Origin: Escherichia coli
Lineage (GTDB): Bacteria > Pseudomonadota > Gammaproteobacteria > Enterobacterales > Enterobacteriaceae
Assembly: GCF_003019035.1 (NCBI RefSeq)
Contig: NZ_CP027447.1
DNA length: 64,000 nt
Reading direction: 5' to 3' (one strand)
Part shown: positions 1 through 64,000 of the stretch, in pieces
How positions within the stretch are numbered: position 1 is the stretch's first letter
How the letters are laid out: every line of letters begins with the position of its first letter
Notes under the pieces: model-generated
Seen by the model: only the letters and a program-made list of their open reading frames with translations
Told to the model about the DNA's origin: nothing
The model's database searches: none
Program-made: the position numbers and the translations under genes

Positions 1-46
1 ACAATGACCAGCGCGACAAAAATGAGAATAGGGATAAAGATAAGCA
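1..46 (-). CDS. qmcA: QmcA (SPFH/stomatin-family membrane protein), first 15 codons only; gene continues beyond the window start
   Basis: Reverse strand reads GGAGG-N7-ATG then MLIFIPILIFVALVI, matching the recalled QmcA N-terminus; truncated by window edge. Confidence 0.55.
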
Positions 47-192
47 TCGGAAAAACCTCCTGTTGTACCGTCCATAATCAGCAAAATTGCTGCTTGATTA
101 AACAAATTATACCTGATTACTGAAAGAGAGTTCCCCCTTATTCCTGCGAAGGATAAACTGTTTTTAGTAAAAATCAGAAAAAGGGAACAGTG

Positions 193-870
193 ATGCAGGA
201 AAATAGTCCTTTGCTTCAGCTACAAAACGTAGGATATCTGGCGAGTGATGCGAAGATTCTTAATAACATCAATTTTTCGCTGCGTGCTGGCGAATTTAAG
301 TTAATTACCGGTCCTTCTGGTTGTGGCAAAAGTACGCTGCTAAAAATAGTTGCTTCATTGATCAGCCCAACCAGCGGAACGTTACTGTTTGAAGGTGAGG
401 ATGTCAGCACACTAAAGCCAGAAATCTACCGCCAGCAAGTGTCTTACTGCGCCCAGACGCCGACGCTGTTTGGCGATACGGTATACGATAATCTGATCTT
501 TCCCTGGCAGATCCGTAACCAGCAGCCTGAACCAGCCATTTTTCTCGATTTTCTCGAACGCTTCGCTTTGCCGGACACCATTTTGACGAAAAATATCGCC
601 GAGCTATCTGGTGGTGAAAAACAACGCATCTCATTGATTCGTAATCTTCAATTTATGCCGAAGGTTTTATTGCTGGATGAAATCACCAGTGCGCTGGATG
701 AAAGTAATAAACATAACGTTAATGAGATGATCCATCGTTATGTGCACGAGCAAAATATTGCCGTGCTGTGGGTGACACACGATAAAGACGAAATTAATCA
801 TGCGGATAAGGTGATTACACTGCAACCGCATGCCGGAGAAATGCAGGAAGCACGCTATGAACTCGCATAA
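193..870 (+). CDS. fetA: Iron-export ABC transporter ATP-binding subunit FetA (YbbL)
   Basis: ORF track 190..870; Walker A GPSGCGKST and ABC signature LSGGEKQR; start moved to second Met to give the recalled 225 aa. Confidence 0.9.
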   Translation: MQENSPLLQLQNVGYLASDAKILNNINFSLRAGEFKLITGPSGCGKSTLLKIVASLISPTSGTLLFEGEDVSTLKPEIYRQQVSYCAQTPTLFGDTVYDNLIFPWQIRNQQPEPAIFLDFLERFALPDTILTKNIAELSGGEKQRISLIRNLQFMPKVLLLDEITSALDESNKHNVNEMIHRYVHEQNIAVLWVTHDKDEINHADKVITLQPHAGEMQEARYELA

Positions 871-1636
871 TATTACTAACGAATCATTGGCACTGGCATT
901 AATGCTGGTGGTGGTGGCAATCTTAATTAGCCATAAAGAAAAACTGGCGCTGGAGAAAGATATTCTCTGGAGCGTCGGGCGCGCGATAATTCAGCTGATT
1001 ATTGTCGGCTATGTGCTGAAGTATATTTTCAGCGTGGATGATGCCAGCCTGACATTATTGATGGTGTTATTTATCTGCTTTAATGCGGCGTGGAATGCGC
1101 AAAAACGCAGTAAATATATTGCTAAAGCTTTTATCTCATCGTTTATTGCCATTACGGTCGGGGCGGGAATTACCCTGGCGGTGCTGATTCTCTCAGGGTC
1201 GATTGAATTTATCCCGATGCAGGTGATCCCTATCGCCGGGATGATAGCCGGTAACGCCATGGTAGCGGTGGGGTTGTGTTACAACAATTTAGGGCAACGC
1301 GTGATTAGCGAACAGCAACAGATTCAGGAGAAACTGAGTCTTGGCGCGACGCCGAAACAGGCTTCAGCGATATTGATTCGCGACAGTATTCGCGCGGCTT
1401 TAATTCCGACGGTCGATTCAGCAAAAACGGTTGGCTTAGTGAGTTTACCAGGAATGATGTCCGGGCTGATATTTGCCGGGATTGATCCGGTGAAGGCGAT
1501 TAAATATCAGATTATGGTGACCTTTATGCTGCTCTCAACCGCCAGCCTGTCGACCATTATTGCCTGCTATTTAACCTATCGTAAATTTTATAATTCGCGC
1601 CACCAGTTGGTGGTGACGCAATTGAAGAAGAAATGA
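857..1636 (+). CDS. fetB: Iron-export ABC transporter permease FetB (YbbM)
   Basis: ORF track 830..1636; polytopic hydrophobic protein; start set to in-frame ATG at 857 (MNSHNITNES) giving 259 aa. Confidence 0.85.
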   Translation: MNSHNITNESLALALMLVVVAILISHKEKLALEKDILWSVGRAIIQLIIVGYVLKYIFSVDDASLTLLMVLFICFNAAWNAQKRSKYIAKAFISSFIAITVGAGITLAVLILSGSIEFIPMQVIPIAGMIAGNAMVAVGLCYNNLGQRVISEQQQIQEKLSLGATPKQASAILIRDSIRAALIPTVDSAKTVGLVSLPGMMSGLIFAGIDPVKAIKYQIMVTFMLLSTASLSTIIACYLTYRKFYNSRHQLVVTQLKKK

Positions 1637-1698
1637 TGCAATGCCGGATGCGCAGCATCGCATCCGGCGTTGTGGTTCATGTGCCGATCAACGGAAAC

Positions 1699-2595
<897 letters not shown>

Positions 2596-2613
2596 TTAAG
2601 CGCGCGCTTCAAC

Positions 2614-3423
2614 TCACCCCTGCAATATTTTGTCCATCACGCGCCCCGGCAGCAGGCGCTTAAGCACCATTACCGCCCAGGTCACCAGCGTTACCGGATA
2701 GCGCATCTTCGGCTTCTCGCTAATAAAAGCATGGCGCACTTTGCCGACCACCGCTTCCGGTCCCAACGTAAAGCGGGCGGCGATGCCGGGATTTTCGACT
2801 GGTTTATCACTTTGCGTCTGGTTGACGTTGTCGGTGAAGCGAGTACGAATGGGACCAGGTTCGATCAGGCTAACTTTAATTCCGCTGTGACGTAGCTCCA
2901 TGCGCAGTGCGTCTGACCACGCCTCCAGCGCATATTTACTGGCCGCGTAAGCGCCACGACCCGGCGTGGAGATTAATCCCATCACCGATGAGGTCATCAC
3001 AATACGTCCTTCACCGTGCGGTAACATCGCGGGTAACAGGCGCATGGTGAGCTGGTGTGCGCCGAAAAAGTTGGCGGAAAACTGCTGTTCCATCTGCACA
3101 CGGCTGATGGTGGAAAGGGGGCCATACATGCCGAATCCGGCATTGTTAAAGATCCCATACAGACAATTATCGGTCAGGGCGATCACTTCGTCGGCTGCGC
3201 GATCAACACTTTCTGGTGAATCCAGATCGATCAACACGCCGGTAAATCCCATGCTGTTCATGCGCTCAACATCATCCGCTTTCCGGCAACCTGCCAGCAC
3301 ATGAAAACCCTGGCGTTTTAATTCGAGCGCGCTTTCCAGGCCAATTCCACTGGAACATCCGGTAATTAAGACCGATTTTTGCATAACTTTACCTGTCAGG
3401 ATCTCCGTTGCTTTATGAGTCAT
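2614..3423 (-). CDS. ybbO: Short-chain dehydrogenase/reductase YbbO
   Basis: 269-aa ORF with SDR glycine motif TGCSSGIG and YxxxK active-site pattern. Confidence 0.85.
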   Translation of the reverse strand: MTHKATEILTGKVMQKSVLITGCSSGIGLESALELKRQGFHVLAGCRKADDVERMNSMGFTGVLIDLDSPESVDRAADEVIALTDNCLYGIFNNAGFGMYGPLSTISRVQMEQQFSANFFGAHQLTMRLLPAMLPHGEGRIVMTSSVMGLISTPGRGAYAASKYALEAWSDALRMELRHSGIKVSLIEPGPIRTRFTDNVNQTQSDKPVENPGIAARFTLGPEAVVGKVRHAFISEKPKMRYPVTLVTWAVMVLKRLLPGRVMDKILQG

Positions 3424-4039
3424 GATTTACTAAAGGCTGCAACTGCTTCGCCATCCAGTCGGCAATAAACGGCTGGGCGTCGCGGTTGGGATGAATACCG
3501 TCATCCTGCATCCATTGTGGTTTGAGGTAGACCTCTTCCATAAAAAAGGGCAGCAGCGGAACATCAAACTCTTTGGCGAGTTTGGGGTAAATGGCGCTAA
3601 AGGCTTCATTATAACGGCGACCATAGTTTGCAGGCAGACGTATTTGCATTAACAATGGTTCAGCGTTGGCGGCTTTGACATCCTGCAAAATCTGGCGCAG
3701 CGTTTGCTCGGTTTGTTGTGGCTGAAAACCACGCAAACCGTCATTGCCGCCCAGTTCAACCAGCACCCAACGCGGCTGATGCTGTTTCAGCAGAGCCGGA
3801 AGGCGCGCCAGCCCTTGTTGCGAGGTGTCGCCGCTGATGCTGGCATTGACTACCGACGTTTTACTCTGCCACTTATCATTCAACAAGGCAGGCCAGGCCG
3901 CGCTGGCAGACATTCGATACCCGGCGCTCAGGCTATCACCCAGAATCAATAACGTGTCCGCTGCGGCGGCACGGAAGGTTAACAGGACCAGGAACAGGAA
4001 GGGCAAATGCCAGCGGAAAACATTGTTGAAGTTCATCAT
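3413..4039 (-). CDS. tesA: Periplasmic thioesterase I / lysophospholipase L1 TesA (SGNH hydrolase)
   Basis: ORF track 3413..4069; GDSLSAG catalytic motif; start trimmed to MMNFNN giving 208 aa. Confidence 0.85.
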   Translation of the reverse strand: MMNFNNVFRWHLPFLFLVLLTFRAAAADTLLILGDSLSAGYRMSASAAWPALLNDKWQSKTSVVNASISGDTSQQGLARLPALLKQHQPRWVLVELGGNDGLRGFQPQQTEQTLRQILQDVKAANAEPLLMQIRLPANYGRRYNEAFSAIYPKLAKEFDVPLLPFFMEEVYLKPQWMQDDGIHPNRDAQPFIADWMAKQLQPLVNHDS

Positions 4040-4693
4040 CTTAAGAAGTCCGTCGGTCAGGGGGAGCATGAACTCTCCATCCTCACCGGAGTTGAGCTGG
4101 TTGTCAAACGTGGCGAGACCATCGCACTGGTGGGCGAGTCGGGATCGGGTAAGTCAACCTTGCTGGCGATCCTCGCCGGGCTGGATGACGGCAGCAGTGG
4201 CGAAGTGAGTCTGGTGGGACAACCGCTACATAATATGGACGAAGAAGCGCGGGCAAAGTTGCGCGCGAAGCACGTAGGCTTTGTTTTTCAGTCATTTATG
4301 TTAATTCCTACCCTTAACGCGCTGGAAAACGTCGAGCTTCCGGCGCTGCTGCGTGGTGAGAGTAGCGCAGAAAGTCGTAACGGGGCAAAAGCGTTGCTCG
4401 AACAGTTAGGACTGGGTAAACGTCTGGATCATCTTCCGGCACAGCTTTCCGGCGGCGAACAGCAACGAGTGGCGCTGGCGCGAGCTTTTAATGGTCGGCC
4501 TGATGTGCTGTTTGCCGACGAACCCACCGGCAATCTTGACCGCCAGACGGGCGATAAAATTGCCGACCTGCTGTTTTCCCTCAACCGTGAACATGGCACC
4601 ACGTTGATTATGGTGACCCACGACCTGCAACTGGCGGCACGCTGCGACCGCTGCTTACGGCTGGTGAACGGGCAGTTGCAGGAGGAAGCATGA
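4007..4693 (+). CDS. ybbA: ABC transporter ATP-binding protein YbbA
   Basis: 228-aa ORF with Walker A GESGSGKST and LSGGEQQR signature; stop overlaps ybbP start. Confidence 0.9.
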   Translation: MPAENIVEVHHLKKSVGQGEHELSILTGVELVVKRGETIALVGESGSGKSTLLAILAGLDDGSSGEVSLVGQPLHNMDEEARAKLRAKHVGFVFQSFMLIPTLNALENVELPALLRGESSAESRNGAKALLEQLGLGKRLDHLPAQLSGGEQQRVALARAFNGRPDVLFADEPTGNLDRQTGDKIADLLFSLNREHGTTLIMVTHDLQLAARCDRCLRLVNGQLQEEA

Positions 4694-7104
4694 TTGCACG
4701 TTGGTTCTGGCGCGAATGGCGCTCGCCGTCGCTATTAATTGTCTGGCTGGCGCTAAGCCTGGCGGTGGCCTGCGTGCTGGCGCTGGGCAATATCAGCGAT
4801 CGCATGGAGAAGGGCTTAAGCCAGCAAAGCCGGGAGTTTATGGCGGGCGATCGGGCGTTGCGCAGTTCGCGCGAAGTGCCGCAAGCGTGGCTGGAGGAAG
4901 CGCAAAAGCGCGGCCTGAAAGTCGGCAAGCAGCTGACTTTCGCCACCATGACATTTGCAGGCGACACACCGCAGCTGGCGAACGTCAAAGCGGTGGATGA
5001 TATCTACCCGATGTATGGCGATCTGCAAACCAATCCCCCAGGCCTGAAACCGCAGGCGGGCAGCGTATTGCTGGCCCCACGCCTGATGGCACTGCTTAAC
5101 CTGAAAACGGGCGACACCATTGACGTGGGCGATGCCACCTTGCGGATTGCCGGAGAAGTGATTCAGGAACCGGATTCCGGTTTTAACCCCTTCCAGATGG
5201 CTCCGCGTCTGATGATGAATCTGGCGGATGTCGATAAAACCGGAGCCGTGCAGCCGGGGAGTCGGGTCACCTGGCGTTATAAATTCGGCGGCAACGAGAA
5301 CCAGCTCGACGGCTATGAGAAATGGTTGTTACCCCAGCTTAAACCCGAACAACGCTGGTACGGTCTGGAACAGGACGAAGGCGCGCTGGGGCGATCGATG
5401 GAACGCTCGCAGCAGTTCCTGCTGCTTTCGGCGCTTCTGACCTTGCTGCTGGCAGTGGCAGCGGTGGCGGTGGCGATGAATCATTACTGTCGCAGTCGCT
5501 ACGATCTGGTGGCGATCCTCAAAACGCTGGGGGCAGGGCGAGCGCAACTGCGTAAGCTAATCGTCGGTCAGTGGTTGATGGTGCTGACGCTTTCAGCCGT
5601 TACCGGTGGGGCGATAGGCCTGTTGTTCGAAAACGTGTTGATGGTGCTGCTCAAGCCCGTTCTGCCTGCTGCACTACCGCCAGCCAGCCTCTGGCCGTGG
5701 CTATGGGCGCTGGGCACCATGACGGTTATCTCGCTGCTGGTGGGGCTACGACCATACCGCTTGTTGCTGGCAACGCAGCCTTTACGCGTATTACGTAATG
5801 ATGTGGTAGCGAACGTCTGGCCGCTGAAGTTTTATCTGCCGATTGTCAGTGTAGTGGTTGTGCTGCTGCTCGCCGGATTAATGGGTGGCAGCATGCTGCT
5901 TTGGGCGGTGCTGACGGGCGCGGTAGTACTGGCTTTGCTGTGCGGTGTGCTGGGCTGGATGCTGCTGAATGTACTTCGCCGCATGACGCTGAAATCGCTA
6001 CCTCTGCGCCTGGCGGTTAGCCGCCTGTTACGTCAGCCGTGCTCAACGTTAAGCCAGCTTTCGGCATTTTCGCTCTCCTTTATGCTGCTGGCACTGCTGC
6101 TGGTGTTGCGTGGCGATCTGCTCGACCGCTGGCAGCAGCAGCTACCGCCAGAAAGCCCGAACTACTTTTTAATTAACATCGCCACAGAACAGGTAGCACC
6201 GCTAAAAGCGTTCCTCGCGGAACATCAGATAGTCCCGGAATCGTTTTATCCGGTGGTGCGGGCGAGACTGACGGCGATTAACGGCAAGCCGACAGAAGGC
6301 AATGAAGATGAGGCGCTCAATCGCGAACTCAATCTTACCTGGCAAAATACGCGGCCCGATCATAATCCGATTGTCGCCGGTAACTGGCCGCCAAAAGCCG
6401 ATGAAGTGTCGATGGAAGAGGGGCTGGCGAAACGCTTAAACGTTGCCCTCGGTGATACCGTGACTTTTATGGGCGATACCCAGGAGTTCCGCGCTAAAGT
6501 GACCAGCCTGCGCAAAGTGGACTGGGAAAGTCTGCGGCCTAATTTCTATTTTATTTTCCCTGAAGGGGCATTAGACGGGCAACCGCAGAGCTGGCTTACC
6601 AGTTTCCGCTGGGAGAATGGCAACGGCATGTTGACGCAACTCAACCGCCAGTTCCCTACCATTAGCCTGTTAGACATTGGCGCGATTTTAAAACAGGTCG
6701 GTCAGGTGCTGGAGCAGGTAAGTCGGGCGCTGGAGGTGATGGTGGTGCTGGTCACCGCCTGCGGTATGTTGCTGTTGCTGGCACAGGTGCAGGTGGGAAT
6801 GCGTCAGCGTCATCAGGAGCTGGTGGTGTGGCGCACACTCGGTGCGGGGAAAAAGCTGCTGCGCACGACATTGTGGTGTGAGTTCGCCATGCTCGGGTTT
6901 GTTTCTGGCCTGGTGGCCGCAATTGGTGCGGAAACGGCGCTGGCAGTGTTGCAGGCGAAAGTGTTTGATTTTCCGTGGGAGCCAGACTGGCGATTGTGGA
7001 TTGTGCTGCCGTGCAGCGGTGCACTGCTGCTGTCGCTTTTCGGCGGCTGGCTGGGTGCGCGACTGGTTAAGGGTAAGGCGCTGTTCAGGCAGTTTGCGGG
7101 ATGA
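4690..7104 (+). CDS. ybbP: FtsX-like ABC transporter permease YbbP
   Basis: 804-aa polytopic membrane ORF, translationally coupled to ybbA. Confidence 0.9.
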   Translation: MIARWFWREWRSPSLLIVWLALSLAVACVLALGNISDRMEKGLSQQSREFMAGDRALRSSREVPQAWLEEAQKRGLKVGKQLTFATMTFAGDTPQLANVKAVDDIYPMYGDLQTNPPGLKPQAGSVLLAPRLMALLNLKTGDTIDVGDATLRIAGEVIQEPDSGFNPFQMAPRLMMNLADVDKTGAVQPGSRVTWRYKFGGNENQLDGYEKWLLPQLKPEQRWYGLEQDEGALGRSMERSQQFLLLSALLTLLLAVAAVAVAMNHYCRSRYDLVAILKTLGAGRAQLRKLIVGQWLMVLTLSAVTGGAIGLLFENVLMVLLKPVLPAALPPASLWPWLWALGTMTVISLLVGLRPYRLLLATQPLRVLRNDVVANVWPLKFYLPIVSVVVVLLLAGLMGGSMLLWAVLTGAVVLALLCGVLGWMLLNVLRRMTLKSLPLRLAVSRLLRQPCSTLSQLSAFSLSFMLLALLLVLRGDLLDRWQQQLPPESPNYFLINIATEQVAPLKAFLAEHQIVPESFYPVVRARLTAINGKPTEGNEDEALNRELNLTWQNTRPDHNPIVAGNWPPKADEVSMEEGLAKRLNVALGDTVTFMGDTQEFRAKVTSLRKVDWESLRPNFYFIFPEGALDGQPQSWLTSFRWENGNGMLTQLNRQFPTISLLDIGAILKQVGQVLEQVSRALEVMVVLVTACGMLLLLAQVQVGMRQRHQELVVWRTLGAGKKLLRTTLWCEFAMLGFVSGLVAAIGAETALAVLQAKVFDFPWEPDWRLWIVLPCSGALLLSLFGGWLGARLVKGKALFRQFAG

Positions 7105-7120
7105 TGACAGGCGTTAGATT

Positions 7121-8369
<1,249 letters not shown>

Positions 8370-8465
8370 CATGCCTGCAATCTGGGAAACCGGGGTAGAA
8401 AAAAACTTGCAGGCCATAACAGTATCTACGAGGATCGTGCAATATATTTATTTTGCAAGATTGTG

Positions 8466-8499
8466 TAGGCCGGATAAGGCGTTTACGCCGCATCTGGCA
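8466..8499. repeat. REP / palindromic unit
   Basis: taggccggataaggcgtttacgccgcatctggca matches the REP consensus family. Confidence 0.5.
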
Positions 8500-8532
8500 T
8501 GAACAGTGTGCATTTTGGCAATAAATATGAAA

Positions 8533-8585
8533 CCAACTGTCATGTCGGTTTTTTTAAAGGCCGAAGGTGGTAAACCTTCGGCCTT
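8533..8585. terminator. Tandem hairpins: an imperfect terminator hairpin with T-tract (8533-8555) followed by a perfect 11-bp stem (8557-8585); likely 3' end of the small-peptide transcript
   Basis: ccaactgtcatgtcgg+ttttttt, then aaggccgaagg/ccttcggcctt; first hairpin is a near-copy of the terminator at 9011-9033. Confidence 0.45.
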
Positions 8586-8601
8586 AGCTACGTTTCCTCA
8601 G

Positions 8602-8685
8602 TTATTCAATAAACTGACGGATCAGTTCCAGCAGCGCGATTAGCGCCTTAAGAACGATGAGAACTTTATCGAGAAAAGTTTTCAT
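8602..8685 (-). CDS. Candidate type I toxin: 27-aa hydrophobic/amphipathic peptide MKTFLDKVLIVLKALIALLELIRQFIE (TisB/ZorO-like)
   Basis: Below the ORF-track size cut-off; read by hand on the reverse strand; SD AAGGGAG 6 nt upstream of ATG; single predicted helix with spaced K/E/R residues. Confidence 0.55.
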   Translation of the reverse strand: MKTFLDKVLIVLKALIALLELIRQFIE

Positions 8686-8910
8686 CCGTTGCTCCCTTAA
8701 GGGAGAAAGACAATCACAGCTTACCCTTACGTTGCCTGTAACTATGATTTTCTTCATGTGCTAGATGAGGACTGCCTCTCTCCAAATTAGAGCACCAGAA
8801 TCAGCACCACCTGTATCCTGACCAGGACTTAAAAGTACTTTTCCGCACTGCGGTAATCCCTTGAGGCAGTATCACTACTAGCGTCGGGATTGTATCGCCA
8901 ACATAGCTGT

Positions 8911-8939
8911 TTGAATATGTAGGCATCCTGACTTATAAT
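8911..8939 (+). promoter_or_regulatory. Near-consensus sigma70 promoter (TTGAAT-17 bp-TATAAT) for the candidate antitoxin sRNA
   Basis: -35 at 8911-8916, -10 at 8934-8939, predicted start near 8946. Confidence 0.5.
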
Positions 8940-8945
8940 TCACTT

Positions 8946-9033
8946 GCTAGATGAGGACTGTTTCATTTCTGCCCGGAACCACCAAGTCTTGGGCGGAAAA
9001 AATAAAAAAACCGACTGTCATGTCGGTTTTTTT
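8946..9033 (+). ncRNA. Candidate type I antitoxin sRNA (about 88 nt), divergent from the peptide gene
   Basis: Runs from promoter to intrinsic terminator without a credible ORF; its 5' 14-16 nt (ctagatgaggactg) repeat 8759-8774, so are complementary to the peptide mRNA 74-89 nt upstream of its ATG. Confidence 0.5.
9011..9033. terminator. Bidirectional intrinsic terminator (sRNA on + strand, mnmH on - strand)
   Basis: ccgac-tgtcat-gtcgg hairpin flanked by an A-run upstream and T-run downstream. Confidence 0.6.
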
Positions 9034-9096
9034 ATATCTGTATTCTGGTGCAACCATTTTGTTCTCACGACAATCGCCGTTTCAGAATACCGCCTA

Positions 9097-10206
<1,110 letters not shown>

Positions 10207-10259
10207 TCAAATCAGCTTGCGCGCTATTTTACGCGCCAACGCGCAAGGAAACTTGATTT

Positions 10260-11186
10260 TTAACTGCGTGGGTTGCCGAAAATTTCTAAAAATCCGCTGA
10301 TTTCCGGCCTGCGTTGGGTAAACAAGGTCACAATATCTTCTACCGCTTTGCCGCTGCCAAATTTGCGCCATGCCAGACTCAATGGCGAAGGAGGGCGCAT
10401 CGTTGGGATTACCCGGCTGACCAGTTGTTGATTATCGATCATTAACTGGCAAAGTGATTTTGGCAAAAAACCAATGCCAACGCCCGCCAGATGGGCGGCG
10501 ATTTTCGTTTCCATATCAGGAACAATAATCTCTTTTTGCCCTGGCAATCGCCAGGCGACGCGTTTGGTTAAGGTGCGGGCGCTGTCTTCAATATTGACCG
10601 CCGGAAAGCGCCGCAACTGCGCTTCTGTTAGCGGCTCTTCAACGTTCGCCAGCGGATGATCCGCCGCCATGACAAAGCGCCATTGCACCGATCCTAAGGG
10701 ATCAAGACTAAAGGTATTTGCCAGCGCCTCGGTTCCCGTGACGCCGATAGCCAGTGAAAAACCTTCGTATAATAGCGAATCCCAGACGCCCATATAGATT
10801 TGTCGGGAGATGTGAAACTGGGTAAAGGGGTAACGTTCATTCAGCCACGCCAGCAACTGGGCGACGGCCTGGGGGTTATAGAGCAGGTTGTTGATGACAA
10901 TATTCACCTGGCGTTCCACGCCATCATTCACCTGTTGCAGCTCGCTGGGCATACTTTCCAGCCAGCTCAGCCAGTCTCTGGCCTGGGAAAGTAGATGCTC
11001 GCCAGCCGCTGTCAACGTTACGCTACGAGTCGTACGGAAAAACAGCGCTACTCCGGTATTCTCTTCCAGAAGTTTAATGCGATAACTGATCGTCGCCGTG
11101 GTTTTACATAATCGTTCTGCCGCTTTTGAAAAACTTCCTGTTTCAGCAACCGCAATGAAAGTCCGCAAGGTTTCTGGATCGAACAT
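10260..11186 (-). CDS. allS: LysR-family activator of allantoin catabolism AllS
   Basis: 308-aa ORF with N-terminal LysR HTH; divergent from allA. Confidence 0.85.
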
Positions 11187-11293
11187 CTTCAGGTATCCCC
11201 TTTTAAATCCGCAAGTTGCGTGATTTTCTTATCCTCTGATTTATCAGTATTTTTACATGATAACCCTGTTCAATTTGTGGACTAAATCTAGTT

Positions 11294-11310
11294 TTGGAAA
11301 AATATTCCAA
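11294..11310. promoter_or_regulatory. Palindromic operator TTGGAA-N5-TTCCAA, probable AllR (IclR-type) site in the allS-allA divergent region
   Basis: Perfect 6-5-6 inverted repeat; same motif recurs upstream of gcl. Confidence 0.5.
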
Positions 11311-11415
11311 CTTTTGTATTGATGTTGTTCTCTTAAGGTTTTAGATTGCCTGTTATTGAAACCAAGCTGACCGGTCGGCGGTGGTTGAACGGAATTATGT
11401 TACAAGGACAAAGAG

Positions 11416-11898
11416 ATGAAACTTCAGGTATTACCGTTAAGTCAGGAAGCCTTTAGTGCTTATGGCGACGTAATCGAAACGCAGCAACGGGATTTTTTCC
11501 ATATTAACAATGGCCTGGTGGAGCGTTACCACGATTTGGCGCTGGTTGAGATTCTTGAGCAAGACCGTACGCTTATCAGCATTAACCGCGCGCAACCGGC
11601 GAATTTGCCGCTGACCATTCACGAACTCGAACGTCATCCGCTGGGTACTCAGGCCTTTATCCCGATGAAAGGGGAAGTGTTTGTGGTGGTCGTGGCGTTA
11701 GGTGACGACAAACCAGACCTGTCAACTCTGCGGGCGTTTATTACCAACGGCGAACAGGGGGTGAATTACCATCGTAACGTCTGGCATCATCCACTTTTCG
11801 CCTGGCAGCGCGTCACCGATTTCTTGACCATCGATCGCGGCGGCAGTGACAACTGTGATGTTGAAAGTATTCCTGAACAGGAACTCTGTTTTGCGTGA
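11416..11898 (+). CDS. allA: Ureidoglycolate lyase AllA
   Basis: 160-aa ORF; position and size match AllA. Confidence 0.9.
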
Positions 11899-11975
11899 CG
11901 CCTGCAACCGACTTGCATAAGATAAATTAATTGTTCATTGTTTATGCTCACTTGTAGGTCGGAGTTAACGTAGGT

Positions 11976-12791
11976 ATGACGGAAGTTAGACGGCGCGGCA
12001 GGCCAGGACAGGCGGAGCCTGTGGCACAGAAGGGCGCACAGGCGTTAGAGCGGGGAATTGCGATTCTGCAATATCTGGAAAAAAGTGGGGGAAGTTCGTC
12101 GGTTAGCGATATTTCTCTCAATCTGGATTTGCCGCTCTCCACGACCTTTCGCTTGCTGAAGGTTTTACAGGCAGCGGATTTTGTCTATCAGGACAGTCAG
12201 TTAGGCTGGTGGCATATAGGATTAGGTGTCTTTAACGTCGGTGCGGCGTACATCCATAACCGCGATGTCCTCTCCGTCGCCGGGCCGTTTATGCGCCGCC
12301 TGATGTTACTTTCCGGCGAAACGGTCAATGTCGCGATCCGTAACGGCAATGAAGCGGTATTAATTGGTCAGTTAGAGTGTAAATCGATGGTCAGGATGTG
12401 TGCGCCGCTGGGCAGTCGTCTGCCGCTGCATGCTTCCGGTGCGGGCAAAGCGCTGCTTTATCCACTGGCGGAAGAGGAGTTGATGAGCATCATTCTGCAA
12501 ACCGGTTTGCAGCAGTTTACGCCAACTACGCTTGTGGATATGCCCACCTTGCTGAAGGACCTGGAACAAGCGCGTGAACTGGGCTATACCGTAGATAAAG
12601 AAGAGCATGTTGTAGGCCTGAATTGCATAGCTTCAGCAATTTACGATGATGTAGGTAGTGTTGTTGCCGCTATCTCCATCTCCGGGCCTTCATCAAGACT
12701 GACAGAAGATCGTTTTGTCAGTCAGGGTGAGCTGGTCAGAGACACCGCCCGCGATATCAGCACGGCGTTGGGACTGAAAGCACATCCATAG
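11976..12791 (+). CDS. allR: IclR-family repressor of the allantoin regulon AllR
   Basis: 271-aa ORF with IclR HTH and effector domain. Confidence 0.9.
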
Positions 12792-12843
12792 TGTCTGTCG
12801 CATCCCGCTCTGCGGAGCGGGTTTTTTTGACAAAATTTGAAAG

Positions 12844-12860
12844 TTGGAAAATTTTTCCAA
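12844..12860. promoter_or_regulatory. Palindromic operator TTGGAA-N5-TTCCAA in the gcl promoter, probable AllR site
   Basis: Second copy of the 6-5-6 palindrome, about 20 bp upstream of the gcl SD. Confidence 0.5.
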
Positions 12861-12880
12861 TTAATAGAGGTAGGAATAAA

Positions 12881-14662
12881 ATGGCAAAAATGAGAGCCGT
12901 TGACGCGGCAATGTATGTGCTGGAGAAAGAAGGTATCACCACCGCCTTCGGCGTTCCGGGAGCTGCAATCAATCCGTTCTACTCAGCGATGCGTAAGCAC
13001 GGCGGTATTCGTCACATTCTGGCGCGTCATGTGGAAGGTGCTTCGCACATGGCGGAAGGTTATACCCGCGCAACGGCAGGGAATATCGGCGTATGTCTGG
13101 GGACTTCCGGTCCTGCGGGCACGGACATGATCACCGCGCTCTATTCCGCTTCTGCTGATTCCATTCCTATTCTGTGTATTACCGGCCAGGCTCCGCGCGC
13201 CCGTCTGCATAAAGAAGATTTCCAGGCCGTTGATATTGAAGCAATTGCTAAACCGGTCAGCAAAATGGCGGTTACAGTTCGTGAAGCGGCGCTGGTGCCT
13301 CGCGTGCTGCAACAGGCATTTCACCTGATGCGTTCTGGTCGCCCGGGTCCGGTACTGGTGGATTTACCGTTCGACGTTCAGGTTGCGGAAATCGAGTTTG
13401 ATCCTGACATGTACGAACCGCTGCCGGTCTACAAACCTGCTGCCAGCCGTATGCAGATCGAAAAAGCTGTAGAAATGTTAATTCAGGCCGAACGTCCGGT
13501 GATTGTTGCCGGGGGCGGGGTAATCAATGCTGACGCTGCTGCACTGTTACAACAGTTTGCTGAACTGACCAGCGTTCCGGTGATCCCAACGCTGATGGGC
13601 TGGGGCTGTATCCCGGACGATCATGAACTGATGGCCGGGATGGTGGGTCTGCAAACCGCGCATCGTTACGGTAACGCAACGTTGCTGGCGTCCGACATGG
13701 TGTTTGGTATCGGTAACCGTTTTGCTAACCGTCATACCGGTTCGGTAGAGAAATACACCGAAGGGCGCAAAATCGTTCATATCGATATTGAGCCGACGCA
13801 AATTGGCCGCGTGCTGTGTCCGGATCTCGGCATTGTCTCTGATGCTAAAGCGGCGCTGACGCTGCTGGTTGAAGTGGCGCAGGAGATGCAAAAAGCGGGT
13901 CGTCTGCCGTGTCGTAAAGAATGGGTCGCCGACTGCCAGCAGCGCAAACGCACTTTGCTGCGCAAAACCCACTTCGACAACGTGCCGGTGAAACCGCAGC
14001 GCGTGTATGAAGAGATGAACAAAGCCTTTGGTCGCGATGTTTGTTATGTCACCACCATTGGTCTGTCACAAATCGCTGCGGCACAAATGCTGCATGTCTT
14101 TAAAGACCGCCACTGGATCAACTGTGGGCAGGCAGGCCCGCTGGGCTGGACGATTCCGGCGGCGCTGGGGGTTTGTGCCGCTGATCCAGAGCGCAATGTG
14201 GTGGCGATTTCCGGTGACTTCGACTTCCAGTTCCTGATTGAAGAATTGGCCGTTGGCGCACAGTTCAACATTCCGTACATCCATGTGCTGGTGAATAACG
14301 CTTATCTGGGGCTGATTCGCCAGTCGCAGCGCGCCTTTGACATGGACTACTGCGTGCAACTCGCTTTCGAGAATATCAACTCCAGCGAAGTGAACGGTTA
14401 CGGCGTCGACCACGTAAAAGTAGCGGAAGGTTTAGGTTGTAAAGCAATTCGCGTTTTCAAACCGGAAGATATTGCACCAGCCTTTGAACAGGCGAAAGTC
14501 TTAATGGCGCAATATCGGGTACCGGTAGTCGTGGAAGTTATTCTCGAGCGTGTGACCAATATTTCGATGGGCAGTGAACTGGATAACGTCATGGAATTTG
14601 AAGATATCGCCGATAACGCAGCGGACGCACCGACTGAAACCTGTTTCATGCACTATGAATAA
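12881..14662 (+). CDS. gcl: Glyoxylate carboligase (TPP enzyme)
   Basis: ORF track 12791..14662; start moved to ATG at 12881 ([13 protein letters not shown]) with SD AGAGG, giving 593 aa. Confidence 0.9.
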
Positions 14663-14674
14663 GGGAGATAAATA

Positions 14675-15451
14675 ATGTTACGTTTCTCTGCTAATTTATC
14701 GATGTTATTTGGTGAATATGATTTTCTCGCCCGTTTTGAGAAAGCTGCGCAGTGTGGTTTTCGCGGCGTTGAATTTATGTTCCCTTATGACTACGACATT
14801 GAAGAATTAAAACAGGTGCTGGCGAGTAATAAACTCGAACATACGCTGCACAATTTACCGGCAGGTGACTGGGCGGCGGGCGAGCGGGGTATTGCCTGTA
14901 TTCCTGGCCGTGAAGAAGAGTTTCGGGATGGCGTAGCAGCAGCTATTCGTTATGCTCGTGCGCTGGGTAATAAAAAAATTAACTGTCTGGTCGGTAAAAC
15001 GCCAGCTGGTTTCAGCAGTGAACAGATTCACGCAACGCTTGTAGAAAACCTGCGTTATGCCGCGAATATGCTGATGAAAGAAGATATTTTATTACTGATT
15101 GAACCTATCAACCATTTTGATATTCCTGGTTTCCATCTCACCGGAACCCGGCAGGCACTGAAACTGATTGACGATGTTGGTTGCTGCAATTTGAAAATTC
15201 AGTATGACATTTATCACATGCAGCGGATGGAAGGTGAATTAACTAATACCATGACTCAGTGGGCCGATAAAATTGGTCACCTGCAAATCGCTGATAATCC
15301 GCATCGCGGCGAACCGGGAACCGGAGAAATTAATTACGAATATCTCTTTACGGTAATTGAAAATTCTGACTACAACGGTTGGGTTGGCTGTGAATATAAA
15401 CCCCAAACCACCACGGAAGCTGGTTTACGCTGGATGGATCCGTACCGTTAA
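14675..15451 (+). CDS. hyi: Hydroxypyruvate isomerase
   Basis: 258-aa TIM-barrel ORF directly downstream of gcl. Confidence 0.9.
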   Translation: MLRFSANLSMLFGEYDFLARFEKAAQCGFRGVEFMFPYDYDIEELKQVLASNKLEHTLHNLPAGDWAAGERGIACIPGREEEFRDGVAAAIRYARALGNKKINCLVGKTPAGFSSEQIHATLVENLRYAANMLMKEDILLLIEPINHFDIPGFHLTGTRQALKLIDDVGCCNLKIQYDIYHMQRMEGELTNTMTQWADKIGHLQIADNPHRGEPGTGEINYEYLFTVIENSDYNGWVGCEYKPQTTTEAGLRWMDPYR

Positions 15452-15550
15452 AACGTAACGCTATTCAGACAATGCTTTTTTAGGTCGCTAAGTCGGCAGG
15501 GGATCGTGTTGTCTGAATTCAGGAAAAGCGAAATTTAAAAGAGGTTAATT

Positions 15551-16429
15551 ATGAAACTGGGATTTATTGGCTTAGGCATTATGGGTACACCGATGGCCAT
15601 TAATCTGGCACGTGCTGGTCATCAACTGCATGTCACAACCATTGGTCCGGTTGCTGATGAATTACTGTCACTGGGTGCCGTCAGTGTTGAAACTGCGCGC
15701 CAGGTAACGGAAGCATCGGACATCATTTTTATTATGGTGCCGGATACGCCACAGGTTGAAGACGTTCTGTTTGGTGAAAATGGTTGTACCAAAGCCTCGC
15801 TGAAGGGCAAAACCATTGTTGATATGAGCTCCATTTCCCCGATCGAAACTAAACGTTTCGCTCGTCAGGTGAATGAACTGGGCGGCGATTATCTCGATGC
15901 GCCAGTCTCCGGCGGTGAAATCGGCGCGCGTGAAGGGACGTTATCGATTATGGTTGGCGGTGACGAAGCGGTATTCGAACGTGTTAAACCGCTGTTTGAA
16001 CTGCTCGGTAAAAATATCACCCTCGTGGGCGGTAACGGCGACGGTCAAACCTGCAAAGTGGCAAATCAGATTATCGTGGCGCTCAATATTGAAGCGGTTT
16101 CTGAAGCCCTGCTATTTGCTTCAAAAGCCGGAGCGGATCCGGTACGTGTGCGCCAGGCGCTGATGGGCGGCTTTGCTTCCTCACGTATTCTGGAAGTTCA
16201 CGGTGAGCGCATGATTAAACGCACCTTTAATCCAGGTTTTAAAATTGCGCTGCACCAGAAAGATCTCAACCTGGCACTGCAAAGTGCGAAAGCACTGGCG
16301 CTGAATCTGCCAAACACCGCGACCTGCCAGGAATTGTTTAATACCTGTGCGGCAAACGGTGGTAGCCAGTTGGATCACTCTGCGTTAGTGCAGGCGCTGG
16401 AATTAATGGCTAACCATAAACTGGCCTGA
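15551..16429 (+). CDS. glxR: Tartronate semialdehyde reductase (2-hydroxy-3-oxopropionate reductase)
   Basis: 292-aa ORF with N-terminal Rossmann motif GFIGLGIMG. Confidence 0.9.
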   Translation: MKLGFIGLGIMGTPMAINLARAGHQLHVTTIGPVADELLSLGAVSVETARQVTEASDIIFIMVPDTPQVEDVLFGENGCTKASLKGKTIVDMSSISPIETKRFARQVNELGGDYLDAPVSGGEIGAREGTLSIMVGGDEAVFERVKPLFELLGKNITLVGGNGDGQTCKVANQIIVALNIEAVSEALLFASKAGADPVRVRQALMGGFASSRILEVHGERMIKRTFNPGFKIALHQKDLNLALQSAKALALNLPNTATCQELFNTCAANGGSQLDHSALVQALELMANHKLA

Positions 16430-16598
16430 TACCCGCAATAAAAATGGCCGATATCAGAAAATGAATCGGCCAGCAATATTAAAAAAAGAAAGTAGCCAAA
16501 GATGTTGCTTCAGTATTAAAAATAATATTTTTATTTTATTTGTTCCTCATAGCTAGATTAAAAAGACGTTATTCGATACGTGAAATTAAGAGGGATTT

Positions 16599-18053
16599 AT
16601 GGAACATCAGAGAAAACTATTCCAGCAACGCGGCTATAGCGAAGATCTATTGCCGAAAACGCAAAGCCAGCGGACCTGGAAAACATTTAACTATTTTACC
16701 TTATGGATGGGTTCGGTTCATAACGTTCCCAATTATGTGATGGTCGGCGGCTTTTTTATTCTCGGCTTGTCTACCTTTAGTATTATGCTGGCAATTATCC
16801 TCAGCGCCTTTTTCATTGCCGCGGTAATGGTATTAAACGGTGCTGCGGGCAGTAAATACGGCGTGCCTTTTGCCATGATCCTGCGTGCTTCTTATGGCGT
16901 ACGTGGCGCACTGTTTCCCGGATTATTAAGAGGCGGGATTGCTGCCATTATGTGGTTTGGCCTGCAATGTTACGCTGGATCGCTGGCCTGCTTGATCCTG
17001 ATTGGCAAAATCTGGCCGGGATTTTTAACTCTCGGTGGTGATTTTACCCTGTTAGGGCTTTCTCTACCGGGCTTAATCACTTTCTTACTCTTCTGGCTGG
17101 TGAACGTCGGAATCGGTTTCGGTGGTGGCAAAGTTTTAAATAAATTCACCGCCATTCTTAACCCGTGCATCTATGTTGTCTTCGGCGGTATGGCGATTTG
17201 GGCGATTTCGCTGGTCGGGATCGGTCCAATCTTTGACTACATTCCGAGCGGTATTCAGAAAGCAGAAAACAGTGGCTTCCTGTTCCTGGTGGTGATTAAC
17301 GCGGTAGTTGCGGTATGGGCAGCACCGGCGGTGAGCGCATCCGACTTTACGCAAAACGCCCACTCGTTTCGTGAGCAAGCGCTGGGGCAAACGCTGGGTT
17401 TAGTTGTGGCCTATATTCTGTTTGCGGTCGCCGGGGTATGTATTATTGCCGGAGCCAGTATTCACTACGGCGCTGACACCTGGAACGTGCTGGATATTGT
17501 TCAGCGTTGGGACAGCCTGTTCGCCTCGTTCTTTGCGGTACTGGTTATTCTGATGACGACTATCTCCACTAACGCGACCGGTAATATTATTCCAGCCGGT
17601 TATCAGATTGCCGCTATTGCACCGACAAAACTGACCTATAAAAACGGCGTACTGATTGCCAGTATTATCAGCTTGCTGATCTGCCCGTGGAAATTAATGG
17701 AAAATCAGGACAGCATTTATCTGTTCCTCGATATTATCGGCGGAATGCTGGGCCCGGTAATTGGTGTCATGATGGCGCATTATTTTGTGGTGATGCGCGG
17801 ACAAATTAATCTTGATGAACTTTATACCGCAGCAGGTGATTTCAAATATTACGATAACGGCTTTAACCTTACCGCGTTCTCAGTAACTTTGGTCGCCGTT
17901 ATTTTATCTCTCGGTGGTAAATTTATTCCATTCATGGAGCCTTTATCACGCGTTTCATGGTTTGTCGGCGTTATTGTCGCCTTTGCGGCCTACGCCTTAT
18001 TAAAGAAACGTACTGCAGCAGAAAAAACAGGAGAACAAAAAGTCACAGGTTAA
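16599..18053 (+). CDS. ybbW: Allantoin permease (NCS1 family)
   Basis: 484-aa polytopic membrane ORF between glxR and allB. Confidence 0.85.
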   Translation: MEHQRKLFQQRGYSEDLLPKTQSQRTWKTFNYFTLWMGSVHNVPNYVMVGGFFILGLSTFSIMLAIILSAFFIAAVMVLNGAAGSKYGVPFAMILRASYGVRGALFPGLLRGGIAAIMWFGLQCYAGSLACLILIGKIWPGFLTLGGDFTLLGLSLPGLITFLLFWLVNVGIGFGGGKVLNKFTAILNPCIYVVFGGMAIWAISLVGIGPIFDYIPSGIQKAENSGFLFLVVINAVVAVWAAPAVSASDFTQNAHSFREQALGQTLGLVVAYILFAVAGVCIIAGASIHYGADTWNVLDIVQRWDSLFASFFAVLVILMTTISTNATGNIIPAGYQIAAIAPTKLTYKNGVLIASIISLLICPWKLMENQDSIYLFLDIIGGMLGPVIGVMMAHYFVVMRGQINLDELYTAAGDFKYYDNGFNLTAFSVTLVAVILSLGGKFIPFMEPLSRVSWFVGVIVAFAAYALLKKRTAAEKTGEQKVTG

Positions 18054-18113
18054 TTAATCCCGATATTGAACATTGAGTTAAAAAACCAATCTGTATTTTA
18101 CAAGGAGTTTGTT

Positions 18114-19475
18114 ATGTCTTTTGATTTAATCATTAAAAACGGCACCGTTATTTTAGAAAACGAAGCTCGCGTTGTAGATATCGCCGTTAAAGGCGGAAAA
18201 ATTGCTGCTATCGGTCAGGATCTGGGCGATGCAAAAGAAGTTATGGATGCGTCTGGTCTGGTGGTTTCGCCAGGCATGGTTGATGCGCACACCCATATTT
18301 CTGAACCGGGTCGCAGCCACTGGGAAGGTTATGAAACCGGTACTCGCGCAGCGGCAAAAGGTGGTATCACCACCATGATCGAAATGCCGCTCAACCAGCT
18401 GCCTGCAACGGTTGACCGCGCATCGATTGAACTGAAGTTTGATGCCGCCAAAGGCAAGCTGACTATCGATGCGGCGCAACTCGGTGGCCTGGTGTCTTAC
18501 AACATCGACCGTCTGCATGAGCTGGATGAAGTGGGCGTTGTCGGCTTCAAATGCTTCGTTGCGACCTGTGGCGATCGCGGTATCGACAACGACTTCCGTG
18601 ACGTCAATGACTGGCAGTTCTTCAAAGGTGCGCAGAAGCTGGGCGAACTGGGACAGCCGGTGCTGGTGCACTGCGAAAACGCGCTGATCTGCGACGAACT
18701 TGGCGAAGAAGCGAAGCGTGAAGGCCGCGTAACCGCACATGACTATGTGGCTTCGCGTCCGGTATTTACCGAAGTGGAAGCGATTCGCCGCGTGCTGTAC
18801 CTGGCGAAAGTTGCCGGTTGCCGTCTGCACGTTTGCCATATCAGCAGCCCGGAAGGCGTTGAAGAAGTGACTCGTGCACGTCAGGAAGGTCAGGACGTTA
18901 CTTGTGAATCCTGCCCGCATTACTTTGTGCTGGATACCGATCAGTTCGAAGAAATCGGTACTCTGGCGAAGTGTTCACCGCCGATCCGCGATCTGGAAAA
19001 CCAGAAAGGCATGTGGGAAAAACTGTTTAACGGTGAAATAGACTGCCTGGTTTCCGACCACTCTCCATGCCCGCCGGAAATGAAAGCCGGTAACATCATG
19101 AAAGCGTGGGGCGGTATCGCTGGTCTGCAAAGCTGCATGGACGTGATGTTCGATGAAGCGGTACAGAAACGCGGAATGTCTCTGCCAATGTTCGGTAAAT
19201 TAATGGCGACTAACGCAGCAGATATTTTCGGTCTGCAGCAAAAAGGCCGTATCGCCCCAGGAAAAGATGCCGACTTCGTCTTCATTCAGCCGAATAGCAG
19301 CTATGTTCTTACCAATGACGATCTGGAATATCGCCACAAAGTCAGCCCGTATGTTGGCCGTACTATTGGCGCGCGTATCACGAAAACCATCTTACGTGGT
19401 GATGTGATTTACGACATCGAACAGGGCTTCCCTGTTGCGCCGAAAGGTCAATTTATCCTTAAACATCAGCAGTAA
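18114..19475 (+). CDS. allB: Allantoinase (cyclic amidohydrolase)
   Basis: ORF track 18066..19475; start set to ATG at 18114 ([10 protein letters not shown]) with SD AGGAG, giving 453 aa. Confidence 0.9.
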
Positions 19476-19531
19476 TCTGGCCCCTGCAATGCCCGTCCTT
19501 GCGGCGGGCATTCTCCGGTTAAGGTGTGTTT

Positions 19532-20833
19532 ATGTTCAATTTTGCAGTCAGCCGCGAAAGCCTGTTATCAGGATTTCAGTGGTTTTTCTTTATTTTTTGC
19601 AACACGGTTGTGGTTCCTCCTACGCTACTTTCTGCTTTTCAGTTGCCGCAAAGTAGCCTGCTTACGCTCACGCAATATGCTTTTCTTGCTACCGCACTGG
19701 CCTGCTTCGCTCAGGCGTTCTGCGGTCATCGTCGCGCTATTATGGAAGGGCCGGGTGGCCTGTGGTGGGGAACCATCCTTACTATCACCCTTGGCGAAGC
19801 ATCGCGCGGGACACCGATCAACGATATCGCTACCAGCCTGGCGGTGGGAATTGCGCTCTCTGGCGTGCTGACGATGTTGATTGGTTTTAGCGGATTAGGT
19901 CATCGTCTGGCGCGGTTATTTACGCCGTCGGTGATGGTCTTGTTTATGTTGATGCTGGGCGCGCAGCTGACCACTATCTTTTTCAAAGGTATGCTCGGGC
20001 TGCCGTTTGGCATAGCCGACCCGAATTTTAAAATTCAGTTACCGCCGTTCGCGCTCTCGGTGGCGGTGATGTGCCTGGTACTGGCGATGATTATCTTCCT
20101 GCCGCAACGTTTTGCCCGTTATGGCCTGCTGGTCGGTACGATAACCGGCTGGTTGTTGTGGTACTTTTGCTTTCCTTCTTCGCATTCGCTCTCCGGTGAG
20201 TTGCACTGGCAGTGGTTCCCGCTCGGCAGTGGCGGTGCTTTGTCGCCGGGGATTATTCTGACGGCGGTGATTACAGGTCTGGTAAATATCAGCAATACCT
20301 ACGGTGCGATTCGTGGCACGGATGTTTTTTATCCGCAACAGGGCGCGGGGAATACGCGTTATCGTCGCAGCTTTGTGGCGACCGGATTTATGACGGTGAT
20401 AACCGTGCCGCTGGCGGTAATTCCATTTTCACCGTTTGTTTCATCCATTGGTTTATTAACCCAGACTGGCGATTACACGCGGCGTTCGTTTATTTATGGC
20501 AGCGTTATTTGCCTGCTGGTGGCACTGGTTCCGGTACTCACGCGACTGTTTTGCAGTATCCCTTTACCCGTGAGTAGCGCGGTCATGCTGGTTTCTTATC
20601 TGCCTTTACTCTTTTCCGCGCTGGTGTTTAGCCAGCAAATAACGTTTACCGCTCGCAATATTTATCGACTCGCATTGCCGTTATTTGTCGGCATATTTTT
20701 AATGGCATTACCGCCTGTGTATCTGCAAGACCTTCCATTAACGCTTCGTCCTCTGCTCAGTAACGGCTTACTGGTCGGAATTTTACTGGCTGTTCTTATG
20801 GATAATCTTATTCCGTGGGAACGCATCGAATAA
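19532..20833 (+). CDS. ybbY: Putative purine/uracil permease YbbY
   Basis: Polytopic membrane ORF; start set to first ATG (MFNFAVSRE), 433 aa. Confidence 0.8.
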   Translation: MFNFAVSRESLLSGFQWFFFIFCNTVVVPPTLLSAFQLPQSSLLTLTQYAFLATALACFAQAFCGHRRAIMEGPGGLWWGTILTITLGEASRGTPINDIATSLAVGIALSGVLTMLIGFSGLGHRLARLFTPSVMVLFMLMLGAQLTTIFFKGMLGLPFGIADPNFKIQLPPFALSVAVMCLVLAMIIFLPQRFARYGLLVGTITGWLLWYFCFPSSHSLSGELHWQWFPLGSGGALSPGIILTAVITGLVNISNTYGAIRGTDVFYPQQGAGNTRYRRSFVATGFMTVITVPLAVIPFSPFVSSIGLLTQTGDYTRRSFIYGSVICLLVALVPVLTRLFCSIPLPVSSAVMLVSYLPLLFSALVFSQQITFTARNIYRLALPLFVGIFLMALPPVYLQDLPLTLRPLLSNGLLVGILLAVLMDNLIPWERIE

Positions 20834-20854
20834 TTTGTTGAAAAAGGATTGATA

Positions 20855-22000
20855 ATGAAGATTGTCATTGCGCCAGACTCGTTTAAAGAGAGCTTAAGTG
20901 CAGAAAAATGTTGTCAGGCAATTAAAGCCGGGTTTTCGACCCTCTTTCCCGATGCGCACTATATCTGTTTGCCGATCGCGGATGGCGGCGAAGGGACGGT
21001 GGAGGCGATGGTCGCCGCGACGGGCGGCAAAATCGTGACACTTGAAGTCTGTGGACCGATGGGCGAAAAAGTGAATGCTTTTTATGGCCTTACCGGCGAC
21101 GGGAAAACGGCAGTGATTGAGATGGCGGCAGCAAGTGGCCTGATGCTGGTCGCGCCTGAAAAGCGTAATCCGTTGCTGGCCTCCAGTTTGGGTACGGGGG
21201 AGTTAATTCTCCATGCGCTGGATAACGGCATTCGCCATATTATTCTCGGCATTGGCGGCAGTGCGACGGTCGACGGCGGTATGGGCATGGCGCAGGCGCT
21301 CGGTGTGCGTTTCCTTGATGCTGACGGTCAGGTGCTGGCGGCTAACGGCGGCAATTTAGCGCGCGTGGCAAGCATTGAGATGGATGAATGCGATCCGCGT
21401 CTGGCGAACTGCCATATTGAAGTAGCATGTGATGTTGATAACCCGCTGGTAGGGGCACGCGGCGCGGCGGCGGTGTTTGGTCCGCAAAAAGGGGCAACGC
21501 CGGAAATGGTCGAAGAGCTGGAACAGGGGCTGCAAAATTACGCCCGTGTTTTACAACAGCAAACTGAAATCAACGTCTGTCAGATGGCGGGCGGCGGCGC
21601 TGCAGGCGGTATGGGTATTGCGGCGGCGGTATTCCTCAATGCGGATATTAAACCGGGTATTGAGATTGTACTGCGGGCGGTCAACCTGGAGCAGGCGGTG
21701 CAGGGTGCAGCGCTGGTGATCACCGGGGAAGGGCGCATCGATTCGCAAACGGCAGGTGGTAAAGCGCCGCTGGGCGTGGCGTCGGTGGCGAAGCAGTTTA
21801 ATGTCCCGGTGATTGGGATTGCTGGCGTATTGGGTGATGGCGTGGAAGTGGTGCACCAGTACGGCATTGACGCGGTGTTCAGCATTTTGCCACGTCTGGC
21901 ACCTTTAGCCGAAGTGCTCGCCAGCGGTGAAACCAATCTCTTCAACAGCGCACGAAATATTGCCTGCGCCATTAAAATAGGTCAGGGAATTAAAAACTGA
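20855..22000 (+). CDS. glxK: Glycerate kinase II
   Basis: ORF track 20849..22000; ATG at 20855 ([11 protein letters not shown]) with SD AAAGGA, 381 aa. Confidence 0.85.
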
Positions 22001-22015
22001 CTATTACCTTTAAAG

Positions 22016-22045
22016 CGGATGCGATTTATATCGCATCCGTTTTTT
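22016..22045 (+). terminator. Intrinsic terminator after glxK
   Basis: 9-bp stem cggatgcga/tcgcatccg followed by a T6 run. Confidence 0.6.
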
Positions 22046-22060
22046 ACCTGAATTTACCGC

Positions 22061-22087
22061 AAAAAAAGCCACGGAATAAACCGTGGC
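22061..22087 (-). terminator. Intrinsic terminator after allE
   Basis: gccacgg-aataaa-ccgtggc hairpin; reverse strand is followed by a T7 run. Confidence 0.55.
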
Positions 22088-22129
22088 AAAATCCAACATA
22101 GCTAAAAATAATCAGGCGAGTGGTATGAC

Positions 22130-22915
22130 TTAAATCTCTACGTCGCGGTTGCAATCTTTCGAGTAAATATAGCTGAACGCTTCACCACGCCCTACGCCAT
22201 AACCAGCCTGTAAAGAATAAGCGCCCATAAAGATGTAATCGCCTTTTTTCACCGGGATCCAGTTATTGTCGAGGTTATAAACCCCCTGACCGGAAAGAAT
22301 ATAGGCACCGTGTTCCTGGACGTGAGTTTCGATATAACCGTGGCTGGCACCTGGCGCAAAAGAGAGGATATGCATGTTCATATCAAAACCTAACTCTTTG
22401 GGCAGAAAATCCAGCAGAATAACATCGTCCATGCCTTCATAATGAATGCGTTCCAGTTCGCTGGCATTGCCAGAAACCAGCCACGGCGCATGACCTTCTA
22501 CCGGAATATAGCGACGCTTATATAAAAAGATTTGGCTGTCTTCGGCCTGGACGTTAACAAACGTCATTAAGGAGCCTGGCGGGCAATAAAGATAGCCACC
22601 TTCGCTTAAGGCAAATGTTTTCCCTTCGGCTTTGGCAGTGATATTTCCAGAGATCACATACAGGAACGTTTCAATGCCTTCGCCACCGAAGCCCTGTTGG
22701 TTGCCGCCGTTTTGATGCAGTGTGACCAGATAATCAACAAAAGAGGCACCCAGTTTTGGCGTGGAGAGGATTGTCGCGTCACAATTTTCAAAGCCCGGAA
22801 TAATATTTTTTACCAGGCCGTCCGGGGTTAACAGCGCGAAATTACCGTGTTTCACAATCGCACGGTTAGCCAGTAAATCATCGCGGTAACCGGTGACGTT
22901 ATTTAAATATCCCAT
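22130..22915 (-). CDS. allE: (S)-ureidoglycine aminohydrolase, cupin family (AllE/YlbA)
   Basis: 261-aa bicupin-like ORF upstream of allC-allD. Confidence 0.85.
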   Translation of the reverse strand: MGYLNNVTGYRDDLLANRAIVKHGNFALLTPDGLVKNIIPGFENCDATILSTPKLGASFVDYLVTLHQNGGNQQGFGGEGIETFLYVISGNITAKAEGKTFALSEGGYLYCPPGSLMTFVNVQAEDSQIFLYKRRYIPVEGHAPWLVSGNASELERIHYEGMDDVILLDFLPKELGFDMNMHILSFAPGASHGYIETHVQEHGAYILSGQGVYNLDNNWIPVKKGDYIFMGAYSLQAGYGVGRGEAFSYIYSKDCNRDVEI

Positions 22916-22925
22916 TTATGACTCC

Positions 22926-24161
22926 TTATTTCTGCCAGGCAAGTTGATAAAGCATGAGTGCCAACGTTTTGACCCCTTCGGCAAGGTCGGTAATATTGGT
23001 GCGTTCCGCCGGGTTATGGCTGATCCCGTTGATGCTGGGAATGAAAATCATGCAGGTCGGTACGCGAGGCGCGAAAATTTGCGCGTCGTGCCCGGCACCA
23101 CTGTGCATTACCCGGTAGTTCTGTTTTTCACTTTCACACAATTCTGTCAGGGTGGCGACCAGCTCCTTATTCATCGGCACGGGTTCTTCGTCCATCCATA
23201 AATCGATATCAATACCAATATCCATTTCATCGCAAATCGCCCGCATGTCGTTTTCTAACTGTTGGGTGAAATTGCGCAGCACGGCGGCGTCGGTATGACG
23301 ACAATCAATGGTGAACGTGGTTTTCCCCGGCACCACATTTACCGTATTCGGGCGCGGCTCTACTTTGCCAAAAGTCAGCACCAGCGGGTCGCCCATCTTT
23401 TTCGCTTTTTCGACAGACTGATGGCAAATGCGACTGAAAGCGTAAACCGTATCACGACGATAACCCATCGGCGTGGTGCCTGCATGGTTTGATTCGCCGT
23501 TCAGCGTTACCGTGTAGCGGCGTTGCCCGACAATCGCATTCACCACGCCAATTGACTGCTCATTACTTTCCAGCACACAGCCCTGTTCGATATGCAGTTC
23601 GACAAAGGCTTTAATATCCTGACGCGGAGTTAGTGGGGCGTTCGGCAGAGTAAATCCGCAAGCCTTCATCGCATCGACAAAATTATTTCCTTTGGCATCA
23701 CAGATATTCCGCACGTCGTCAGGATTCGCCAGCCCAAAGATATTTTTACTGCCCCAGAAGACATACGGGAAGCGGCTGCCTTCTTCTTCCGCCATCGCCA
23801 CCACTTCGACCGTACGTAACGGCGCGCCGTATTGCGTTTTCAGCCAGTCAATTGCCAGCCACGCCGCCAGCGCACCGAATTGCCCGTCGAGGTTACCGCC
23901 ATTAACCACGGTATCAATATGCGAACCGCTCAGAATCACTTCCTGAGGGTATTCGCTGCCGTTCAGGCGGCCGTATAAATTCCCCACTTCATCGAAACGT
24001 GTTTCCAGCCCAGTTGCTGCCATTCTTTTTTTAAATTGCTGCTGGGTTTCCAGCCATTCCGGCGAATAAAGTAAACGGGTCATCCCACCCGTTAGGTCAG
24101 CGCCAAAAGAGGAAAGCCAGGGCAGCGTTTCTTCTATGGCTTGACGAAAATGTGTAATCAT
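22926..24161 (-). CDS. allC: Allantoate amidohydrolase (M20 peptidase family)
   Basis: ORF track 22926..24179; start trimmed to MITHFRQ giving 411 aa. Confidence 0.85.
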   Translation of the reverse strand: MITHFRQAIEETLPWLSSFGADLTGGMTRLLYSPEWLETQQQFKKRMAATGLETRFDEVGNLYGRLNGSEYPQEVILSGSHIDTVVNGGNLDGQFGALAAWLAIDWLKTQYGAPLRTVEVVAMAEEEGSRFPYVFWGSKNIFGLANPDDVRNICDAKGNNFVDAMKACGFTLPNAPLTPRQDIKAFVELHIEQGCVLESNEQSIGVVNAIVGQRRYTVTLNGESNHAGTTPMGYRRDTVYAFSRICHQSVEKAKKMGDPLVLTFGKVEPRPNTVNVVPGKTTFTIDCRHTDAAVLRNFTQQLENDMRAICDEMDIGIDIDLWMDEEPVPMNKELVATLTELCESEKQNYRVMHSGAGHDAQIFAPRVPTCMIFIPSINGISHNPAERTNITDLAEGVKTLALMLYQLAWQK

Positions 24162-24182
24162 AAGAAAGTCCTGTCTCAATAA

Positions 24183-25232
24183 TTATTGCGCAAAGGGATT
24201 TTTCGTTTCGTATGACGTGTTATAAAGCGCGTCGGAAATTAAATACTGGTAAATATCATCAACAATTTCGATGCCTTCGACGGCGGCTTTGCGTTGTTTA
24301 ATATCCTGATCCTGTCCGGGATAATAAACCTGATTAAAACCGGGCGCGGGGGTTATGGCATTTAATTCGCGCATGGTCTGGCTAAGATGTTGACGGAATA
24401 ATTCGCTGGAGGAGAAAAAGTTCGGATTAATAACGATATGTAATTGCCCCAAATTACGCCCGGCGTGTAAATCGTCATACATCGAACTAACCTGTCGCCC
24501 GAACGGTAAGCCGAGTAAGACGCCTGAGAGGACGTCAATCATCATCATCAGGCCATACCCTTTCGGCCCAGCGGCAGGGAGCAGGGCGTTAACTGCAAAT
24601 GGATCGGTTGTTGGTGCTCCGTTTTTATCGACCGCCCAGGTATCGGGTATAGACATATTGCGCGAGCGGGCGTCGAGCACTTTTCCCCATGCCTGTACGG
24701 TCGTCGCCATATCAAAGGTAAGGATCTCGTCGCCTTCTCCCGGCGCGGCAAAGGCCAGTGGGTTAGTACCGTAGTAAATTTCCGCGCCGCCAAACGGCAC
24801 CACCATTGGATCGGACTGGCACATCGAAATGCCAATTAACCCGGCGCGAGCTGCCTGCTGTACAAAATAAGAGATTGCGCCGCTGTGACCCATCCGGCTG
24901 ATACCGACCACCGCAACGCCATTTTGCTGGGCGGTTTTGATGGCATGTTCCATACCCATTTTCGCCGCGACCTGTCCGGCGGCATTGTCGGCATGTAAAA
25001 TTGCCGAGCACGGTCCGGTTTCTTCAAGACGAAACTCTGGTTCGCGGTTGGTGCCGCCTTTTGAAATACGTTCGGCGTAGTATTCCACGCGCACCGCGCC
25101 ATGAGAGTGGATCCCTCTGGCATCGGCGTAAACCAATACTTCAGCCACGGTTGCAGCGTGCTCACGTTTTAACCCAGCCTGGCAGAGTTTATTCTCAATT
25201 AGCTGGTGGAGTGTTTCCCGACTGATTTTCAT
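24183..25232 (-). CDS. allD: Ureidoglycolate dehydrogenase
   Basis: 349-aa malate/L-lactate dehydrogenase-2-family ORF. Confidence 0.9.
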   Translation of the reverse strand: MKISRETLHQLIENKLCQAGLKREHAATVAEVLVYADARGIHSHGAVRVEYYAERISKGGTNREPEFRLEETGPCSAILHADNAAGQVAAKMGMEHAIKTAQQNGVAVVGISRMGHSGAISYFVQQAARAGLIGISMCQSDPMVVPFGGAEIYYGTNPLAFAAPGEGDEILTFDMATTVQAWGKVLDARSRNMSIPDTWAVDKNGAPTTDPFAVNALLPAAGPKGYGLMMMIDVLSGVLLGLPFGRQVSSMYDDLHAGRNLGQLHIVINPNFFSSSELFRQHLSQTMRELNAITPAPGFNQVYYPGQDQDIKQRKAAVEGIEIVDDIYQYLISDALYNTSYETKNPFAQ

Positions 25233-25549
25233 CTGTCTTCCTTTTTAACGACGGTGTGAAGCATGACTGCAATTAACATACAGGGAAAATATCTGGATTA
25301 TGTGATCCAGACAGGCAAAAAAATATAGTTAGAATTTATTTGATAATCTTCGCGCTTTTAACCTGGTTATTTAAAATAACCATGCTTATTAAAAAATAAC
25401 GCGTAATAGCCTGGCGGTTATTTAAATTCTTTTGTTAATAATCCCTGTGTGATATTCATCACCTTATTTACTCGTTGTCATCGATACCGTAATCGCCACA
25501 TTAACACTGCTCGTGCAATTGCCATGGGTGCAATTTTTAAGGAGTTGTT

Positions 25550-27217
25550 ATGATCCACGCCTTTATTAAAAAAGGGTGTTTTCAGGATTCGGTCAGTTTA
25601 ATGATTATTTCACGAAAACTCAGCGAATCAGAAAATGTTGATGATGTTTCCGTAATGATGGGTACGCCCGCCAATAAAGCGTTATTAGATACCACAGGTT
25701 TCTGGCATGACGATTTTAATAACGCCACGCCGAACGATATTTGCGTGGCAATTCGTAGCGAAGCGGCGGATGCGGGGATCGCGCAGGCGGTTATGCAGCA
25801 GCTTGAAGAGGCGCTAAAACAACTGGCGCAGGGTTCAGGCAGCAGCCAGGCGTTGACGCAGGTGCGTCGCTGGGACAGTGCCTGTCAGAAATTACCCGAT
25901 GCCAGTCTGGCGCTGATTTCAGTGGCTGGTGAGTATGCGGCGGAGCTGGCGAACCAGGCGCTGGATCGCAACCTCAACGTGATGATGTTCTCCGATAACG
26001 TCACGCTGGAAGATGAAATCCAACTTAAAACCCGCGCGCGGGGAAAAGGCTTGCTGGTGATGGGGCCAGACTGCGGTACATCGATGATTGCCGCCACGCC
26101 GCTGGCTTTTGCTAACGTGATGCCGGAAGGCAACATTGGCGTCATTGGCGCTTCCGGTACCGGGATTCAGGAGCTGTGCTCACAGATTGCGCTGGCAGGG
26201 GAGGGAATTACTCACGCGATTGGCCTTGGCGGGCGTGACCTCAGCCGTGAAGTGGGCGGCATCAGTGCGCTGACGGCGCTGGAAATGCTCAGTGCAGACG
26301 AGAAAAGCGAAGTGCTGGCATTTGTTTCAAAACCACCTGCCGAAGCTGTGCGTCTGAAAATTGTTAATGCCATGAAAGCAACTGGCAAACCGACGGTGGC
26401 GCTGTTTTTAGGTTATACCCCGGCGGTGGCCCGCGACGAGAATGTCTGGTTTGCCTCCTCGCTGGATGAGGCCGCACGCCTGGCTTGTCTGCTTTCACGC
26501 GTCACTGCGCGACGTAACGCGATAGCGCCTGTCAGCAGCGGATTTATTTGCGGTTTGTATACCGGCGGTACGCTGGCTGCTGAAGCGGCGGGATTACTTG
26601 CCGGACACCTTGGCGTGGAAGCCGACGATACCCATCAACATGGCATGATGCTGGACGCCGACGGACATCAGATCCTCGACCTGGGCGATGATTTTTACAC
26701 CGTCGGGCGTCCCCATCCGATGATCGACCCGACCTTACGCAACCTGTTAATTGCCGATCTCGGCGCTAAACCGCAAGTGCGCGTGTTGCTGCTTGATGTG
26801 GTGATTGGCTTCGGTGCGACCGCCGATCCTGCCGCCTCGCTGGTGAGCGCCTGGCAAAAAGCCTGTGCCGCGCGTTCAGACAATCAACCACTGTATGCCA
26901 TTGCCACGGTGACAGGCACTGAACGTGACCCGCAATGCCGCTCGCAGCAAATCGCCACGTTGGAAGATGCGGGGATCGCGGTAGTGAGTTCGCTACCGGA
27001 AGCCACCTTGCTGGCGGCGGCGTTAATTCATCCGCTCTCGCCTGCCACACAGCAACACACACCGTCATTACTGGAAAACGTCGCCGTGATTAACATCGGA
27101 TTACGCAGCTTTGCGCTGGAGCTACAAAGCGCCAGCAAACCGGTTGTGCATTATCAATGGTCGCCAGTCGCCGGCGGCAATAAAAAACTGGCTCGTTTAT
27201 TAGAACGTTTGCAATAA
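25550..27217 (+). CDS. fdrA: FdrA (acyl-CoA synthetase / succinyl-CoA ligase-like, putative oxamate carbamoyltransferase subunit)
   Basis: 555-aa ORF, first gene of fdrA-ylbE-ylbF-ybcF. Confidence 0.85.
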   Translation: MIHAFIKKGCFQDSVSLMIISRKLSESENVDDVSVMMGTPANKALLDTTGFWHDDFNNATPNDICVAIRSEAADAGIAQAVMQQLEEALKQLAQGSGSSQALTQVRRWDSACQKLPDASLALISVAGEYAAELANQALDRNLNVMMFSDNVTLEDEIQLKTRARGKGLLVMGPDCGTSMIAATPLAFANVMPEGNIGVIGASGTGIQELCSQIALAGEGITHAIGLGGRDLSREVGGISALTALEMLSADEKSEVLAFVSKPPAEAVRLKIVNAMKATGKPTVALFLGYTPAVARDENVWFASSLDEAARLACLLSRVTARRNAIAPVSSGFICGLYTGGTLAAEAAGLLAGHLGVEADDTHQHGMMLDADGHQILDLGDDFYTVGRPHPMIDPTLRNLLIADLGAKPQVRVLLLDVVIGFGATADPAASLVSAWQKACAARSDNQPLYAIATVTGTERDPQCRSQQIATLEDAGIAVVSSLPEATLLAAALIHPLSPATQQHTPSLLENVAVINIGLRSFALELQSASKPVVHYQWSPVAGGNKKLARLLERLQ

Positions 27218-27226
27218 GGGGTTCCC

Positions 27227-28486
27227 ATGTTTACATCAGTGGCGCAAGCCAATGCTGCGGTTATCGAACAAATTCGTCGCGCTCGTCCACACTGGCTGGA
27301 TGTGCAACCGGCTTCTTCACTTATCAGCGAACTAAACAAGGGCAAAACACTGCTTCACGCCGGGCCGCCAATGCGCTGGCAGGAGATGACCGGACCCATG
27401 AAAGGGGCGTGCGTGGGCGCATGTCTGTTCGAAGGCTGGGCGAAAGATGAAGCGCAGGCGCTGGCGATGCTGGAGCAGGGGGAAGTGAACTTCATTCCTT
27501 GTCACCATGTGAATGCCGTCGGGCCAATGGGTGGCATTACTTCTGCCAGTATGCCGATGCTGGTGGTCGAGAACGTGACCGACGGCAACCGGGCCTACTG
27601 CAACCTCAACGAAGGTATCGGCAAAGTGATGCGTTTTGGCGCTTACGGCGAAGATGTCCTGACTCGCCATCGCTGGATGCGCGATGTGTTAATGCCAGTA
27701 TTAAGCGCGGCGCTGGGGCGCATGGAGCGCGGTATCGATCTCACGGCAATGATGGCGCAGGGCATTACCATGGGCGATGAGTTCCATCAACGCAACATTG
27801 CTTCCTCTGCACTGTTAATGCGTGCGCTGGCCCCACAAATTGCTCGCCTCGATCATGATAAACAGCACATCGCGGAAGTGATGGATTTCCTCAGCGTGAC
27901 CGATCAGTTCTTCCTCAACCTCGCGATGGCTTACTGCAAGGCGGCGATGGATGCAGGCGCGATGATCCGCGCAGGCAGCATCGTCACGGCTATGACCCGC
28001 AACGGCAATATGTTCGGGATTCGGGTAAGCGGGCTGGGTGAACGCTGGTTTACTGCGCCTGTAAACACTCCGCAAGGTCTGTTTTTCACCGGCTTCTCGC
28101 AGGAGCAGGCGAACCCGGATATGGGCGATAGCGCGATTACCGAAACCTTTGGTATCGGTGGTGCGGCAATGATCGCAGCCCCTGGCGTAACACGCTTTGT
28201 CGGTGCGGGTGGCATGGAAGCGGCCAGAGCGGTATCTGAAGAGATGGCGGAAATCTTCCTTGAACGCAATATGCAGTTGCAGATCCCCGGCTGGGATTTC
28301 CAGGGCGCGTGTCTGGGGCTGGATATTCGTCGCGTGGTAGAAACCGGCATTACACCACTCATCAATACGGGTATCGCCCATAAAGAGGCGGGGATCGGGC
28401 AGATTGGCGCAGGCACTGTGCGTGCACCGTTGGCCTGCTTTGAACAGGCGCTGGAAGCACTGGCTGAAAGCATGGGGATTGGTTGA
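27227..28486 (+). CDS. ylbE: YlbE (DUF1116), intact 419-aa reading frame
   Basis: Single uninterrupted ORF; I recall this gene as frameshifted in K-12. Confidence 0.8.
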
Positions 28487-28496
28487 GGAACGCGCA

Positions 28497-29312
28497 ATGA
28501 CGATCATCCATCCTCTGCTTGCCAGTAGTAGCGCACCGAATTATCGCCAGTCCTGGCGGTTAGCGGGAGTGTGGCGGCGGGCGATTAACCTGATGACGGA
28601 AAGCGGCGAACTGTTAACGCTGCATCGTCAGGGGAGTGGTTTCGGCCCCGGAGGATGGGTGCTTCGCCGCGCGCAATTCGATGCGTTATGCGGTGGATTA
28701 TGCGGCAATGAACGACCACAGGTTGTGGCTCAAGGGATTCGCCTCGGGCGTTTCACGGTTAAACAGCCACAGCGTTATTGTTTGCTGCGTATTACGCCGC
28801 CTTCGCATCCTCAACCGCTTGCAGCTGCATGGATGCAACGCGCGGAGGAAACCGGACTTTTCGGACCACTGGCGATGGCGGCAAGCGATCCGCTGCCCGC
28901 TGAATTACGCCAGTTTCGTCACTGTTTTCAGGCCGCGCTCAATGGCGTTAAGACCGACTGGCGGCACTGGCTGGGTAAAGGCCCCGGATTAACGCCAAGT
29001 CATGATGACACGCTGAGCGGAATGCTGCTGGCGGCCTGGTATTATGGCGCTTTAGATACGCGCTCCGGTCGCCCGTTTTTTGCCTGTTCCGACAATCTTC
29101 AACTCGTTACCACAGCGGTGAGCGTCAGTTATTTACGTTATGCCGCGCAAGGATATTTCGCCTCGCCACTCCTGCACTTTGTCCATGCTCTGAGTTGCCC
29201 GAAACGTACCGCTGTTGCGATTGATTCGCTGCTGGCGCTGGGGCATACGTCAGGGGCAGATACGCTGCTGGGGTTCTGGCTTGGTCAACAATTATTACAA
29301 GGAAAACCATGA
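28497..29312 (+). CDS. ylbF: YlbF (DUF2877)
   Basis: ORF track 28404..29312; start set to ATG at 28497 ([11 protein letters not shown]) with SD GAGGAA. Confidence 0.75.
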
Positions 29313-30202
29313 AAACACTGGTTGTAGCTCTTGGGGGCAATGCCTTGCTTCAGCGCGGTGAGGCGCTGACGGCAGAAAATCAATATCGCAATATCGCCAG
29401 CGCTGTACCCGCACTGGCGCGCCTGGCCCGTTCTTATCGGCTGGCGATTGTTCACGGCAACGGGCCACAGGTGGGGCTGTTGGCGTTACAGAATCTGGCG
29501 TGGAAAGAGGTAGAACCGTATCCGCTGGATGTACTGGTGGCGGAAAGTCAGGGGATGATTGGCTATATGCTGGCGCAGAGCTTGAGCGCACAGCCGCAGA
29601 TGCCGCCTGTGACGACGGTGCTGACGCGCATTGAAGTTTCGCCTGATGATCCGGCGTTTTTGCAGCCAGAGAAGTTTATCGGTCCGGTTTATCAGCCAGA
29701 AGAACAAGAGGCACTGGAAGCGGCTTACGGCTGGCAGATGAAACGTGATGGTAAATATTTGCGCCGGGTGGTGGCGTCTCCGCAACCGCGTAATATTCTC
29801 GACAGCGAAGCCATCGAGTTGTTGCTCAAAGAGGGGCATGTGGTGATTTGCAGTGGCGGCGGCGGTGTGCCTGTGACGGATGACGGAGTAGGGAGTGAAG
29901 CAGTGATTGATAAAGATCTCGCCGCTGCGTTGCTCGCCGAGCAGATTAATGCCGATGGACTGGTGATCCTCACCGATGCTGATGCGGTATATGAAAACTG
30001 GGGAACGCCGCAGCAACGTGCCATTCGCCATGCCACACCGGATGAGTTAGCGCCACTTGCCAAAGCCGATGGTTCGATGGGGCCGAAGGTAACGGCAGTG
30101 AGTGGCTATGTCAGAAGCCGTGGTAAACCCGCGTGGATTGGGGCGTTATCGCGAATTGAAGAGACGCTGGCGGGCGAAGCGGGGACCTGTATTTCGCTGT
30201 AG
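29309..30202 (+). CDS. ybcF: Carbamate kinase-like protein (ArcC family)
   Basis: 297-aa ORF with carbamate-kinase amino-acid-kinase fold motifs, coupled to ylbF. Confidence 0.85.
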
Positions 30203-30221
30203 TTGTAGGCATTAGACATTT

Positions 30222-30306
30222 GTGCCTGATGCGACGCTGATTATCCGACCTGGAAATATCACCACTTCCGCAGGTCGGATAAGGCGTTCACGCCGCATCC
30301 GGCAGG
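30222..30306. repeat. BIME: two REP-type palindromic units between convergent ybcF and purK
   Basis: gcctgatgcgacgctgattatccgacc ... caggtcggataaggcgttcacgccgcatccggcagg. Confidence 0.55.
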
Positions 30307-30321
30307 AATATGAGTACCAGG

Positions 30322-31389
30322 TTAACTGAACTTACTCTGCGCCCACATCACGCCGCTGGCATACTCTGGCGGCAGCAGCGGAATTAAGGCTTCCAGCGTC
30401 GCGGTCAGACGCGATGTGTCGCTGTCGGTCAAATTCAGATGCCCCACTTTACGCCCCGGACGGACTTCTTTGTCGTACCAGTGCAGATGCACCAGCGGCA
30501 GTTTCAGCCAGTCATAATTCACATCGCTACCAATCAGGTTGATCATCACCGACGGACTATTCACTACTGGTTGCGGTAACGGCAGATCGGTAATCGCCCG
30601 CAGATGCAGCTCAAACTGGCTGATGCTGGCACCGTTTTGTGTCCAGTGACCGCTGTTATGCACACGCGGAGCCAGTTCGTTGATCAGCAGACCTTGCGGG
30701 GTGACAAAACACTCCATCGCCATCACGCCCACATAGCCCAGCTCCTGCATAATCGCCGACAGCATCTCTTCGGCCTGCGCCTGCTGCTGCGCGTTGGCCT
30801 GCGGGAAAGCGACGCTGGTGCGCAAAATACCGTCCTGATGCAGGTTATGCGTCAGCGGATAAAACACGGTGCTACCATCAAAGCCGCGCGCGCCAACCAG
30901 CGACACTTCACCAGAGAAGTTTATGCCCTGCTCGACAATACATTCGCCGTAGCATTCAGCCGGTAACTGTTCGGTTTCATCGGCGCGTAAACGCCATTGA
31001 CCGCGTCCGTCATAGCCACCAGTGCGACGCTTAACAATCGCCAGCTCACCTAAACGATCAAACACCGCAGGCCACTCGCTGCGATCGGCAAGTAACTGCC
31101 ACGGTGCGGTCGGCAGGTGAAGCTTGTCGAAAAGCTGCTTCTGAGTCAGACGGTCAGCAATAATCGGGAACACATCGCGGTTCACAAAGGCCGGATGGCG
31201 CGCCAGCTCGCGGGTTAATGCGGTTTCCGGCCAGCGTTCGATCTCAGCGGTAATCACACTTTGTTGAAAAGGCACCGCCGCCGGTTCAGCGTCCAGCCCG
31301 ACTGGCCAGACAGCAATGCCTAACGGTTCGCCTGCCTGACGCAGCATACGGCCTAACTGCCCGTTACCGAGGACGCAAACCTGTTTCAT
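30322..31389 (-). CDS. purK: N5-carboxyaminoimidazole ribonucleotide synthase
   Basis: 355-aa ATP-grasp ORF overlapping purE stop. Confidence 0.9.
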
Positions 31390-31895
31390 GCCGCACCTCG
31401 CGGGTCCGGGTTTTCCAGCACTTCGTCAGTCTGTGCTTTGCGCCAGTCATTCAGACGCTGGTGTAGCTCTTTATCATGAGTTGCAAGAATTTGTGCTGCC
31501 AGTAACGCCGCGTTTGCCGCGCCAGCTTTACCAATCGCCAGCGTACCCACCGGAATGCCGCGTGGCATTTGTACGATAGAGTAGAGGCTATCGACACCGC
31601 TCAGTGCGGCGCTCTGTACTGGCACGCCCAGCACTGGCACCAGCGTTTTGGCGGCAATCATGCCAGGCAGGTGCGCTGCGCCGCCTGCGCCCGCAATAAT
31701 TACCTGATAACCGTTCTCTTCGGCGCTTTCGGCGAAGCTGAACAGTTTATCGGGGGTGCGGTGAGCAGAAACCACTTCAACGTGGTGCGGGACATTCAGG
31801 ATTTCGAAGATTTCGGCGGCGAACTGCATGGTAGCCCAGTCGCTTTTGGACCCCATCACGATGGCGACACGCGCCGGATTATTGCGGGAAGACAT
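31386..31895 (-). CDS. purE: N5-CAIR mutase
   Basis: ORF track 31386..31922; start trimmed to [19 protein letters not shown] giving 169 aa. Confidence 0.9.
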
Positions 31896-32012
31896 GCGTC
31901 TTAAAACTCCTGTGGTGCACAACTCTCGGCTTTAGAGGGCACAGAGAATAGCACGGAAAGAGAGCAAGGAAAACGGTTGCGTGGCTGTGAAATCAGCAAA
32001 GTTGCGGGTTTT

Positions 32013-32735
32013 TTAAAAAGGAAAATGAATCAGCTCAACGTCATCCGCCGTGACTTTTACCATTGAACCTTCCGTATGCCAGGCACCCAGCACGACGCGA
32101 AAAGCAGGTTGCTGATTGGCGATAAGTTCATGTACCGCCGGGCGATGGGTATGTCCGTGGATCAGCCATTGCACCTGATGTTTTTCCATCGCACTGACCA
32201 CCGCGTTTTGGTTAACGTCCATGATCGCCAGCGATTTACTGCTGTTGGCTTCTTTGCTGTTCGCTCGCATTCGCGCGGCAATGCGTTTACGCACAAACAA
32301 CGGCAGGGCGAGGAATAGCGTTTGCAGCCAGGGTTTGTGGACTTTGGCGCGAAAAGCCTGATAACCGGCGTCATCGGTGCACAGCGTGTCGCCATGCATA
32401 ATCAATACCCGGCGACCATACAGTTCGAGCACCTTTTCTTCCGGCAATAACGTCATGCCGCTTTCACGGGCAAAGCGTTTGCCGAGCAGAAAATCACGGT
32501 TGCCATGAATGAAATAACAGGGAACGCCGGAATCGGACACCGCTTTGATCGCTGCCGCCATCTGGCGATGGAGTGGGTTGGGATCGTCGTCGCCAATCCA
32601 CGCTTCAAACAGATCGCCAAGAATATACAGCGCGTCGGCATTGCGGGCCTCCCCCGCTAAAAATCGCAGAAAACCGGCGGTGATCGCCGGTTCTTCCACG
32701 CAGAGATGAAGATCTGCAATAAAGAGTGTCGCCAC
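32013..32735 (-). CDS. lpxH: UDP-2,3-diacylglucosamine hydrolase
   Basis: 240-aa calcineurin-like phosphoesterase ORF with DxH and GNHD motifs. Confidence 0.9.
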
Positions 32736-32737
32736 GA

Positions 32738-33232
32738 TTACTCGCTAACGGTCACGCTTTCAATGATAACGTCTTCTTTTGGCACGTCCTGGTGCATACC
32801 GCTACGACCGGTTGCCACACCTTTGATTTTGTCTACCACGTCCATGCCTTCAACCACTTCAGCAAATACGCAGTAGCCCCAACCTTGCAGGCTTTCGCCA
32901 GAGAAGTTCAGGAAGTCGTTATCAACCACGTTGATGAAGAACTGTGCAGTTGCAGAGTGCGGTGCCTGAGTACGGGCCATTGCCAGCGTACCACGGGTAT
33001 TTTTCAGACCGTTGTTGGCTTCGTTTTTGATCGGGTCTTTGGTGGCTTTTTGCTTCATGCCCGGTTCAAAACCGCCGCCCTGAATCATAAAGCCGTTGAT
33101 AACACGGTGGAAAATGGTGTTGTTGTAAAAACCTTCGCGGCAGTAGTCCAGGAAGTTTTTAACTGTTTCAGGTGCTTTATCGTCAAAAGTTTTGATGACA
33201 ATATCGCCGTGATTGGTGTGGAAAGTAACCAT
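32738..33232 (-). CDS. ppiB: Peptidyl-prolyl cis-trans isomerase B (cyclophilin)
   Basis: 164-aa cyclophilin ORF. Confidence 0.9.
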
Positions 33233-33405
33233 TTTTGCATCCTGTTCCGTTTGATTGGTGCTTCAACCCGGTTCGGGTCATATATAGGGTGGTGTTATAG
33301 CATAACCGCACGATCGGATCATCACGCAATGTATGCTGATTCGCGCGGGAAATATGGGTATTATACGCAACTCAATTACCCACACATGTCTAAACGGAAT
33401 CTTCG

Positions 33406-34791
33406 ATGCTAAAAATCTTCAATACTCTGACACGCCAAAAAGAGGAATTTAAGCCTATTCACGCCGGGGAAGTCGGCATGTACGTGTGTGGAATCACCGT
33501 TTACGATCTCTGTCATATCGGTCACGGGCGTACCTTTGTTGCCTTTGACGTGGTTGCGCGCTATCTGCGTTTCCTCGGCTATAAGCTGAAGTATGTGCGC
33601 AACATTACCGATATCGACGACAAAATCATCAAACGCGCCAATGAAAATGGCGAAAGCTTTGTGGCGCTGGTGGATCGCATGATCGACGAAATGCATAAAG
33701 ATTTTGATGCGTTGAACATTTTGCGCCCGGATATGGAGCCGCGCGCGACGCACCATATCGCAGAAATTATTGAACTCACTGAACAACTGATCGCCAAAGG
33801 TCACGCTTATGTGGCGGACAACGGCGACGTGATGTTCGACGTACCGACCGATCCGACCTATGGCGTGCTGTCGCGTCAGGATCTCGACCAGCTGCAGGCA
33901 GGCGCGCGCGTTGACGTGGTCGACGACAAACGCAACCCGATGGACTTCGTTCTGTGGAAGATGTCGAAAGAGGGCGAACCGAGCTGGCCGTCTCCGTGGG
34001 GCGCGGGCCGTCCTGGCTGGCACATTGAGTGTTCGGCAATGAACTGCAAACAGTTGGGTAACCACTTTGATATCCACGGCGGCGGTTCTGACCTGATGTT
34101 CCCGCACCACGAGAACGAAATCGCGCAGTCCACCTGTGCCCATGATGGCCAGTATGTGAACTACTGGATGCACTCGGGGATGGTGATGGTTGACCGCGAG
34201 AAGATGTCCAAATCGCTGGGTAACTTCTTTACCGTGCGCGATGTGCTGAAATACTACGACGCGGAAACCGTGCGTTACTTCCTGATGTCGGGGCACTATC
34301 GCAGCCAGCTGAACTATAGCGAAGAGAACCTGAAGCAGGCGCGTGCGGCGCTGGAGCGTCTCTACACTGCGCTGCGCGGCACAGATAAAACTGTTGCGCC
34401 TGCCGGTGGCGAAGCGTTTGAAGCGCGCTTTATTGAAGCGATGGACGACGATTTCAACACCCCGGAAGCCTATTCCGTGCTGTTTGATATGGCGCGTGAA
34501 GTGAACCGTCTGAAAGCAGAAGATATGGCAGCGGCGAATGCAATGGCATCTCACCTGCGTAAACTTTCCGCCGTATTGGGCCTGCTGGAGCAAGAACCGG
34601 AAGCGTTCCTGCAAAGCGGAGCGCAGGCAGACGACAGCGAAGTGGCTGAGATTGAAGCGTTAATTCAACAGCGTCTGGATGCCCGTAAAGCGAAAGACTG
34701 GGCGGCGGCAGATGCGGCACGTGACCGTCTTAACGAGATGGGGATCGTGCTGGAAGATGGCCCGCAAGGGACCACCTGGCGTCGTAAGTAA
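33406..34791 (+). CDS. cysS: Cysteinyl-tRNA synthetase
   Basis: 461-aa class I aaRS ORF with HIGH (HIGHGR) and KMSKS motifs. Confidence 0.95.
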
Positions 34792-34802
34792 TTGCGCTAT
34801 TG

Positions 34803-34826
34803 CCGGATGCGAGTTTTCGCATCCGG
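34803..34826. terminator. Hairpin between convergent cysS and ybcI
   Basis: 10-bp stem ccggatgcga/tcgcatccgg with gttt loop. Confidence 0.45.
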
Positions 34827-35348
34827 TTATCGTCTGCGCCACCACAACATTCCCATCAGTAGCATCCCCGGCAACCACACCCAGATCAATTCAGAAATAA
34901 TCACCTTGTGCCCGTACGGCGTGGTGTAACGAGACAATGCAAACGGCGCGACTTTGATCACCTGCCAGGGAGCGAAAAAGCGTTCATCTGACCACGGCCA
35001 CAGCCAGCCAACCCCTTTACCGCCAGTGGTTACCGAATCCAGCAAGCTGTGCGATAGCAACGAGACGGTTAAAAACAGCCAGCAGCGAATCAGCCCAGCC
35101 CTGAACCATCGACGTCCAATCAGCACACATAACAGCGGGACAACAAACGCAAACACCAGCGAATGGGTAAACCCGCGATGACCAAAAACATTGCCGTAAG
35201 CAACGCCAAATTTAAACGACAATACGTCGGCATCAGGCAGCATCGCCAGGACGATTCCGGCAAATAACAGGCGCGGAGGGATGACTTTTGAACCCAACCC
35301 TAAACCAATGCAAAGGGGAACGGCGGCGTGCGTAATAACGGTTGGCAT
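34827..35348 (-). CDS. ybcI: Inner-membrane metal-dependent hydrolase-like protein YbcI (DUF457)
   Basis: 173-aa hydrophobic ORF. Confidence 0.8.
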   Translation of the reverse strand: MPTVITHAAVPLCIGLGLGSKVIPPRLLFAGIVLAMLPDADVLSFKFGVAYGNVFGHRGFTHSLVFAFVVPLLCVLIGRRWFRAGLIRCWLFLTVSLLSHSLLDSVTTGGKGVGWLWPWSDERFFAPWQVIKVAPFALSRYTTPYGHKVIISELIWVWLPGMLLMGMLWWRRR

Positions 35349-35455
35349 GATGGTCGCTTCGGCAAAATGTCGATGCTATCAGCATGGATGAACGGGGCGT
35401 AGAGGGCAACAGTCTGAAAAGAGAACCGGCCTGTTGTTACAGGCCGGGAAAGGGA

Positions 35456-35668
35456 TCAGGCAACAACCTGTACGCTGTGACCTGCAAAACTCACTGTCTG
35501 CCCGGCGACGATTTTGCAGCGTTTGCGCGTTTCAACCGCACCGTCGACTTTCACCTGGCCTTCGGCAATCGCGATTTTCGCCTGCGCGCCGCTTTCGCTC
35601 CAGCCTTCCAGTTTCAGCAAGTCGCACAGCTCAACGTGCGGATGTTTACCTAAAGAAAATGTCGCCAT
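35456..35668 (-). CDS. ybcJ: S4-domain RNA-binding protein YbcJ
   Basis: ORF track 35456..35722; start trimmed to MATFSLGKHPHV giving 70 aa. Confidence 0.8.
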   Translation of the reverse strand: MATFSLGKHPHVELCDLLKLEGWSESGAQAKIAIAEGQVKVDGAVETRKRCKIVAGQTVSFAGHSVQVVA

Positions 35669-35669
35669 G

Positions 35670-36536
35670 TTACTCACCCTGTGGATCATGATATTCAACG
35701 CACGCCTGTAGCGTGTTTTCAATCAGCGTGGCAACCGTCATCGGGCCAACGCCGCCCGGAACAGGCGTAATGTATGAGGCGCGTTTAGCCGCGTCTTCAA
35801 ACACGACGTCGCCCACAACTTTGCCATTTTCCAGACGGTTGATGCCGACATCAATCACAATTGCGCCTTCTTTGATCCAGTCACCAGGAATAAAGCCCGG
35901 CTTGCCGACGGCAACGATCAGTAGATCGGCATTTTCTACGTGGTGACGCAGATTTTTAGTGAAACGGTGAGTCACGGTGGTGGTGCAACCTGCCAGTAGC
36001 AGTTCCATGCTCATCGGGCGGCCAACGATATTCGATGCGCCAATCACCACGGCGTTGAGGCCGAAGGTATCAATGTTGTAACGCTCAAGCAGCGTGACAA
36101 TACCGCGCGGGGTGCAGGGACGCAGACGCGGCGCGCGCTGGCACAGGCGACCGACGTTATAAGGATGGAAACCGTCTACGTCTTTGTCCGGGTGTATACG
36201 TTCCAGCACTTTGACGTTATCAATACCCGCCGGTAACGGCAGTTGAACCAGAATGCCATCAATGGTGTTGTCGGCATTCAGCGTATCGATAAGCTCCAGC
36301 AGCTCCGCTTCGCTGGTGGTTTCCGGGAGGTCATAAGAGCGGGAGACGAACCCGACTTCTTCACAAGCCTTGCGTTTGCTTGCGACATAAATTTGCGATG
36401 CAGGGTTACTACCCACCAGCACAACGGCCAGTCCTGGTGCCCGCAGTCCGGCTGCAATACGCGCCTGAACTTTTTGAGCAACTTCAGAGCGCACCTGCTG
36501 CGCAATCGTTTTACCGTCAATAATCTTTGCTGCCAT
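35670..36536 (-). CDS. folD: Bifunctional methylenetetrahydrofolate dehydrogenase/cyclohydrolase
   Basis: 288-aa ORF. Confidence 0.9.
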
Positions 36537-48452: not shown

Positions 48453-50676
48453 TTTCGGACTCCAGTTGCGCAACCTTTTCTGTGTTTAAACCTGCTTTGA
48501 GTAATAGTGATTGCATCGAAACTTGTAATTCGCGTTGAATTGTCAGAACGCGATCCAACGTTTCCTGGCTGATAACGCCTTCGGTGACCAAAAACTTGCC
48601 GAGCGGCAGAGAACTGCGTTCATGGCGCAATAACAACACGTTAATTGCTGAACGATTAATATGACCGAGCGTGGTCAGTATTTCGGCGAACAGGAACTGA
48701 TGCGGCACATATTGCCGCCAGATTTCACCGGCCTGCTGTTCCGTGAGCCACTGATGCTGAACCGCATTGTACAACATTGCCCGCGGATCGTGACCGCGTC
48801 GGCGCGCATACCAGTGGCGTAACCCCGTGACAATTTGTCCCCGCAGAACAATGACGTAACGCACTTTGCGTCCGACTTTACGCGTCAGGGCCGCCAGCGA
48901 AACCGGGTCAATACCATCTTCACTGCCGACAATTAACTCATCATTTTCCAGACGCAGCGGCAGCACTGCATAATGCAGCGCCACGGAGGCCGGCATCTCG
49001 GCAATCAGTGATGAAGGGATCTGCCAGGCGTCGATCGACTCCCACGCCACGCCGTTTTGCTCTGCCAGCGCCTGTGCCAGCTGCTCGGCGCTAATCAGCC
49101 CCTGCATCAGCATTGAACCGCCAAGGCGTAGACCTTCGACGCGATTACGCAGTGCTGTATCGAGTTGTTCTTCAGTGATGACCTGATTTTCCAGCAGAAT
49201 TTGACCTAACGGGCGCAACGAGCGGGTATCGCCAGTCACGCTGGGGAAGTCATGCGTTGTTTTATCCCACGCCACGCGACGTGGATCGCCGTGTTGAAGT
49301 ACCTGTTTTAACGCGCGCCAGTTGGCCATGAAGTTAATCAGGTTGCCCCAGAAAAGACGCAGGACAGATAGTAGCCCCTGCGTCAGGCCGTAGTAGCCAG
49401 TGACGAAAATCACCCGCTGCACGATGCGGTTAACCATCAAGCCAAAGTTTAGCCACAGCAGGGTCATTAACCATGCGCTGCCGCTGAAAATAGAAAGGAA
49501 ATGCCAGGCATCGGGCCACAAACTTTCATACGCCAGTAACAGCAAAAGCTGGATCATCACCAGCATCGCGAGGAAGCTGACAAAGTTACTGATTGCCCCT
49601 TTGCGGTCGCGCCAGAGAAAGTAGTTCAGCGTCAGGCTGGAGGTCCATTTGTGGGTTTTAAAGCCCTGGAAAACAATGCCGATGATCCAGCGAGATTTTT
49701 GTCGAACCGCCGTCGAAAAGGTATCGGGGAAATATTCGCGCACGCAGATCATGTTTGACGTCCGCGCGTGCTGTAAAAATTTACGCTGCTCGCGTTCTTT
49801 GGCTTCGTCCACCACCGGAAAACGGACAAAAATTTCCGTCATACCTTTTTCTTTCAGGCGGAAACCAATGTCGTAATCTTCAGTAAGACTCTGCACGTCG
49901 AAAGCAATACCGTCACCGTCAGCTAACAGTGCGGTCACGGCGCGGCGGCTGAAACAAGTACCGACACCTGCGCTGGGCACCTGTCCGGCGAGGGCTTCAC
50001 GCACCGGAACATCTTTGCCATGCAGTTCTGAAAACTCATCAATGTAAGTCATGCTGGTGAAGTGCGTCCATTCGCGTTCGAATGGGTATACCGGGATCTG
50101 AATCAGATCTTTACGCTCGACCAGATAGTTGAACAGACGCAATTCCATCGGTGAAATTACGTCTTCGGCGTCATGCAGAATAAAACCAGCAAAAGCGAAA
50201 TTGGCGCTACGCTCAAACTGGGTGATGGCGTCCAGCACGTTGTTCAGGCAGTCGGCTTTGCTGGTGGGGCCAGGACGCGCGCAGACTACCTTATGCACGT
50301 TTGGGAAGCGAGCGCACACTTCGTCAACATCACGCTGAGTATCGGGGTCGTTGGGGTAGGTGCCAACAAAGATATGATAGTTTTCATAGTCGAGCGTGGT
50401 CGCCGCCAGCTCGGCCATATTGCCGATGACGCCCGTTTCATTCCACGCCGGAACCATAATCGCTAACGGTTTTTCATCTGGTTTATACAGTTCGCGGTAA
50501 CTCATTCGCGGGTAGCGGCGATAAACACTCAACTTGCGTTTAATGCGGCGTACCCAGTAGACGACATCAATAAAAAAATCGTCCAGCCCGCTGATGAACA
50601 TGATGACCGCTAACGTTATCGCGATTACTTTTAAGCCATATAGCCAGGTTGCAAAAACATCAAGAAGCCAGTCCAC
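48439..50676 (-). CDS. nfrB: Inner-membrane family-2 glycosyltransferase NfrB (phage N4 adsorption protein B)
   Basis: 745-aa ORF with N-terminal TM segments and glycosyltransferase domain; overlaps nfrA start. Confidence 0.85.
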   Translation of the reverse strand: MDWLLDVFATWLYGLKVIAITLAVIMFISGLDDFFIDVVYWVRRIKRKLSVYRRYPRMSYRELYKPDEKPLAIMVPAWNETGVIGNMAELAATTLDYENYHIFVGTYPNDPDTQRDVDEVCARFPNVHKVVCARPGPTSKADCLNNVLDAITQFERSANFAFAGFILHDAEDVISPMELRLFNYLVERKDLIQIPVYPFEREWTHFTSMTYIDEFSELHGKDVPVREALAGQVPSAGVGTCFSRRAVTALLADGDGIAFDVQSLTEDYDIGFRLKEKGMTEIFVRFPVVDEAKEREQRKFLQHARTSNMICVREYFPDTFSTAVRQKSRWIIGIVFQGFKTHKWTSSLTLNYFLWRDRKGAISNFVSFLAMLVMIQLLLLLAYESLWPDAWHFLSIFSGSAWLMTLLWLNFGLMVNRIVQRVIFVTGYYGLTQGLLSVLRLFWGNLINFMANWRALKQVLQHGDPRRVAWDKTTHDFPSVTGDTRSLRPLGQILLENQVITEEQLDTALRNRVEGLRLGGSMLMQGLISAEQLAQALAEQNGVAWESIDAWQIPSSLIAEMPASVALHYAVLPLRLENDELIVGSEDGIDPVSLAALTRKVGRKVRYVIVLRGQIVTGLRHWYARRRGHDPRAMLYNAVQHQWLTEQQAGEIWRQYVPHQFLFAEILTTLGHINRSAINVLLLRHERSSLPLGKFLVTEGVISQETLDRVLTIQRELQVSMQSLLLKAGLNTEKVAQLESENEGE

Positions 50677-50799
50677 ACAAAAACCTTACATTAACGCTGG
50701 TTATGTTTAGGGTGGCGTATATTAAAGTTTTTTATGAATTGTGACAGCTTTTTATCATTAATAGGTAGGATTATTGCGGCACGTTATTTTTACACTGGT

Positions 50800-52110
50800 T
50801 ATAAAAGTTGCCGATTGCGTAGAATGTAGACAAAAGCGTGGTGTCAAGGAGGGGAGGGTAACGCAGGGAAAGATTACGAAAGCCCGCTCCCCGCAAGGAC
50901 TGACGCCAGATAGTTTCTGTCCATGGCTGCTTTTCGCATCTTACGTCTTAACCCTGCCTTGAATACCTTATCATTCGTCAAAATATTAATAGCGATGTGC
51001 CGTATCCCTGAAAATAATTCTGCTGCATTTCCTCTTCTTATTTTGCAGTCGTCTTCATTCATTACCACGTCCAGACGCCAGTGCAGCTTATTCTCCACGT
51101 GCCAGTGGTTTCGGATTGCTGTGGCGAACTTCTCTGCGGTTAAATCAGCAGAACTGATATAATATCTGACCGTCATTTCGGGCTCTTTCTTTTGTTCTGC
51201 TATTATTGACCGAAAGGAGACTGCCACGCATAATTTCTTCAGACCTTTCCATTCAAACGTGAAATCAATAAGTTCATCAGGGACATCGCAAACAATGTGA
51301 AGACGGATTTCTTCTCTGCCGTGACTCTTTTCACTCATTGCGTAACTGTCATGCTCTGGATTATTTAATTCTTTCAGCGGAAATTTTTCCTCGAAGGCTT
51401 TATTTAGCCGCCCCTGGTTTCCTTTTACAGCGAATAAATAATCACCTCCCTGTTTTTGTATCTTCTCTGCAATATCTTTCTGGCAACCCATCGCATCAGT
51501 TGTGATGATTTTTCCTTTAATATCCAGCATGTTAAGAAGTTCTTGGATAGCTGTAATCTCATTGGATTTCTCATCCGTCCTGATCTGTCCGATGACCAGA
51601 CTATGCATTGTTGAGAACGCACTAATGACATGAATCGCTCCCTTGCGGCGACTCTTGTCATAAGAGTGCCGGAGCGTTTTTCCATCAATTGCAATGACGC
51701 CTTTATCATCTGAAGAATGGCAGTCACGCATCCAGTTAATAAAGCACTCGTGAAATTTTGCAGGACTGATACAGGATACAACTCTGGCAATGGTATCGTG
51801 AACAGGAATACCATTTTCAAAATCACCATATTGCTTCAAAAAATCGAGATGTGTTTCCCCAAAATCCTCTATATCTTCCCAGCCTTCTGCACCAGAAATA
51901 ACGGCACAAATAGTCAACAGTAGAATATCCGACAATTTATGTTCCACTTTCCAGGCTTGTCTGTACTCGGGAATAACAGAAATATGTTCTATCAATTTTT
52001 TAAGTACCATTTTGTTCTCCTTAATTATGTAAGGAGTATTTGATCATGTATAAGCAATAAAAAACAGCTTCAGGTAATGAGGAATATCTCAATTTTTAAA
52101 CATAAAATGC
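50800..52110 (-). mobile_element. ISAs1-family insertion sequence (H-repeat element); ends approximate
   Basis: Single 378-aa transposase ORF in a unit of about 1.3 kb wedged between the nfrB promoter region and an Rhs fragment; inverted repeats not resolved by eye. Confidence 0.4.
50874..52010 (-). CDS. ISAs1-family transposase (H-repeat-associated protein)
   Basis: 378-aa [55 protein letters not shown], typical of H-rpt/ISAs1 transposases; SD AAGGAG. Confidence 0.85.
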
Positions 52111-52117
52111 GAATTAT

Positions 52118-52834
52118 TTAGTACAAAAAAGCAGCGTTACGTGATCTTTCCCTGTGTAATCCCCCAGCTAAATCATGAACTTTTTGAGCCATTTTACTTA
52201 ATTCAGGGCAGGCTCCTAAACCTAATGGATCTGTGAAGCAACACGGATTCAGCACATAACCATAAGTGTTTAGTCCACCCAATACACCCAGGGGGTCACT
52301 CACCAGATACATCCCGGTCTCCGGCTCGTAGTACCGGAACCGGTTATAGCACAGCCCTGACTCCGCATCCCGCCACTGCCCCGCATACAGCAGACCGGGG
52401 TCCGCTTCTGCGTCTCGCTCCCCGCGCGGGTCCGGGTAGTCCCTGTCTGCGCTGACGCTGAGTGCCAGCCCCCACAGGCTGGTCTGCTCCGCACGCCACA
52501 CCACGTTACCCTGACTGTTAAAGAGCATCACCGGGCGGCCTGTCAGGTCGCTTACCGCATGGCTGGTCCGCGTCACCCACTGCGGGGCCACGGACGGGTG
52601 CGGCTGCCGTACCCGGCTGAACTGCTGGCTTATCAGCTCAAAGCCGTTAAACACCAGGTACCGCACACTGTACAGTTTATCATCGCGGTATTCCCGGATT
52701 TCCGCAATAGTGTCGCCGTCCCACAGATATGTGATGCGGAGGGCTTTTTGTTTGCAGCGTTTCTCTGTCCGTCTGCCACTGGCGTCGTGGCAGTATTCCC
52801 ACTGCTCACCCCGGGCGCTGCGGTAGCCGATCAC
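52118..52834 (-). pseudogene. Orphan Rhs core-extension/C-terminal fragment, truncated
   Basis: GTG start without RBS; near-identical to residues about 1245-1450 of the upstream full Rhs through DPLGL, then only about 30 divergent residues before reading into IS-adjacent sequence. Confidence 0.6.
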
Positions 52835-52863
52835 GGCTGTCGTGGCGGAACTTTATCTCTTTT

Positions 52864-53253
52864 TTATTTAATCCAGTAAGCTAATCTCTCACCAATCTTC
52901 AAATTTTCTCTTTTGTAATAAAATACAGTATCAAAGTTAATGGATATTTTTTTCGCAATAACTTTGAATTTCAATTCAAATTCCGAATAAAACTCTAATA
53001 CTAACATTTCACGAGCATTGTCAGTGCAACTTGATAGCTTAATAAACTCCTCATTAAGATCGCATGACCAGTCCATAACACCGCTAATATAGCATGGCGT
53101 GTCTATTATTATTTCCAGTGTGTGATAGTAAGAAAGGTCATCACTCCCGGAAATAATCAAGCGATTATGTTCATAAAGAAAAACTGAAAAATCCAACCAA
53201 CTTTCTTTCCAATTATGGTGCTTTATATCATTAATTATGTTTTGCTCACTCAT
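52864..53253 (-). CDS. Putative immunity protein for the Rhs C-terminal toxin
   Basis: 129-aa AT-rich ORF whose start overlaps the rhs stop (ATGA), the canonical toxin-immunity arrangement. Confidence 0.6.
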   Translation of the reverse strand: MSEQNIINDIKHHNWKESWLDFSVFLYEHNRLIISGSDDLSYYHTLEIIIDTPCYISGVMDWSCDLNEEFIKLSSCTDNAREMLVLEFYSEFELKFKVIAKKISINFDTVFYYKRENLKIGERLAYWIK

Positions 53254-56200
53254 GGAATAGTTCCTGTAGGCAATGGTATATGAGTATCATTTGCAGCTCC
53301 TGGATTATAATTCGGACTTTTAGTTTTCAAATCAGATGTATGATGCCAACTGCCATCAGGAGAACCATACTCCCAACCATAGCCTTGATTAGTCGCAGGA
53401 TTTGTTCCACTTTGGCTTCTACCAATCCTATATATGGGGCCATTGGCAGAATTACTCCCTGCTGGAGCAGTAGGGTTTACATCATGAGCCCTTACTTCAT
53501 ATTTATAATTTCCGACGGTGAATTTTTCTTTAAATTTTATAGGGTAGTTATGCCCAGACAAGCCTTGCCGATGTAAAGCATAATTTAACACATCCTGCGG
53601 TGAGGTATTTTTAATTGCTTGATGCGCTTGTGCTGCTGTCATACCTTGAGAACGATTGTATTTATACCAATCATACATCACAGGACATATAGCTAATCCC
53701 AAAGGATCAACATACCCCAGCGGATTAGGCACATACCGGTAAGTCTGCTCACCCCCCAGCAACCCCAGTGGATCACTCACCAGGTACATCCCGGTTTCCG
53801 GCTCGTAATACCGGAACCGGTTATAGCACAGCCCCGATTCCGCATCCTGCCACTGCCCCGCATACAGCAGGCCGGGGTCGGCTTCCGGGTCCAGCTCCCC
53901 GCGCGGGTCCGGGTAGCCGGTGTCTGCGGGCAGGCTGAGTGCCAGCCCCCACAGGCTGGTCTGCCCCGGTCGCCAGACGGTTTTACCTTCACTGTTAAAG
54001 AGCACCAGCGGACGGCCCGTCAGGTCGCTCACCGCATGATTCGTTCGCGTCACCCACTGCGGGGCCACGGACGGATGCGGCTGCCGTACCCGGCTGAACT
54101 GCTGACTCAGCAGCTCAAAGCCGTTAAACACCAGGTGCCGTACGCTGTACAGTTTATCATCCCGGTATTCCCGCATTTCCGCAATACTGTCGCCGTCCCA
54201 CAGATACGTAAAACGGATTTTCTTCCGGTCGCAGCGTTTTTCCGTCCGCCTGCCGCTGGCGTCGTGGCGGTATTCCCACTGCTCACCCTGTGCGCTGCAA
54301 TACCCGGTCAGCTGGTCCCGGCTGTCCCACCGGAACCGCTCTGTTTCCGGGCGGTAGCCGTCACGGTGTCTGGTGCGGCTGACCATCCGGCCTGCGGCGT
54401 CATAGCTGTAGTCTGTGTTTCCGGTCTGTTTCAGCCGGTGGCCGCGCTGATACATGTCAGTATCCACGCTTATCCGGTGCCTGCCCGCCGACTGCGCCTT
54501 CAGGTAGCCACAACTGTCATAGCCATAGGACTCATCGCCTTCGCCATAGCCCAGCCCGGTGCCTGAGGCTGTCACCGCCGTGACCTGGCCGTTCCGGTCC
54601 AGCCGGTACTCCCGCCGTGTTTCCCGTCCGTAGTCTTCCCGGCTGGTGACAGCCGACATATTGCCCGCGCTGTCGTAACGGTACTCCCGCACCAGTGAGG
54701 GGAGCAGTCCGCCCCATGTGGCTTCCGCCGGGAAAAGTCCGGCGCGCTGGCTGGTAAGCTGACCGGCTGCATTCCAGCCCTGCTCACAGGCAAAACCCCG
54801 GTTACTGTGCCGGAGCACTTCACGTCCTGCCTCATCACGGCTGAACGTCAGCGTCTCATCCCCCGGCAGGATAACCTCCGTCAGTTCTCCGGCGGCGTTG
54901 TAGCGGTAGGTGGTTTTCAGCAGGGATTCACCGGGGTGTCTGTCGCGTTCATCTTCCGGTGGCAGGATACAGCGGATGACGGTGTGTTCATCGGGGTGGT
55001 GGTATTCAATGGCCCGTCGGCCCTGAGTGGTGACATTCACCCGCCCGCGTTCGTCATAGCCGGTGCGCTGTGATGTACCGTCCGGGCTGAAGATACCCGT
55101 CAGCCTGCCGGATTTGTCATAGGCATACTGCGTTTTGCCTTCCGGCGAGATGACTTCTGCCAGGCGGCCTGCGGCGTCCCGGCTGTAGAGGATAGTTTCC
55201 TCCAGGCCGTTAACCCTGGCGGTACAAAGGCCATCGGCGTCATAGCGGTAACGCCAGACCACGCCGCCCCAGTCACGCTCTTCCGTCACCCGTCCACAGT
55301 TGTCCAGAATATAACGGTATGACTCGCCCTGCGGATTGATGACTTCTGTCAGTTGCAGCGTGTCTTTATCGTAGCGGTACTGCCAGCGGTGGCCTTCACC
55401 GTCCGTTCGCGCCACCGGCAAATCGAACGGGCCGTATTCCATCGTCCAGACAACGCCGTTGCCGTCCGTCCAGGCCAGCAGGTTGCCGTGGCGGTCATAG
55501 CGAAATCCTTCCGCGCCGGTGCCAGTGCGTTCAAGGCCGCTCAGTTTATGGTGCTGCTGCCACCGTAACCGCACTGACTGACCGCCGGGGCCGCGCATCT
55601 TCACCGGCAGGTCGTGACCGCTGTATTCGGTGTGGTGTTCACGGCCCATCACGTCGGTGAGTGTTTCCGGCCGGTTGTGGTGGTCGTACTCTATGCCCAG
55701 ACGCCGTTCATCCTGGCGGAATATCCCCGACAGCAGCCCCTGCGGCGTGTACGCCAGCCGGGTCTCTTCGCCCTGTGGCGACACCAGACTTACCGGCAGG
55801 CCGCGTTCATCACACTGCTGCGTCCACATCTGCCCGGCAGGGTCGGTGATGTTGCTGAGCAGGCCGCGCTCATCATAGCAGTACTGCCACTCCGCACCGT
55901 CTGCCGCCGTGTAACGGCTTAACTGACCGTGTGCGGCGTTGTATTCAAACTTCTCCACCCGCCCGGCAGGGGAGTGGCGGGCCAGCAGGTGATGGAATTC
56001 ATCCCATTCATACATGGTGGTGCTGCCGTCCGGCGCTGCTTCCCGCAGAATATTGCCGTCAGGATCATAGTAATAACGGTGAATGCCCTTGCCGTCCGTC
56101 ACGGTGGTGCAGCCGTCACCATAGTCCAGCGTGGCGTTGTAATAGCCCTCCGCCCCGGTGACGGTCACGCACCGGCCCTGTGCATCGTAGGTGAAACGGC

Positions 56201-58103
56201 TCCACGTCTGGTCGTTATCGGACCAGCGGATGATCCGGTCCGCAGCGTCGTACTCATAAAACAGGTGGTAGTCCAGCCGCGCATCCGCTTCTGTCAGCCG
56301 CCCCCGCGCATCCTGTTCGTAGGTCGCCAGCATCTGTATGCCGTTATCCGTACGGTGAATGGCTTTCAGGTAGCCGCTGGCATGGTACGTCAGTTTAAGC
56401 CGGATCCCGTCGGTGTGACTGACACCCATGATGCGGTACTGGCTGTCGCGCTCAAACGTGATGCGGTTGCTGGCGGTGTCGCTCATCCCGCCCAGCATGT
56501 ACATCCGGTCTGCGGGGCTGTGTGCCAGACGGTCATCGCAGGTATCGTCAGTCACCGGGTGGCGCAGGCGCATTCCCGGAAAGGCGTCATAAAAGAAGCG
56601 GCTGCTCAGTGCATCACGGTCGAACAGCTCCAGGTAATCGTCGCGGCGGCGCAGAATGTACTGGGCGTGATACGGGTTAACCGCCGTATCACTGTCACCG
56701 TCGAAGGCAAATCTCAGCGTGGTTCCCTGGCTGATGATATCCACCCGGTTTCCCTGTTCACGCACCCAGGCGTATTCGCTCCAGGAGTCGCTCCAGCCCA
56801 CGCCCGTCAGACCATGCAGCGGCAGTACAGAACTGTGGAAACGGGTGAAGGAGAGGGGGAGTGTCTGGCCCAGCGTAAAGTCGGTACGTTCGTCGCAGTA
56901 TGCGCCGGTTACCGGATCGACAGGATCTGTTACCCATCTGATGACTTTATTGGCAATACTTTTTAACGACTTACCTGTTTTCCCCAGCAACGCGCCGAGC
57001 TTTGCCCCCAGCAGCTTCCCGCTTTTCCCCAGCAGGTTTCCCAGTTTGCCGAGTTTCGCCAGATTCCCCAGTTTTCCCAGCAGTCCCGCGGGCGGCAGAA
57101 GATAGCTGGCTATCGTTATTCCCCCCAGGATCATTCTCTGCCACGGCGGGAACTCCGGCTGGATATCCAGATAGGTCACCTGTTCACCGCCAATAAAGAC
57201 GTCCGGCGAACCTTCCACGATTGCCGCGCTGCACTCCAGTTTGTCCCCTTTGCGTGCGGCAGTCTGATTGTTGATAAAGACGTTGCTGCTGCCCTGGGCT
57301 ATCCTCGGTGGTTTGTTCTCCTTGTCGCAGAGCGCCGTGTCCTCACCGGCTTCCGGGAAATCCACGTCTTTTTTGATTTCGCCACGCCCGCCCACCATGG
57401 TGGCAAACTCCATTAATACCGGACCGGCGGGAAACAGAAGCGATGCGCCGGCGCTGACGCGATCCATAATACCGGCATTGCTGTCCGTCAGGGTGATAAC
57501 AGCGTTCCCCCAGGCCTTCGCCAGTGGTACTGCTTTTTCCGCTGCCGATTCAAGCAGGTCAGTGGCAATATCACCCCATGAGGGTTCCCCCTGTGGTGGA
57601 GAGGGTATTGCTTCAGTCAGGGGAGGAGGGGGAAGGGTGACGGCGGCCCTGGCAGCGGGCTTTCCGTTAATGTTTACATTTTTAGAACCAGTATTGATGG
57701 CCCCGTCCGTGTCACAAAAACTGTTTATCCATGATTCAAGCTGGTTCTGTTTCTCCTCCACATAATCACTCGCCTTATAGCTGGCATACATCAGCGCAGG
57801 CACCAGAACCAGCGCATAAGGGCCGGTGGCACAGGCGGCCATAATCAGGCAACCTTCTGCGATGGTCACTATCGCCCCCAGCACGGCCCCTGCCAGCGCC
57901 CCCAAAAAACTCTTGTGCTGAATTTCATCGCCCAGCCTGGCTGCGGGGGGGCCAGACTTTTTTGATGCCAACATCTGTGCAATGGCTTTGTCGTTGGCTG
58001 CCCGTTTCATCTGGCTGGCGACCATCGCCTGCTGTGACAGCATTCGCATTGCCAGCGTACCGCCTGCGGTCGCTCCCTGTGGCCCGCCTGGTCCTTCACT
58101 CAT
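53250..58103 (-). CDS. rhs: prePAAR/PAAR-domain Rhs (YD-repeat) T6SS effector with variable C-terminal toxin domain
   Basis: 1617 aa; N-terminal prePAAR motif AARLGDEIQH followed by TM helices, long YD-repeat shell, core end DPLGL, then about 150 aa of unrelated low-GC sequence. Confidence 0.9.
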   Translation of the reverse strand: MSEGPGGPQGATAGGTLAMRMLSQQAMVASQMKRAANDKAIAQMLASKKSGPPAARLGDEIQHKSFLGALAGAVLGAIVTIAEGCLIMAACATGPYALVLVPALMYASYKASDYVEEKQNQLESWINSFCDTDGAINTGSKNVNINGKPAARAAVTLPPPPLTEAIPSPPQGEPSWGDIATDLLESAAEKAVPLAKAWGNAVITLTDSNAGIMDRVSAGASLLFPAGPVLMEFATMVGGRGEIKKDVDFPEAGEDTALCDKENKPPRIAQGSSNVFINNQTAARKGDKLECSAAIVEGSPDVFIGGEQVTYLDIQPEFPPWQRMILGGITIASYLLPPAGLLGKLGNLAKLGKLGNLLGKSGKLLGAKLGALLGKTGKSLKSIANKVIRWVTDPVDPVTGAYCDERTDFTLGQTLPLSFTRFHSSVLPLHGLTGVGWSDSWSEYAWVREQGNRVDIISQGTTLRFAFDGDSDTAVNPYHAQYILRRRDDYLELFDRDALSSRFFYDAFPGMRLRHPVTDDTCDDRLAHSPADRMYMLGGMSDTASNRITFERDSQYRIMGVSHTDGIRLKLTYHASGYLKAIHRTDNGIQMLATYEQDARGRLTEADARLDYHLFYEYDAADRIIRWSDNDQTWSRFTYDAQGRCVTVTGAEGYYNATLDYGDGCTTVTDGKGIHRYYYDPDGNILREAAPDGSTTMYEWDEFHHLLARHSPAGRVEKFEYNAAHGQLSRYTAADGAEWQYCYDERGLLSNITDPAGQMWTQQCDERGLPVSLVSPQGEETRLAYTPQGLLSGIFRQDERRLGIEYDHHNRPETLTDVMGREHHTEYSGHDLPVKMRGPGGQSVRLRWQQHHKLSGLERTGTGAEGFRYDRHGNLLAWTDGNGVVWTMEYGPFDLPVARTDGEGHRWQYRYDKDTLQLTEVINPQGESYRYILDNCGRVTEERDWGGVVWRYRYDADGLCTARVNGLEETILYSRDAAGRLAEVISPEGKTQYAYDKSGRLTGIFSPDGTSQRTGYDERGRVNVTTQGRRAIEYHHPDEHTVIRCILPPEDERDRHPGESLLKTTYRYNAAGELTEVILPGDETLTFSRDEAGREVLRHSNRGFACEQGWNAAGQLTSQRAGLFPAEATWGGLLPSLVREYRYDSAGNMSAVTSREDYGRETRREYRLDRNGQVTAVTASGTGLGYGEGDESYGYDSCGYLKAQSAGRHRISVDTDMYQRGHRLKQTGNTDYSYDAAGRMVSRTRHRDGYRPETERFRWDSRDQLTGYCSAQGEQWEYRHDASGRRTEKRCDRKKIRFTYLWDGDSIAEMREYRDDKLYSVRHLVFNGFELLSQQFSRVRQPHPSVAPQWVTRTNHAVSDLTGRPLVLFNSEGKTVWRPGQTSLWGLALSLPADTGYPDPRGELDPEADPGLLYAGQWQDAESGLCYNRFRYYEPETGMYLVSDPLGLLGGEQTYRYVPNPLGYVDPLGLAICPVMYDWYKYNRSQGMTAAQAHQAIKNTSPQDVLNYALHRQGLSGHNYPIKFKEKFTVGNYKYEVRAHDVNPTAPAGSNSANGPIYRIGRSQSGTNPATNQGYGWEYGSPDGSWHHTSDLKTKSPNYNPGAANDTHIPLPTGTIP

Positions 58104-58122
58104 GTGTTATCCCTCGTTTATG

Positions 58123-58584
58123 TCAGCGCGGCTGGTCCTTTTGGATGTCATTCTCCGGTGGCAACGGGGTGAAGCTCTTTATCACCTCCAGCAGCATCGT
58201 CTTTTGACTGTTCTTCAGGGATAAGGAGGTGCTGAAAGTGAAGGTCAGCAGCGTATCTCCACGCCGCTGGAATACGGCTATCTGGCTAATCCGCCCCTGA
58301 TTCCCTTCATCTTCCGGACCGTTCCAGGAATAATCCAGCAGCCAGGCCGGGGCCTCTGCCAGAGTGATTTCCCGGCAGGCATGTTCGGTGTACCCATCAA
58401 GTTTGCCCTGGTACAGCGCCAGCGTTTCCTGGTACAGCTCTGGTGTCAGGGTTCCCTGTGGAACGGCTTCGCGGGTAATGACCAGGTTGATGCCACTGTT
58501 ATCTGTGGACACCAGGACCTGCATTGACTGATCCTGCCATTGAGACGGCAGTTGAATGTGGCCTTCATTAAAAGTGAACTGCAT
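58123..58584 (-). CDS. DUF1795-family effector-associated chaperone (EagR-like)
   Basis: 153-aa ORF between vgrG and rhs, the position held by Eag chaperones for prePAAR effectors. Confidence 0.75.
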   Translation of the reverse strand: MQFTFNEGHIQLPSQWQDQSMQVLVSTDNSGINLVITREAVPQGTLTPELYQETLALYQGKLDGYTEHACREITLAEAPAWLLDYSWNGPEDEGNQGRISQIAVFQRRGDTLLTFTFSTSLSLKNSQKTMLLEVIKSFTPLPPENDIQKDQPR

Positions 58585-58611
58585 AAAATACTCCCTGTTA
58601 ATCTGAGTGAA

Positions 58612-64000: not shown

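Follow-up and report, generated by a model that had tools for sequence, protein, structure and literature searches.

The concept of the excludon is said to go back to Sesto et al. in 2013 and reportedly came from Listeria. Face-to-face promoters are exemplified by pR and pL of coliphage 186, where the aggressive promoter is strong and the interference has been measured. In Escherichia coli MG1655, 16 divergent excludons have been called, and tesA-ybbA was listed among them in 2025 purely on the basis of overlapping RNA-seq coverage, overlapping transcription being present in at least 50% of 58 RNA-seq samples (PMC12288877). At the level of coding sequences, divergent overlaps account for 2 of 663 overlapping pairs in E. 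coli (PMC4161906), and tesA/ybbA belongs to this same very small class. The title and abstract of PMC2478687 treat many long or divergent overlaps as suspected mispredictions of start sites. The overlap between tesA and ybbA is itself already known, from the reference annotation, a public table of transcription start sites (TSSs) from 2012, the published excludon list, and the 2025 paper on the YbbAP-TesA structure, which mentions the overlapping operons (PMC12646458). In the paper on the DGF-298 genome, the mention is a deletion list only. Here, we investigated the initiation codons, promoters, and conservation of this locus in a window of 64,000 nucleotides from E. coli, that is, the whole stretch of DNA analyzed.

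Architecture of the tesA/ybbA Locus

The window was 100% identical to strain SCU-301 and differed from K-12 at just 2 positions in 3807-4136. Based on the ORF list, the K-12 and PGAP annotations, and homologues, tesA occupies 3413..4039 on the minus strand (208 aa by the K-12 start) and encodes the periplasmic thioesterase I/protease I/lysophospholipase L1; its 208-aa frame from ATG 4039 is nested in a minus-strand ORF extending over 3413..4069. The gene ybbA, which encodes the ATP-binding subunit of the YbbAP type VII ABC transporter, occupies 4007..4693 on the plus strand (228 aa) and is annotated alike in K-12 and SCU-301. There is no intergenic region between them. The two coding sequences overlap head to head on both strands over 33 bp (4007..4039), or over 30 bp with a TesA start at 4036, the second ATG from which the PGAP annotation of SCU-301 begins the gene. 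A preliminary description of this DNA had placed the tesA start (4039) inside ybbA (start 4007) with a 33-bp overlap of the 5′ ends; these coordinates are correct and match the K-12 RefSeq annotation, in which tesA at 519139..519765 and ybbA at 519733..520419 also share 33 bp. The antisense register is exact: the tesA codons for M1 M2 N F N N V F R W H are, in that order, reverse complements of those for ybbA H11 H10 V E V I N E A P M1.

The start of ybbO (2614..3423, minus strand), the downstream partner of tesA in the tesA-ybbO operon (PMC12646458), shares 11 bp with the end of tesA, and the start of ybbP (4690..7104, plus strand), which encodes the membrane subunit, overlaps the ybbA stop (ATGA). 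Both frames of the overlap correspond to real proteins, for each of which structures have been solved (including the complex 9GE8) and homologues number in the thousands. Moreover, TesA and YbbAP are constituents of one complex, YbbA2-YbbP-TesA, with a 2:1:1 stoichiometry. No known RNA family in Rfam was matched within 3000-5000.

Initiation Codons

The start codons were compared in 19 aligned Enterobacterales sequences (18 species and the window), while Salmonella, Klebsiella, and the metagenome contig L085 were checked apart; because these species share ancestry, the counts given below are not independent. Judged from these comparisons, TesA is most likely initiated at ATG 4039 or 4036 and YbbA at ATG 4007. 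For YbbA, ATG 4007 is the first and the sole start codon of the ORF upstream of the first beta-strand, the cryo-EM construct (9GE6-8) begins with MPAEN, and the predicted N-terminal peptide reads MPAENIVEVHHLK. A Shine-Dalgarno region, AGGAAGG (3996..4002, plus strand; duplex energy -7.0 kcal/mol), lies antisense within the tesA signal-peptide codons 13-15 (P-F-L), which specify part of the hydrophobic core, and its sequence core (C/A/T)AGGAA was kept in 18 of the 19 sequences.

For TesA, the first ATG was present in 14 and the second (4034..4036, minus strand; the PGAP start, giving 207 aa) in 17 of the 19 aligned sequences, one or both being found in all 19; Salmonella has the second ATG alone. 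The ybbA histidine codons 10 and 11, which lie opposite these two ATGs, were CAT in 31 cases and CAC in none, compared with a CAT:CAC ratio of 94:49 elsewhere.

The preliminary description had reasoned that initiation of either protein at a downstream start would remove the overlap. Such a codon does exist in tesA: TTG at Leu12 (4004..4006, minus strand) directly abuts the ybbA ATG, and if TesA began there, the coding overlap would be an annotation artefact, with the transcripts still overlapping. This TTG is in frame and within the mapped tesA mRNA, its geometry permits a minimal signal peptide, and the equivalent start is used in many automated annotations, which give proteins of 197 or 194 aa (in Klebsiella, KPN_00472 comprises 594 nt). 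Nevertheless, it lacks a Shine-Dalgarno sequence (-1.5 kcal/mol), and a start codon (ATG, GTG, or TTG) is missing at its position in L085 and in 10 of the 19 aligned sequences, namely C. werkmanii, Erwinia, Pantoea, Rahnella, Acerihabitans, two Photorhabdus, Proteus, Providencia, and Pectobacterium. An ATG at tesA codon 1 or 2 is, by comparison, universally kept, and the matching ybbA codons are never CAC. The comparative data thus argue against the use of TTG 4006, which we judged not to be the real start, and the artefact is an explanation that we find hardly credible.

The signal peptide bears on the same point. Residues 1-26 of TesA (3962..4039, minus strand) could be divided, from the translation, into an n-region, an h-region, and an AAA cleavage motif. 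By inspection they have the properties of a Sec-type signal peptide, with the n-region MMNFNNVFRWH (containing Arg9), the h-region LPFLFLVLLTF, and cleavage within RAAA/A. In the PDB, TesA chains start with ADTLL at residue 27, in agreement with a signal peptide of 26 residues. Initiation at TTG 4006 would leave 15 residues of signal peptide and, also by inspection, no positively charged n-region, Arg9 being lost. Because the signal peptide is cleaved, mature TesA is uninformative on the initiation codon.

Conservation of the Overlap

An overlap geometry of 30-33 bp was found in 19 of 19 aligned Enterobacterales sequences, as well as in Salmonella, Klebsiella, and L085; the overlap in Pectobacterium measured 51-78 bp. 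Synonymous variation in ybbA was 0.045 in codons 2-11, 0.204 in codons 12-21, and 0.094 in codons 27-34, against a background median of 0.393. In tesA, codons 3-11 gave 0.053 against the same median, although the conservation seen in tesA codons 1-11 cannot be separated from ybbA coding or from constraints common to 5′ ends. None of the approximately 336 background windows of both genes was as low in synonymous variation as the overlap. Within E. coli, the 112-bp core (3996-4107) was at least 99% identical in all 5417 genomes with a match, and the whole 1281-bp region was 95-99% identical in 5033 of 5418 matched records. On these comparative grounds, the overlap is genuine and conserved and not an annotation artefact, because ybbA has one possible start, about half of the relatives lack a downstream codon at which tesA could begin clear of ybbA, and the synonymous sites of ybbA codons 2-11 are near-frozen.

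Promoters and Transcripts

We found that the promoter of tesA lies inside ybbA. When the K-12 map is transferred to the window, the tesA TSS falls at 4071 (minus strand), inside ybbA codon 22; it corresponds to NC_000913.2 519021 (-), with 45 reads and a 5′UTR of 32 nt (Kim et al. 2012, PMC3415461, supplementary file 2), and the 51 nt upstream of it in K-12 are identical in the window. The -10 element GAGGAT (4079..4084, minus strand), which reads AAGGAT in many relatives, lies 8 nt upstream of the mapped TSS and antisense to ybbA codons 25-26; the -35 element TTGACA (4102..4107, minus strand) is a perfect consensus, separated from the -10 by a 17-nt spacer and antisense to ybbA codons 32-34. 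With 6 of 6 consensus positions in the -35, a 17-nt spacer, 3 of 6 in the -10 (A2 and T6 among them), and the TSS 8 nt downstream, TTGACA-N17-GAGGAT has the features of a sigma-70 promoter, and it sits wholly in ybbA codons 25-34. The -35 was TTGACA in 15 and TCGACA in 4 of the 19 aligned sequences and was kept in Salmonella, Klebsiella, and L085. This element had been predicted from the conservation of ybbA synonymous sites (codons 32-34) before the TSS table was consulted, and the upstream sequence given by Kim et al. (2012) contains it. A simple consensus scan of 3700-4400 called no promoter, that of tesA included; the -10 is weak, and the promoter was found just through synonymous-site conservation and the published TSS.

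The TSS also bears on a further in-frame ATG upstream (4067..4069, minus strand), which would give a protein of 218 aa and an overlap of 63 bp. It was first suspected to be the true start for the strong GGAGAG before it (-8.4 kcal/mol), and TesA might be made wholly or partly from it, on a near-leaderless mRNA and with a signal peptide of 36 residues. In E. coli no stop codon intervenes, the mature protein would be unaltered, and 13 of the 19 aligned sequences retain the codon; the opposite ybbA His21 is CAT in 13 cases and CAC in 1. The mapped TSS leaves just 2 nt before this ATG, so that the codon lies close to the 5′ end of the mRNA, but for the same reason GGAGAG is not part of the tesA mRNA. 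In E. coli, leaderless mRNAs are initiated most efficiently when the AUG stands at the extreme 5′ end, which we counted against this start. Moreover, the ATG is missing in 6 of the 19 sequences (Citrobacter sp. FP75, Rahnella, Acerihabitans, two Photorhabdus, and Proteus), a stop codon immediately before the MM start closes the frame in Rahnella and Proteus, and the third positions of ybbA codons 13, 14, 19, and 20 vary freely. With either the ATG or the open frame absent from several genera, ATG 4069 was rejected as the main start, and we consider the longer overlap very unlikely. The supplements of TetRP, TRAINSPOTTER, and SMRT-Cappable-seq had no entries for tesA or ybbA, and the text of the Ribo-RET preprint does not mention these genes.

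The starts mapped for ybbA, all on the plus strand, lie inside tesA and are weak. Two of them, at 3852 (518802 (+), 155-nt leader, near noise) and at 3620 (518570 (+), 387-nt leader), rest on 2 reads each in the table of Kim et al. (2012), and the third, at 3665 (518615 (+), 342 nt upstream of ybbA), has a near-threshold Cappable-seq score of 2.45 (PMC4782308, supplementary file 1). No further plus-strand start is present in the Cappable-seq table up to 523635. When a conserved ybbA promoter was sought as a dip in the synonymous variation of tesA, none was seen beyond codon 15 apart from a small dip at codons 54-60, where the hexamers were unconvincing.

Thus, the published K-12 maps, which the preliminary description had proposed as a check, place each TSS within the other gene, and the promoters face each other and are not arranged back to back in an intergenic region. 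The description of promoters and first codons as interleaved was borne out, since the promoter and TSS of tesA lie in ybbA and the Shine-Dalgarno sequence and mapped starts of ybbA lie in tesA. For the transcriptional interference or shared regulation that the same description took this to imply, the literature examined yielded no demonstration specific to this pair. The two mRNAs are complementary over at least approximately 220 nt (3852-4071), a stretch spanning both ribosome-binding sites and both start codons.

Probable Origin and Possible Regulatory Meaning of the Overlap

We think it probable that several elements together account for this layout: a real and conserved overlap, with the tesA promoter and the ybbA ribosome-binding site embedded in it, that reflects mainly linkage and compaction and is accompanied by an asymmetric antagonism of modest effect. 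The layout would mainly be a product of close physical linkage and of compaction in a pair of partners inherited together, and signals embedded in the coding sequence of the partner would then make it hard to undo. Any regulatory effect would be asymmetric and antagonistic, and not co-activating. The stronger tesA promoter would fire through the initiation region of ybbA, and tesA RNA could pair with the ybbA mRNA, with the outcome that TesA would be favored over YbbAP. This effect is probably modest because both promoters are weak.

A stronger regulatory role would be that of a functional excludon, in which the overlap was selected to make the expression of tesA-ybbO and ybbAP mutually exclusive, through collision of RNA polymerases and cutting of the 5′ duplex by RNase III. 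The locus has the overlapping opposite-strand transcripts of an excludon, as seen both in the published TSSs and in the ExcludonFinder listing, and its facing promoters, the extent of complementarity, and the conserved close spacing of the two genes are in line with such a role. Divergent 5′ overlaps, moreover, yield more RNase III-generated dsRNA than any other source in E. coli (PMC7373196, in which tesA and ybbA are unmentioned). However, the opposing or alternative gene functions of an excludon were not found here; products that form one 2:1:1 complex should be needed together, which is the opposite of classical excludon logic. In addition, an excludon call is near-automatic for a pair with overlapping coding sequences, and collisions should be rare with promoters as weak as these (45 and 2 reads). 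Mutual exclusion as the selected function is therefore an unlikely reading.

Alternatively, one regulator bound in the shared region might control both units, and the overlap would serve the co-regulation of partners. To our knowledge, no regulator or binding site is known for the tesA/ybbA pair, and none was encountered in the literature examined. The partners are functionally linked, and the structure paper calls them "possibly co-regulated" (PMC12646458). The sole candidate for a shared operator is an imperfect inverted repeat, ACCGG-N7-CTGGT, which fills the spacer of the tesA promoter (4085-4101) and coincides with conserved synonymous sites of ybbA. Photorhabdus, Proteus, and Providencia have lost this repeat, though, and the conservation of the spacer could be explained by promoter geometry or by features of the YbbA mRNA. 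Furthermore, the TSSs face each other and do not stand back to back round a common operator. Shared regulation thus appears quite unlikely, and the combination of linkage, compaction, and modest asymmetric antagonism is preferred.

Spacing across Gammaproteobacteria

Among 76 loci, 21 had a forced overlap, and 45 (those 21 included) had starts that overlapped or were at most 20 bp apart. In Vibrionaceae, the starts of tesA and ybbA share CATG, a 2-bp overlap; in Pseudoalteromonas, they adjoin as CATATG; and in Pseudomonas asuensis, the spacer is 11 nt. Vibrionaceae served as a control for the longer overlap. With 2 bp shared, synonymous variation was unsuppressed at the 5′ end of tesA and was suppressed in ybbA over the first 7 codons only. 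The near-zero spacing of tesA and ybbA across Gammaproteobacteria is unreported in the literature examined and is possibly new.

We tentatively raise the doubtful possibility that this near-zero spacing, from the in-register overlap of 30-33 bp in Enterobacterales through the CATG of Vibrionaceae to the 0-11 nt of Pseudoalteromonas and Pseudomonas, is a selected cis-acting coupling device. If this were true, the spacing would set the ratio or the timing of a periplasmic hydrolase and its ABC transporter, through mutual antisense masking of ribosome-binding sites or through promoter occlusion. The alternative is that the spacing is a frozen by-product of compaction. The conserved spacing offers a simple handle on the cis coupling of a transporter and its periplasmic partner.

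Comparison with Known Systems

The tesA/ybbA pair is a clean and well-supported case of the least common type of overlap between bacterial genes, and therefore gene callers that impose a non-overlapping TTG or GTG start on tesA are probably wrong. The layout also matters for strain construction. Deleting or recoding tesA, which is routine in fatty-acid engineering, also removes the ribosome-binding site and the upstream transcripts of ybbA, and edits in the first 35 codons of ybbA strike the tesA promoter.

The closest described system is the same locus in K-12 (tesA, b0494; ybbA, b0495), which has the 33-bp overlap in identical register and tesA-ybbO divergent from ybbA-ybbP; the window represents another strain, in which the PGAP start of tesA lies 3 bp later and the overlap is 30 bp. 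The structure paper contains no analysis of start codons, promoter position, or conservation of spacing (PMC12646458). Like pR and pL of coliphage 186, the two promoters are unequal in strength and face each other across a short common segment, but unlike them both are weak and the interference is a proposed one. The pair resembles the divergent excludons, on whose E. coli list it stands (PMC12288877), in being opposite-strand neighbors with transcripts overlapping at their 5′ ends. It differs from classical excludons, which have opposing functions and a long 5′UTR across a real intergenic region, whereas in this pair the overlap extends to the coding sequences, the products are partners in one complex, and antagonism is only a proposal. 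Finally, unlike the suspected start-site mispredictions described in the title and abstract of PMC2478687, the overlap of tesA and ybbA survives comparative testing.

Geometry of the tesA/ybbA Overlap

The ORFs of tesA (3413..4069 from its first ATG, minus strand, giving a 208-aa TesA when the start is ATG 4039) and ybbA (4007..4693, plus strand, 228-aa YbbA) are divergent within positions 3413-4693. The preliminary description had reported a 33-bp overlap at their 5' ends, and this observation is confirmed, as the K-12 RefSeq annotation (tesA 519139..519765, ybbA 519733..520419) shows exactly the same overlap. In the PGAP annotation of strain SCU-301, whose sequence is identical, tesA begins at the next ATG (window 4036) and the overlap is 30 bp. 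Reverse-complementing the ybbA codons ATG CCA GCG GAA AAC ATT GTT GAA GTT CAT CAT yields the tesA codons ATG ATG AAC TTC AAC AAT GTT TTC CGC TGG CAT, so that both reading frames are in exact antisense register. Thus, TesA His11 lies opposite the ybbA start codon, and YbbA His11 and His10 lie opposite the two ATGs of tesA.

The region 3413-4693 was matched in 5418 of 5426 complete E. coli genomes, with 100% identity to SCU-301. Immediately downstream of ybbP, positions 7340-8320 encode an IS621 (IS110-family) transposase, so the window is not K-12, although the preliminary description spoke of the K-12 region. The tesA stop and ybbO start overlap by 11 bp on the minus strand (3413-3423), and the ybbA stop and ybbP start overlap as ATGA (4690-4693). 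Both operons are thus internally compact as well, in a pattern typical of translational coupling.

Start Codons

The ybbA start codon is ATG 4007, without alternative. It is the sole ATG, GTG, or TTG from the upstream stop to the first beta-strand of the ATPase, it follows a reasonable Shine-Dalgarno sequence (AGGAAGG, -7.0 kcal/mol), and every enterobacterial relative has this sole candidate 42 codons ahead of the Walker A glycine. The YbbA cryo-EM construct begins MPAEN.

For tesA there are three candidates: the annotated pair ATG 4039/4036, TTG 4006, and an upstream ATG at 4069. Automated annotations in protein databases use all three (194/197, 204/207/208, and 218-220 aa). TesA PDB chains begin at residue 27, which fits a signal peptide of 26 residues when numbering starts at ATG 4039. 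At the positions of tesA codons 1 and 2, the codon for YbbA histidine is CAT 31 times and CAC not once; in the rest of the two genes, the CAT:CAC ratio is 94:49.

Initiation at TTG 4006 (Leu12) would let the genes abut without overlap, but of the 19 Enterobacterales sequences in the alignment (the window and 18 species), 10 carry neither TTG nor GTG at tesA codon 12: Citrobacter werkmanii, Erwinia, Pantoea, Rahnella, Acerihabitans, two Photorhabdus, Proteus, and Providencia, plus Pectobacterium. It is also missing in a metagenome contig fetched separately (L085). The overlap is therefore forced in these sequences, and we consider a TTG 4006 start most improbable. The in-frame ATG 4069, preceded by GGAGAG, would extend the overlap to 63 bp. 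However, it lies only 2 nt from the tesA mRNA 5' end, with GGAGAG outside the transcript; it is absent in 6 of the 19 sequences (Citrobacter sp. FP75, Rahnella, Acerihabitans, two Photorhabdus, and Proteus), and in Rahnella and Proteus a stop codon directly precedes the tesA MM start. Given the untranscribed GGAGAG and the 2-nt leader, ATG 4069 is unlikely as the main start, but may make a minor, near-leaderless contribution to TesA.

Synonymous-Site Constraint

The codons of the 19 Enterobacterales sequences were aligned under guidance of the proteins, and each position was scored by the fraction of sequences that encode the majority amino acid with a codon other than the majority one. The gene-wide mean was 0.37 for both ybbA and tesA, and background windows had a median of 0.393 and a minimum of about 0.18-0.26. 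Four regions were suppressed: ybbA codons 2-11 (0.045), 12-21 (0.204), and 27-34 (0.094), and tesA codons 3-11 (0.053). None of the ~336-340 background windows of the two genes was equally low, although these counts, like the other comparative ones, are descriptive, the species being related and not phylogenetically independent. In Vibrionaceae, where the overlap is 2 bp, the tesA 5' end was unsuppressed and only the first 7 ybbA codons were constrained. This control argues that the extreme freeze seen in Enterobacterales results from dual coding rather than from a generic 5'-end effect. Among E. coli genomes, the 112 bp that run from the ribosome-binding site of ybbA to the -35 of tesA (core 3996-4107) had at least 99% identity in all 5417 genomes matched, while the whole 1281-bp region 3413-4693 reached only 95-99% in 5033 of 5418 matched records.

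Interleaved Expression Signals

The second dip, at ybbA codons 27-34, has the ybbA-strand sequence GTTGTCAAA. Its complement reads as a perfect tesA -35 hexamer, TTGACA (4107..4102, minus strand), followed after 17 nt by a -10, GAGGAT (4084..4079, minus strand). Based on the dip and the hexamers, a tesA start near 4072 was predicted before the published table was consulted. In K-12, a tesA TSS supported by 45 reads was mapped to NC_000913.2 519021 on the minus strand, giving a leader of 32 nt (Kim et al. 2012, PMC3415461, file 2). The sequence upstream of it, TGGTCTCGCCACGTTTGACAACCAGCTCAACTCCGGTGAGGATGGAGAGTT (PMC3415461), is identical in the window and places the TSS at 4071, inside ybbA. 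Thus, the tesA promoter and leader fall wholly within ybbA codons 12-34.

The ybbA Shine-Dalgarno core AGGAA lies in tesA, antisense to the codons for Phe14-Leu15, and 18 of the 19 aligned sequences retain it. Only two ybbA TSSs were reported, 518802 and 518570, with 2 reads each (PMC3415461); they correspond to window 3852 and 3620, both within tesA. In Cappable-seq data, the plus strand has weak starts at 518615, 518388, and 518168, with no other listed in 518616-523634 (PMC4782308). The synonymous-site profile of the 19 sequences showed no visible conserved promoter signature in tesA beyond codon 15. According to the mapped starts, which face each other, complementarity between the two mRNAs extends at least across 3852-4071 (~220 nt), covering both ribosome-binding sites. 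The proposed interleaving of promoters and first codons is thus supported, with the tesA promoter inside ybbA and the ybbA ribosome-binding site inside tesA.

Two further features were noted on the plus strand inside ybbA: a weak TSS at window 4540, assigned to ybbP (519490, NC_000913.2, 3 reads; Kim et al. 2012, PMC3415461), and a terminator-like hairpin with a T-run (4265-4284), which is at chance level (1 found vs. 0.6 expected).

Conservation of Spacing across Relatives

Diverse TesA homologues were aligned, and 80 loci were retrieved from species-representative genomes, spanning Gammaproteobacteria plus one Cupriavidus. In essentially all of them, ybbA was divergent and immediately upstream of tesA. 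As a yardstick, S was defined as the number of nucleotides separating the GDS-glycine codon of TesA from the Walker A glycine codon of YbbA. S was 192 nt in E. coli, where the N-terminal segments of both proteins need 225 nt, 192-195 nt in Enterobacterales (240 nt in Pectobacterium), 193-197 nt in Vibrionaceae, 214-215 nt in Pseudomonas, and 250-330 nt in some other lineages. The pair was well separated in one outlier, Salinicola tamaricis (L067; 748 nt vs. 192-330 nt elsewhere). The E. coli geometry was kept in 19 of 19 aligned Enterobacterales sequences, from Escherichia to Proteus, Providencia, and Photorhabdus, and in the separately fetched Salmonella, Klebsiella, and L085.

Among the 76 loci with usable start candidates, the closest plausible starts overlapped or lay at most 20 bp apart in 45, including 21 with a forced overlap; 15 had a gap of at least 50 bp. 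In Vibrionaceae, both genes share the palindrome CATG, whose central AT is used by both start codons. The junction is CATATG in Pseudoalteromonas, and in Pseudomonas asuensis an 11-nt spacer between the starts bears the tesA Shine-Dalgarno.

Pectobacterium betavasculorum (L015, ~2400-2650) has a 48-bp insertion in the shared region that extends both N-termini, with ybbA starting 57 codons ahead of Walker A and tesA 40-49 codons ahead of GDS, resulting in an overlap of 51-78 bp. In Candidatus Pantoea persica (L021), ybbA contains stop codons and frameshifts and aligns only in fragments, and the match to tesA is truncated, a pattern suggesting that the pair is decaying in a reduced genome.

Regulatory Meaning and Relation to Known Overlaps

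The preliminary description took the overlap to imply interference or shared regulation. The 17-nt tesA promoter spacer (4085-4101) is filled by an imperfect inverted repeat, ACCGG-AGTTGAG-CTGGT, over which synonymous sites of ybbA codons 27-31 are conserved in Enterobacteriaceae and Erwiniaceae, not in Photorhabdus, Proteus, or Providencia. This repeat could be an operator, but the promoters face each other, so co-activation through a shared operator is not expected, and we regard shared regulation via the spacer as unlikely. Any regulatory effect would rather be antagonistic and asymmetric, with tesA (45 reads) dominating ybbA (2 reads); since both promoters are weak, a small effect is expected. 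We suggest that the layout is mainly an outcome of tight linkage and compaction in a gene pair inherited together, whose products associate in a YbbA:YbbP:TesA complex (2:1:1; 2025 PLoS Biology, PMC12646458).

The overlap itself has been annotated and published before. No class of overlap is rarer than the divergent one, which accounts for 2 of the 663 overlapping pairs in E. coli (PMC4161906). In MG1655, tesA-ybbA is one of the 16 divergent excludons listed by ExcludonFinder, whose criterion was that coverage overlapped in half or more of 58 RNA-seq samples (NAR 2025, PMC12288877). This listing would favor an excludon function under selection, but where coding sequences themselves overlap, such a call follows almost automatically, and we find selection for that function rather unlikely. 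Compared with this literature, how deeply the near-zero spacing is conserved and the match of conserved ybbA synonymous sites with the mapped tesA promoter appear to be additions.

Follow-up and report, generated by a model that had tools for sequence, protein, structure and literature searches.

The interval between the convergent genes ybbP (4690-7104, + strand) and mnmH (9097-10191, − strand) appears to hold a type I toxin-antitoxin cassette of the DinQ/AgrB family that contains two near-identical 27-nt repeats. One of them (copy B) is the predicted terminator of the antitoxin sRNA, and the other (copy A) is, in the reading that we favour with moderate confidence, a young duplicate relic that could act at most as an auxiliary terminator. 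The gene order in the 64-kb window, i.e., the whole stretch of DNA that was analysed, is ybbP, an IS621 insertion, a REP element, the cassette interval, and mnmH. The interval is 100% identical to that of E. coli strain SCU-301. The repeated element, AAACCRACTGTCATGTCGGTTTTTTTA, occurs exactly twice in the window, at 8530-8556 (copy A) and at 9008-9034 (copy B), both on the + strand and 478 nt apart start-to-start, with 451 nt in between. The copies are identical at 26 of 27 positions, the sole difference being A8535 versus G9013. No occurrence of the element was seen in 100 dinucleotide-preserving shuffles, and none would be expected by chance. Extending the repeat to 40 nt (83% identity) adds 13 A/T-rich nucleotides of which only 7 match, and this extension was not counted. 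The original prediction of two near-identical direct repeats was right as to their existence and near-identity, while copy B, placed there at 9006-9032, in fact lies 2 nt further on.

The assignment of the interval to the DinQ/AgrB family (dinQ-like, type I) is based on matches to models of both partners, on the RefSeq annotation, and on an antisense repeat with its predicted duplex. The toxin ORF (8602-8685, − strand) encodes a 27-amino-acid peptide, MKTFLDKVLIVLKALIALLELIRQFIE, which is annotated in RefSeq as dinQ (WP_349808740.1). The peptide scored 40.9 bits against the NCBIfam model NF041472 (toxin_DinQ, cutoff 30) and 24.5 bits against the DqlB model, below the cutoff of 35. On the opposite strand, the AgrB-family antitoxin sRNA (8947-9035, + strand) gave a full-length match to Rfam RF02891 with 53.6 bits (gathering score 40) and a fold z-score of −6.0. 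Its sigma-70-like promoter (8911-8939, + strand) consists of TTGAAT, a 17-nt spacer, and TATAAT, with 10 of the 12 consensus positions. A 22-nt direct repeat (8753-8774 / 8939-8960) allows the 5′ end of the sRNA to pair with the toxin 5′ UTR, in which the antitoxin target spans 8753-8783 (− strand). The pairing is perfect over 14 nt from sRNA +1 and extends to about 23 bp with G.U wobbles, giving a predicted duplex of −37.2 kcal/mol. The Rfam AgrB and NCBIfam DinQ matches bear out the earlier suggestion, made from the sequence alone, that the small peptide and the sRNA form a toxin-antitoxin pair. A first guess from the peptide, Zor/Orz, was discarded, as the Rfam OrzO-P match, at 25 bits, stayed below the gathering score of 60 and lay on the wrong strand.

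Two further elements could be placed on the toxin side of the cassette. The palindrome CTCCCTTAAGGGAG (8689-8708, − strand) includes the Shine-Dalgarno sequence GGGAG, which precedes the ATG by 6 nt, and by analogy with dinQ (PMC5066626) it may form a stem that sequesters the Shine-Dalgarno sequence. A probable −10 box of the toxin promoter, TACAAT (8889-8894, − strand), was recognized by its alignment with the −10 region of the dinQ and dql promoters. No LexA operator of the form CTG-N10-CAG was found at the toxin promoter (8700-9000).

The cassette is like dinQ-agrB of K-12 in its 27-amino-acid single-transmembrane toxin, in the divergent AgrB-family sRNA with a 5′ end that is antisense to the toxin 5′ UTR, and in the homologous toxin terminator, sRNA terminator stem, Shine-Dalgarno-containing hairpin, and 5′ UTR blocks. 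The window peptide and K-12 DinQ also have the core ALIALLELIR in common. When the window cassette was aligned with K-12 dinQ-agrA (L010) and two plasmid dql loci (L011 and L012), homology ran from the hairpin at 8557-8585 through copy B and about 20 nt beyond, with TGCCTGT, GCACCACC, and CCAGG as invariant blocks of the toxin 5′ UTR. Together with the palindrome at 8689-8708, these blocks may take part in a four-element switch between a closed and an open Shine-Dalgarno sequence. Nevertheless, the window cassette differs from the K-12 locus in several respects: it lies at another chromosomal site (ybbP-mnmH), it has one sRNA instead of two and lacks agrA, and nucleotide identity between the loci is only about 70%. 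The antisense match of 30/31 in K-12 compares with the 14 perfectly paired nucleotides and the wobble-containing helix described above. At the place where K-12 dinQ carries the LexA operator CTGGATAATCATACAG, the window cassette has none, so the RefSeq label "dinQ", which implies damage-inducible, is attached here to a cassette that lacks a LexA operator. Moreover, K-12 dinQ-agrB has no extra sRNA terminator downstream of the toxin terminator, where the window cassette has copy A.

The divergent toxin/sRNA arrangement of dinQ-agrB in K-12 (PMC3567139; PMC5066626) is thus that of the ybbP-mnmH cassette. Kristiansen et al. 2016 (PMC5066626) defined the wider dql (dinQ-like) family, for which 14 sequences are published and which was reported to be widespread and to have sigma-70 promoters and Rho-independent terminators, and its genes dqlA and dqlB are located on chromosomes and plasmids of Enterobacteriaceae; dqlB is also mentioned in papers on pOXA-48. 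The dql genes belong to the same family and have the same architecture as the window cassette, and some strains carry both dinQ and dql, as the window's genome type does. With respect to the two toxin models, the window peptide falls on the DinQ side, being above that cutoff and below the DqlB one. Among the plasmid loci with a RefSeq DqlB, L011 lies beside an IncI1-type tra gene and L014 is on an IncFII plasmid; copy A is missing from all four plasmid dql loci inspected (L011, L012, L014, and L015).

Copy B is predicted to be the Rho-independent terminator of the AgrB-like sRNA, since the Rfam model covers it and the stem AAAAAACCGAC/GTCGGTTTTTT is common to agrA and agrB of K-12. It forms the core of a palindrome (9002-9035) with 14 perfectly matched pairs, bordered by A7 and T7, with a folding energy of −10.5 kcal/mol for the core and of −16.5 and −15.9 kcal/mol for the full stem on the two strands. 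The terminator scan passed on both strands with 14 pairs, in agreement with the earlier description of copy B as a clean bidirectional terminator. The − strand faces the convergent mnmH, and because the palindrome is perfect and has both flanks, copy B could also terminate the mnmH transcript. Rho-independent bidirectional terminators are known to occur between convergent genes. Copy B is of this kind in its palindromic stem, its A-tract and U-tract, and its position between the sRNA and mnmH, whereas copy A is unlike them, with its imperfect stem, low stability, and lack of an upstream A-tract on the + strand.

Both strands of copy A form only a weak hairpin. The + strand has an A.C mismatch and a folding energy of −4.5 kcal/mol, followed by U7, which confirms the weakened stem noted for this copy at the outset. 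On the − strand, the mismatch is replaced by a G.U wobble, and the hairpin (−7.8 kcal/mol, 8 pairs) is followed by the tail UUUCAUAUUUAUU; only this strand passed the terminator scan. Copy A directly adjoins, at 8556/8557, another hairpin (8557-8585, − strand), which appears from the alignment with K-12 dinQ and about 20 relatives to be the toxin mRNA's own terminator, the positional homologue of SL9, the dinQ terminator hairpin (PMC5066626). As originally described, the stem of this hairpin is perfect, but it comprises 12 bp (8557-8568 / 8574-8585) rather than 11 bp. The hairpin has a stability of about −20 kcal/mol, and its tail UUUAAAAAAA, with a U-tract of only UUU, failed the terminator scan.

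The failure of this tail, when set against the passing − strand of copy A, raises the question of whether copy A has been selected as an insulator. On the + strand, it would stop ybbP read-through running antisense to the toxin gene, on the − strand it would back up the toxin terminator, and jointly with copy B it would close the module off from its convergent neighbours on both sides. Insulation of the module from ybbP and mnmH transcription had been named at the outset as an alternative. Such a role would suit the U7 that follows copy A on the + strand, the empty sites examined, where the convergent genes are separated by REP elements or by nothing and never by such a hairpin, and three relatives (L049, L042, and L052) in which an unrelated second hairpin occupies the same position. 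However, both copy A hairpins are weak, most relatives have no second hairpin, and the K-12 dinQ terminator ends in the same short tail, UUUAA, without a second hairpin. In one lineage, the T-run has already been cut to T6. The A/G difference between the copies is no evidence of selection either, as it is a transition, and any transition yields a wobble on one strand by default. We therefore regard a selected insulator as unlikely, and copy A, as judged from the predicted folds, as an auxiliary terminator at best.

The distribution of copy A among relatives of the cassette marks it as a recent, lineage-specific duplicate of the antitoxin terminator. Its stem-loop has no counterpart in the K-12 dinQ-agrA locus or in L011 and L012. 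A scan of species-representative genomes with the family pattern returned 54 loci, of which about half are estimated to be chance matches in unrelated phyla. The toxin-side flanks of 22 sequences from Escherichia, Serratia, Photorhabdus, Citrobacter, Cedecea, Pantoea, Erwinia, Salmonella, and plasmids were aligned, and the family homology always stopped at a T-rich-TTAAAGG motif beside the toxin terminator. In this set, copy A was found only in Escherichia sp. E1V33, which has the same ybbP-mnmH cassette, and it was missing from about 20 family relatives at other loci or in other genera. Cassette positions 1-35 gave no blastn match in any relative. The 6-nt loop TGTCAT is common to both copies and was seen in none of the relatives examined, in which the loops of the sRNA terminator differ (GCAAA in K-12, CTCACCA in L014). 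The absence of copy A from the relatives and the loop unique to the two copies are the grounds for considering copy A a duplicate; that a duplication involving the terminator took place, as had been proposed, is supported by the shared loop.

A donor was also sought on plasmids in a distant search mode, which returned nothing above about 72% identity except three E. coli records of several megabases, which look like chromosomes deposited as plasmids. In the scan of species-representative genomes, the closest true relatives were those of Serratia oryzae (76%) and Photorhabdus khanii (74%), and both lack copy A. In sum, the cassette belongs to a known family and is already annotated as dinQ in RefSeq, and the duplicated terminator is a small, ordinary, lineage-specific structural variant of it. 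The overall significance is modest.

In convergent type I systems such as par (Fst/RNAII) and txpA-RatA, a shared bidirectional terminator gives rise to RNA complementarity and a contact site. A comparable second RNA-RNA contact can be imagined here, as read-through of the first hairpin would leave the toxin mRNA with a 3′ hairpin that is complementary to the antitoxin terminator, including the loops AUGACA/UGUCAU. The predicted duplex between the − strand of copy A and the + strand of copy B amounts to −41.7 kcal/mol over 27 bp, and the short U-tract of the first toxin hairpin would permit the read-through. If true, a divergent type I system would have gained a 3′-end loop-loop contact on its read-through toxin transcripts, as convergent systems have. 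The likeness to par lies in the sequence complementarity of the 3′ hairpins, but the conservation of that complementarity is not seen among carriers of the cassette: the copy B loop variants AGTCAT (PapRG-06-5) and TATCAT (strain 504239) are not compensated by a matching change in copy A. Furthermore, the contact would require read-through of a hairpin of −20 kcal/mol, neither loop contains a YUNR motif (by eye), and about 20 relatives, including the characterised dinQ-agrB, function without such an element. We consider this contact very unlikely.

As for the origin of the duplicate, copy A could have arisen by unequal recombination or tandem duplication via the T-runs that border the cassette core on either side. 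In the closest relatives, the T-run GTTTTTATTAAAGG lies beside the toxin terminator and resembles the T-run 3′ of the sRNA terminator. Recombination between such runs would set the sRNA terminator directly against the toxin terminator, the arrangement found at 8556/8557, and most of the extra unit would later have been lost, leaving copy A. In the dinQ family, cassettes and sRNA copies frequently occur in tandem. The Salmonella IncFII plasmid locus L014 has two dqlB cassettes with 3 + 2 AgrB-like sRNAs, and in Citrobacter amalonaticus (L059) an sRNA terminator precedes the following toxin terminator by about 60 nt. At the ybbP-mnmH locus, no duplication intermediate, i.e., a tandem cassette or three copies of the element, was found in any genome. 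Copy A might also be what is left of a second, degraded sRNA gene, namely its 3′ end; no similarity to the sRNA body was detected left of copy A, where the cassette segment ends 17 nt away, and this possibility was folded into the proposed tandem duplication.

Type I modules of E. coli often sit in or generate tandem repeats, as illustrated by LDR/ldr-rdl, QUAD/sib-ibs, and the zor-orz tandems. The dinQ-family loci L014 and L059 are alike in this respect, whereas in the ybbP-mnmH cassette only the 27-nt terminator is repeated and not the whole module. Repeat-organised type I toxin-antitoxin loci are the subject of Fozo et al. 2010, as cited in PMC8594479.

To place the repeats in the population, the ybbP-mnmH site was surveyed in 5,426 complete E. 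coli genomes. The cassette was present in about 1,330 of them, with two copies of the 27-mer and never more, and the anatomy given here is made explicit for a chromosomal dinQ-like cassette carried by about a quarter of complete E. coli genomes. In roughly 580 genomes (an estimate, about 1,914 minus 1,330), ybbP and mnmH are adjacent without the cassette and zero copies are found, and two genomes, AR_0077 and LR-28, carry a single chimeric copy and neither toxin nor sRNA. The remaining genomes, which on our reading of K-12-type genomes have larger insertions such as rhs, have zero copies. Counted as such, the 27-mer occurred in 1,330-1,332 genomes, at most twice per genome, and was found neither beyond these genomes nor on plasmids. 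At least 80% of the 570-bp cassette segment was recovered in 1,314 of the 5,426 genomes, and in 1,313 with an identity of at least 99%, a variation too low to test selection on copy A.

Two genomes (L070 and L072) in which BLAST had detected one copy turned out to have both, with point variants. The two copies thus drift independently, and these independent variants argue against concerted evolution or gene conversion between them, which we had also considered. No genome with one copy and a retained peptide gene, a case named beforehand as speaking against the repeats as cassette boundaries, was found, the check having covered these two genomes, with roughly ten others listed by BLAST as one-place.

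The limits of the cassette were defined from empty sites. In the four cassette-less genomes read (L005-L008), GTGCA is joined directly to CAGAAT, so the present/absent segment is the 570 bp from 8513 to 9082, and both repeat copies lie inside it. There is no target-site duplication and not a single terminator copy at these four empty sites. Neither repeat marks an acquisition boundary; the true ends of the indel are 17 nt and 48 nt outside the repeats.

The sharp indel ends could be taken to suggest that the hairpins are the subterminal ends of a small non-autonomous mobile element (IS200/IS605-type or MITE), which would explain the scar-free presence and absence as well as the direct orientation of the hairpins at 17 and 48 nt from the ends. 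This is almost certainly not the case. The cassette and the 27-mer are confined to one chromosomal locus, with no more than two hairpins in a genome and none on plasmids; the left hairpin is missing from relatives of the cassette, and the hairpin itself belongs to a conserved sRNA as its terminator.

According to the original prediction, the cassette may instead have been acquired by recombination at a terminator that already existed between ybbP and mnmH, with duplication of that terminator, and a comparison of cassette-less genomes was proposed in which a single copy might be seen. Genomes with a single copy and no peptide gene do exist, but there are only two (AR_0077 and LR-28), against zero copies at about 580 empty sites. 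Both copies lie within the indel, the terminator stem matches agrA and agrB, and the single copies are chimeras with an A-type left and a B-type right flank, formed with two different junctions. Acquisition at a pre-existing terminator is accordingly contradicted by these observations, and we consider it extremely improbable.

Both AR_0077 and LR-28 retain one 27-mer, with the flank of copy A on its left and that of copy B on its right. The right-hand flank, TATATCTGTATTCTGGTG, has its homologue in what lies downstream of the agr sRNAs of relatives, which means that the single-copy state is derived from the cassette and is not ancestral to it. These genomes thus appear, from their flanks, to be deletion products rather than ancestors. 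The diagnostic position within the remaining copy is G in AR_0077 and A in LR-28, the two outcomes expected from recombination between diverged repeats, and the difference between the junctions points to recurrent precise deletion. For the G junction of AR_0077 to form, the crossover must have fallen in the repeat's first 5 nt, unless a mismatch was corrected. AR_0077 and LR-28 are each other's closest haplotypes at the ybbP-mnmH locus; that one deletion took place and the diagnostic site then changed by a point mutation is nevertheless unlikely, at roughly 0.3% by our estimate. The flanks of AR_0077 were also compared with those of carriers to date the deletion, and as all were 97-98% identical, the comparison was uninformative.

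The only demonstrated effect of copy A is therefore recombinational, in that the cassette is occasionally deleted between the 27-bp direct repeats. The junctions point to a recurrent and precise loss of 478 bp that would remove toxin and antitoxin together. The duplicated terminator thereby makes the cassette precisely deletable, and two natural products with alternative junctions are available. A 108-bp toxin-null allele of the cassette is common as well, and together with the deletions it provides a small natural example of the decay of a chromosomal type I module.

The DinQ/AgrB-family cassette (8513-9082) was at least 99% identical across 1,313 genomes, while the ybbP and mnmH sequences on either side of it diverged by 2-3% in the same genomes. 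Because the cassette is so uniform and its flanks are more divergent, the comparison of sequences suggests either recent spread via recombination or strong constraint.

A common allele of the cassette lacks 108 bp (8663-8770) flanked by two imperfect 10-nt repeats, GATGAGAACT and GATGAGGACT. With this segment the allele loses the start codon and SD sequence of the toxin as well as the antitoxin target, while the sRNA gene is retained. It was seen in the comparison genomes L003 and L009 and in many further genomes, and its frequency was estimated at approximately 10-35% of the carriers, a figure drawn from biased samples. Some of the genomes with the deletion are still annotated by RefSeq with a 25-aa 'dinQ'. 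The toxin ORF (8602-8757, minus strand) is called inconsistently by RefSeq in general, as a product of 27 aa (WP_349808740.1), of 51 aa (WP_001308457.1) or, in the deletion alleles, of 25 aa. A search for the LexA box motif CTG-N10-CAG near the toxin, between 8700 and 9000, gave no hit; the label 'damage-inducible' is transferred to the toxin by homology, despite the absent LexA box.

On the antitoxin side, the sRNA of strain 504239 has one extra base in its antisense-pairing region, at the position corresponding to approximately 8954 (GATGAAGGAC), which could be a genuine variant or a sequencing error. The same strain additionally has a variant in the loop of copy B, the terminator repeat of the sRNA.

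Immediately 3' of ybbP, a complete IS621 (7148-8425) with an IS110-family transposase ORF (7340-8320) is inserted in a REP element. Both junctions show a CT dinucleotide (GGCCT|...|CTACG), and comparison of the carrier loci revealed that the insertion is not present in other carriers of the cassette. IS621 is a recombinase guided by a bridge RNA. An Rfam search with its non-coding left end (7148-7339) returned no match.

Relatives of the cassette, dqlB, were also found on plasmids. In the Salmonella Saintpaul IncFII plasmid NZ_CP022492.1 (L014, 1200-2860), two dqlB cassettes adjoin ccdAB in tandem, one of them with three tandem AgrB-like sRNA genes and the other with two. The dqlB cassette on the plasmid of strain 2013C-3277 (L011) adjoins an IncI1-type trbA. 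There, a 17-nt inverted repeat with 88% identity (1509-1525 and 2058-2074) places a copy of one toxin-terminator arm just 3' of the sRNA terminator, and therefore a different terminator-derived repeat flanks this cassette. Alignments to the dinQ/dql cassettes were also obtained in four MAG contigs (L024, L029, L036, and L050) labeled as Lachnospiraceae or 'uncultured bacterium', which may represent mis-binned DNA of enterobacterial or plasmid origin; the alignment statistics for L024 were identical to those for the K-12 dinQ-agr locus.

What the first reader, a model, noticed from the sequence alone, without database searches (positions are those of the whole stretch)
8602..9033. Compact divergent small-peptide / antisense-sRNA pair with type I toxin-antitoxin architecture
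Seen in sequence: a 27-codon ORF on the minus strand (8685 to 8602, MKTFLDKVLIVLKALIALLELIRQFIE) with a strong SD (AAGGGAG, 6-nt spacer). The peptide is a single hydrophobic helix with spaced K/E/R residues, like the membrane toxins TisB, ZorO, ShoB and DinQ. Divergently, a near-consensus sigma70 promoter (TTGAAT-17-TATAAT, 8911-8939) drives an ORF-free transcript of about 88 nt ending at an intrinsic terminator (9011-9033). The first 14-16 nt of that transcript (ctagatgaggactg; the repeat is tgctagatgaggactg at 8759-8774 and 8945-8960) are exactly complementary to the peptide mRNA 74-89 nt upstream of its ATG. That geometry matches IstR-1/tisB and OrzO/zorO, where the sRNA 5' end pairs with a standby site in the toxin 5' UTR. 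The locus is too small for the ORF track and sits in the ybbP-mnmH interval. It may be a new member of, or a divergent relative of, the Zor/Orz family (about 25% identity to my recollection of ZorO); I cannot exclude that it is an already described locus.
Basis: partly seen in the sequence, partly recalled or inferred. Interest (0 to 1): 0.85.

Follow-up and report, generated by a model that had tools for sequence, protein, structure and literature searches.

The report
DinQ-like toxin with AgrB-like antitoxin
This is a real pair of genes, a small membrane toxin and the small RNA that silences it, but it is not new: it is a second copy of the known E. coli DinQ/AgrB type I toxin-antitoxin family, lacks a LexA box, is already annotated in public databases, and sits between ybbP and mnmH in about a quarter of E. 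coli genomes.

Summary

The locus is not a Zor/Orz member or a new family. It is a complete DinQ/AgrB-family module.
- The sRNA scores 53.6 bits on Rfam AgrB (threshold 40) and about 20-25 bits on OrzO-P (threshold 60).
- The peptide passes the NCBIfam DinQ model (40.9 bits, cut-off 30) and is 15/19 identical to K-12 DinQ. It shows no significant similarity to ZorO.
- RefSeq already calls the ORF dinQ, and "dinQ-like" (dql) genes were described in 2016.

About 1,330 of 5,426 complete E. coli genomes carry the locus, alongside the canonical gor-arsR dinQ. About 197 of them have a 108-bp deletion that removes the toxin start and the sRNA target but keeps the sRNA.

Across 19 family loci the sRNA 5' end and its target co-vary at 14 of 15 positions, always 71-78 nt upstream of the start codon.

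This copy has no LexA box, so the label "damage-inducible" is unsupported.

By-products: zor leaders are homologous to DinQ-family leaders (E about 1e-13), and the module is about nine times more conserved than its flanks.

Interest is low to moderate.

The parts
8553..9036 (.). Whole DinQ/AgrB-family (DqlA-like) type I toxin-antitoxin module
   Evidence: It aligns collinearly with K-12 dinQ-agrA and with the Photorhabdus khanii and Hafnia paralvei modules (mean column identity 76% in the three-way alignment). It differs by only 1-4 of 484 nt between Escherichia genomes whose flanks differ by 2.5-5%.
8602..8685 (-). 27-aa hydrophobic toxin ORF (MKTFLDKVLIVLKALIALLELIRQFIE), stop codon included
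   Evidence: NCBIfam NF041472 toxin_DinQ scores 40.9 bits against a cut-off of 30. The peptide is 15/19 identical to K-12 DinQ (E 3e-8) and 24/27 identical to the Photorhabdus homologue. RefSeq annotates it as dinQ.
8692..8705 (-). SD AAGGGAG (8698->8692) inside the palindromic hairpin CUCCC-UUAA-GGGAG (leader elements 3 and 4)
   Evidence: Read from the sequence. The hairpin is closed in the MFE fold of the full-length mRNA and of the sRNA-blocked mRNA, and is disrupted in the 5'-shortened form. The K-12 control behaves the same way. The stem shows a compensatory C:G <-> A:U change relative to K-12.
8686..8882 (-). 197-nt 5' leader of the toxin mRNA
   Evidence: It aligns with the family leaders through the blocks AAGTCCTGG, GGTGGTGC, GGAG(N)GAG, GACAGGCA and CGGATG. 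The leader length to the start codon is 198 nt, against 195 nt in K-12.
8761..8784 (-). sRNA target site in the leader (exact 14 nt at 8761-8774; extends to 24 nt with G.U pairs and one mismatch); it contains element 2, GGAGAGAG
   Evidence: The cognate duplex has dG -34.4 kcal/mol, against -14.5 +/- 2.4 for shuffled sRNA. The site is 74 nt from the start codon, as in K-12. Across the family, 14 of 15 pairs co-vary.
8863..8882 (-). Predicted mRNA 5' end GCUAGUAGUGAUACUGCCUC (element 1). It is a third, degenerate copy of the address and pairs with the target region in the full-length mRNA
   Evidence: The MFE fold of the full-length mRNA pairs nt 1-20 with the target region, as in the K-12 +1 transcript. 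GCUAG here corresponds to GUUAG in other members, matching the C that is unique to this locus's sRNA and target.
8889..8894 (-). Predicted toxin promoter -10 TACAAT; the -35 is weak (TTCAAA 8915->8910, 15-nt spacer); +1 is near 8882
   Evidence: It is in the same register as K-12 TATGAT-N6-G(+1)UUAG and Photorhabdus TATAAT-N6-GUUAG. It falls below the consensus scan threshold. No transcription start site data are available.
8911..8939 (+). sRNA promoter TTGAAT-17-TATAAT
   Evidence: 10 of 12 consensus positions. Its -35 overlaps the region upstream of the toxin -10, and the two +1 sites are 65 bp apart.
8947..9035 (+). 89-nt AgrB-family antitoxin sRNA: single-stranded 5' address, stem-loop 8968-8997, terminator 9002-9035
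   Evidence: Rfam RF02891 AgrB scores 53.6 bits against a threshold of 40, over the full model 1-84. The fold has -34.6 kcal/mol and z = -5.4.
8557..8585 (-). Toxin mRNA terminator hairpin (AAGGCCGAAGG...CCUUCGGCCUU)
   Evidence: Inverted repeat I4, 12 bp perfect. It is in the same position as the K-12 dinQ terminator and folds as the 3' hairpin of the mRNA.
8517..8556 (.). Second copy of the sRNA terminator, just outside the left module boundary. It forms a direct repeat with 8995-9034
   Evidence: Repeat D1, 83% over 40 nt. The copy is absent from the Photorhabdus and Hafnia modules. Strain LR-28 carries a single hybrid copy and no module, which is consistent with excision between the repeats.

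Best explanation
Window 8553-9036 is a complete type I toxin-antitoxin module of the DinQ/AgrB family. It belongs to the DqlA-like subgroup, whose closest relatives are in Photorhabdus and Hafnia. It is a paralogue of the canonical E. coli dinQ-agrAB locus and coexists with it.

Inferred mechanism, by homology with dinQ (PMC3567139, PMC5066626):
1. A weak promoter (-10 TACAAT) makes an mRNA of about 330 nt from about 8882 on the minus strand.
2. In the full-length mRNA, the 5' end (element 1) pairs with the region around GGAGAGAG (element 2). Element 3 (CUUUCUCCC) is then free to lock the SD (element 4) in a hairpin, so the mRNA is not translated.
3. 5' processing near +49 removes element 1. 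Elements 2 and 3 then pair, the SD opens, and the 27-aa single-helix peptide is made. It inserts in the inner membrane and depolarises it.
4. The divergent strong promoter makes an 89-nt AgrB-like sRNA constitutively. Its unstructured 5' 14-24 nt pair with element 2 and its surroundings, 74 nt upstream of the AUG. This re-closes the SD hairpin and creates an RNase III substrate.

This copy has no LexA operator, so unlike dinQ it is probably not induced by SOS.

Shown here: sequence features, family membership, covariation, conservation and distribution. Inferred: transcription, processing, toxicity and RNase III cleavage.
For: Family membership
- Rfam AgrB scores 53.6 bits against a threshold of 40 over the full-length model.
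- NCBIfam toxin_DinQ scores 40.9 against 30.
- The peptide is 15/19 identical to DinQ and 24/27 identical to a Photorhabdus homologue.
- The module aligns collinearly with K-12 dinQ-agrA.
- RefSeq annotation agrees.

Pairing of sRNA and target
- In the fetched family loci a cognate AgrB-like sRNA pairs with its target, 71-78 nt upstream of the start codon where a start could be placed. The distance is 74 nt in both the window and K-12.
- The window duplex has dG -34.4 kcal/mol. That is inside the range of the pairs taken as cognate (-31.7 to -44.4) and above the degenerate or second-copy sRNAs (most -14.8 to -27.8).
- In 19 distinct sRNA/target pairs, 98.6% of cells are paired, against about 38% in the slid controls. 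14 of 15 pairs show double changes, and 0 of 500 shuffles reach this.

Leader structure
- The window leader repeats the behaviour of the K-12 control: SD hairpin closed in full-length mRNA, disrupted in 5'-shortened mRNA, closed again when the target is blocked.
- Compensatory changes occur in elements 2:3 (GGAGUGAG:CUCACUCC in K-12, GGAGAGAG:CUUUCUCC here) and in the SD stem.

Conservation and precedent
- The module differs at 10 of 2,420 sites, against 206 of 5,475 in the adjacent mnmH, summed over five genomes.
- Another non-canonical member, the plasmid pair DqlB/AgrB, was shown experimentally to be toxic and to be rescued by its sRNA (PMC12365149).

No LexA box
- There is no CTG-N10-CAG anywhere in 8000-9600.
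- The position of the K-12 box reads GCGATACAATCCCGACGCTA here.
Against: - There are no expression, transcription start site or toxicity data for this locus.
- The toxin promoter falls below the consensus scan threshold and is placed only by homology.
- Perfect complementarity is 14 nt (16 nt if transcription starts at 8945), against 30 of 31 in K-12. The rest depends on G.U pairs.
- The computed SD accessibility changes little between the two mRNA forms (0.29 to 0.38). The validated K-12 control changes just as little (0.31 to 0.38).
- About 15% of carriers have deleted the toxin start, so the toxin is dispensable.
- A marginal LexA-like site (approximate HI 13.9) overlaps both -35 regions, so weak SOS control is not fully excluded.
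- The extreme conservation could reflect recent horizontal spread rather than selection.
Confidence: 0.9

Rival explanations
1. The locus is a new or divergent member of the Zor/Orz family.
For: - The geometry is the same: a divergent sRNA whose 5' end pairs distally in a long leader.
- The zor leaders are truly homologous to this leader: 69% identity over 98 collinear nt, shared blocks including GTAAGGGTAAG, and profile E-values of 1.3e-13 and 1.5e-12.
Against: - Rfam OrzO-P scores only 19.5/25.3 bits against a threshold of 60, and the match covers little more than the terminator. Genuine orz genes score 92-100 bits.
- BLASTP of the peptide against ZorO gives E = 8.5, and the peptide has no ALLRL motif.
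- The locus is not at the zor site between yehK and yehM.
- Every DinQ/AgrB test passes.
Confidence: 0.03
2. The locus is a true "damage-inducible" DinQ, an SOS/LexA-controlled toxin as the RefSeq product name says.
For: - RefSeq names the product "damage-inducible type I toxin DinQ".
- A marginal LexA-like sequence, CTGTTTGAATATGTAG (8907-8922), has an approximate HI of 13.9. Only 25 of 63,980 window positions score 15 or lower. It lies exactly midway between the two +1 sites.
- K-12 dinQ has a weak second operator with a published HI of 13.82 (PMC3567139).
Against: - There is no CTG-N10-CAG in the region.
- The position of the strong K-12 operator (HI 4.5-4.8) is substituted beyond recognition.
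- The aligned Photorhabdus sequence is not LexA-like.
- The plasmid members also lack a box at that position.
- The HI matrix was rebuilt from sites recalled from memory and is approximate.
- The product name is assigned by an HMM match to the peptide, not by evidence about regulation.
Confidence: 0.1
3. The locus is an inert relic: a horizontally acquired module that is no longer expressed or toxic and is being lost.
For: - About 197 of about 1,332 carriers have a 108-bp deletion that removes the start codon, the SD and the target.
- At least one strain (LR-28) has lost the whole module between the flanking repeats.
- IS elements land in and around the locus (IS621 here, IS200C in H31).
- The toxin promoter is weak.
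Against: - The ORF, SD, pairing and leader elements are all intact in 1,135 genomes.
- The module is about nine times less divergent than the adjacent gene, and 100% identical across the leader and sRNA in a different GTDB species representative. The only difference in the ORF is synonymous.
- The deletions remove the toxin specifically and spare the sRNA. That is the pattern expected if the toxin is active and the antitoxin cannot be lost first.
Confidence: 0.12
4. The main role of the sRNA is in trans on other targets, for example as a third Agr RNA acting on the canonical dinQ mRNA, rather than on the adjacent ORF.
For: - The predicted duplex of the window sRNA with the K-12 dinQ leader is -28.1 kcal/mol at the homologous site.
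- The sRNA is retained in toxin-deleted alleles.
- Orphan orz sRNAs are expressed in K-12 (PMC11264685).
Against: - The cross-duplex equals that of AgrA with dinQ (-27.8), and AgrA does not protect against DinQ (PMC3567139).
- The cognate duplex is stronger (-34.4).
- The unique C1 and the G7, G10 and G14 changes match the adjacent target, not dinQ.
Confidence: 0.08

Closest known systems
dinQ-agrAB of E. coli K-12 (gor-arsR intergenic region; Weel-Sneve 2013 PMC3567139; Kristiansen 2016 PMC5066626)
   Same: - 27-aa single-helix toxin sharing the core LIALLELIR.
- Divergent AgrB-type sRNA.
- Target 74 nt upstream of the start codon.
- mRNA of about 330 nt with a leader of about 195 nt carrying the four mutually exclusive elements and the SD hairpin.
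- Toxin terminator in the same place.
   Different: - Different chromosomal site (ybbP-mnmH).
- One sRNA gene instead of two.
- ATG start and a strong SD instead of GTG.
- The peptide has 3 extra N-terminal residues and is 3 residues shorter at the C-terminus.
- No LexA operator.
- 14-nt perfect complementarity plus wobble-extended pairing, instead of 30 of 31.
- About 60-70% DNA identity.
- Present in only about 24% of genomes.
dql (dinQ-like) genes dqlA/dqlB of Enterobacteriaceae chromosomes and plasmids (PMC5066626); DqlB/AgrB of pOXA-48, validated in 2025 (PMC12365149)
   Same: - The same family definition: leader similarity plus signature residues.
- Coexistence with dinQ in some strains was reported.
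- No LexA box was seen in the plasmid members examined here.
- The nearest peptides are MKAFLDKVLIVLKALVALLELIRQFID (Photorhabdus) and MSAFLDKAIMVLKALTVLLELIRQFID (Hafnia).
   Different: - I could not confirm that this exact locus is one of the 14 dql genes in that paper, because its figure and supplement are not held.
- It fails the DqlB model (24.5 bits against a cut-off of 35).
- No DqlA-type member has been tested experimentally, to my knowledge.
zorO-orzO / zorP-orzP (between yehK and yehM; Fozo 2010, Wen 2014/2017, PMC11264685)
   Same: - The same architecture and the same target position.
- Homologous leader (blocks AAGTCCTGG, GGTGGTGC, GGAGTG, GACAGGCAGTGTAAGGGTAAG, CGGATG).
- Toxin-less alleles with an orphan antitoxin are common.
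   Different: - The toxin is not detectably similar.
- The sRNA body is not recognised by the OrzO-P model, nor orz by the AgrB model.
- Different locus.
tisB-istR-1
   Same: - Divergent sRNA that pairs distally in a long leader.
- The mRNA is inactive until its 5' end is processed.
- The duplex is cleaved by RNase III.
   Different: - No sequence homology.
- TisB uses a ribosome standby site and is LexA-controlled.
- No tisA-like upstream ORF logic is needed here.

Membership tests
DinQ/AgrB type I TA family | Toxin peptide matches the DinQ profile and signature residues (K...LLELIR) | tested here: met
   NF041472 scores 40.9 bits against a cut-off of 30. BLASTP against K-12 DinQ gives 15/19 identity, E 3e-8.
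DinQ/AgrB type I TA family | AgrB-type sRNA (5' antisense region, internal stem-loop, terminator) encoded divergently from the toxin | tested here: met
   Rfam RF02891 scores 53.6 bits against a threshold of 40 over model positions 1-84, on the strand opposite the toxin. The fold has z = -5.4.
DinQ/AgrB type I TA family | The sRNA 5' end is complementary to the leader upstream of the RBS, at the conserved position | tested here: met
   The target lies 74 nt upstream of the start codon, as in K-12. The duplex dG is -34.4. Across the family, 14 of 15 pairs co-vary.
DinQ/AgrB type I TA family | Homologous 5' leader with mutually exclusive elements 1:2, 2:3 and 3:4 (SD hairpin) | tested here: met
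   Alignments. The MFE folds behave like the K-12 control. Computed SD accessibility differs only slightly between forms, as it does in the control.
DinQ/AgrB type I TA family | Peptide toxicity and inner-membrane depolarisation; rescue by the sRNA; RNase III cleavage | not testable with these tools
   Shown only for K-12 DinQ (PMC3567139) and plasmid DqlB (PMC12365149).
dinQ proper (orthologue of K-12 b4613, SOS regulon) | LexA operator overlapping the promoter (damage-inducible) | tested here: not met
   There is no CTG-N10-CAG in 8000-9600. The best site has an approximate HI of 13.9, against 4.5 for the K-12 box.
dinQ proper (orthologue of K-12 b4613, SOS regulon) | Located between gor and arsR, with tandem agrA and agrB | tested here: not met
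   The locus lies between ybbP and mnmH and has one sRNA gene. Carrier genomes show a second match place (H32-H38), and 5,415 of 5,426 genomes match the query somewhere, which I take to be the canonical locus.
DqlB subgroup | Matches the DqlB profile (MINLLIIVLRAV... type, 31 aa) | tested here: not met
   NF041473 scores 24.5 bits against a cut-off of 35.
Zor/Orz | Orz-type sRNA | tested here: not met
   OrzO-P scores 19.5 (+ strand) and 25.3 (- strand) bits against a threshold of 60. Real orz genes score 92-100 bits.
Zor/Orz | ZorO-like 29-aa toxin with the ALLRL motif | tested here: not met
   BLASTP gives E = 8.5. The ZorO sequence was verified from L014.
Zor/Orz | Homologous leader and distal target | tested here: met
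   A DinQ-family leader profile hits both zor leaders end to end, at E 1.3e-13 and 1.5e-12. This shows a superfamily relationship, not membership.

The most novel reading that the evidence does not exclude
DinQ/AgrB, the Dql genes and Zor/Orz form one superfamily built on a shared leader of about 146 nt that acts as a riboswitch-like device. Its variable 14-24-nt "address" is written in three places: the sRNA 5' end, the leader target and the mRNA 5' end. The ybbP-mnmH copy is a DqlA-type member that does not depend on LexA. It is held almost invariant (0.4% divergence against 3.8% in the flank) across Escherichia lineages by selection on the whole RNA device. It therefore responds to a trigger other than DNA damage.
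Probability: 0.4. Interest if true: 0.45.

Novelty: already known. Interest (0 to 1): 0.25.

Why it matters
As a discovery it matters little. The family, the mechanism and even the annotation of this ORF already exist.

It is useful in four smaller ways.
1. The RefSeq name "damage-inducible" is probably wrong for this paralogue, which has no LexA box.
2. It is a convenient chromosomal DqlA-type member for a first experimental test. It is present in the laboratory strain ATCC 8739, and natural toxin-less and module-less alleles can serve as controls.
3. Its address sequence differs from canonical dinQ/agrB at 4 of 14 positions. That illustrates how paralogous type I systems stay insulated from each other.
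4. The comparison shows that zor and dinQ leaders are homologous. A 2024 paper (PMC11264685) said no such link had been proposed.

Tried and rejected
- My first reading of the MAFFT leader alignment suggested a deletion of about 31 nt that removed the toxin promoter and the mRNA 5' end. Folding and the Photorhabdus alignment showed this was a misalignment. The register TACAAT-N6-GCUAG corresponds to TATGAT-N6-GUUAG.
- The alternative -10 AGTGAT (8877->8872) was rejected because it would cut off element 1.
- A tblastn of ZorO against the plasmid collection found nothing. I reached the zor locus instead through the visible part of the Rfam OrzO-P consensus.
- The supplement of PMC11264685 is truncated and that of PMC5066626 is not held. 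I therefore could not check whether this locus is one of the 14 published dql genes.
- Full-text searches for the peptide or sRNA sequence, and for dinQ together with ybbP, mnmH, ybbB or selU, found no relevant paper.
- SD accessibility from partition functions does not discriminate between mRNA forms, even in the validated K-12 case. I used only the MFE topology.
- I considered a kissing contact between the sRNA loop CCACCA and the invariant leader block GGUGGUG. I dropped the idea because the loop varies (UUACCA, CAACCA, CAACUA) while the leader block does not, so there is no covariation.
- Counting LR-28-type excision alleles by a junction query failed, because BLAST pieces from intact carriers were joined.
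Full report
**Observation**

The region was read on both strands.
- The minus-strand ORF 8685->8602 encodes MKTFLDKVLIVLKALIALLELIRQFIE. It is preceded by AAGGGAG (8698->8692) and a 6-nt spacer.
- TTGAAT-17-TATAAT at 8911-8939 is the only sigma-70-like hit in 8000-9600. A 14-bp stem with a T-run lies at 9002-9035.
- The 16-mer TGCTAGATGAGGACTG occurs exactly twice in the window, at 8759-8774 and 8945-8960. The chance expectation is 0.03.

**Identity**

- Rfam places the + strand transcript 8947-9035 in family AgrB (RF02891). It scores 53.6 bits against a gathering threshold of 40, over the full model, including when the whole 64-kb window is searched with default filters.
- The peptide passes the NCBIfam equivalog model for DinQ (40.9 bits, cut-off 30) and fails the DqlB model (24.5 bits, cut-off 35).
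- It is 15/19 identical to K-12 DinQ (E 3e-8).
- The whole module, from toxin terminator to sRNA terminator, aligns collinearly with K-12 dinQ-agrA.
- RefSeq annotates the ORF as "damage-inducible type I toxin DinQ". Some genomes carry the 27-codon form and others the 51-codon form. The exact peptide is a MULTISPECIES RefSeq protein seen on at least 1,000 contigs.
- Kristiansen et al. 2016 (PMC5066626) had already defined "dinQ-like" (dql) genes in chromosomes and plasmids of Enterobacteriaceae. They noted strains that carry dql together with dinQ.

- OrzO-P scores 19.5/25.3 bits against a threshold of 60, while genuine orz genes score 92-100 bits.
- BLASTP against ZorO gives E = 8.5. The ZorO sequence was verified in L014.

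**Distribution**

- 1,332 of 5,426 complete E. coli genomes hold the locus, always on the chromosome between ybbP and mnmH.
- 5,415 genomes match the query somewhere, which I take to be the canonical gor-arsR dinQ. Carrier rows show two places per record. The two loci therefore coexist.
- Only 1,135 genomes retain the segment 8666-8768.
- The others carry a 108-bp deletion between the short repeats GATGAGAAC and GATGAGGAC. It removes the start codon, the SD and the sRNA target, and leaves the sRNA gene and its promoter. About 15% of carriers are therefore "orphan antitoxin" alleles. This parallels the orz-only loci reported in PMC11264685.
- Other states of the site exist. An Rhs island occupies it in O157. 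SMS-3-5 has a 130-bp empty intergenic region. LR-28 has a single hybrid terminator where the module should be.
- The LR-28 allele shows that the direct repeat 8517-8556 / 8995-9034 flanks the module and can mediate its loss.
- In the window, and in strain SCU-301, an IS621 element sits in the REP cluster to the left.

**Family context**

- The plasmid collection holds 269 records with related modules, in Escherichia, Salmonella, Klebsiella, Enterobacter, Erwinia and others.
- A leader-motif scan of one genome per species found chromosomal members in Citrobacter, Pantoea, Hafnia, Photorhabdus, Leminorella, Kosakonia, Buttiauxella, E. whittamii and Escherichia sp. E1V33.
- Every plasmid locus examined (L003-L010) and 16 of the 19 scanned species loci have at least one AgrB hit above threshold.
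- The peptides closest to the window's come from Photorhabdus khanii (24/27 identical) and Hafnia paralvei. In the three-way alignment of the window, Photorhabdus and Hafnia modules, mean column identity is 76% across the whole length.

**Evidence that the pairing is functional**

- For each sRNA I computed the best duplex of its first 24 nt with its own upstream region.
- The pairs taken as cognate give -31.7 to -44.4 kcal/mol, and the window gives -34.4.
- Degenerate or second-copy sRNAs mostly give -14.8 to -27.8. K-12 AgrA, experimentally non-protective, gives -27.8.
- Shuffled window sRNA gives -14.5 +/- 2.4.
- Where a start codon could be placed, the target sits 71-78 nt upstream of it. 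The distance is 74 nt in both the window and K-12.
- The first 15 positions differ widely between loci but change together in sRNA and target. 98.6% of cells are paired, against 37-41% with slid partners. 14 of 15 pairs show changes on both sides. 0 of 500 shuffles reach any of the measures.
- The window contributes a unique C:G at pair 1.
- Caveat: the two copies are direct repeats on the DNA, so gene conversion could contribute to the pattern. Either way, complementarity is maintained.
- Counting wobble pairs, the window duplex has 18 contiguous pairs, then one mismatch, then 5 more. For Zor/Orz, 15 contiguous pairs, or 17 with one mismatch, suffice for repression (PMC11264685).

**Leader and promoter**

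- The correct register is window TACAAT (8894->8889)-CCCGAC-G(+1, about 8882)CUAG. This matches K-12 TATGAT-TATCCA-G(+1)UUAG and Photorhabdus TATAAT-CAACGG-GUUAG.
- An early MAFFT alignment misplaced this region, and I corrected it.
- The K-12 +1 was derived from the published statement that AgrB binds G88-A119.
- With +1 at 8882, the leader is 198 nt to the start codon (K-12: 195 nt) and the target is +99 to +122 (K-12: +88 to +119).
- The MFE fold of the full-length mRNA pairs its first 20 nt (GCUAGUAGUGAUACUGCCUC) with the target region, as in K-12.
- The 5' end is therefore a third, degenerate copy of the address. It carries the C that is unique to this locus.
- In MFE folds the SD hairpin CUCCC-UUAA-GGGAG is closed in the full-length form. 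It is disrupted when the 5' 48 nt are removed, because element 3 then pairs with GGAGAGAG. It closes again when the target is blocked. The K-12 control reproduces the published model in the same way.
- Elements 2:3 co-vary between loci: GGAGUGAG:CUCACUCC in K-12, GGAGAGAG:CUUUCUCC here, GGAGGGAG:CCCUCC in L006.
- Partition-function SD accessibility changes little in either locus, so I do not lean on it.

**LexA**

- K-12 has CTGGATAATCATACAG overlapping the -10 and the +1.
- The window has no CTG-N10-CAG anywhere in 8000-9600.
- I rebuilt a heterology-index matrix from LexA sites recalled from memory. It gives 4.54 for the K-12 box (published 4.83) and 10.6 for the second operator (published 13.82). 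On that matrix the best window site is CTGTTTGAATATGTAG (8907-8922), with HI 13.9.
- That value is marginal, and the aligned Photorhabdus sequence is not LexA-like.
- I conclude that SOS control is unlikely but not excluded.

**Conservation**

- I compared the window with five other Escherichia genomes, including the GTDB species representative Escherichia sp. E1V33.
- The 484-bp module differs at 1-4 sites per genome (10 of 2,420 in total). Adjacent mnmH differs at 27-55 of 1,095 sites (206 of 5,475). The short flanks differ by 1-5%.
- Against E1V33, the leader, promoters and sRNA are identical, and the only ORF change is synonymous.
- This indicates either strong constraint on the whole RNA device or recent horizontal spread. 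I cannot separate the two.

**Cross-talk**

The window sRNA on the K-12 dinQ leader gives -28.1 kcal/mol. AgrA on the window leader gives -25.6 and AgrB gives -19.5. The paralogues look insulated to about the degree that makes AgrA ineffective on dinQ.

**By-product: zor and dinQ leaders are homologous**

- The zor leaders (L014, located through the Rfam consensus) align collinearly with DinQ-family leaders.
- A profile built from 20 distinct DinQ-family leaders matches both zor leaders end to end, at E 1.3e-13 and 1.5e-12 for a 10-Mb search space. It gives no hit in the masked window or in L011.
- The Orz target occupies the same alignment position as the AgrB target.
- PMC11264685 noted a similarity of 71-74% between the zor UTR and some plasmid dinQ UTRs, and said no evolutionary relationship had been proposed.

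**Verdict**

This is a real, complete and probably functional type I toxin-antitoxin module of the known DinQ/AgrB (Dql) family. It is already annotated in RefSeq and recognised by Rfam.

What is specific to this copy:
- the absence of a LexA operator;
- a single sRNA gene;
- an ATG start with a strong SD;
- flanking terminator repeats;
- frequent toxin-only deletions;
- unusually tight conservation.

No member of its subgroup appears to have been tested experimentally.

Noticed in passing
L014 523-1553 (zorQ/orz, zorO/orzO) compared with window 8686-8834: The zor leaders are homologous to DinQ-family leaders over about 146 nt and have the same target position. A profile of DinQ-family leaders hits them at E 1.3e-13 and 1.5e-12. 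This suggests a single DinQ/Dql/Zor superfamily. A 2024 paper said no such relationship had been proposed.
   Followed up: partly
window 8664-8771 (deleted in L012, strain 20AR0192): A 108-bp deletion between the repeats GATGAGAAC and GATGAGGAC removes the toxin start, the SD and the sRNA target, and keeps the sRNA and its promoter. It occurs in about 197 of about 1,332 carrier genomes, giving orphan-antitoxin alleles.
   Followed up: yes
window 8517-8556 and 8995-9034; L040 (LR-28); L039 (SMS-3-5): The module is flanked by direct repeats of the sRNA terminator, with 21 nt exact. LR-28 has one hybrid copy and no module, which looks like excision between the repeats. SMS-3-5 has a 130-bp empty site with neither copy. 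The origin of the left copy is unresolved.
   Followed up: partly
window 8553-9036 versus 9097-10191: The module differs by 0.2-0.8% between Escherichia genomes whose adjacent mnmH differs by 2.5-5%. Against Escherichia sp. E1V33 the leader and sRNA are 100% identical. Selection and recent transfer cannot be told apart.
   Followed up: partly
window ~7120-8420 (transposase 7340-8320 +): An IS621 element (IS110 family) is inserted in the REP cluster between ybbP and the module. It is present in the window and in SCU-301, and absent from APEC 102026, ATCC 8739, 20AR0192 and E1V33. A REP/naRNA4-like element lies at 8468-8504.
   Followed up: partly
window 8907-8922: A marginal LexA-like sequence, CTGTTTGAATATGTAG (approximate HI 13.9), lies exactly midway between the two predicted +1 sites and overlaps both -35 regions. 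It is not conserved as a LexA box in Photorhabdus.
   Followed up: partly
L025 12748-13066 (Escherichia whittamii): In E. whittamii the AgrA-type sRNA is the near-perfect match to the local dinQ target (-40.0 kcal/mol). In K-12, AgrA is the degenerate copy.
   Followed up: no
L015 675-992; L026 7078-7836 (Citrobacter): Citrobacter werkmanii and C. amalonaticus carry three AgrB-like sRNA genes next to DqlB-type toxins. C. amalonaticus has two toxin genes in tandem, each with its own cognate address.
   Followed up: no
all leaders, e.g. window 8805-8811 (minus-strand GGUGGUG): The block GGUGGUG(C) is present in all but one of the DinQ-family leaders aligned (L006 reads CGUGGUGG), and in the zor leaders. 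It does not co-vary with the sRNA loop CCACCA. I do not know its role.
   Followed up: no
window 22057-22123 and 43524-43597: An Rfam scan of the whole window also finds the sRNA STnc480 (81.9 bits) and one tRNA gene.
   Followed up: no
L011 (O157:H7 TR01) 1-2436: In O157, an Rhs element and a ylbG pseudogene occupy the region upstream of mnmH in place of the module. Only window 9048-9094 is shared.
   Followed up: partly

Follow-up and report, generated by a model that had tools for sequence, protein, structure and literature searches.

The allS-allA-allR-gcl locus of Escherichia coli contains two inverted repeats of the form TTGGAA-N5-TTCCAA, one between the divergent genes allS and allA and the other in front of gcl. 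This raises the question of which protein, if any, uses these dyads as operators, and of how a single dyad might serve each promoter region. We addressed it in a stretch of 64,000 nucleotides from an E. coli genome (contig NZ_CP027447.1), which we refer to as the window and in whose positions all coordinates are given. The answer that we arrived at, with a probability of about 0.95, is that both dyads are operators of the IclR-family repressor AllR, whose gene lies between them.

Two dyads in the allS-allA and gcl promoter regions

The features of the locus are collected in Table 1. A preliminary description of this DNA, made from the sequence without database searches, had placed the dyads in the allS-allA and gcl promoter regions. 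This placement was upheld by the gene layout, which rests on RefSeq and NCBIfam equivalogs, and by the literature, which names the same two regions.

Table 1. Genes, operators and candidate transcription signals of the allS-gcl region, in window coordinates.
Feature	Coordinates	Strand	Description	Basis
allS	10260..11186	-	LysR-type activator, transcribed leftward; site 1 target	RefSeq, NCBIfam equivalog, Pfam
Alternative allA promoter candidate	11275..11303	+	TTGTGG (11275-11280), 17 nt, AAAAAT (11298-11303); overlaps the operator	hexamer scan
AllR operator, site 1	11294..11310	.	TTGGAAAAATATTCCAA; divergent allS-allA intergenic region; centre AAATA	
Candidate allA promoter	11319..11347	+	TTGATG, 17 nt, TAGATT; top-scoring hexamer pair, kept in 9/12 sequences	hexamer scan
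allA	11416..11898	+	ureidoglycolate lyase; site 1 target	RefSeq, NCBIfam equivalog
allR	11976..12791	+	IclR-family repressor	RefSeq, NCBIfam equivalog, Pfam
Intrinsic terminator of allR and sRNA AllZ	12804..12829	+	stem 12804-12821 plus T-run	
Predicted gcl core promoter	12827..12855	+	-35 TTGACA (12827-12832), 17-nt spacer, weak -10 AATTTT (12850-12855) inside the operator	hexamer scan
AllR operator, site 2	12844..12860	.	TTGGAAAATTTTTCCAA; gcl promoter	
gcl	12881..14662	+	glyoxylate carboligase, first gene of the gcl operon; site 2 target	RefSeq, NCBIfam equivalog

The 229-bp allS-allA region has site 1 near its midpoint, at a distance of 107 nt to the start of allS and of 105 nt to that of allA. 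Site 2 follows the allR stop by 52 nt and precedes the gcl ATG by 20 nt. The centres of the two dyads are 1550 bp apart, with allR in between. Translation of gcl truly begins with the ATG at 12881. A mechanical listing has the GTG at 12791 instead; an open reading frame beginning at that GTG would overlap the allR stop and span both the terminator and the operator (12791-12880).

The paired dyads were confirmed: the pattern TTGGAANNNNNTTCCAA (TTGGAA-N5-TTCCAA) has just two matches in the 64-kb window, at 11294-11310 and 12844-12860, and in both of them the 6-bp inverted-repeat arms are perfect and separated by 5 bp. The preliminary description had called them two perfect 17-bp palindromes. Its coordinates and arms are correct and site 2 is indeed a perfect palindrome of this length, with only the central base unpaired, but site 1 is not, as its inner pair at positions 7 and 11 is A/A and non-complementary.

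We compared these two matches to the numbers expected by chance. The pattern did not occur in any of 100 dinucleotide-preserving shuffles of the window. Analytically, 0.003 matches would be expected per 64 kb, and for the two intergenic regions, at their own composition, the number is about 3e-5. No further copy of the operator was found in the window at up to two mismatches, nor was the 15-bp core found with one mismatch. When the window was scored with a weight matrix trained solely on sites of other species, the two operators reached 33.8 and 32.3 bits compared to 6.0 bits for the next position. This third-ranked position, ATGCGGAAAGTTATTTCAACC at 38592-38612, is far too weak for a site.

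The 3-kb stretch around the operators was 100% identical to that of E. coli SCU-301 and was found in 5404 of 5426 complete E. coli genomes. For the interval 10200-13200 (allS-allA-allR-gcl), two matches on plasmid records were also obtained among the complete E. coli genomes.

The dyads match published AllR sites

The AllR motif given in Table 1 of Suvorova and Gelfand (PMC8222616), who cite Rintoul 2002 and their own analysis, is KTTGGAAWAWTWTTCCAAC, and AllR is placed there in a group of regulators with A/T-rich palindromes. Site 1, taken as 11293-11311, agrees with this motif at all 19 positions. Site 2, taken as 12843-12861, agrees at 18 of 19 and departs from it at the last, which is T and not C. 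A 37-nt “AllR recognition site”, AAATCTAGTTTTGGAAAAATATTCCAACTTTTGTATT, is credited to Rintoul 2002 in the relevant passage of PMC13300388; it is exactly the sequence of the window at 11284-11320 and has site 1 at its centre. The same paper describes an 82-bp K-12 gcl fragment as an AllR-repressed reporter promoter with a basal output that is higher once an AllR-binding protein is expressed. This reporter fragment corresponds to window 12792-12873 and includes site 2.

According to the AllR passages of PMC12535856 and PMC11323563, the targets bound by AllR are the control region between allS and allA and the promoter of gcl; glyoxylate is the inducer and allantoin the corepressor. In this literature AllR represses allS and allA as well as the gcl operon, and PMC11323563 reports weaker DNA binding by AllR as glyoxylate rises. 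Direct, sequence-specific binding of the protein is credited in citing papers to Rintoul 2002 and Walker 2006.

The AllR operators of E. coli K-12 (Rintoul et al. 2002) share organism, genes and positions with those of the window. K-12 site 1 is identical to that of the window together with 10 nt of flanking sequence on either side. At site 2 the arms are identical as well, but the central unpaired base is A in K-12 compared to T in the window, with a further SNP 2 nt downstream of the site. A functional effect of these site 2 differences is not to be expected. For the exact bases protected at the gcl site, we infer them from secondary citations and from conservation.

The preliminary description had also assigned both dyads to the AllR regulon, and this assignment is borne out by the motif matches, by the identical recognition sequence and by the cross-species conservation described below. 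It is correct and also ordinary: the two dyads are AllR operators that are already in the literature. Because they are textbook-level sites and the regulon has been studied well in E. coli, they carry little weight beyond annotation. They can anchor the three promoters under AllR control, and they serve as a positive control in which real operators were correctly identified from sequence alone.

The dyads, their layout and AllR are conserved across genera

To follow the dyads beyond E. coli we took one genome per species and used the N-terminal codons of gcl as the query, which made the scan blind to the operator. Seventeen loci were obtained from 17 other enterobacterial species, covering Citrobacter, Klebsiella, Raoultella, Superficieibacter, Buttiauxella, Serratia, Ewingella, Providencia and Escherichia whittamii as well as one metagenome-assembled genome.

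A dyad was present 29-51 nt before the gcl ATG in all 17 species, with perfect arms in 16 and a change of the outermost base in the remaining one. The second dyad, in the allS-allA region, was found in each of the 11 loci that extend that far (perfect arms in nine, outermost T changed in two). The operators are thus conserved over at least nine genera. The divergent arrangement of allS and allA, followed by allR and gcl, was retained wherever the locus was long enough, and allR lay next to the dyad in every locus that reaches it (13 loci, several genera).

When the sequences were anchored on the dyad, identity to the majority base was 0.99-1.00 at the 12 arm positions, 0.87 over the five central positions and 0.60-0.70 in the flanks. 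That the arms stay unchanged from Escherichia to Providencia, Serratia and Ewingella adds modestly to the comparative evidence for these sites. Within E. coli, we aligned divergent strains by hand; the counts from short-query megablast were distorted by word size and by the low-complexity filter and were not used quantitatively. The SNPs that we observed in these strains fall in the centre of the dyad or in the flanks, right beside the operators, and none falls in the arms.

The protein itself is readily identified. AllR of the window scored 619 bits against the NCBIfam equivalog NF007548 (cutoff 406) and contains the Pfam domains HTH_IclR and IclR_C. Among the loci its identity ranges from 100% down to 55%, while a 13-residue segment of the HTH recognition helix is near-invariant across genera.

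Could IclR or another regulator account for the dyads?

One alternative is that IclR, a paralogous repressor that also responds to glyoxylate, is the main or an additional protein bound to the dyads. With the IclR family model, AllR reaches a score of 248 bits. The IclR box, TGGAAATNATTTCCA (PMC8222616), is identical to the window operators in its arms (TGGAA-N5-TTCCA) and in spacing; the operators differ from it in two to three positions, all of them central. Because arms and spacing are held in common, the sequence alone would be no bar to IclR binding. This box, which is that of the aceBAK and iclR promoters, has in common with the AllR operators the regulator family, the TGGAA half-site, the spacing of 5 bp, a centre rich in A/T and a repressor that is responsive to glyoxylate.

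The two kinds of site differ in several respects. The centre is AAWWT in AllR sites compared to ATNAT for IclR, and AllR sites add a conserved outer T/A; in both the outer T/A and the preference at the centre, the dyads follow the AllR motif and not that of IclR. The regulons also differ, that of AllR consisting of allantoin and glyoxylate catabolism and that of IclR of the glyoxylate shunt. Yamamoto and Ishihama reportedly found in 2003 that IclR uses two boxes at aceB, while in the window there is a single dyad per promoter region. Furthermore, binding and repression at the allS-allA and gcl promoters are credited to AllR in the literature, deletion of allR alters the allantoin flux, and the dyad always adjoins allR in the 13 loci mentioned above. 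We consider it very unlikely that IclR is the main or an additional protein bound to these sites, and we retain AllR.

A RutR box has been reported upstream of gcl. Allowing up to three mismatches to TTGACCANNTGGTCAA, we found no match near gcl. Three of the seven matches obtained lie within 260 bp of one another (63070-63326, two or three mismatches each); this cluster is in coding sequence and was judged to be due to chance.

Promoter elements in and around the operators

In a simple search of the region for sigma-70 promoters we obtained one match, an implausible one over the gcl ATG. The promoter candidates in Table 1 come from a separate hexamer scan.

At gcl, a -35-like hexamer begins 16-17 nt before the operator in most species. 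The whole functional gcl promoter must lie inside the 82-bp reporter fragment. Judging from the hexamers, site 2 most likely overlaps the -10/+1 region of this promoter, in which case AllR would block RNA polymerase sterically. The T-run of the upstream terminator meets the gcl -35-like TTGACA directly, 15 nt before the AllR operator. The stem of this terminator is retained in Citrobacter, Klebsiella and Superficieibacter. AllZ (b4831; Bar et al. 2021), an sRNA derived from the 3'-UTR, is annotated in K-12 RefSeq over the end of allR, at a place corresponding to window ~12594-12829. A transcription start in the table of Kim 2012, at window ~12597, coincides with the AllZ 5' end.

At the divergent region the picture is less simple. 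The better-scoring allA hexamers, TTGATG and TAGATT, are downstream of the operator; the operator centre would therefore be near -52 and not over the core promoter. The alternative allA candidate coincides in part with the operator itself. On the allS side just a conserved TGnAAAAAT-like element is visible, at ~11249-11257. Outside the operator, the allS-allA blocks that are conserved across genera are ATTTTTnCAT (11249-11258), TGTGG (11276-11280), TTGATG (11319-11324) and AGGTTTTAGATTGC (11336-11349). These blocks are probably promoter elements or sites of other regulators.

The transcription-start table of Kim 2012 has zero starts in either of the AllR-controlled intergenic regions, which fits with repression in the growth conditions used. 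The same table has a start inside allA, at window ~11581, that is assigned to allR. It fits with a promoter of allR that is its own and separate from the AllR-controlled allA promoter.

These signals bring in a second alternative, in which the dyads are conserved as promoter elements (an extended -10-like TGGAAAAAT, made up of the left arm and the centre) or as an RNA hairpin in the 5'-UTR. TGnAAAAAT-like strings do occur inside both operators, with -35-like hexamers ~17 nt upstream, and RNA hairpins of -7.1 and -4.4 kcal/mol are predicted for the dyads. However, the TTCCAA arm, which plays no part in a promoter, is as invariant as the other arm, and the same 17-mer is found at two unrelated promoters. 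The hairpins are weak, that of site 1 being no better than those of shuffled sequences (z = -1.5), and the invariant arms show no compensatory changes or covariation. We dropped the RNA-hairpin reading for its weak stability and the absence of covariation. A promoter role, on the other hand, is compatible with operator function and is not an alternative to it. The operator may itself supply the extended -10-like element, so that AllR and sigma-70 may compete for the same bases. As a replacement for the AllR operators, this second alternative is even less probable than binding by IclR.

The last alternative, that both palindromes are chance matches, has nothing in its favor but the A/T richness of intergenic regions, and given the shuffles, the small intergenic expectation and the persistence of the dyads over the genera examined, its probability is negligible.

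How single dyads might serve three promoters

With both dyads taken as AllR operators, the following mechanism can be proposed. Each 17-bp operator offers two TTGGAA half-sites ~11 bp apart, or about one helical turn, and with this spacing one AllR dimer (in a tetramer) could contact both half-sites from one face of the DNA, through its two recognition helices of the winged-helix type. From site 1, bound AllR represses the two divergent promoters, those of allS and allA, and from site 2 that of the gcl operon. Following the literature, glyoxylate lowers the affinity of AllR for DNA and thereby leads to induction, and allantoin acts as the corepressor. For the divergent region, we infer rather than observe how the single site 1 represses both promoters.

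This architecture differs from that of the TtgV-type operators, which are tandem dyads with 18-22 nt between the dyad centres as described in PMC8222616. Here the nearest other dyad is the partner site 1550 bp away, and, apart from the operator itself, no position within 50 nt on either side of either operator has a weight-matrix score greater than 0. Tandem dyads are common among the tetrameric regulators of the IclR family, to which AllR belongs and whose members bind as dimers or tetramers, but they are not obligatory. In all 11 other species in which both dyads are visible, they are single and are 1548-1647 bp apart. The layout of one dyad per promoter and two dyads per locus is therefore shown to be conserved.

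The only AllR structure in the PDB is that of the effector domain (1TF1), which has four chains; an AllR-DNA complex is not among the entries. With one dyad per region, and with AllR described as tetrameric in addition to its four chains in the crystal, bridging of the two operators is conceivable. It could be speculated that one AllR tetramer bridges the operators over 1.55 kb and loops out allA-allR, which would couple the repression of allS, allA and gcl. We regard such a loop as unlikely, although less so than either of the two alternatives to AllR binding considered above in detail.

Sequence flanking the locus

E. coli SCU-301 is collinear with the window and has 30 mismatches to it over 7200-16200. 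Upstream of mnmH in SCU-301, the segments corresponding to ~7340-8320 and ~8602-8685 contain an IS621-family transposase and a small toxin open reading frame annotated as dinQ. At the matching place, K-12 has ylbG and the ybbD/ylbI pseudogenes.

Follow-up and report, generated by a model that had tools for sequence, protein, structure and literature searches.

Intact ylbE (allG) in an Escherichia coli allFGHK operon and the origin of its "K-12 pseudogene" allele

The ylbE gene has been called a frameshifted pseudogene in Escherichia coli K-12 MG1655, which raises the question of whether a strain with an uninterrupted copy retains a function that the reference strain has lost. We addressed this question on a stretch of 64,000 nucleotides of an E. 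coli genome (NCBI RefSeq assembly GCF_003019035.1, contig NZ_CP027447.1), from now on referred to as the window. A previous sequence-only reading of the window had singled out ylbE as an intact 419-codon open reading frame (ORF), contrasted it with a frameshifted K-12 copy, and proposed that the present strain may retain a functional version of a poorly characterised operon.

The first of these points holds: on the basis of the ORF list and the sequence, ylbE spans positions 27227-28486 on the plus strand, from an ATG start to a TGA stop, and its 419 codons are not interrupted by any internal stop. The range originally given for it, 27227-29312, comprises both ylbE and ylbF. The gene, now named allG, is assigned to a subunit of the oxamic transcarbamylase (419 aa) by its ORF, its Pfam match, its alignment to K-12 and its similarity to the PDB entry 3CLQ. 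It is preceded by fdrA (allF; 25550-27217, plus strand), coding for a 555-aa subunit of the same enzyme, and followed by ylbF (allH; 28497-29312, plus strand), coding for another subunit of 271 aa when counted from the ATG used in K-12, and by ybcF (allK; 29309-30202, plus strand), coding for a catabolic carbamate kinase of 297 aa. The four genes are tightly packed. The gap between fdrA and ylbE is 9 nt, with an AAGGGG motif, placed as ribosome-binding site, 5 nt before the ylbE ATG; the gap between ylbE and ylbF is 10 nt, with GAGGAA preceding the ylbF ATG at 28497; and the ylbF stop and the ybcF start overlap by 4 nt (ATGA). The earlier description of an intact fdrA-ylbE-ylbF-ybcF operon was correct also in the identity of the genes, all of which have their K-12 lengths.

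Two kinds of mechanical product of the ORF search were set aside. The longest ylbF ORF begins at a TTG at 28404, and this extended start was rejected, having no family match and being unannotated in relatives. Similarly, the two antisense ORFs within ylbE (27815-28507 and 27931-28497, of 230 and 188 aa) gave no Pfam match and are unannotated in K-12 and in the SCU-301 strain.

The family searches gave matches far above the respective cut-offs for all four proteins. AllG matched PF06545 (Oxamate carbamoyltransferase subunit AllG) with 326.7 bits against a cut-off of 27, covering profile positions 1-215 of 215, and FdrA matched NCBIfam NF004760 along residues 1-555 of 555 (1036.5 bits, cut-off 433). 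YlbF matched Pfam PF11392 (AllH) with 101.7 bits against 25, while the NCBIfam search returned no family for it. Lastly, YbcF matched the carbamate-kinase equivalog NF006926 (616.9 bits against 416) and TIGR00746 arcC (424.9 against 358).

Then, we compared the operon to that of K-12. In the current MG1655 record (NC_000913.3), ylbE (b4572, YP_009029994.1) is an intact 1260-bp CDS located between fdrA and ylbF. The alignment of 27227-28486 to this gene, which had been proposed as a check, is gap-free and contains no frameshift, with 97.38% nucleotide identity and 415 identical residues out of 419; the supposed contrast between a broken MG1655 copy and the present strain is thus refuted, an intact K-12 ylbE in the current annotation being the very result that the sequence-only reading had named as refuting it. 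The four substitutions of the window AllG relative to K-12 are E38K, I81M, Y344F, and S355G, and all of them fall where 3CLQ also differs, i.e., at non-conserved positions. In total, the two ylbE copies differ at 29 synonymous and four non-synonymous sites, giving a dN/dS of 0.039. This value indicates strong purifying selection, and the frame is not open by chance. The corresponding values for fdrA, ylbF, and ybcF are 0.05-0.09. The earlier proposal that the strain retains a functional ylbE is probably correct.

The same picture extends to the whole operon. MG1655 allFGHK (b0518, b4572, b0520, b0521) has the same gene order, spacing, and lengths as the window, and the flanks are shared too, with allD upstream and divergent and purK downstream and convergent. 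Each of the four genes aligns without gaps to its K-12 counterpart of exactly the same length, with 97.0-98.0% nucleotide identity and three to nine amino acid changes per protein (nine in FdrA, whose gene is 97.5% identical, and three in YlbF). Besides these changes, the window differs from MG1655 in a patch of 13 differences in the operator region and in a shorter spacer between ybcF and purK, both described below. Being 99% identical to the K-12 proteins, those of the window would be expected to do the same job. The 25550-30202 region is almost certainly the ordinary, intact allFGHK operon of E. coli, which closes the allantoin (ALL) gene cluster, and none of the observations made speaks against this.

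If the current MG1655 gene is intact, where does the pseudogene come from? The gene was called a pseudogene on the earlier MG1655 reference, and two changes, A>G at position 547,694 and +G at position 547,831, were described as restoring its frame (PMC5460176, PMC4404585, PMC3045373). One of these works lists them among "variations in common MG1655 stock cultures" (PMC4404585), and the frame was also reported as "restored" in NCM3722 and in evolved MG1655 lines (PMC3045373, PMC5460176). In gene coordinates, these positions are ylbE nt 114 and roughly nt 253. The latter falls in a run of five G (G5) at ylbE nt 252-256, which in the window lies at 27478-27482 on the plus strand and is the sole G homopolymer of at least five bases in the gene. 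Removing one G from this run in silico brings a stop at codon 87.

A direct comparison leads to the same two sites. The ylbE gene of W3110 (NC_007779.1), flagged as "frameshifted" in RefSeq, differs from that of the current MG1655 at two places only, namely an A at nt 114 and one G of the run; in the coordinates of the W3110 record these lie at 547,694 and 547,832, matching the literature. The allele that W3110 shares with the superseded MG1655 reference concerns the same locus and the same G run as in the window, and differs in having G4, an A at nt 114 and a truncated product of 86 aa, where the window and the current MG1655 have G5 and a G at nt 114. With G5 at 27478-27482 and no stop at codon 87, the window does not belong to the pseudogene allele. 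The history of the allele given here is based on three secondary papers and on the direct comparison of W3110 with MG1655. The primary paper on MG1655 stock variation is reportedly that of Freddolino et al. 2012.

To place these alleles in the species, the run was searched in complete E. coli genomes. A 59-nt query gave exact matches to the G4 allele in 4/5,415 genomes, i.e., W3110, CIT, LIM, and CAR. In the last three, the locus has the same coordinates as in W3110; the CIT gene is identical to that of W3110 and is likewise annotated as "frameshifted" (two of the four G4 records were checked for this). The CIT record is 4,639,673 bp long, a length that presumably differs by just a few bases from that of the superseded MG1655 reference; the CIT, LIM, and CAR assemblies appear to derive from that old reference. 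Shorter queries of 36 and 38 nt gave the same result: among the ~4,940 genomes with identical flanks, G4 was found exactly in four and the G6 allele had no exact match. In these queries GGGG plus the 24-nt right flank forms a 28-mer, so that G5 genomes were seeded as well, and exact full-length matches were counted; since a single SNP makes a G4 genome indistinguishable by percent identity from a G5 genome free of SNPs, the counts apply outside the ~8% of genomes that carry a SNP within these 36 nt. C600, ER1709, and an independent MG1655 assembly (CP032667) all carry the G5 allele. What has been called the "K-12 pseudogene" is an allele whose G5 run is one G shorter, and its occurrence is limited to the superseded MG1655 reference, the W3110 record, and three assemblies derived from MG1655.

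These data bear on the idea that the present strain is unusual in keeping a functional ylbE that MG1655 lost by frameshift. In its favour, a frameshifted gene is indeed found in the old MG1655 reference and in the W3110 record of the current RefSeq. Against this stand the intact gene of NC_000913.3, the G5 state of C600, ER1709, and CP032667, the presence of G5 in essentially all of ~5,415 genomes, and the fact that deleting allG has a phenotype in MG1655 itself (PMC11326118). We regard this explanation as extremely improbable. The description of a frameshifted K-12 ylbE was accurate for the superseded MG1655 reference and for the W3110 record, and does not apply to the current MG1655.

Another possibility is that of a contingency locus: slippage in the G5 run would switch the oxamate branch on and off, so that populations would alternate between intact and frameshifted copies. 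In line with this, ylbE has just one known inactivating allele, which changes this run by one G, and no other G homopolymer in the gene reaches five bases; moreover, the reports on NCM3722 and on evolved MG1655 lines could be read as reversions. A run of five bases is, however, much too short for classical phase variation, G4 occurs exactly in just four records of laboratory lineage and G6 in none among the ~4,940 genomes, and an error, or a stock-specific variant, in the old reference accounts better for the "restorations". A contingency locus thus has hardly any chance of being the right reading.

Rather, an intact ylbE is the norm in the species, including the current MG1655, as judged from the state of the G run and from the operon length in a sample of genomes. 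Out of 5,426 complete genomes, 5,420 contain the gene, and 5,407 contain the 4,653-bp operon with at least 80% query coverage; among 45 evenly sampled records, 42 have an operon span of exactly 4,653 bp. The SCU-301 strain, a human commensal, is collinear with the window at 99.8-99.99% identity. Its allantoin cluster is complete and comprises allS, allA, allR, gcl, hyi, glxR, allW, allB, ybbY, and glxK, followed by allE-allC-allD on the other strand and then by fdrA-ylbE-ylbF-ybcF and purK. In this context, ylbE lies between allF and allH, with allK next and allDCE adjoining.

The value of these results is mostly one of housekeeping: the intact ylbE is no strain-specific gain, and the "K-12 pseudogene" is dated to a superseded reference. 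Wherever the old MG1655 reference or W3110 serves for variant calling or annotation, spurious "ylbE reversions" or "pseudogenes" will go on being reported.

As for the function of the operon, its description as poorly characterised is out of date: it is already known to code for the enzymes of the two final steps in the anaerobic breakdown of allantoin, its biochemistry was solved between 2022 and 2025, its genes now bear the names allFGHK, and its enzymes have been purified and measured (PMC11326118, PMC9843812). In MG1655, fdrA-ylbE-ylbF-ybcF are co-transcribed, as found by RT-PCR, and the purified YbcF protein was shown to act as a catabolic carbamate kinase (Kim et al. 2022, PMC9843812). 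AllF, AllG, and AllH together form the oxamic transcarbamylase, which in purified form catalyses the reaction oxalurate + Pi <-> oxamate + carbamoyl phosphate; the Km for carbamoyl phosphate is 1.3 mM and that for oxamate 36.9 mM (Kim & Kim 2024, PMC11326118). In the same study, single deletions of allF, allG, and allH in MG1655 lowered the oxamate produced from allantoin to 0, 0, and 1.2 mM, respectively, against 17.7 mM in the wild type, and production was restored only by allFGH together. This published enzymology bears out the link to carbamate kinase and to the oxamate branch of allantoin catabolism that had been read from the sequence. The anaerobic allantoin test of a ylbE mutant suggested in the sequence-only reading also exists already in the form of the allG deletion, performed in K-12. 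By analogy with K-12 (PMC11326118), the AllG of the window is expected to be needed for OXTCase activity and oxamate.

In the strain studied here, the pathway would proceed from AllD, which would make oxalurate, to AllFGH, which would phosphorolyse oxalurate to oxamate and carbamoyl phosphate, and to AllK, which would use carbamoyl phosphate to phosphorylate ADP, with ATP, NH3, and CO2 as products. All four genes would be read from one mRNA starting at a promoter in the allD-allF intergenic region. In K-12, AllS and ArcA activate allFGHK and bind its promoter (Kim & Kim 2025, PMC12535856), and in the present strain the promoter would likewise be activated by AllS as the allantoin signal and by ArcA as the signal of anaerobiosis.

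We also investigated the relatives of the three transcarbamylase subunits. The PDB contains a structure of FdrA (3DMY) and one of a YlbE homolog (3CLQ); none was found for YlbF or for the complex. The best match of FdrA is 3DMY, with an E-value of 5e-303, and the alpha chains of succinyl-CoA synthetase (SCS), its closest relatives of known function, come next. 3CLQ, a structural-genomics entry of 421 aa labelled "Uncharacterized protein", is a YlbE/AllG homolog that aligns end to end with the window protein (residues 2-414 against 7-418, E 2.4e-111).

The FdrA protein carries CoA_binding and Ligase_CoA Pfam domains, as in the NDP-forming acyl-CoA synthetase superfamily, and its residues 118-290 align with residues 66-238 of SucD, the succinyl-CoA synthetase alpha subunit (E 2e-08, 21% identity). 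In SucD, the catalytic phosphohistidine is His246, in the GHAGA loop. The pairwise BLASTP alignment does not reach this loop, stopping at SucD residue 238, and no GHAGA-like motif was found in FdrA after residue 290. We then considered FdrA as an SCS-alpha protein proper and rejected this, the scores being 51.4 bits against a cut-off of 336 for NF004230 and 45.7 against 353 for TIGR01019. Lacking the phosphohistidine motif and scoring below the thresholds, FdrA is therefore a relative of SCS-alpha that stands outside that family, as far as sequence comparison can tell. Succinyl-CoA synthetase also differs from the AllF system in that no ATP-grasp partner is present here, and the AllFGH activity measured in K-12 is carbamoyl transfer and not CoA ligation (PMC11326118). 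AllF probably works without an SCS-type phosphohistidine, and its features would fit a direct release of carbamoyl phosphate, and not the passage of phosphate via a histidine to a nucleotide.

The classical transcarbamylases (ATCase PyrB, OTCase ArgI/ArgF, and YgeW) belong to the same reaction class, in which the carbamoyl group moves between carbamoyl phosphate and an amino or amide nitrogen, and the pairing of AllFGH with AllK resembles that of the catabolic OTCase with ArcC in being coupled to an ATP-making carbamate kinase. Unlike these enzymes, which have one catalytic chain, AllFGH needs three different subunits (PMC11326118). None of the three matched the carbamoyl-phosphate-binding or substrate-binding domains of the ATCase/OTCase family in the Pfam and NCBIfam searches, and that AllFGH stands outside the ATCase/OTCase superfamily is also the conclusion of the authors who characterised it (PMC11326118).

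The one feature of the locus that goes beyond the textbook picture lies in the divergent allD-allF (fdrA) promoter region at 25233-25549, which holds the segments reported in K-12 to be bound by AllS and ArcA. Here the window shows 13 differences from the K-12 intergenic sequence, all located at 25349-25424 (-201 to -126 from the allF ATG), while the rest is identical. The patch overlies the AllS EMSA fragment and part of the ArcA fragment. A repeat search and an alignment of seven haplotypes revealed in it a perfect 9+9 palindrome, TGGTTATTT-A-AAATAACCA, at 25364-25382, with a T-N11-A box inside. Its centre lies at about -177 from the allF ATG, near the predicted AllS site (-181), and by this centre position, as given in a figure legend of PMC12535856, the palindrome is a candidate AllS site. 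The repeat search also found a second direct copy of GGTTATTTAAA in the window promoter. Downstream, at 25432-25442, the ArcA-box-like sequence TTGTTAATAAT is invariant in 7/7 haplotypes compared and lies close, by position, to the ArcA site reported as top-scoring (-117).

Since 13 differences from K-12 fall in the AllS region, regulation could differ quantitatively. A stronger version of this would be that the ORFs are intact and the operon is silent, or otherwise regulated, in this lineage as a result of its divergent AllS/ArcA operator haplotype. The clustering of the differences at -201 to -126 in an otherwise identical intergenic region would fit this, as would a palindrome that is perfect where that of K-12 is degenerate, and the exact promoter haplotype of the window occurs in just 34 of 5,426 genomes. 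On the other hand, the dN/dS values of 0.04-0.09 indicate that the genes are kept under selection in the lineage; TTGTTAATAAT, the -1 to -125 region, and the ribosome-binding site are identical to K-12; and a more symmetric T-N11-A box is expected to bind a LysR-type activator at least equally well. We consider a silent or rewired operon very unlikely. The promoter palindrome was treated as a minor polymorphism, because K-12 regulates the operon normally without the perfect version.

Among the seven haplotypes, that of O145:H28 has another perfect palindrome, TGGTTGTTT-A-AAACAACCA, which differs by a symmetric A/T<->G/C double change, and those of ST131, ATCC 25922, PMV-1, O111, and K-12 have an imperfect palindrome with a 1-nt deletion in the left arm. 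Template switching at quasipalindromes is a known mechanism. Template switching that repeatedly corrected quasipalindromes at a LysR-type operator may have left these palindromes behind, and they could bring a lineage-specific tuning of the AllS-dependent induction of allDCE and allFGHK; we find this combined proposal doubtful, with a small chance of being correct. If true, induction of the two gene sets by AllS would be tuned differently between lineages.

A conserved hairpin in the promoter was also considered. Folded as DNA, the window version reaches -8.6 kcal/mol with a z of -2.2. The hairpin potential is modest and not conserved: K-12 reaches just -2.2 kcal/mol and ST131 -4.4, compared with -8.6 and -10.0. 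A conserved structure was rejected, since shuffled sequence folds as well as the K-12 and ST131 versions. As for known RNA elements, searching the region between allD and allF against Rfam gave chance-level matches only.

At the other end of the operon, the convergent ybcF-purK intergenic region (30203-30321) contains one REP-like palindromic unit. In the alignment, K-12 has extra units there, and the spacer of the window is 75 bp shorter.

The comparison of the whole allFGHK operon (fdrA-ylbE-ylbF-ybcF, 25550-30202) with the E. coli genome collection showed that SCU-301, a genome collinear with the window, is the only one at least 99% identical (100%), and that all other genomes of 5,423 reach at most 97.9% identity over the same interval. 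When ylbE was taken alone, identity of at least 99% was found in 42 genomes. Because this level is shared by 42 genomes for ylbE but by SCU-301 alone over the operon, the operon allele of the window's lineage is rare and possibly mosaic. Among the ylbE/operon matches in the collection, two were on records classed as plasmids, and two copies were present in one genome.

In the promoter region between allD and allF, the alignment to K-12 (MG1655) revealed 13 differences, all packed into positions 25349-25424, the rest of the region being identical. This patch sits on the fragments reported to be bound by AllS and ArcA, the activators of the operon (PMC12535856). It contains a perfect 9+9 palindrome (25364-25382), and a second copy of GGTTATTTAAA lies at 25416-25426. 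Among the seven haplotypes compared, the O145:H28 promoter also carries a perfect 9+9 palindrome, and a symmetric double change (A/T<->G/C) distinguishes it from that of the window. In K-12, ST131, ATCC 25922, O111, and PMV-1, the palindrome is imperfect. The outer 4-bp arms also covary, being CGCG...CGCG in the window and CTCA...TGAG in K-12. The exact promoter haplotype of the window was present in only 34 of the 5,426 genomes. In E. coli SBF22 (NZ_CP067235.1, 4565797-4566185), an IS1 transposase gene is placed directly 5' of fdrA, within the same promoter region; this natural insertion probably uncouples allFGHK from AllS/ArcA control.

At the other end of the operon, the ybcF-purK spacer (30203-30321) contains a single REP-like palindromic unit, while that of K-12 has additional REP-like units and is 75 bp longer. 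Elsewhere in the allantoin cluster, the convergent glxK-allE spacer hosts an Rfam match to the enterobacterial sRNA STnc480 (22057-22123, + strand; 81.9 bits against a cut-off of 72).

On the basis of the SCU-301 annotation, a VgrG/DcrB-like/Rhs-core island (about 50000-59500) lies between nfrB and cusS. The island includes an ISAs1 transposase as well as fragments of Rhs that carry the flag "frameshifted" in SCU-301. The alignment of the window to SCU-301 at this island contains 16 gap openings in 15.8 kb, thus homopolymer or assembly errors are possible in either sequence. According to the same collinear annotation, the tRNA-Arg gene at the argU position (43524-43597) is directly followed by envY, ybcH, and nfrA, with no prophage integrated at this gene; in K-12, the argU tRNA-Arg is occupied by the DLP12 prophage.

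Between ybbP and mnmH, a position occupied by the rhsD region in K-12, the window carries an IS621 (IS110-family) element, with its transposase at about 7340-8320. Adjoining this element, within about 7340-9035, the window has an ORF for a dinQ-like type I toxin (about 8602-8685), which is annotated in SCU-301, and an Rfam match to the AgrB antisense RNA (8947-9035; 53.6 bits against a cut-off of 40). The two features together resemble an additional, second copy of a toxin-antitoxin system of the dinQ/agrB type.

Follow-up and report, generated by a model that had tools for sequence, protein, structure and literature searches.

The 5′-truncated orphan rhs fragment between cusS and nfrB of this Escherichia coli genome is very probably the decayed end of an orphan array, from which an MsddA-like toxin module and its immunity gene were deleted flush with a resident ISEc1 element. 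Of the 138 residues of the toxin, the window (i.e., the whole 64-kb stretch of DNA that was analyzed) retains the pre-catalytic N-terminal 21, and the orphan lacks a complete toxin domain as well as a cognate immunity gene. The stub is a non-functional remnant, a case of ordinary, already understood gene decay. The mode of its truncation was addressed by comparison with an intact homologue from Shigella boydii and with the same locus in 5426 complete E. coli genomes.

Genetic context of the orphan rhs fragment

All features described here are encoded on the minus strand. The boundary of the island is marked by the core-genome gene nfrB (48439..50676, supported by ORF and annotation), and the nfrB-cusS locus is E. 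coli Rhs locus 4 (Jackson et al, 2009; PMC2935791). The island contains a T6SS PAAR-Rhs row in operon-like arrangement, consisting of vgrG, the gene for an EagR-type DcrB/DUF1795 chaperone, and a prePAAR/PAAR-Rhs gene. The latter (53250..58103) encodes a full-length T6SS effector of 1617 aa with the architecture prePAAR-PAAR-DUF6531-Rhs repeats-Ntox30 (Pfam: RHS_repeat, 7.7e-76; PAAR, 1.4e-14; Ntox30, 1.3e-10; prePAAR_I); in 100%-identical genomes, its annotation is RHS repeat-associated core protein WP_022645327.1. A 129-aa ORF (52864..53253) overlapping the rhs stop had no match in Pfam or NCBIfam and is presumed, from its position alone, to be the Ntox30 immunity gene.

The orphan rhs ORF (52834..52118; 238 aa) is located directly downstream of this full-length rhs-immunity pair and starts 30 nt past the stop of the 129-aa gene. 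[quoted passage not shown] The core segment, likewise 5′-truncated (52244..52833), is homologous to residues 1265-1461 of the main Rhs and matched TIGR03696 (Rhs_assc_core, 1e-19). At the nucleotide level, 52833..52244 was 84.7% identical to 54310..53721 of the main rhs over 590 ungapped nt (blastn). At the protein level, 170 of 212 residues (80%) were identical to main-Rhs residues 1265-1476, colinear and without gaps through PxxxxDPLGL (BLASTP). The original prediction that the fragment follows the main core almost residue for residue up to DPLGL is therefore right with respect to colinearity but overstated with respect to identity. The boundary motif PxxxxDPxGL is present as NPCCFTDPLGL at orphan residues 196-206 (DPLGL, 202-206). 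After DPLGL, the orphan tip parts from the main Rhs tip (BLASTP), and at the core-tip transition the GC content drops from ∼0.61-0.67 to ∼0.33-0.41, i.e., the tip is of low GC. SCU-301, considered as a natural recombinant of main and orphan core, was ruled out as such because it has the same arrangement, in a frameshifted copy. Matches consisting of two pieces and 3811 bp were an artefact of joining across the repeated core, the structure of the locus being identical.

The orphan reading frame runs into an intact ISEc1 element

Elements of the ISAs1 family are ∼1.2-1.5 kb long and have short, imperfect terminal inverted repeats with CAGGG ends. The intact ISEc1-like element (H-repeat, ISAs1 family) adjacent to the orphan occupies 50864..52154 (1291 bp) and has CAGGG...CCCTG termini; CAGGGAAAGATCACGTAACG and its imperfect complement form terminal inverted repeats (16/20), the left one of which occurs once in the window (0 expected). 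Its ends were set by copies at unrelated loci, K-12 yhhI (at RhsB) and ydcC, both of which match exactly query 61-1351 (corresponding to 52154-50864) at ∼97%; homology to O157, starting at 50863, backs the right boundary. The yhhI copy of K-12/DH1, annotated as ISAs1-like element ISEc1 family transposase, is ∼97% identical at the nucleotide level over the 1291 bp. The intact gene for the ISAs1-family DDE transposase (50874..52010; 378 aa) encodes a protein that matched NF033564 (transpos_ISAs1; 415 bits, cut-off 70, 1.4e-124) and, in Pfam, DDE_Tnp_1 and DDE_Tnp_1_assoc, and 367 of its 378 residues (97%, ungapped) are identical to those of K-12 YhhI. An apparent extension of homology by 8 nt left of the IS (query 53-60) was rejected as fuzzy BLAST extension into unrelated flank (GGATGTATA versus GGATTACA), being neither a longer IS nor convincing microhomology.

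No target-site duplication was found at the IS of the window, the left flank being ...GGGGGATTACA and the right flank CGTTACCCTCC.... Duplications of 8-10 bp have been reported for some members of the ISAs1 family. Direct repeats are missing from the K-12 yhhI and ydcC copies, too, so that their absence is uninformative and does not argue against membership in this family. As these undisputed ISEc1 copies are without duplications, the feature was dropped as a criterion to distinguish insertion from deletion.

The tail of the orphan past DPLGL comprises 32 residues, 21 of which are native to the toxin (orphan residues 207-227, GACPELSKMAQKVHDLAGGLH) and 11 of which, like the stop codon, are encoded by the IS. 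At the DNA level, the native part is a toxin stub of 62 nt (52216..52155) specifying GACPELSKMAQKVHDLAGGL plus 2 nt of a His codon. According to sequence and frame, the last base of this codon, RERSRNAAFLY (orphan residues 228-238), and the TAA stop are contributed by the first 37 nt of the IS (52118..52154).

An intact homologue of the stub is present in Shigella boydii

A word-indexed protein search with the 40-aa tip returned no match; an exhaustive representative search identified an intact homologue (P0001) in S. boydii, encoded in the same cusS-nfrB island. P0001 matched the PF24174 MsddA-like family over 117 residues (1.7e-28; 100 bits, cut-off 27), which identifies the lost toxin as a 138-residue MsddA-like DNA cytosine deaminase. 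The toxin tip corresponds to residues 14-151 of P0001. The MsddA-like family consists of DNA cytosine deaminases that belong to polymorphic toxin systems (bioRxiv 10.1101/2023.06.29.547047). The motifs HAE (residues 102-104) and PCPHC (132-136) of P0001 are both located past the break. Stub and P0001 are 100% identical on the amino acid level across the 33 residues they share, and a tblastn search of the 64-kb window with P0001 covered its residues 1-34 only. The tip-specific DNA common to the window and the S. boydii deaminase orphan (52155..52298, including the DPLGL motif at 52231..52217) is 97.2% identical to L013 9496-9639 and 96.5% identical to L010 958-1101. This homology ends exactly at 52155, one base short of the IS, in agreement with the ends defined from yhhI and ydcC (52154 and 50864) and from the right flank in O157. 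The orphan ORF of the window, which ends before HAE and PCxxC, had no deaminase match in Pfam.

In the S. boydii loci (L013-L018), the gene order is cusS, vgrG, DcrB/EagR, PAAR-Rhs, orphans, ISEc1, nfrB. There, the same deaminase tip is an orphan as well, located downstream of a different main tip and without the 590-nt core stretch kept in the window. Seven nt downstream of it begins a gene for a protein of 182 aa (P0130), which had no family match in a profile search and is assigned as the putative immunity protein by position only. With P0130, tblastn gave no match in the 64-kb window, and stub and IS have no gene between them. Neither the remaining part of the toxin nor immunity DNA was present in any of the 5426 complete E. 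coli genomes, among them the 82 that carry the stub, and a back-translated scan of the GTDB species representatives for the intact toxin revealed no relative; beyond S. boydii, the deaminase module appears to occur only in a few E. coli drafts. In a Logan contig, the intact tip is preceded by a TNT-type tip with its 79-aa immunity gene, both of which were unmatched in complete E. coli genomes.

Because only 21 of 138 toxin residues are left and no immunity gene, the copy in the window is a remnant rather than a functional orphan module, and because these residues are pre-catalytic, the enzyme cannot be made. The stub is thus unable to give rise to toxin or to confer immunity and is passively carried; its recombination with the main rhs core would yield only a toxin-less Rhs. 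That the 32-residue tail is instead a genuine short functional peptide or toxin, for which no immunity gene was ever lost, has a vanishingly small probability: it is an open reading frame and nothing more, 11 of its residues and its stop codon are IS sequence, its 21 native residues are the N-terminus of the deaminase with the catalytic motifs gone, and PGAP calls the fragment a pseudogene.

All elements of the original prediction were found on the minus strand, close to where it had placed them; the start of the span it gave (50800) lies 64 nt outside the right IS end (50864). The ∼30 residues after DPLGL were counted as 32, with the IS starting at 52154 and its left end, hence, inside the orphan ORF; the transposase gene next to it is intact; and the absence of a cognate immunity gene was borne out both between stub and IS and across the window. 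The orphan tip does lack almost all of its toxin domain as well as the immunity gene, the break falls, to the base, on an end of an ISAs1-family element, and the intact counterpart is no mini-toxin of 30 residues but a deaminase of 138 residues with its own gene downstream.

Junctions of the IS differ between lineages

The same prediction held that the module had been cut by insertion of the IS, and this part did not stand. To the right of the IS follow a 45-bp remnant of the nfrB-proximal island end (50819..50863; homology to island-less K-12 starts at 50818 and that to O157 at 50863) and then the normal upstream region of nfrB, the start of which is 187 bp from the right IS end; toxin or immunity sequence is not contained in this flank. 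Furthermore, many E. coli and Shigella lineages have the IS at the same nfrB-proximal site and never had the stub junction. Insertion into an otherwise complete orphan module would account for the coincidence of the IS end with the break in the ORF. It is nevertheless extremely improbable, given that island terminus and nfrB upstream DNA, rather than toxin or immunity sequence, form the right flank, that no further toxin or immunity sequence was found in the window (tblastn) or in complete E. coli genomes, and that stub-less lineages have the IS at the same position. The right flank and the shared IS site therefore point to an IS-associated deletion of ∼3.9 kb, or to a second IS copy followed by IS-IS recombination.

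Compared with the S. boydii array, the window is missing L013 9640-13571 (∼3.9 kb), flush with the left end of the IS, and another 71 bp immediately at the right end; type-A lineages have a further 68-71 bp between the 45-bp remnant and the IS, which are missing in the window. Apart from deaminase and immunity gene, the larger segment also includes a further Tox-MPTase4 orphan module. At least 2658 of the 5426 complete genomes have the IS at the nfrB-proximal position, and at least five distinct left junctions are flush with the IS end: at L013 13571 (S. boydii/ECSC054; 831 genomes), 13256 (O157; 317 genomes), ∼11158 (strain 405), 9639 (this window; 82 genomes), and 7297, which is inside the main Rhs (FDN-11/O121; 379 genomes). 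The left-flush deletions at this island measure ∼0.3, 2.4, 3.9, and 6.3 kb, in addition to the 71-bp right-flush one; each of the four counted junction classes comprises 82 to 831 of the 5426 genomes, and in some lineages the main effector itself was removed. In the MSHS 472 lineage, the deletion enters the IS itself, to IS nt 384; deletions not catalyzed by the IS therefore occur at the cusS-nfrB locus, too.

One mosaic IS allele is common to the window, O157, FDN-11, and O121, which speaks for repeated trimming next to one resident IS, as opposed to several independent insertions. The left 25-45 nt of the IS are of the ydcC type in the window and of the yhhI type in S. boydii; because of this different allele, the S. 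boydii array serves as a model for the ancestor and is not the literal one. The mosaic might also be explained by insertion of a ydcC-type ISEc1 into the deaminase tip and its subsequent recombination with the resident copy, whereby 3.9 kb would have been lost and one chimeric IS left behind. Over its first 150 nt, the IS in the window is identical to a ydcC-type copy, and from nt 339 onward it agrees with the type resident at the nfrB locus at 24 of 27 diagnostic sites. A ydcC-then-resident pattern is what a crossover product is expected to have, and no transposase-mediated deletion chemistry would be needed. We nevertheless consider this route rather unlikely: O157, FDN-11, and O121 share the switch point (nt 273-339) despite their different left junctions, for which one pre-existing allele is a simpler explanation than three to four crossovers that each independently hit the same interval of 66 nt. 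Moreover, no two-copy intermediate bracketing orphan DNA was present in the loci examined, and the 71-bp right-flush loss would be left unexplained.

The exact stub is carried by 82 of the 5426 complete genomes, always in one place per genome and only at this locus; MS6198 and FDAARGOS_497 are examples of stub-carrying strains. Copies of the orphan core variant at least 99% identical exist in only 81 genomes, and identity to every other E. coli Rhs core is at most 88%, which suggests a foreign origin. Accordingly, the stub-IS junction could have formed elsewhere, be it a different Rhs locus or a different strain, and been imported by homologous recombination, with Rhs core and ISEc1 serving as arms. 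As several Rhs elements have ISEc1 at their distal end (e.g., RhsB of K-12), it does constitute portable homology. Still, such an import is improbable because none of the 82 carriers has the stub at any other locus and because the intact S. boydii module sits in the same island.

Discussion

The history that we consider very probable, deletion next to the resident ISEc1, can be sketched as follows. The orphan would formerly have been an Rhs C-terminal module with an MsddA-like DNA cytosine deaminase, followed by the 182-aa immunity gene. Everything from the last base of toxin codon 21 onward (HAE, PCxxC, the immunity gene, and the Tox-MPTase4 module; ∼3.9 kb) would then have been lost, the edge of the deletion being the left terminus of the ISEc1 copy resident at the nfrB-proximal end of the island, such that the reading frame would from there on run 37 nt into the IS and stop. 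We infer that the orphan itself arose by C-terminal displacement. Displacement by tip replacement, which the original prediction also invoked, is the standard model (Jackson et al, 2009; PMC2935791), and it fits the situation in S. boydii, where the deaminase orphan is located behind a different main tip.

The deletion may have been catalyzed by the IS via intramolecular transposition of its left end (adjacent deletion). Since transposition of H-repeat/ISEc1 elements has not been observed experimentally (PMC3032704), it is only from the end-flush junctions that we infer such catalysis. A literature search for mechanistic data on ISEc1 found none and returned mostly papers on ISEc10 and ISEc12. 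To our knowledge, ISEc1 has long been held to be transpositionally silent. ISEc1 might nevertheless be active now, or have been so recently, and repeatedly trim Rhs orphan arrays, in which case it would have produced at least four independent left-flush deletions at cusS-nfrB as well as the 71-bp right-flush one, a tentative proposal to which we assign slightly less than an even chance. If true, trimming by ISEc1 would explain how modules are lost in the course of Rhs toxin/immunity turnover and would be the first, albeit indirect, evidence of end-directed deletion activity of the ISAs1 family in E. coli.

As a pseudogene remnant, the stub is of small direct importance. It did allow the lost cassette to be reconstructed, an Rhs tip with an MsddA-like DNA deaminase plus a 182-aa candidate immunity protein, and enzymes of this family currently attract interest with regard to base editing and methylome sequencing. 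The stub without immunity gene is present in ∼1.5% of complete E. coli genomes (82/5426), including ST648-type strains, which should therefore be sensitive to kin still deploying the deaminase toxin. Beside the building of Rhs orphan arrays, their pruning becomes visible here, with an IS at the far end marking nested deletions, some of which inactivate the main effector.

The S. boydii homologue resembles MsddA-like toxins (PF24174; analogous to the interbacterial deaminase toxins DddA and SsdA) in having HAE and PCxxC and in its Rhs context, whereas all that is left in the window are the 21 N-terminal residues that precede the catalytic motifs. Displaced Rhs C-terminal tips, or orphans, are known from the work of Jackson et al (2009; PMC2935791) and as orphan rhs-CT/immunity modules of Salmonella and E. 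coli (e.g., PMC3150448; PMC7043789). The fragment shares with them the partial core colinear with the upstream rhs, the PxxxxDPxGL boundary, the divergent tip of low GC, and the position right after the main rhs-immunity pair at the nfrB-cusS locus. Unlike them, it has a tip of 21 residues whose immunity gene is gone, which makes it a remnant and not a reusable cassette, and a core that is unusually divergent (≤88% to other E. coli cores).

Adjacent deletions mediated by an IS are classical for IS1, IS10, IS903, and Tn3-family elements. The situation in the window is similar in that one endpoint is fixed at the IS terminus while the other varies, the IS is intact, and no target duplication is present. 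For the ISAs1 family, we know of no demonstration of adjacent deletion, and the evidence provided here is comparative only. A structural parallel concerns H-rptB, i.e., yhhI of the K-12 RhsB element: the IS of the window has the same length (1291 bp) and termini, is likewise located at the far end of an Rhs element, and, with its left end, likewise truncates the neighboring ORF. In K-12, this neighbor is a HEAT-repeat gene after yhhH, whereas in the window it is the toxin tip itself and, unlike for H-rptB, the chromosomal site shows a series of end-flush junctions across lineages.

The orphan rhs fragment of the cusS-nfrB island

All relevant genes of the island are on the minus strand. In gene order, cusS is followed by vgrG (60513..58612), a gene for a DcrB/DUF1795 EagR-type chaperone (58584..58123), the gene for a prePAAR-PAAR-Rhs effector of 1617 aa with an Ntox30 tip (58103..53250), its presumed immunity gene (129 aa; 53253..52864), the orphan rhs fragment ORF (52834..52118), an ISAs1-family transposase gene (52010..50874) and, beyond it, nfrB (50676..48439). 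Since cusS and nfrB are side by side in K-12, the vgrG/rhs island of the window is an inserted one; it corresponds to the nfrB/cusS site listed by Jackson et al, 2009 as Rhs locus 4 (PMC2935791). Over the 2.8 kb surrounding the orphan, the chromosomes of FDAARGOS_497, MS6198, ECONIH1, and others are 100% identical to the window, and strain ST648 is 99.9% identical. The tip of the main effector is an Ntox30-family domain (window 53250-53700; Pfam, 1.3e-10); the 129-aa ORF partnering it (52864-53253) matched no Pfam or NCBIfam family.

The orphan (nt 52833..52244) aligns with the main rhs gene (54310..53721) at 84.7% identity without gaps; at the protein level, 170 of 212 residues (80%) are identical to main-Rhs residues 1265-1476, through the PxxxxDPLGL boundary. 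The original prediction of an almost residue-for-residue core match therefore holds for colinearity, but its wording is too strong for 80% amino acid identity. The ∼30 divergent residues that it placed after DPLGL were found, 32 being counted up to the stop codon. GC content is ∼0.61-0.67 in the core but ∼0.33-0.41 across the tip and the IS; a fall from core to tip is the usual Rhs pattern. PGAP annotates the orphan as a pseudogene without either terminus. Among complete E. coli genomes, its core stretch (52299-52833) is at least 99% identical only within those carrying the stub (81), every other Rhs core in them is at most 88% identical to it, and no full-length parent gene of this core variant is known in that collection. 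The 3′ core of the main gene is 92-97% identical to Shigella boydii cores. The layout of the orphan fits the C-terminal displacement model (PMC2935791), although the orphan may have been imported as a fragment.

The left end of ISEc1 lies within the orphan ORF

To place the IS ends, the IS with 60-nt flanks was compared with 5426 complete E. coli genomes. Its copies elsewhere, at the unrelated loci yhhI (at RhsB) and ydcC, matched exactly query positions 61-1351, corresponding to window 52154..50864. The element is 1291 bp long, ∼97% identical to the yhhI and ydcC copies, and has the termini CAGGG...CCCTG with imperfect terminal inverted repeats (16/20). Independent support for the right boundary comes from the flank from 50863 onward, which is common to O157:H7 and like genomes, and for the left boundary from an intact toxin homolog, with which the shared DNA stops one base before the IS. 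Because the left end is placed by both the yhhI/ydcC copies and this homolog, it lies inside the orphan ORF and not outside the fragment. The native tail comprises residues 207-226 plus two of the three bases of His227 (GACPELSKMAQKVHDLAGGL(H)), and the final RERSRNAAFLY and the TAA stop of the orphan ORF are encoded by IS nt 1-37. The transposase is intact (378 aa; NF033564, 415 bits; DDE_Tnp_1 and DDE_Tnp_1_assoc) and 97% identical to K-12 YhhI.

The 11 nt outside each terminus (50853-50863 and 52155-52165) are partly inverted-complementary (7/11), which may have arisen by chance or from a preference for palindromic targets; judged from other copies, they are not part of the IS. At nt 12-25, ISEc1 left ends are of two types, ydcC-like (CACGTAACGCTGCT) and yhhI-like (CATCAGAAGTACAC), between which the nfrB-proximal copies are split (window and compared loci L004, L006, L007, L009, L013, L019, and L020).

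The lost toxin belongs to a deaminase family

While a word-indexed protein search with the 40-aa tip gave no match, one strong match, P0001 (151 aa), emerged when 1.84 billion representatives were searched exhaustively with HMMER; its cluster members are S. boydii proteins. Over the 33 residues that they have in common, P0001 and the stub are 100% identical, and P0001 continues for 117 more. It matches Pfam PF24174 (bacterial deaminase MsddA-like; 1.7e-28, 100 bits versus a cut-off of 27) and contains the zinc-binding motifs of the deaminase fold, HAE (102-104) and PCPHC (132-136). MsddA-like enzymes are DNA cytosine deaminases of polymorphic toxin systems (bioRxiv 10.1101/2023.06.29.547047). 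The intact homolog that the original prediction proposed to look for was thus recovered, together with a 182-aa gene downstream.

In S. boydii chromosomes, the deaminase module occupies the same island as the stub: cusS, vgrG, DcrB, and a PAAR-Rhs gene with a TNT-type tip are followed by a 79-aa gene, the deaminase orphan, P0130 (182 aa, beginning 7 nt past the toxin stop), an Rhs fragment and a Tox-MPTase4 orphan (682 aa), ORFs of 69 and 103 aa, ISEc1, 71 bp, and nfrB. The same deaminase tip is an orphan there as well, behind a different main tip. P0130 matched no Pfam or NCBIfam family; its position suggests that it is the immunity protein. Window 52298..52155 corresponds to 9496..9639 of the S. 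boydii reference locus L013 (97.2% DNA identity) and ends one base before the IS, where ...GGGGGATTACA continues as TGCGCCAGA in the intact sequence and as CAGGGAAAG in the window.

The window codes for P0001 residues 1-34 only and for nothing of P0130, which bears out the predicted lack of a cognate immunity gene. The stub is carried by 82 of the 5426 complete E. coli genomes, every match comprising the 144-nt stub only; none of the 5426 contains toxin body or immunity DNA, which argues against a conserved 30-residue toxin with an immunity gene of its own. Devoid of any catalytic residue and of an immunity partner, the stub is best regarded as inert. Salmonella orphans can recombine with the main core; if the stub did so, Ntox30 and its immunity gene would be swapped for a 32-residue tail.

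Probable deletion from a resident IS

The original prediction held that the tip was cut by IS insertion, which the flanks contradict. Right of the IS follows not the rest of the toxin but 45 bp of island terminus and then the ordinary nfrB upstream region, homology to island-less K-12 beginning at window 50818. Measured against the array of S. boydii, 3932 bp (L013 9640-13571) are missing from the window flush with the left end of the IS, as are 71 bp flush with its right end. A large share of E. coli has ISEc1 at this nfrB-proximal site; a query spanning the IS-end-to-nfrB junction matched over at least 80% in 2658 genomes. Sequence comparison thus supports an IS-flush deletion that started from a resident IS over an insertion. 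The lack of direct repeats at the window's IS has no diagnostic value, since such repeats are missing from the yhhI and ydcC copies of K-12 as well.

In S. boydii, O157, O121, FDN-11, ECSC054, and MSHS 472, the right end of ISEc1 is separated from the 'cgttaacc' island terminus by the 71-bp segment (68 bp in O157; L013 14863-14933; L004 8933-9000). The segment is absent from the window (50819-50863) and from strain 405, and its loss has the look of a further end-flush deletion, this time at the right terminus of the IS.

When stretches of 400 nt adjoining the left IS end at nine loci were mapped onto L013, the left junctions formed a nested series with the IS terminus as common endpoint: 13571 in S. 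boydii and ECSC054 (831 genomes), 13256 in O157:H7 (317 genomes), ∼11158 in strain 405, 9639 in the window (82 genomes), and 7297, within the main PAAR-Rhs gene, in O121 and FDN-11 (379 genomes). The E. coli draft L022 (GCA_012448725.1) has the IS at L013 ∼11182. As the junction truncating the main Rhs gene occurs in 379/5426 complete genomes, the effector of the island is inactivated in many strains.

Individual loci differ in what was kept. In O121 WL1277 (L007, 7096-9003), the ISEc1 left end truncates the main PAAR-Rhs effector near residue 630, and L006 has the same junction. Of the deaminase toxin, L022 (9603-11414) has just the final 18 codons, but the 182-aa candidate immunity gene persists there at 98% identity; such an immunity-only orphan mirrors what is left in the window. 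In MSHS 472 (L003, 7826-9037), a deletion that starts in the DcrB gene reaches into the IS, up to IS nt 384; nothing remains of the Rhs effector or the orphan array, and the cut DcrB/EagR gene is fused to ISEc1 without its first 383 nt. This deletion is not flush with an IS end, so deletions of that kind also happen at the locus. In the orphan array of strain 405 (L008, 6968-7053), a solo 86-bp piece of the ISEc1 left end adjoins a fragment of a PAAR domain; the complete nfrB-proximal ISEc1 follows 2 kb downstream. The solo piece may be the scar of an earlier IS event.

Retention of an intact IS, one terminus of which is a constant endpoint while the outer endpoints vary, is the classical signature of IS-mediated adjacent deletion; to our knowledge, this has never been shown for ISAs1. 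Alternatively, but less probably, a second ISEc1 copy inserted and IS-IS recombination deleted the intervening DNA. Such a course would agree with the mosaic appearance of the window's IS: its first 150 nt are identical to those of a ydcC-type copy, and from nt 339 on, 24 of 27 diagnostic sites are those of the resident nfrB-locus type. However, O157, FDN-11, and O121 have other junctions and yet the same switch interval (nt 273-339), so that the mosaic is more simply one pre-existing IS allele, trimmed repeatedly. Adjacent deletion is weakly favored over IS-IS recombination, both being IS-associated deletions. According to the literature, H-repeat transposition has not been observed (PMC3032704), and catalysis of the deletion by the IS hence remains presumptive. 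More tentatively, ISEc1 may be an active, recurrent trimmer of Rhs arrays.

Relation to known Rhs elements

It is classical for an H-repeat/ISEc1 to sit at the distal end of an Rhs element and truncate the adjoining ORF, and orphan Rhs tips and their decay are already well described. New here are the exact IS ends, the family of the lost toxin, the candidate immunity protein, the support for IS-flush deletion from a resident IS, and the nested deletion series at the cusS-nfrB island. At K-12 RhsB (L019, DH1/K-12, 2654-3004), the left end of the yhhI ISEc1 truncates a HEAT-repeat ORF after yhhH; the arrangement is the same as in the window, an IS end cutting the last cassette.

Follow-up and report, generated by a model that had tools for sequence, protein, structure and literature searches.

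An Ntox30-type toxin tip and its probable cognate immunity gene in a T6SS PAAR-Rhs effector island of Escherichia coli

Class I prePAAR Rhs effectors with Eag chaperones, such as RhsA of P. protegens, Rhs1 of Salmonella and Tre23 of Photorhabdus (PMC7773334, PMC8765631, PMC8636562), are encoded in loci with the gene order vgrG-eag-rhs-immunity. Each of them combines the prePAAR motif AARxxDxxxH (defined in PMC7773334) and a transmembrane region with a PAAR domain, a YD-repeat shell and a DPxG-X18-DPxG motif, whose role in autoproteolysis is known from published Rhs structures (PMC8636562, PMC8765631). For E. coli, a catalogue of the tips Rhs-CT1 to Rhs-CT10 was compiled by Ma et al. (2017, Environ Microbiol); in the account given of it by two reviews (PMC6730261, PMC6099711), Rhs-CT5 to CT8 are putative RNases, and only Rhs-CT1, CT3 and CT5 are said to have been tested experimentally.

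One of the polymorphic toxin families named by Zhang, de Souza, Anantharaman, Iyer and Aravind in 2012 is Ntox30, for which their Table 2 (PMC3482391) gives the signatures RxH, R and THIP. The activity predicted for the family, that of an endo-RNase working with two histidines and without a metal (PMC3482391), was repeated in a 2023 review that still listed Ntox30 as needing empirical work (PMC9990079); elsewhere the family is listed among the 'characterised' domains (PMC9635880), although reviews of the work cited there mention tests of Rhs-CT1, CT3 and CT5 only (PMC6730261, PMC6099711). Our literature search found no direct biochemical assay of any Ntox30 member. A further toxin-immunity pair that will concern us here is PT7-PIM7 of Bacillus cereus, the crystal structure of which is available (PDB 8OWU; preprint 10.1101/2021.10.19.465003). 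PT7 has been reported to be a nuclease, namely a Mg-dependent DNase without tRNase activity, and its toxicity to depend on D37, H47 and H73 (10.1101/2021.10.19.465003).

In this paper, we have analysed an rhs locus in a 64,000-nucleotide stretch of an E. coli genome (contig NZ_CP027447.1 of assembly GCF_003019035.1), hereafter the window. We conclude with high confidence that it encodes a T6SS Rhs toxin of the Ntox30 family together with its cognate immunity protein.

The effector island and its delivery components

All the features described below lie on the minus strand. The vgrG gene (58612..60513) encodes the spike protein of the T6SS (633 aa), on which the PAAR-Rhs effector rides, and was identified by NCBIfam model TIGR03361 (E=8.6e-188) as well as by the RefSeq annotation. 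The gene immediately upstream of rhs (58123..58584, 153 aa) encodes an Eag-type chaperone of the DcrB/DUF1795 family (Pfam DcrB PF08786, E=1.7e-27), and is named 'DcrB-related protein' in identical loci of RefSeq. The rhs gene itself (53250..58103) encodes a PAAR-Rhs effector of 1617 aa, in which a prePAAR motif, a hydrophobic transmembrane region, a split PAAR domain, DUF6531, a YD-repeat shell, the Rhs core and the toxin tip could be recognised, and which is named in RefSeq only as an 'RHS repeat-associated core domain-containing protein'. The NCBIfam matches of this protein are the YD repeat (TIGR01643, E=2.8e-68), Rhs_assc_core (TIGR03696, E=2.4e-18) and T6SS PAAR (E=4.7e-10), and those in Pfam are prePAAR_I (PF25799, E=5.2e-5), PAAR_motif (PF05488, E=4.6e-9) and DUF6531 (E=8.1e-13). 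Together with the 129-aa ORF downstream (52864..53253), the locus is a classical T6SS effector island of the form vgrG - eag - PAAR-rhs - immunity.

The prePAAR and autoproteolysis motifs of the protein are both intact. The prePAAR motif AARLGDEIQH (57915..57944; Rhs residues 54-63), found with the regular expression AARxxDxxxH and belonging to class I prePAAR (PF25799), is followed by the N-terminal hydrophobic stretch FLGALAGAVLGAIVTIAEGCLIMAACATGPYALVLVPALMY and the PAAR domain. At the other end, an intact DPxG-X18-DPxG autoproteolysis motif (53697..53774; Rhs residues 1444-1469, DPLGLLGGEQTYRYVPNPLGYVDPLG) was found by regular expression on the translated ORF and marks the core/tip junction, where the similarity to other E. 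coli Rhs alleles stops. While these components are taken from sequence features, the delivery mechanism is taken from the homologous systems. By analogy with these, the Eag/DcrB chaperone would protect the transmembrane N-terminus with its prePAAR motif, the effector would be seated on VgrG through its PAAR domain, the tip would lie inside the YD-repeat shell, and the aspartyl autoprotease motif would release the tip by a cut directly behind DPLGL. We assume that a T6SS fires this orphan vgrG island.

Further downstream lies an orphan Rhs core fragment (52118..52834; Rhs_assc_core, E=1e-19), which carries a truncated alternative tip of only 31 aa after DPLGLG, is annotated in RefSeq as incomplete at both ends, and shares 87% DNA identity over 535 bp with the 3' end of the main core; it could serve as a recombination partner in tip switching. 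The island ends with an ISAs1-family (H-repeat) transposase gene (50874..52010; NCBIfam NF033564, E=1.4e-124), which adjoins nfrB.

The tip and the Ntox30 family

A preliminary description of this locus had reported about 150 residues after the conserved core end and had assigned them to an unrecognised toxin family. We find 146 aa after DPLGLA (53250..53690 including the stop codon; 53253-53690 without it), i.e. Rhs residues 1472-1617, which come after ...PNPLGYVDPLGLA and whose C-terminus reads ICPVMYDWYKYNRSQG...THIPLPTGTIP. A Pfam scan of the tip with hmmscan returned Ntox30, or 'Bacterial toxin 30' (PF15532; i-Evalue 1.3e-11, score 45.1), with the match spanning positions 29-103 of the 103 in the model. 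All of the published signatures are present: RxH as R67-A68-H69 within 'YEVRAHD' (R67, 53490-53492; H69, 53484-53486), the arginine signature as R88 (53427-53429) or R91 (53418-53420), and THIP as T136-H137-I138-P139 within 'NDTHIPLP' (H137, 53280-53282). Furthermore, close relatives with 52-85% identity bear the NCBI name 'polymorphic toxin type 30 domain-containing protein'. On the strength of the PF15532 match, the full set of signature motifs and the names of these relatives, the tip belongs to the Ntox30 polymorphic-toxin family, catalogued since 2012. That it should lie in no recognised family finds some echo in the generic RefSeq name, in an NCBIfam scan of the tip and the 129-aa ORF that gave nothing meaningful and no model for the tip, and in sequence searches of the PDB, run with single sequences as well as with profiles for the two families, which returned no hits and no solved Ntox30 structure; but the same Pfam match, motifs and type 30 names have already overturned this reading, and we give it next to no credence. 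Whether the tip has been placed in a characterised family has a divided answer, in that the family is named and its nuclease activity predicted, but neither a direct assay nor a solved structure was found in our searches. The preliminary description was wrong about an unknown family, and right that the activity is not yet established.

The family is widespread. A profile search found 293 relatives (E<=1e-3), all of them cluster representatives at 50% identity, in at least three phyla and in carrier proteins of 56-4885 aa, some of them Rhs/YD-repeat proteins from Firmicutes and Bacteroidota; of the 150 relatives listed among these, nearly all have the domain at the extreme C-terminus. This location in RHS/T6SS polymorphic toxins is also that of the tip, and the taxonomic spread (γ-proteobacteria, Firmicutes and Bacteroidota) agrees with the published one. 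In a 43-sequence alignment Q42, R67, H69, R88, R91, G103, G105 and H137 are invariant, and K54, E65 and E107 are nearly so.

Two differences from the published description of the family were noted. The Pfam model aligns only from tip residue 56, whereas by our own profile the conserved domain begins earlier, with a helix P31...R41-Q42, and extends over approximately residues 31 to 141. In addition, Ntox30 is listed as an all-beta fold, whereas in the AF2 model of the tip (pLDDT 95.4) three N-terminal helices, of which helix 31-41 is conserved across the family, precede a beta core with strands at 53-59, 62-69, 86-93, 106-109 and 115-117, so that the predicted structure is not strictly 'all-beta'.

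The putative downstream immunity gene and exchange of the cassette

The 129-aa ORF starts at the ATG of 'ccATGAgt', and thereby overlaps the TGA stop codon of rhs by four bases, which bears out the overlapping immunity-like ORF of the preliminary description. It has neither a Pfam nor an NCBIfam model. To follow the family further, an immunity HMM was built from Enterobacterales sequences only, and related loci were sought with a 7-sequence Ntox30 subset; in all 11 loci so obtained, from three phyla, a homologue of the ORF lies directly after the Ntox30 toxin, with E-values from 7.7e-69 to 3.5e-6, while the best unrelated ORF scored 0.13. The toxin is basic (pI 9.2) and the ORF product acidic (pI 5.0), in line with family medians of 8.7 and 4.6-4.8, respectively. 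No signal peptide or periplasmic features were seen in the sequence of the ORF product. The top PDB match of its structural model is the immunity partner in the PT7-PIM7 complex (8OWU), so that the gene directly downstream of the tip is predicted to encode an immunity protein of the PIM7 fold. With every hallmark present, we infer from genomic context and predicted fold that the ORF is the cognate immunity gene. Since the family is missing from both Pfam and NCBIfam, its genes are annotated as 'hypothetical' everywhere.

The fall in GC content noted before is readily seen, from 0.605 in the Rhs core (53691-58103) to 0.399 in the tip and 0.313 in the 129-aa ORF, against 0.516 in the whole window. 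Of 5426 complete E. coli genomes, 120 have the tip and the ORF together, in one copy and with at least 99% identity, and the two are strictly co-inherited in all of these 120; the 2% of complete genomes with the Ntox30 tip include many clinical isolates, ST648 strains among them. A further 2200 or so genomes match the core only as far as positions 53683-53722 of the window, i.e. the DPLGL boundary, and there the same core is joined to other tips, whose annotations read 'zincin-like metallopeptidase toxin' or 'restriction endonuclease fold toxin'. The GC step, the co-occurrence and the breakpoint support the horizontally exchanged tip-plus-immunity cassette proposed earlier: tip and immunity gene behave as a low-GC cassette joined at the DPLGL boundary, and were probably taken up together through recombination where the conserved core ends.

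Possible activities and comparison with known systems

Released into the cytoplasm of a target cell, the basic fragment of about 146 aa would, we infer, act as a nuclease. Its predicted active site, as judged from conservation, would be formed by the invariant R67-x-H69, R88, R91 and H137 (of THIP), with the nearly invariant K54, E65 and E107. Our best guess at its reaction is a metal-independent cleavage of RNA in which two histidines serve as acid and base, following the family prediction of Zhang et al. The acidic 129-aa protein would bind the toxin and block its cationic active site, by analogy with the crystal structure of PT7-PIM7, whose immunity protein has the same fold. The nuclease assignment draws on the Ntox30 RNase prediction, on the nuclease report for PT7, the only toxin that came up as structurally similar, and on the alignment of H69 and H137 with D37 and H73 of PT7. 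We consider it probable that the tip is a nuclease of some kind, and that it is an RNase specifically falls slightly short of an even chance; the explanation as a whole, a T6SS-delivered Ntox30 nuclease with RNA cleavage as the best guess and an immunity protein that blocks the active site, we regard as somewhat favoured. The published calls, RNase by motif prediction and DNase by a weakly controlled assay, contradict each other, and the report on PT7, the closest relative to have been characterised, points away from an RNase.

The tip might instead be a metal-dependent DNase like PT7, the two forming one superfamily, in which case the target chromosome would be degraded while the logic of delivery and immunity would stay unchanged. 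PT7 mutant proteins with Mg2+ degraded plasmid and genomic DNA, EDTA blocked the reaction, tRNA was left uncut, and the DAPI signal was gone in some cells. However, the proteins assayed were 'inactive' point mutants and PIM7 gave no inhibition in vitro, so that a contaminating nuclease may have been responsible, and nucleoid compaction would fit a block of translation as well. On the side of the tip, the immunity model's top PDB match and the toxin model's second-best are the partners of one complex, 8OWU, and motifs of Ntox30 and PT7 echo each other collinearly; but Ntox30 has Arg (R88, possibly R91) where PT7 has the conserved D46, H47 and H49, shows no obvious invariant acidic metal-binding cluster, and is linked to PT7 by sequence profiles only below the usual thresholds. 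We therefore regard this reading as rather unlikely. It appears unlikely that the tip, whether enzyme or binder, has a target outside those of nucleases (for instance the cell envelope, a translation factor or a nucleotide cofactor), and that the RNase and DNase calls are both misleading for the family. The confident tip model does match no known nuclease fold and has no convincing resemblance to any nuclease of known mechanism, the published assignments consist of a motif prediction and of an assay, with weak controls, of a distantly related toxin, and EF-Tu has turned out to be the target or the mediator of other Rhs tips that had earlier been taken for nucleases (for example 10.64898/2026.05.10.723254); yet nucleic-acid enzymes usually show just this combination of a basic toxin with an invariant His/Arg/Lys cluster and an acidic immunity protein, folds of the ART, deaminase, NADase or peptidase type are not seen in the model either, and the lack of signal peptide or periplasmic features in the immunity sequence also speaks against it. 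Salmonella Rhs2, which was considered as a relative, is a BECR nuclease (CdiA-CT 5T86-like) unrelated to the tip, in which no BECR fold was found.

The relation to PT7-PIM7 deserves closer attention. In a Foldseek search of the toxin model against PDB, nothing scored below E 0.2. The motif T-[VI]-R-[LM]-R-I-[HD]-x-P-D occurs as TVRLRIHGPD in distant Ntox30 members and as TIRMRIDPPD in PT7, and D-[TA]-H-I-P is found at the C-terminus of both. With hhalign, PT7 D37 pairs with the invariant H69 as a substitution and PT7 H73 with the invariant H137, while PT7 H47 has no secure counterpart in Ntox30. The hhalign probability was 1.2% when the PT7 family was compared with the main Ntox30 alignment and 10% when PT7 was compared with the distant Ntox30 subfamily (a suggestive E of 0.0032, over 52 columns), against 99.75% for a control of the two Ntox30 alignments with each other; for the immunity family and PIM7 it was 0.2%. 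These values are below accepted thresholds, and the profile links Ntox30-PT7 and immunity-PIM7 were dropped as evidence of family membership and kept as a lead only. We consider it evenly balanced whether Ntox30 and its unnamed immunity family form one ancient superfamily with PT7-PIM7, of which 8OWU would be the sole solved representative. If so, the E. coli tip would represent at full size a nuclease fold that the PDB otherwise lacks, and the swap of catalytic positions, Arg/His in Ntox30 against Asp/His in PT7, would mean that one and the same fold had changed its chemistry or its substrate. The 8OWU structure is likely to provide a structural template for the tip, with H69, R88 and H137 as the residues of interest.

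Compared with the pair from B. cereus, the present cassette likewise consists of a C-terminal polymorphic toxin domain followed by an acidic immunity gene, and shares with it the motifs R-I-[HD]-P-x-D and C-terminal D-[TA]-H-I-P. PT7, however, is half the size (78 aa), without the N-terminal helices and two loops of Ntox30, its conserved H24, D46, H47 and H49 correspond to K54 and to Arg or non-conserved positions in Ntox30, and it is carried on LXG/T7SS proteins, whereas the tip sits on a PAAR-Rhs protein. Compared with the E. coli catalogue as far as the reviews present it, the locus has the same vgrG-eagR/DUF1795-PAAR-rhs-CT module, and alleles of the present core carry metallopeptidase (CT1-like) and REase-fold (CT3-like) tips; literature searches with the protein accession or with Rhs-CT6/7/8/10 added nothing. 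Gene order and all the domains and motifs of delivery are shared with the class I prePAAR Rhs effectors, which differ only in the toxin tip, be it an ART, nuclease or other domain, and in the immunity protein. The effector is in this respect a routine member of a well-understood class, the T6SS Rhs effectors with swappable tips, and carries a toxin of a widespread family whose nuclease role is only predicted. What is new compared with the 2012 table, where no immunity family is given for Ntox30, is the conserved downstream immunity family found beside Ntox30 toxins across three phyla.

The Rhs tip and its effector

The PAAR-Rhs gene (53250-58103, minus strand) encodes a protein of 1617 aa, which ends in ...PNPLGYVDPLGLA followed by the 146 residues of the tip. 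The downstream 129-aa ORF (52864-53253, minus strand) starts at the ATG of 'ccATGAgt' and hence overlaps the Rhs stop codon, and, against a GC content of 0.605 in the Rhs core, that of the tip is 0.399 and that of the ORF 0.313. The tip residues quoted in the preliminary description, as well as its overlapping ORF and GC drop, are correct in every detail. Its assignment of the tip to an unrecognised family was wrong, because the tip matches Pfam Ntox30 (PF15532, E=1.3e-11) and carries the family motifs, i.e. R67-A-H69, R88, R91 and T136-H137-I-P (tip numbering), and close relatives are already named 'polymorphic toxin type 30 domain-containing protein' by NCBI. In an alignment of 43 tip relatives down to 30% identity, Q42, R67, H69, R88, R91, G103, G105 and H137 are invariant, and K54, E65 and E107 nearly so. 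When 1.84 billion representatives were searched with a profile, 293 relatives came up at E<=1e-3; among the 150 listed, the domain lies at the extreme C-terminus in nearly all, in carrier proteins of 56 to 4885 aa.

Ntox30 has been defined as 'all-beta; RxH, R, THIP' and predicted to be a two-histidine, metal-independent endo-RNase; it occurs in RHS, T6SS, T7SS and TcdB/TcaC toxins of Actinobacteria, Bacteroidetes, Proteobacteria, Firmicutes and Spirochaetes, and no immunity family was listed for it (Zhang et al. 2012, PMC3482391). A 2023 review still places it among the domains awaiting empirical work (PMC9990079). One paper counts it as characterised (PMC9635880); as reviews describe the E. 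coli Rhs-CT study cited there, only CT1, CT3 and CT5 were tested. Its activity is only predicted.

The Rhs protein bears a class I prePAAR motif (AARLGDEIQH, residue 54; PF25799), then a strongly hydrophobic region, a split PAAR domain and DUF6531. The YD repeats and Rhs-associated core were detected as well, and residues 1444-1469 form an intact DPxG-X18-DPxG autoproteolysis motif. With vgrG (58612-60513, minus strand) directly upstream of the DcrB/DUF1795 Eag-type chaperone gene (58123-58584, minus strand), itself directly upstream of rhs, this is the architecture (vgrG and Eag/DcrB, prePAAR, PAAR, YD shell, DPxG motif) common to RhsA, Rhs1 and Tre23 (PMC7773334, PMC8765631, PMC8636562), from which we infer, by analogy, the delivery steps of this effector. 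The feature is real and its limits were drawn correctly: an Ntox30 tip carried by a Rhs effector of the standard class I prePAAR type.

An exchangeable cassette in a chromosomal island

The tip and ORF (827 bp) are present in 120 of the 5426 complete E. coli genomes, never apart, single-copy in each and at least 99% identical. In some 2200 further genomes a 1.2-kb query matched over its core part only, and the matches end at window positions 53683-53722, the DPLGL junction, past which the same core bears other tips, whose annotations are toxins of the zincin-like metallopeptidase or the restriction-endonuclease-fold type. The co-occurrence in 120 genomes and these alternative tips bear out the proposed exchangeable tip-plus-immunity cassette.

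On the minus strand, the order in the window is cusS, vgrG, the chaperone gene, PAAR-Rhs, the 129-aa ORF, an orphan Rhs core fragment (52118-52834, minus strand), an ISAs1 (H-repeat) transposase gene (50874-52010, minus strand), and nfrB with nfrA. Over 535 bp the orphan fragment shares 87% identity with the 3' end of the main core, and it could readily serve in recombination that switches tips. Its own alternative tip has only 31 residues (ACPELSKMAQKVHDLAGGLHRERSRNAAFLY, then a stop), followed by an AT-rich spacer and the transposase gene; a second toxin/immunity cassette was probably truncated by the IS. The island (50874-60513) is flanked by nfrB and cusS, presumably neighbours in the K-12 map, in which case it would be an insertion between them. 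Many complete E. coli chromosomes match this DNA at 100% identity, including those of strains named ST648, ECONIH1 and MS6198. In one otherwise identical ST648 record (NZ_CP008697.1, 20551-25405), rhs is annotated as a frameshifted pseudogene of 4855 bp, against an intact ORF of 4854 bp in the window; the strains may differ here, or else the record contains a sequencing error.

A probable immunity family

The 129-aa ORF has no Pfam or NCBIfam match, and 14 diverse members of its family have no Pfam match. A word-indexed search recovered 67 clusters, Enterobacterales throughout and each labelled 'hypothetical'. At all 11 Ntox30-encoding loci compared (Citrobacter, Pectobacterium, Cohnella, Cytobacillus, three Paenibacillus, Lysinibacillus, Anaerostipes, Fulvivirga and Owenweeksia), whose toxins are short orphans or parts of Rhs/YD-repeat proteins, of which some have a Hint domain, a homologue of the ORF begins no more than a few bases from the toxin stop codon. 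Under an HMM built from Enterobacterales sequences only, these homologues score E-values of 7.7e-69 to 3.5e-6, versus 0.13 for the best of the unrelated ORFs downstream. Proteins of the family are acidic, with a median pI of 4.6-4.8, and the toxin is basic (pI 9.2). An immunity function is very likely, given that the pairing with the toxin is conserved, that ATGA couples the two genes and that they are strictly inherited together.

A second allele group of the family in E. coli and E. fergusonii (P0047-P0070 of the search), mostly of 140 aa and 53-56% identical, implies that Escherichia has another, divergent type of Ntox30 toxin, against which there would be no cross-protection. Some Firmicute copies have decayed: in Lysinibacillus sphaericus (locus L012, 4157-4530) the immunity gene has come apart into two ORFs, and at two Paenibacillus loci (L008 and L011) the toxin frame is broken before the THIP motif and the immunity gene is intact, a pattern usual for immunity genes that outlive their toxins.

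Predicted activity and comparison with PT7-PIM7

Three points are of interest: the activity, so far only predicted, of the widespread Ntox30, whose fold is otherwise absent from the PDB; the conserved immunity family, as yet unnamed in databases; and a probable tie to one crystal complex, the Bacillus cereus toxin-immunity pair PT7-PIM7 (PDB 8OWU). Its two partners are the top match of the immunity model and the second match of the toxin model; the PT7 match by itself would be noise, and it gains weight because both models match partners of one single complex. The PT7 sequence, rebuilt from mutagenesis primers in the preprint supplement and a padded PDB query, has 78 aa, contains TIRMRID37PPD and ends in SPDAH73IPYKM, and distant Ntox30 members read TVRLRIHGPD ... 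AANDTHIPWP. In hhalign, a distant Ntox30 subfamily aligned with the PT7 family over 52 collinear columns (E-value 0.0032, probability only 10%), placing PT7 R35, D37 and H73 on Ntox30 R67, H69 and H137; PT7 toxicity needs D37, H47 and H73 (10.1101/2021.10.19.465003). The main Ntox30 alignment gave 1.2% probability, and the ORF family against PIM7 0.2%; the N-terminal 'W..LDFS' region gave an echo of 7 bits. Common ancestry of Ntox30 and PT7 has about even odds, the tip is not an established member of the PT7 family, and the tie of tip and immunity family to PT7-PIM7 is probable but unproven. A small-gene array downstream of an LXG-EndoU toxin in Carnobacterium gallinarum (JQLU01000005.1, 1-5237) has among its members a PT7 homologue that stands alone and two genes resembling PIM7 (2750-3148, 3387-3788); it has the look of a T7SS locus's orphan toxin/immunity array.

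A nuclease is what both published leads suggest, but they differ on its substrate. The RNase assignment of Ntox30 is a motif-based prediction (PMC3482391), and PT7 was reported as a DNase because its point mutants, once purified, degraded DNA in a Mg-dependent manner; PIM7 did not block this activity, and tRNA was the sole RNA substrate tried (10.1101/2021.10.19.465003). The DNase assay thus lacks a control against a contaminating nuclease. Ntox30 has invariant Arg and His without an obvious invariant acidic metal-binding cluster; in PT7, several of the matching positions are occupied by Asp and His. On these grounds, we tentatively favour a metal-independent RNase as the predicted activity of the tip; a DNase seems rather unlikely, and a non-nuclease target quite improbable. 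In the PT7-PIM7 complex, PIM7 lays a negatively charged surface over the catalytic pocket (10.1101/2021.10.19.465003). By analogy, the acidic E. coli 129-aa protein would cover the cationic Ntox30 site likewise.
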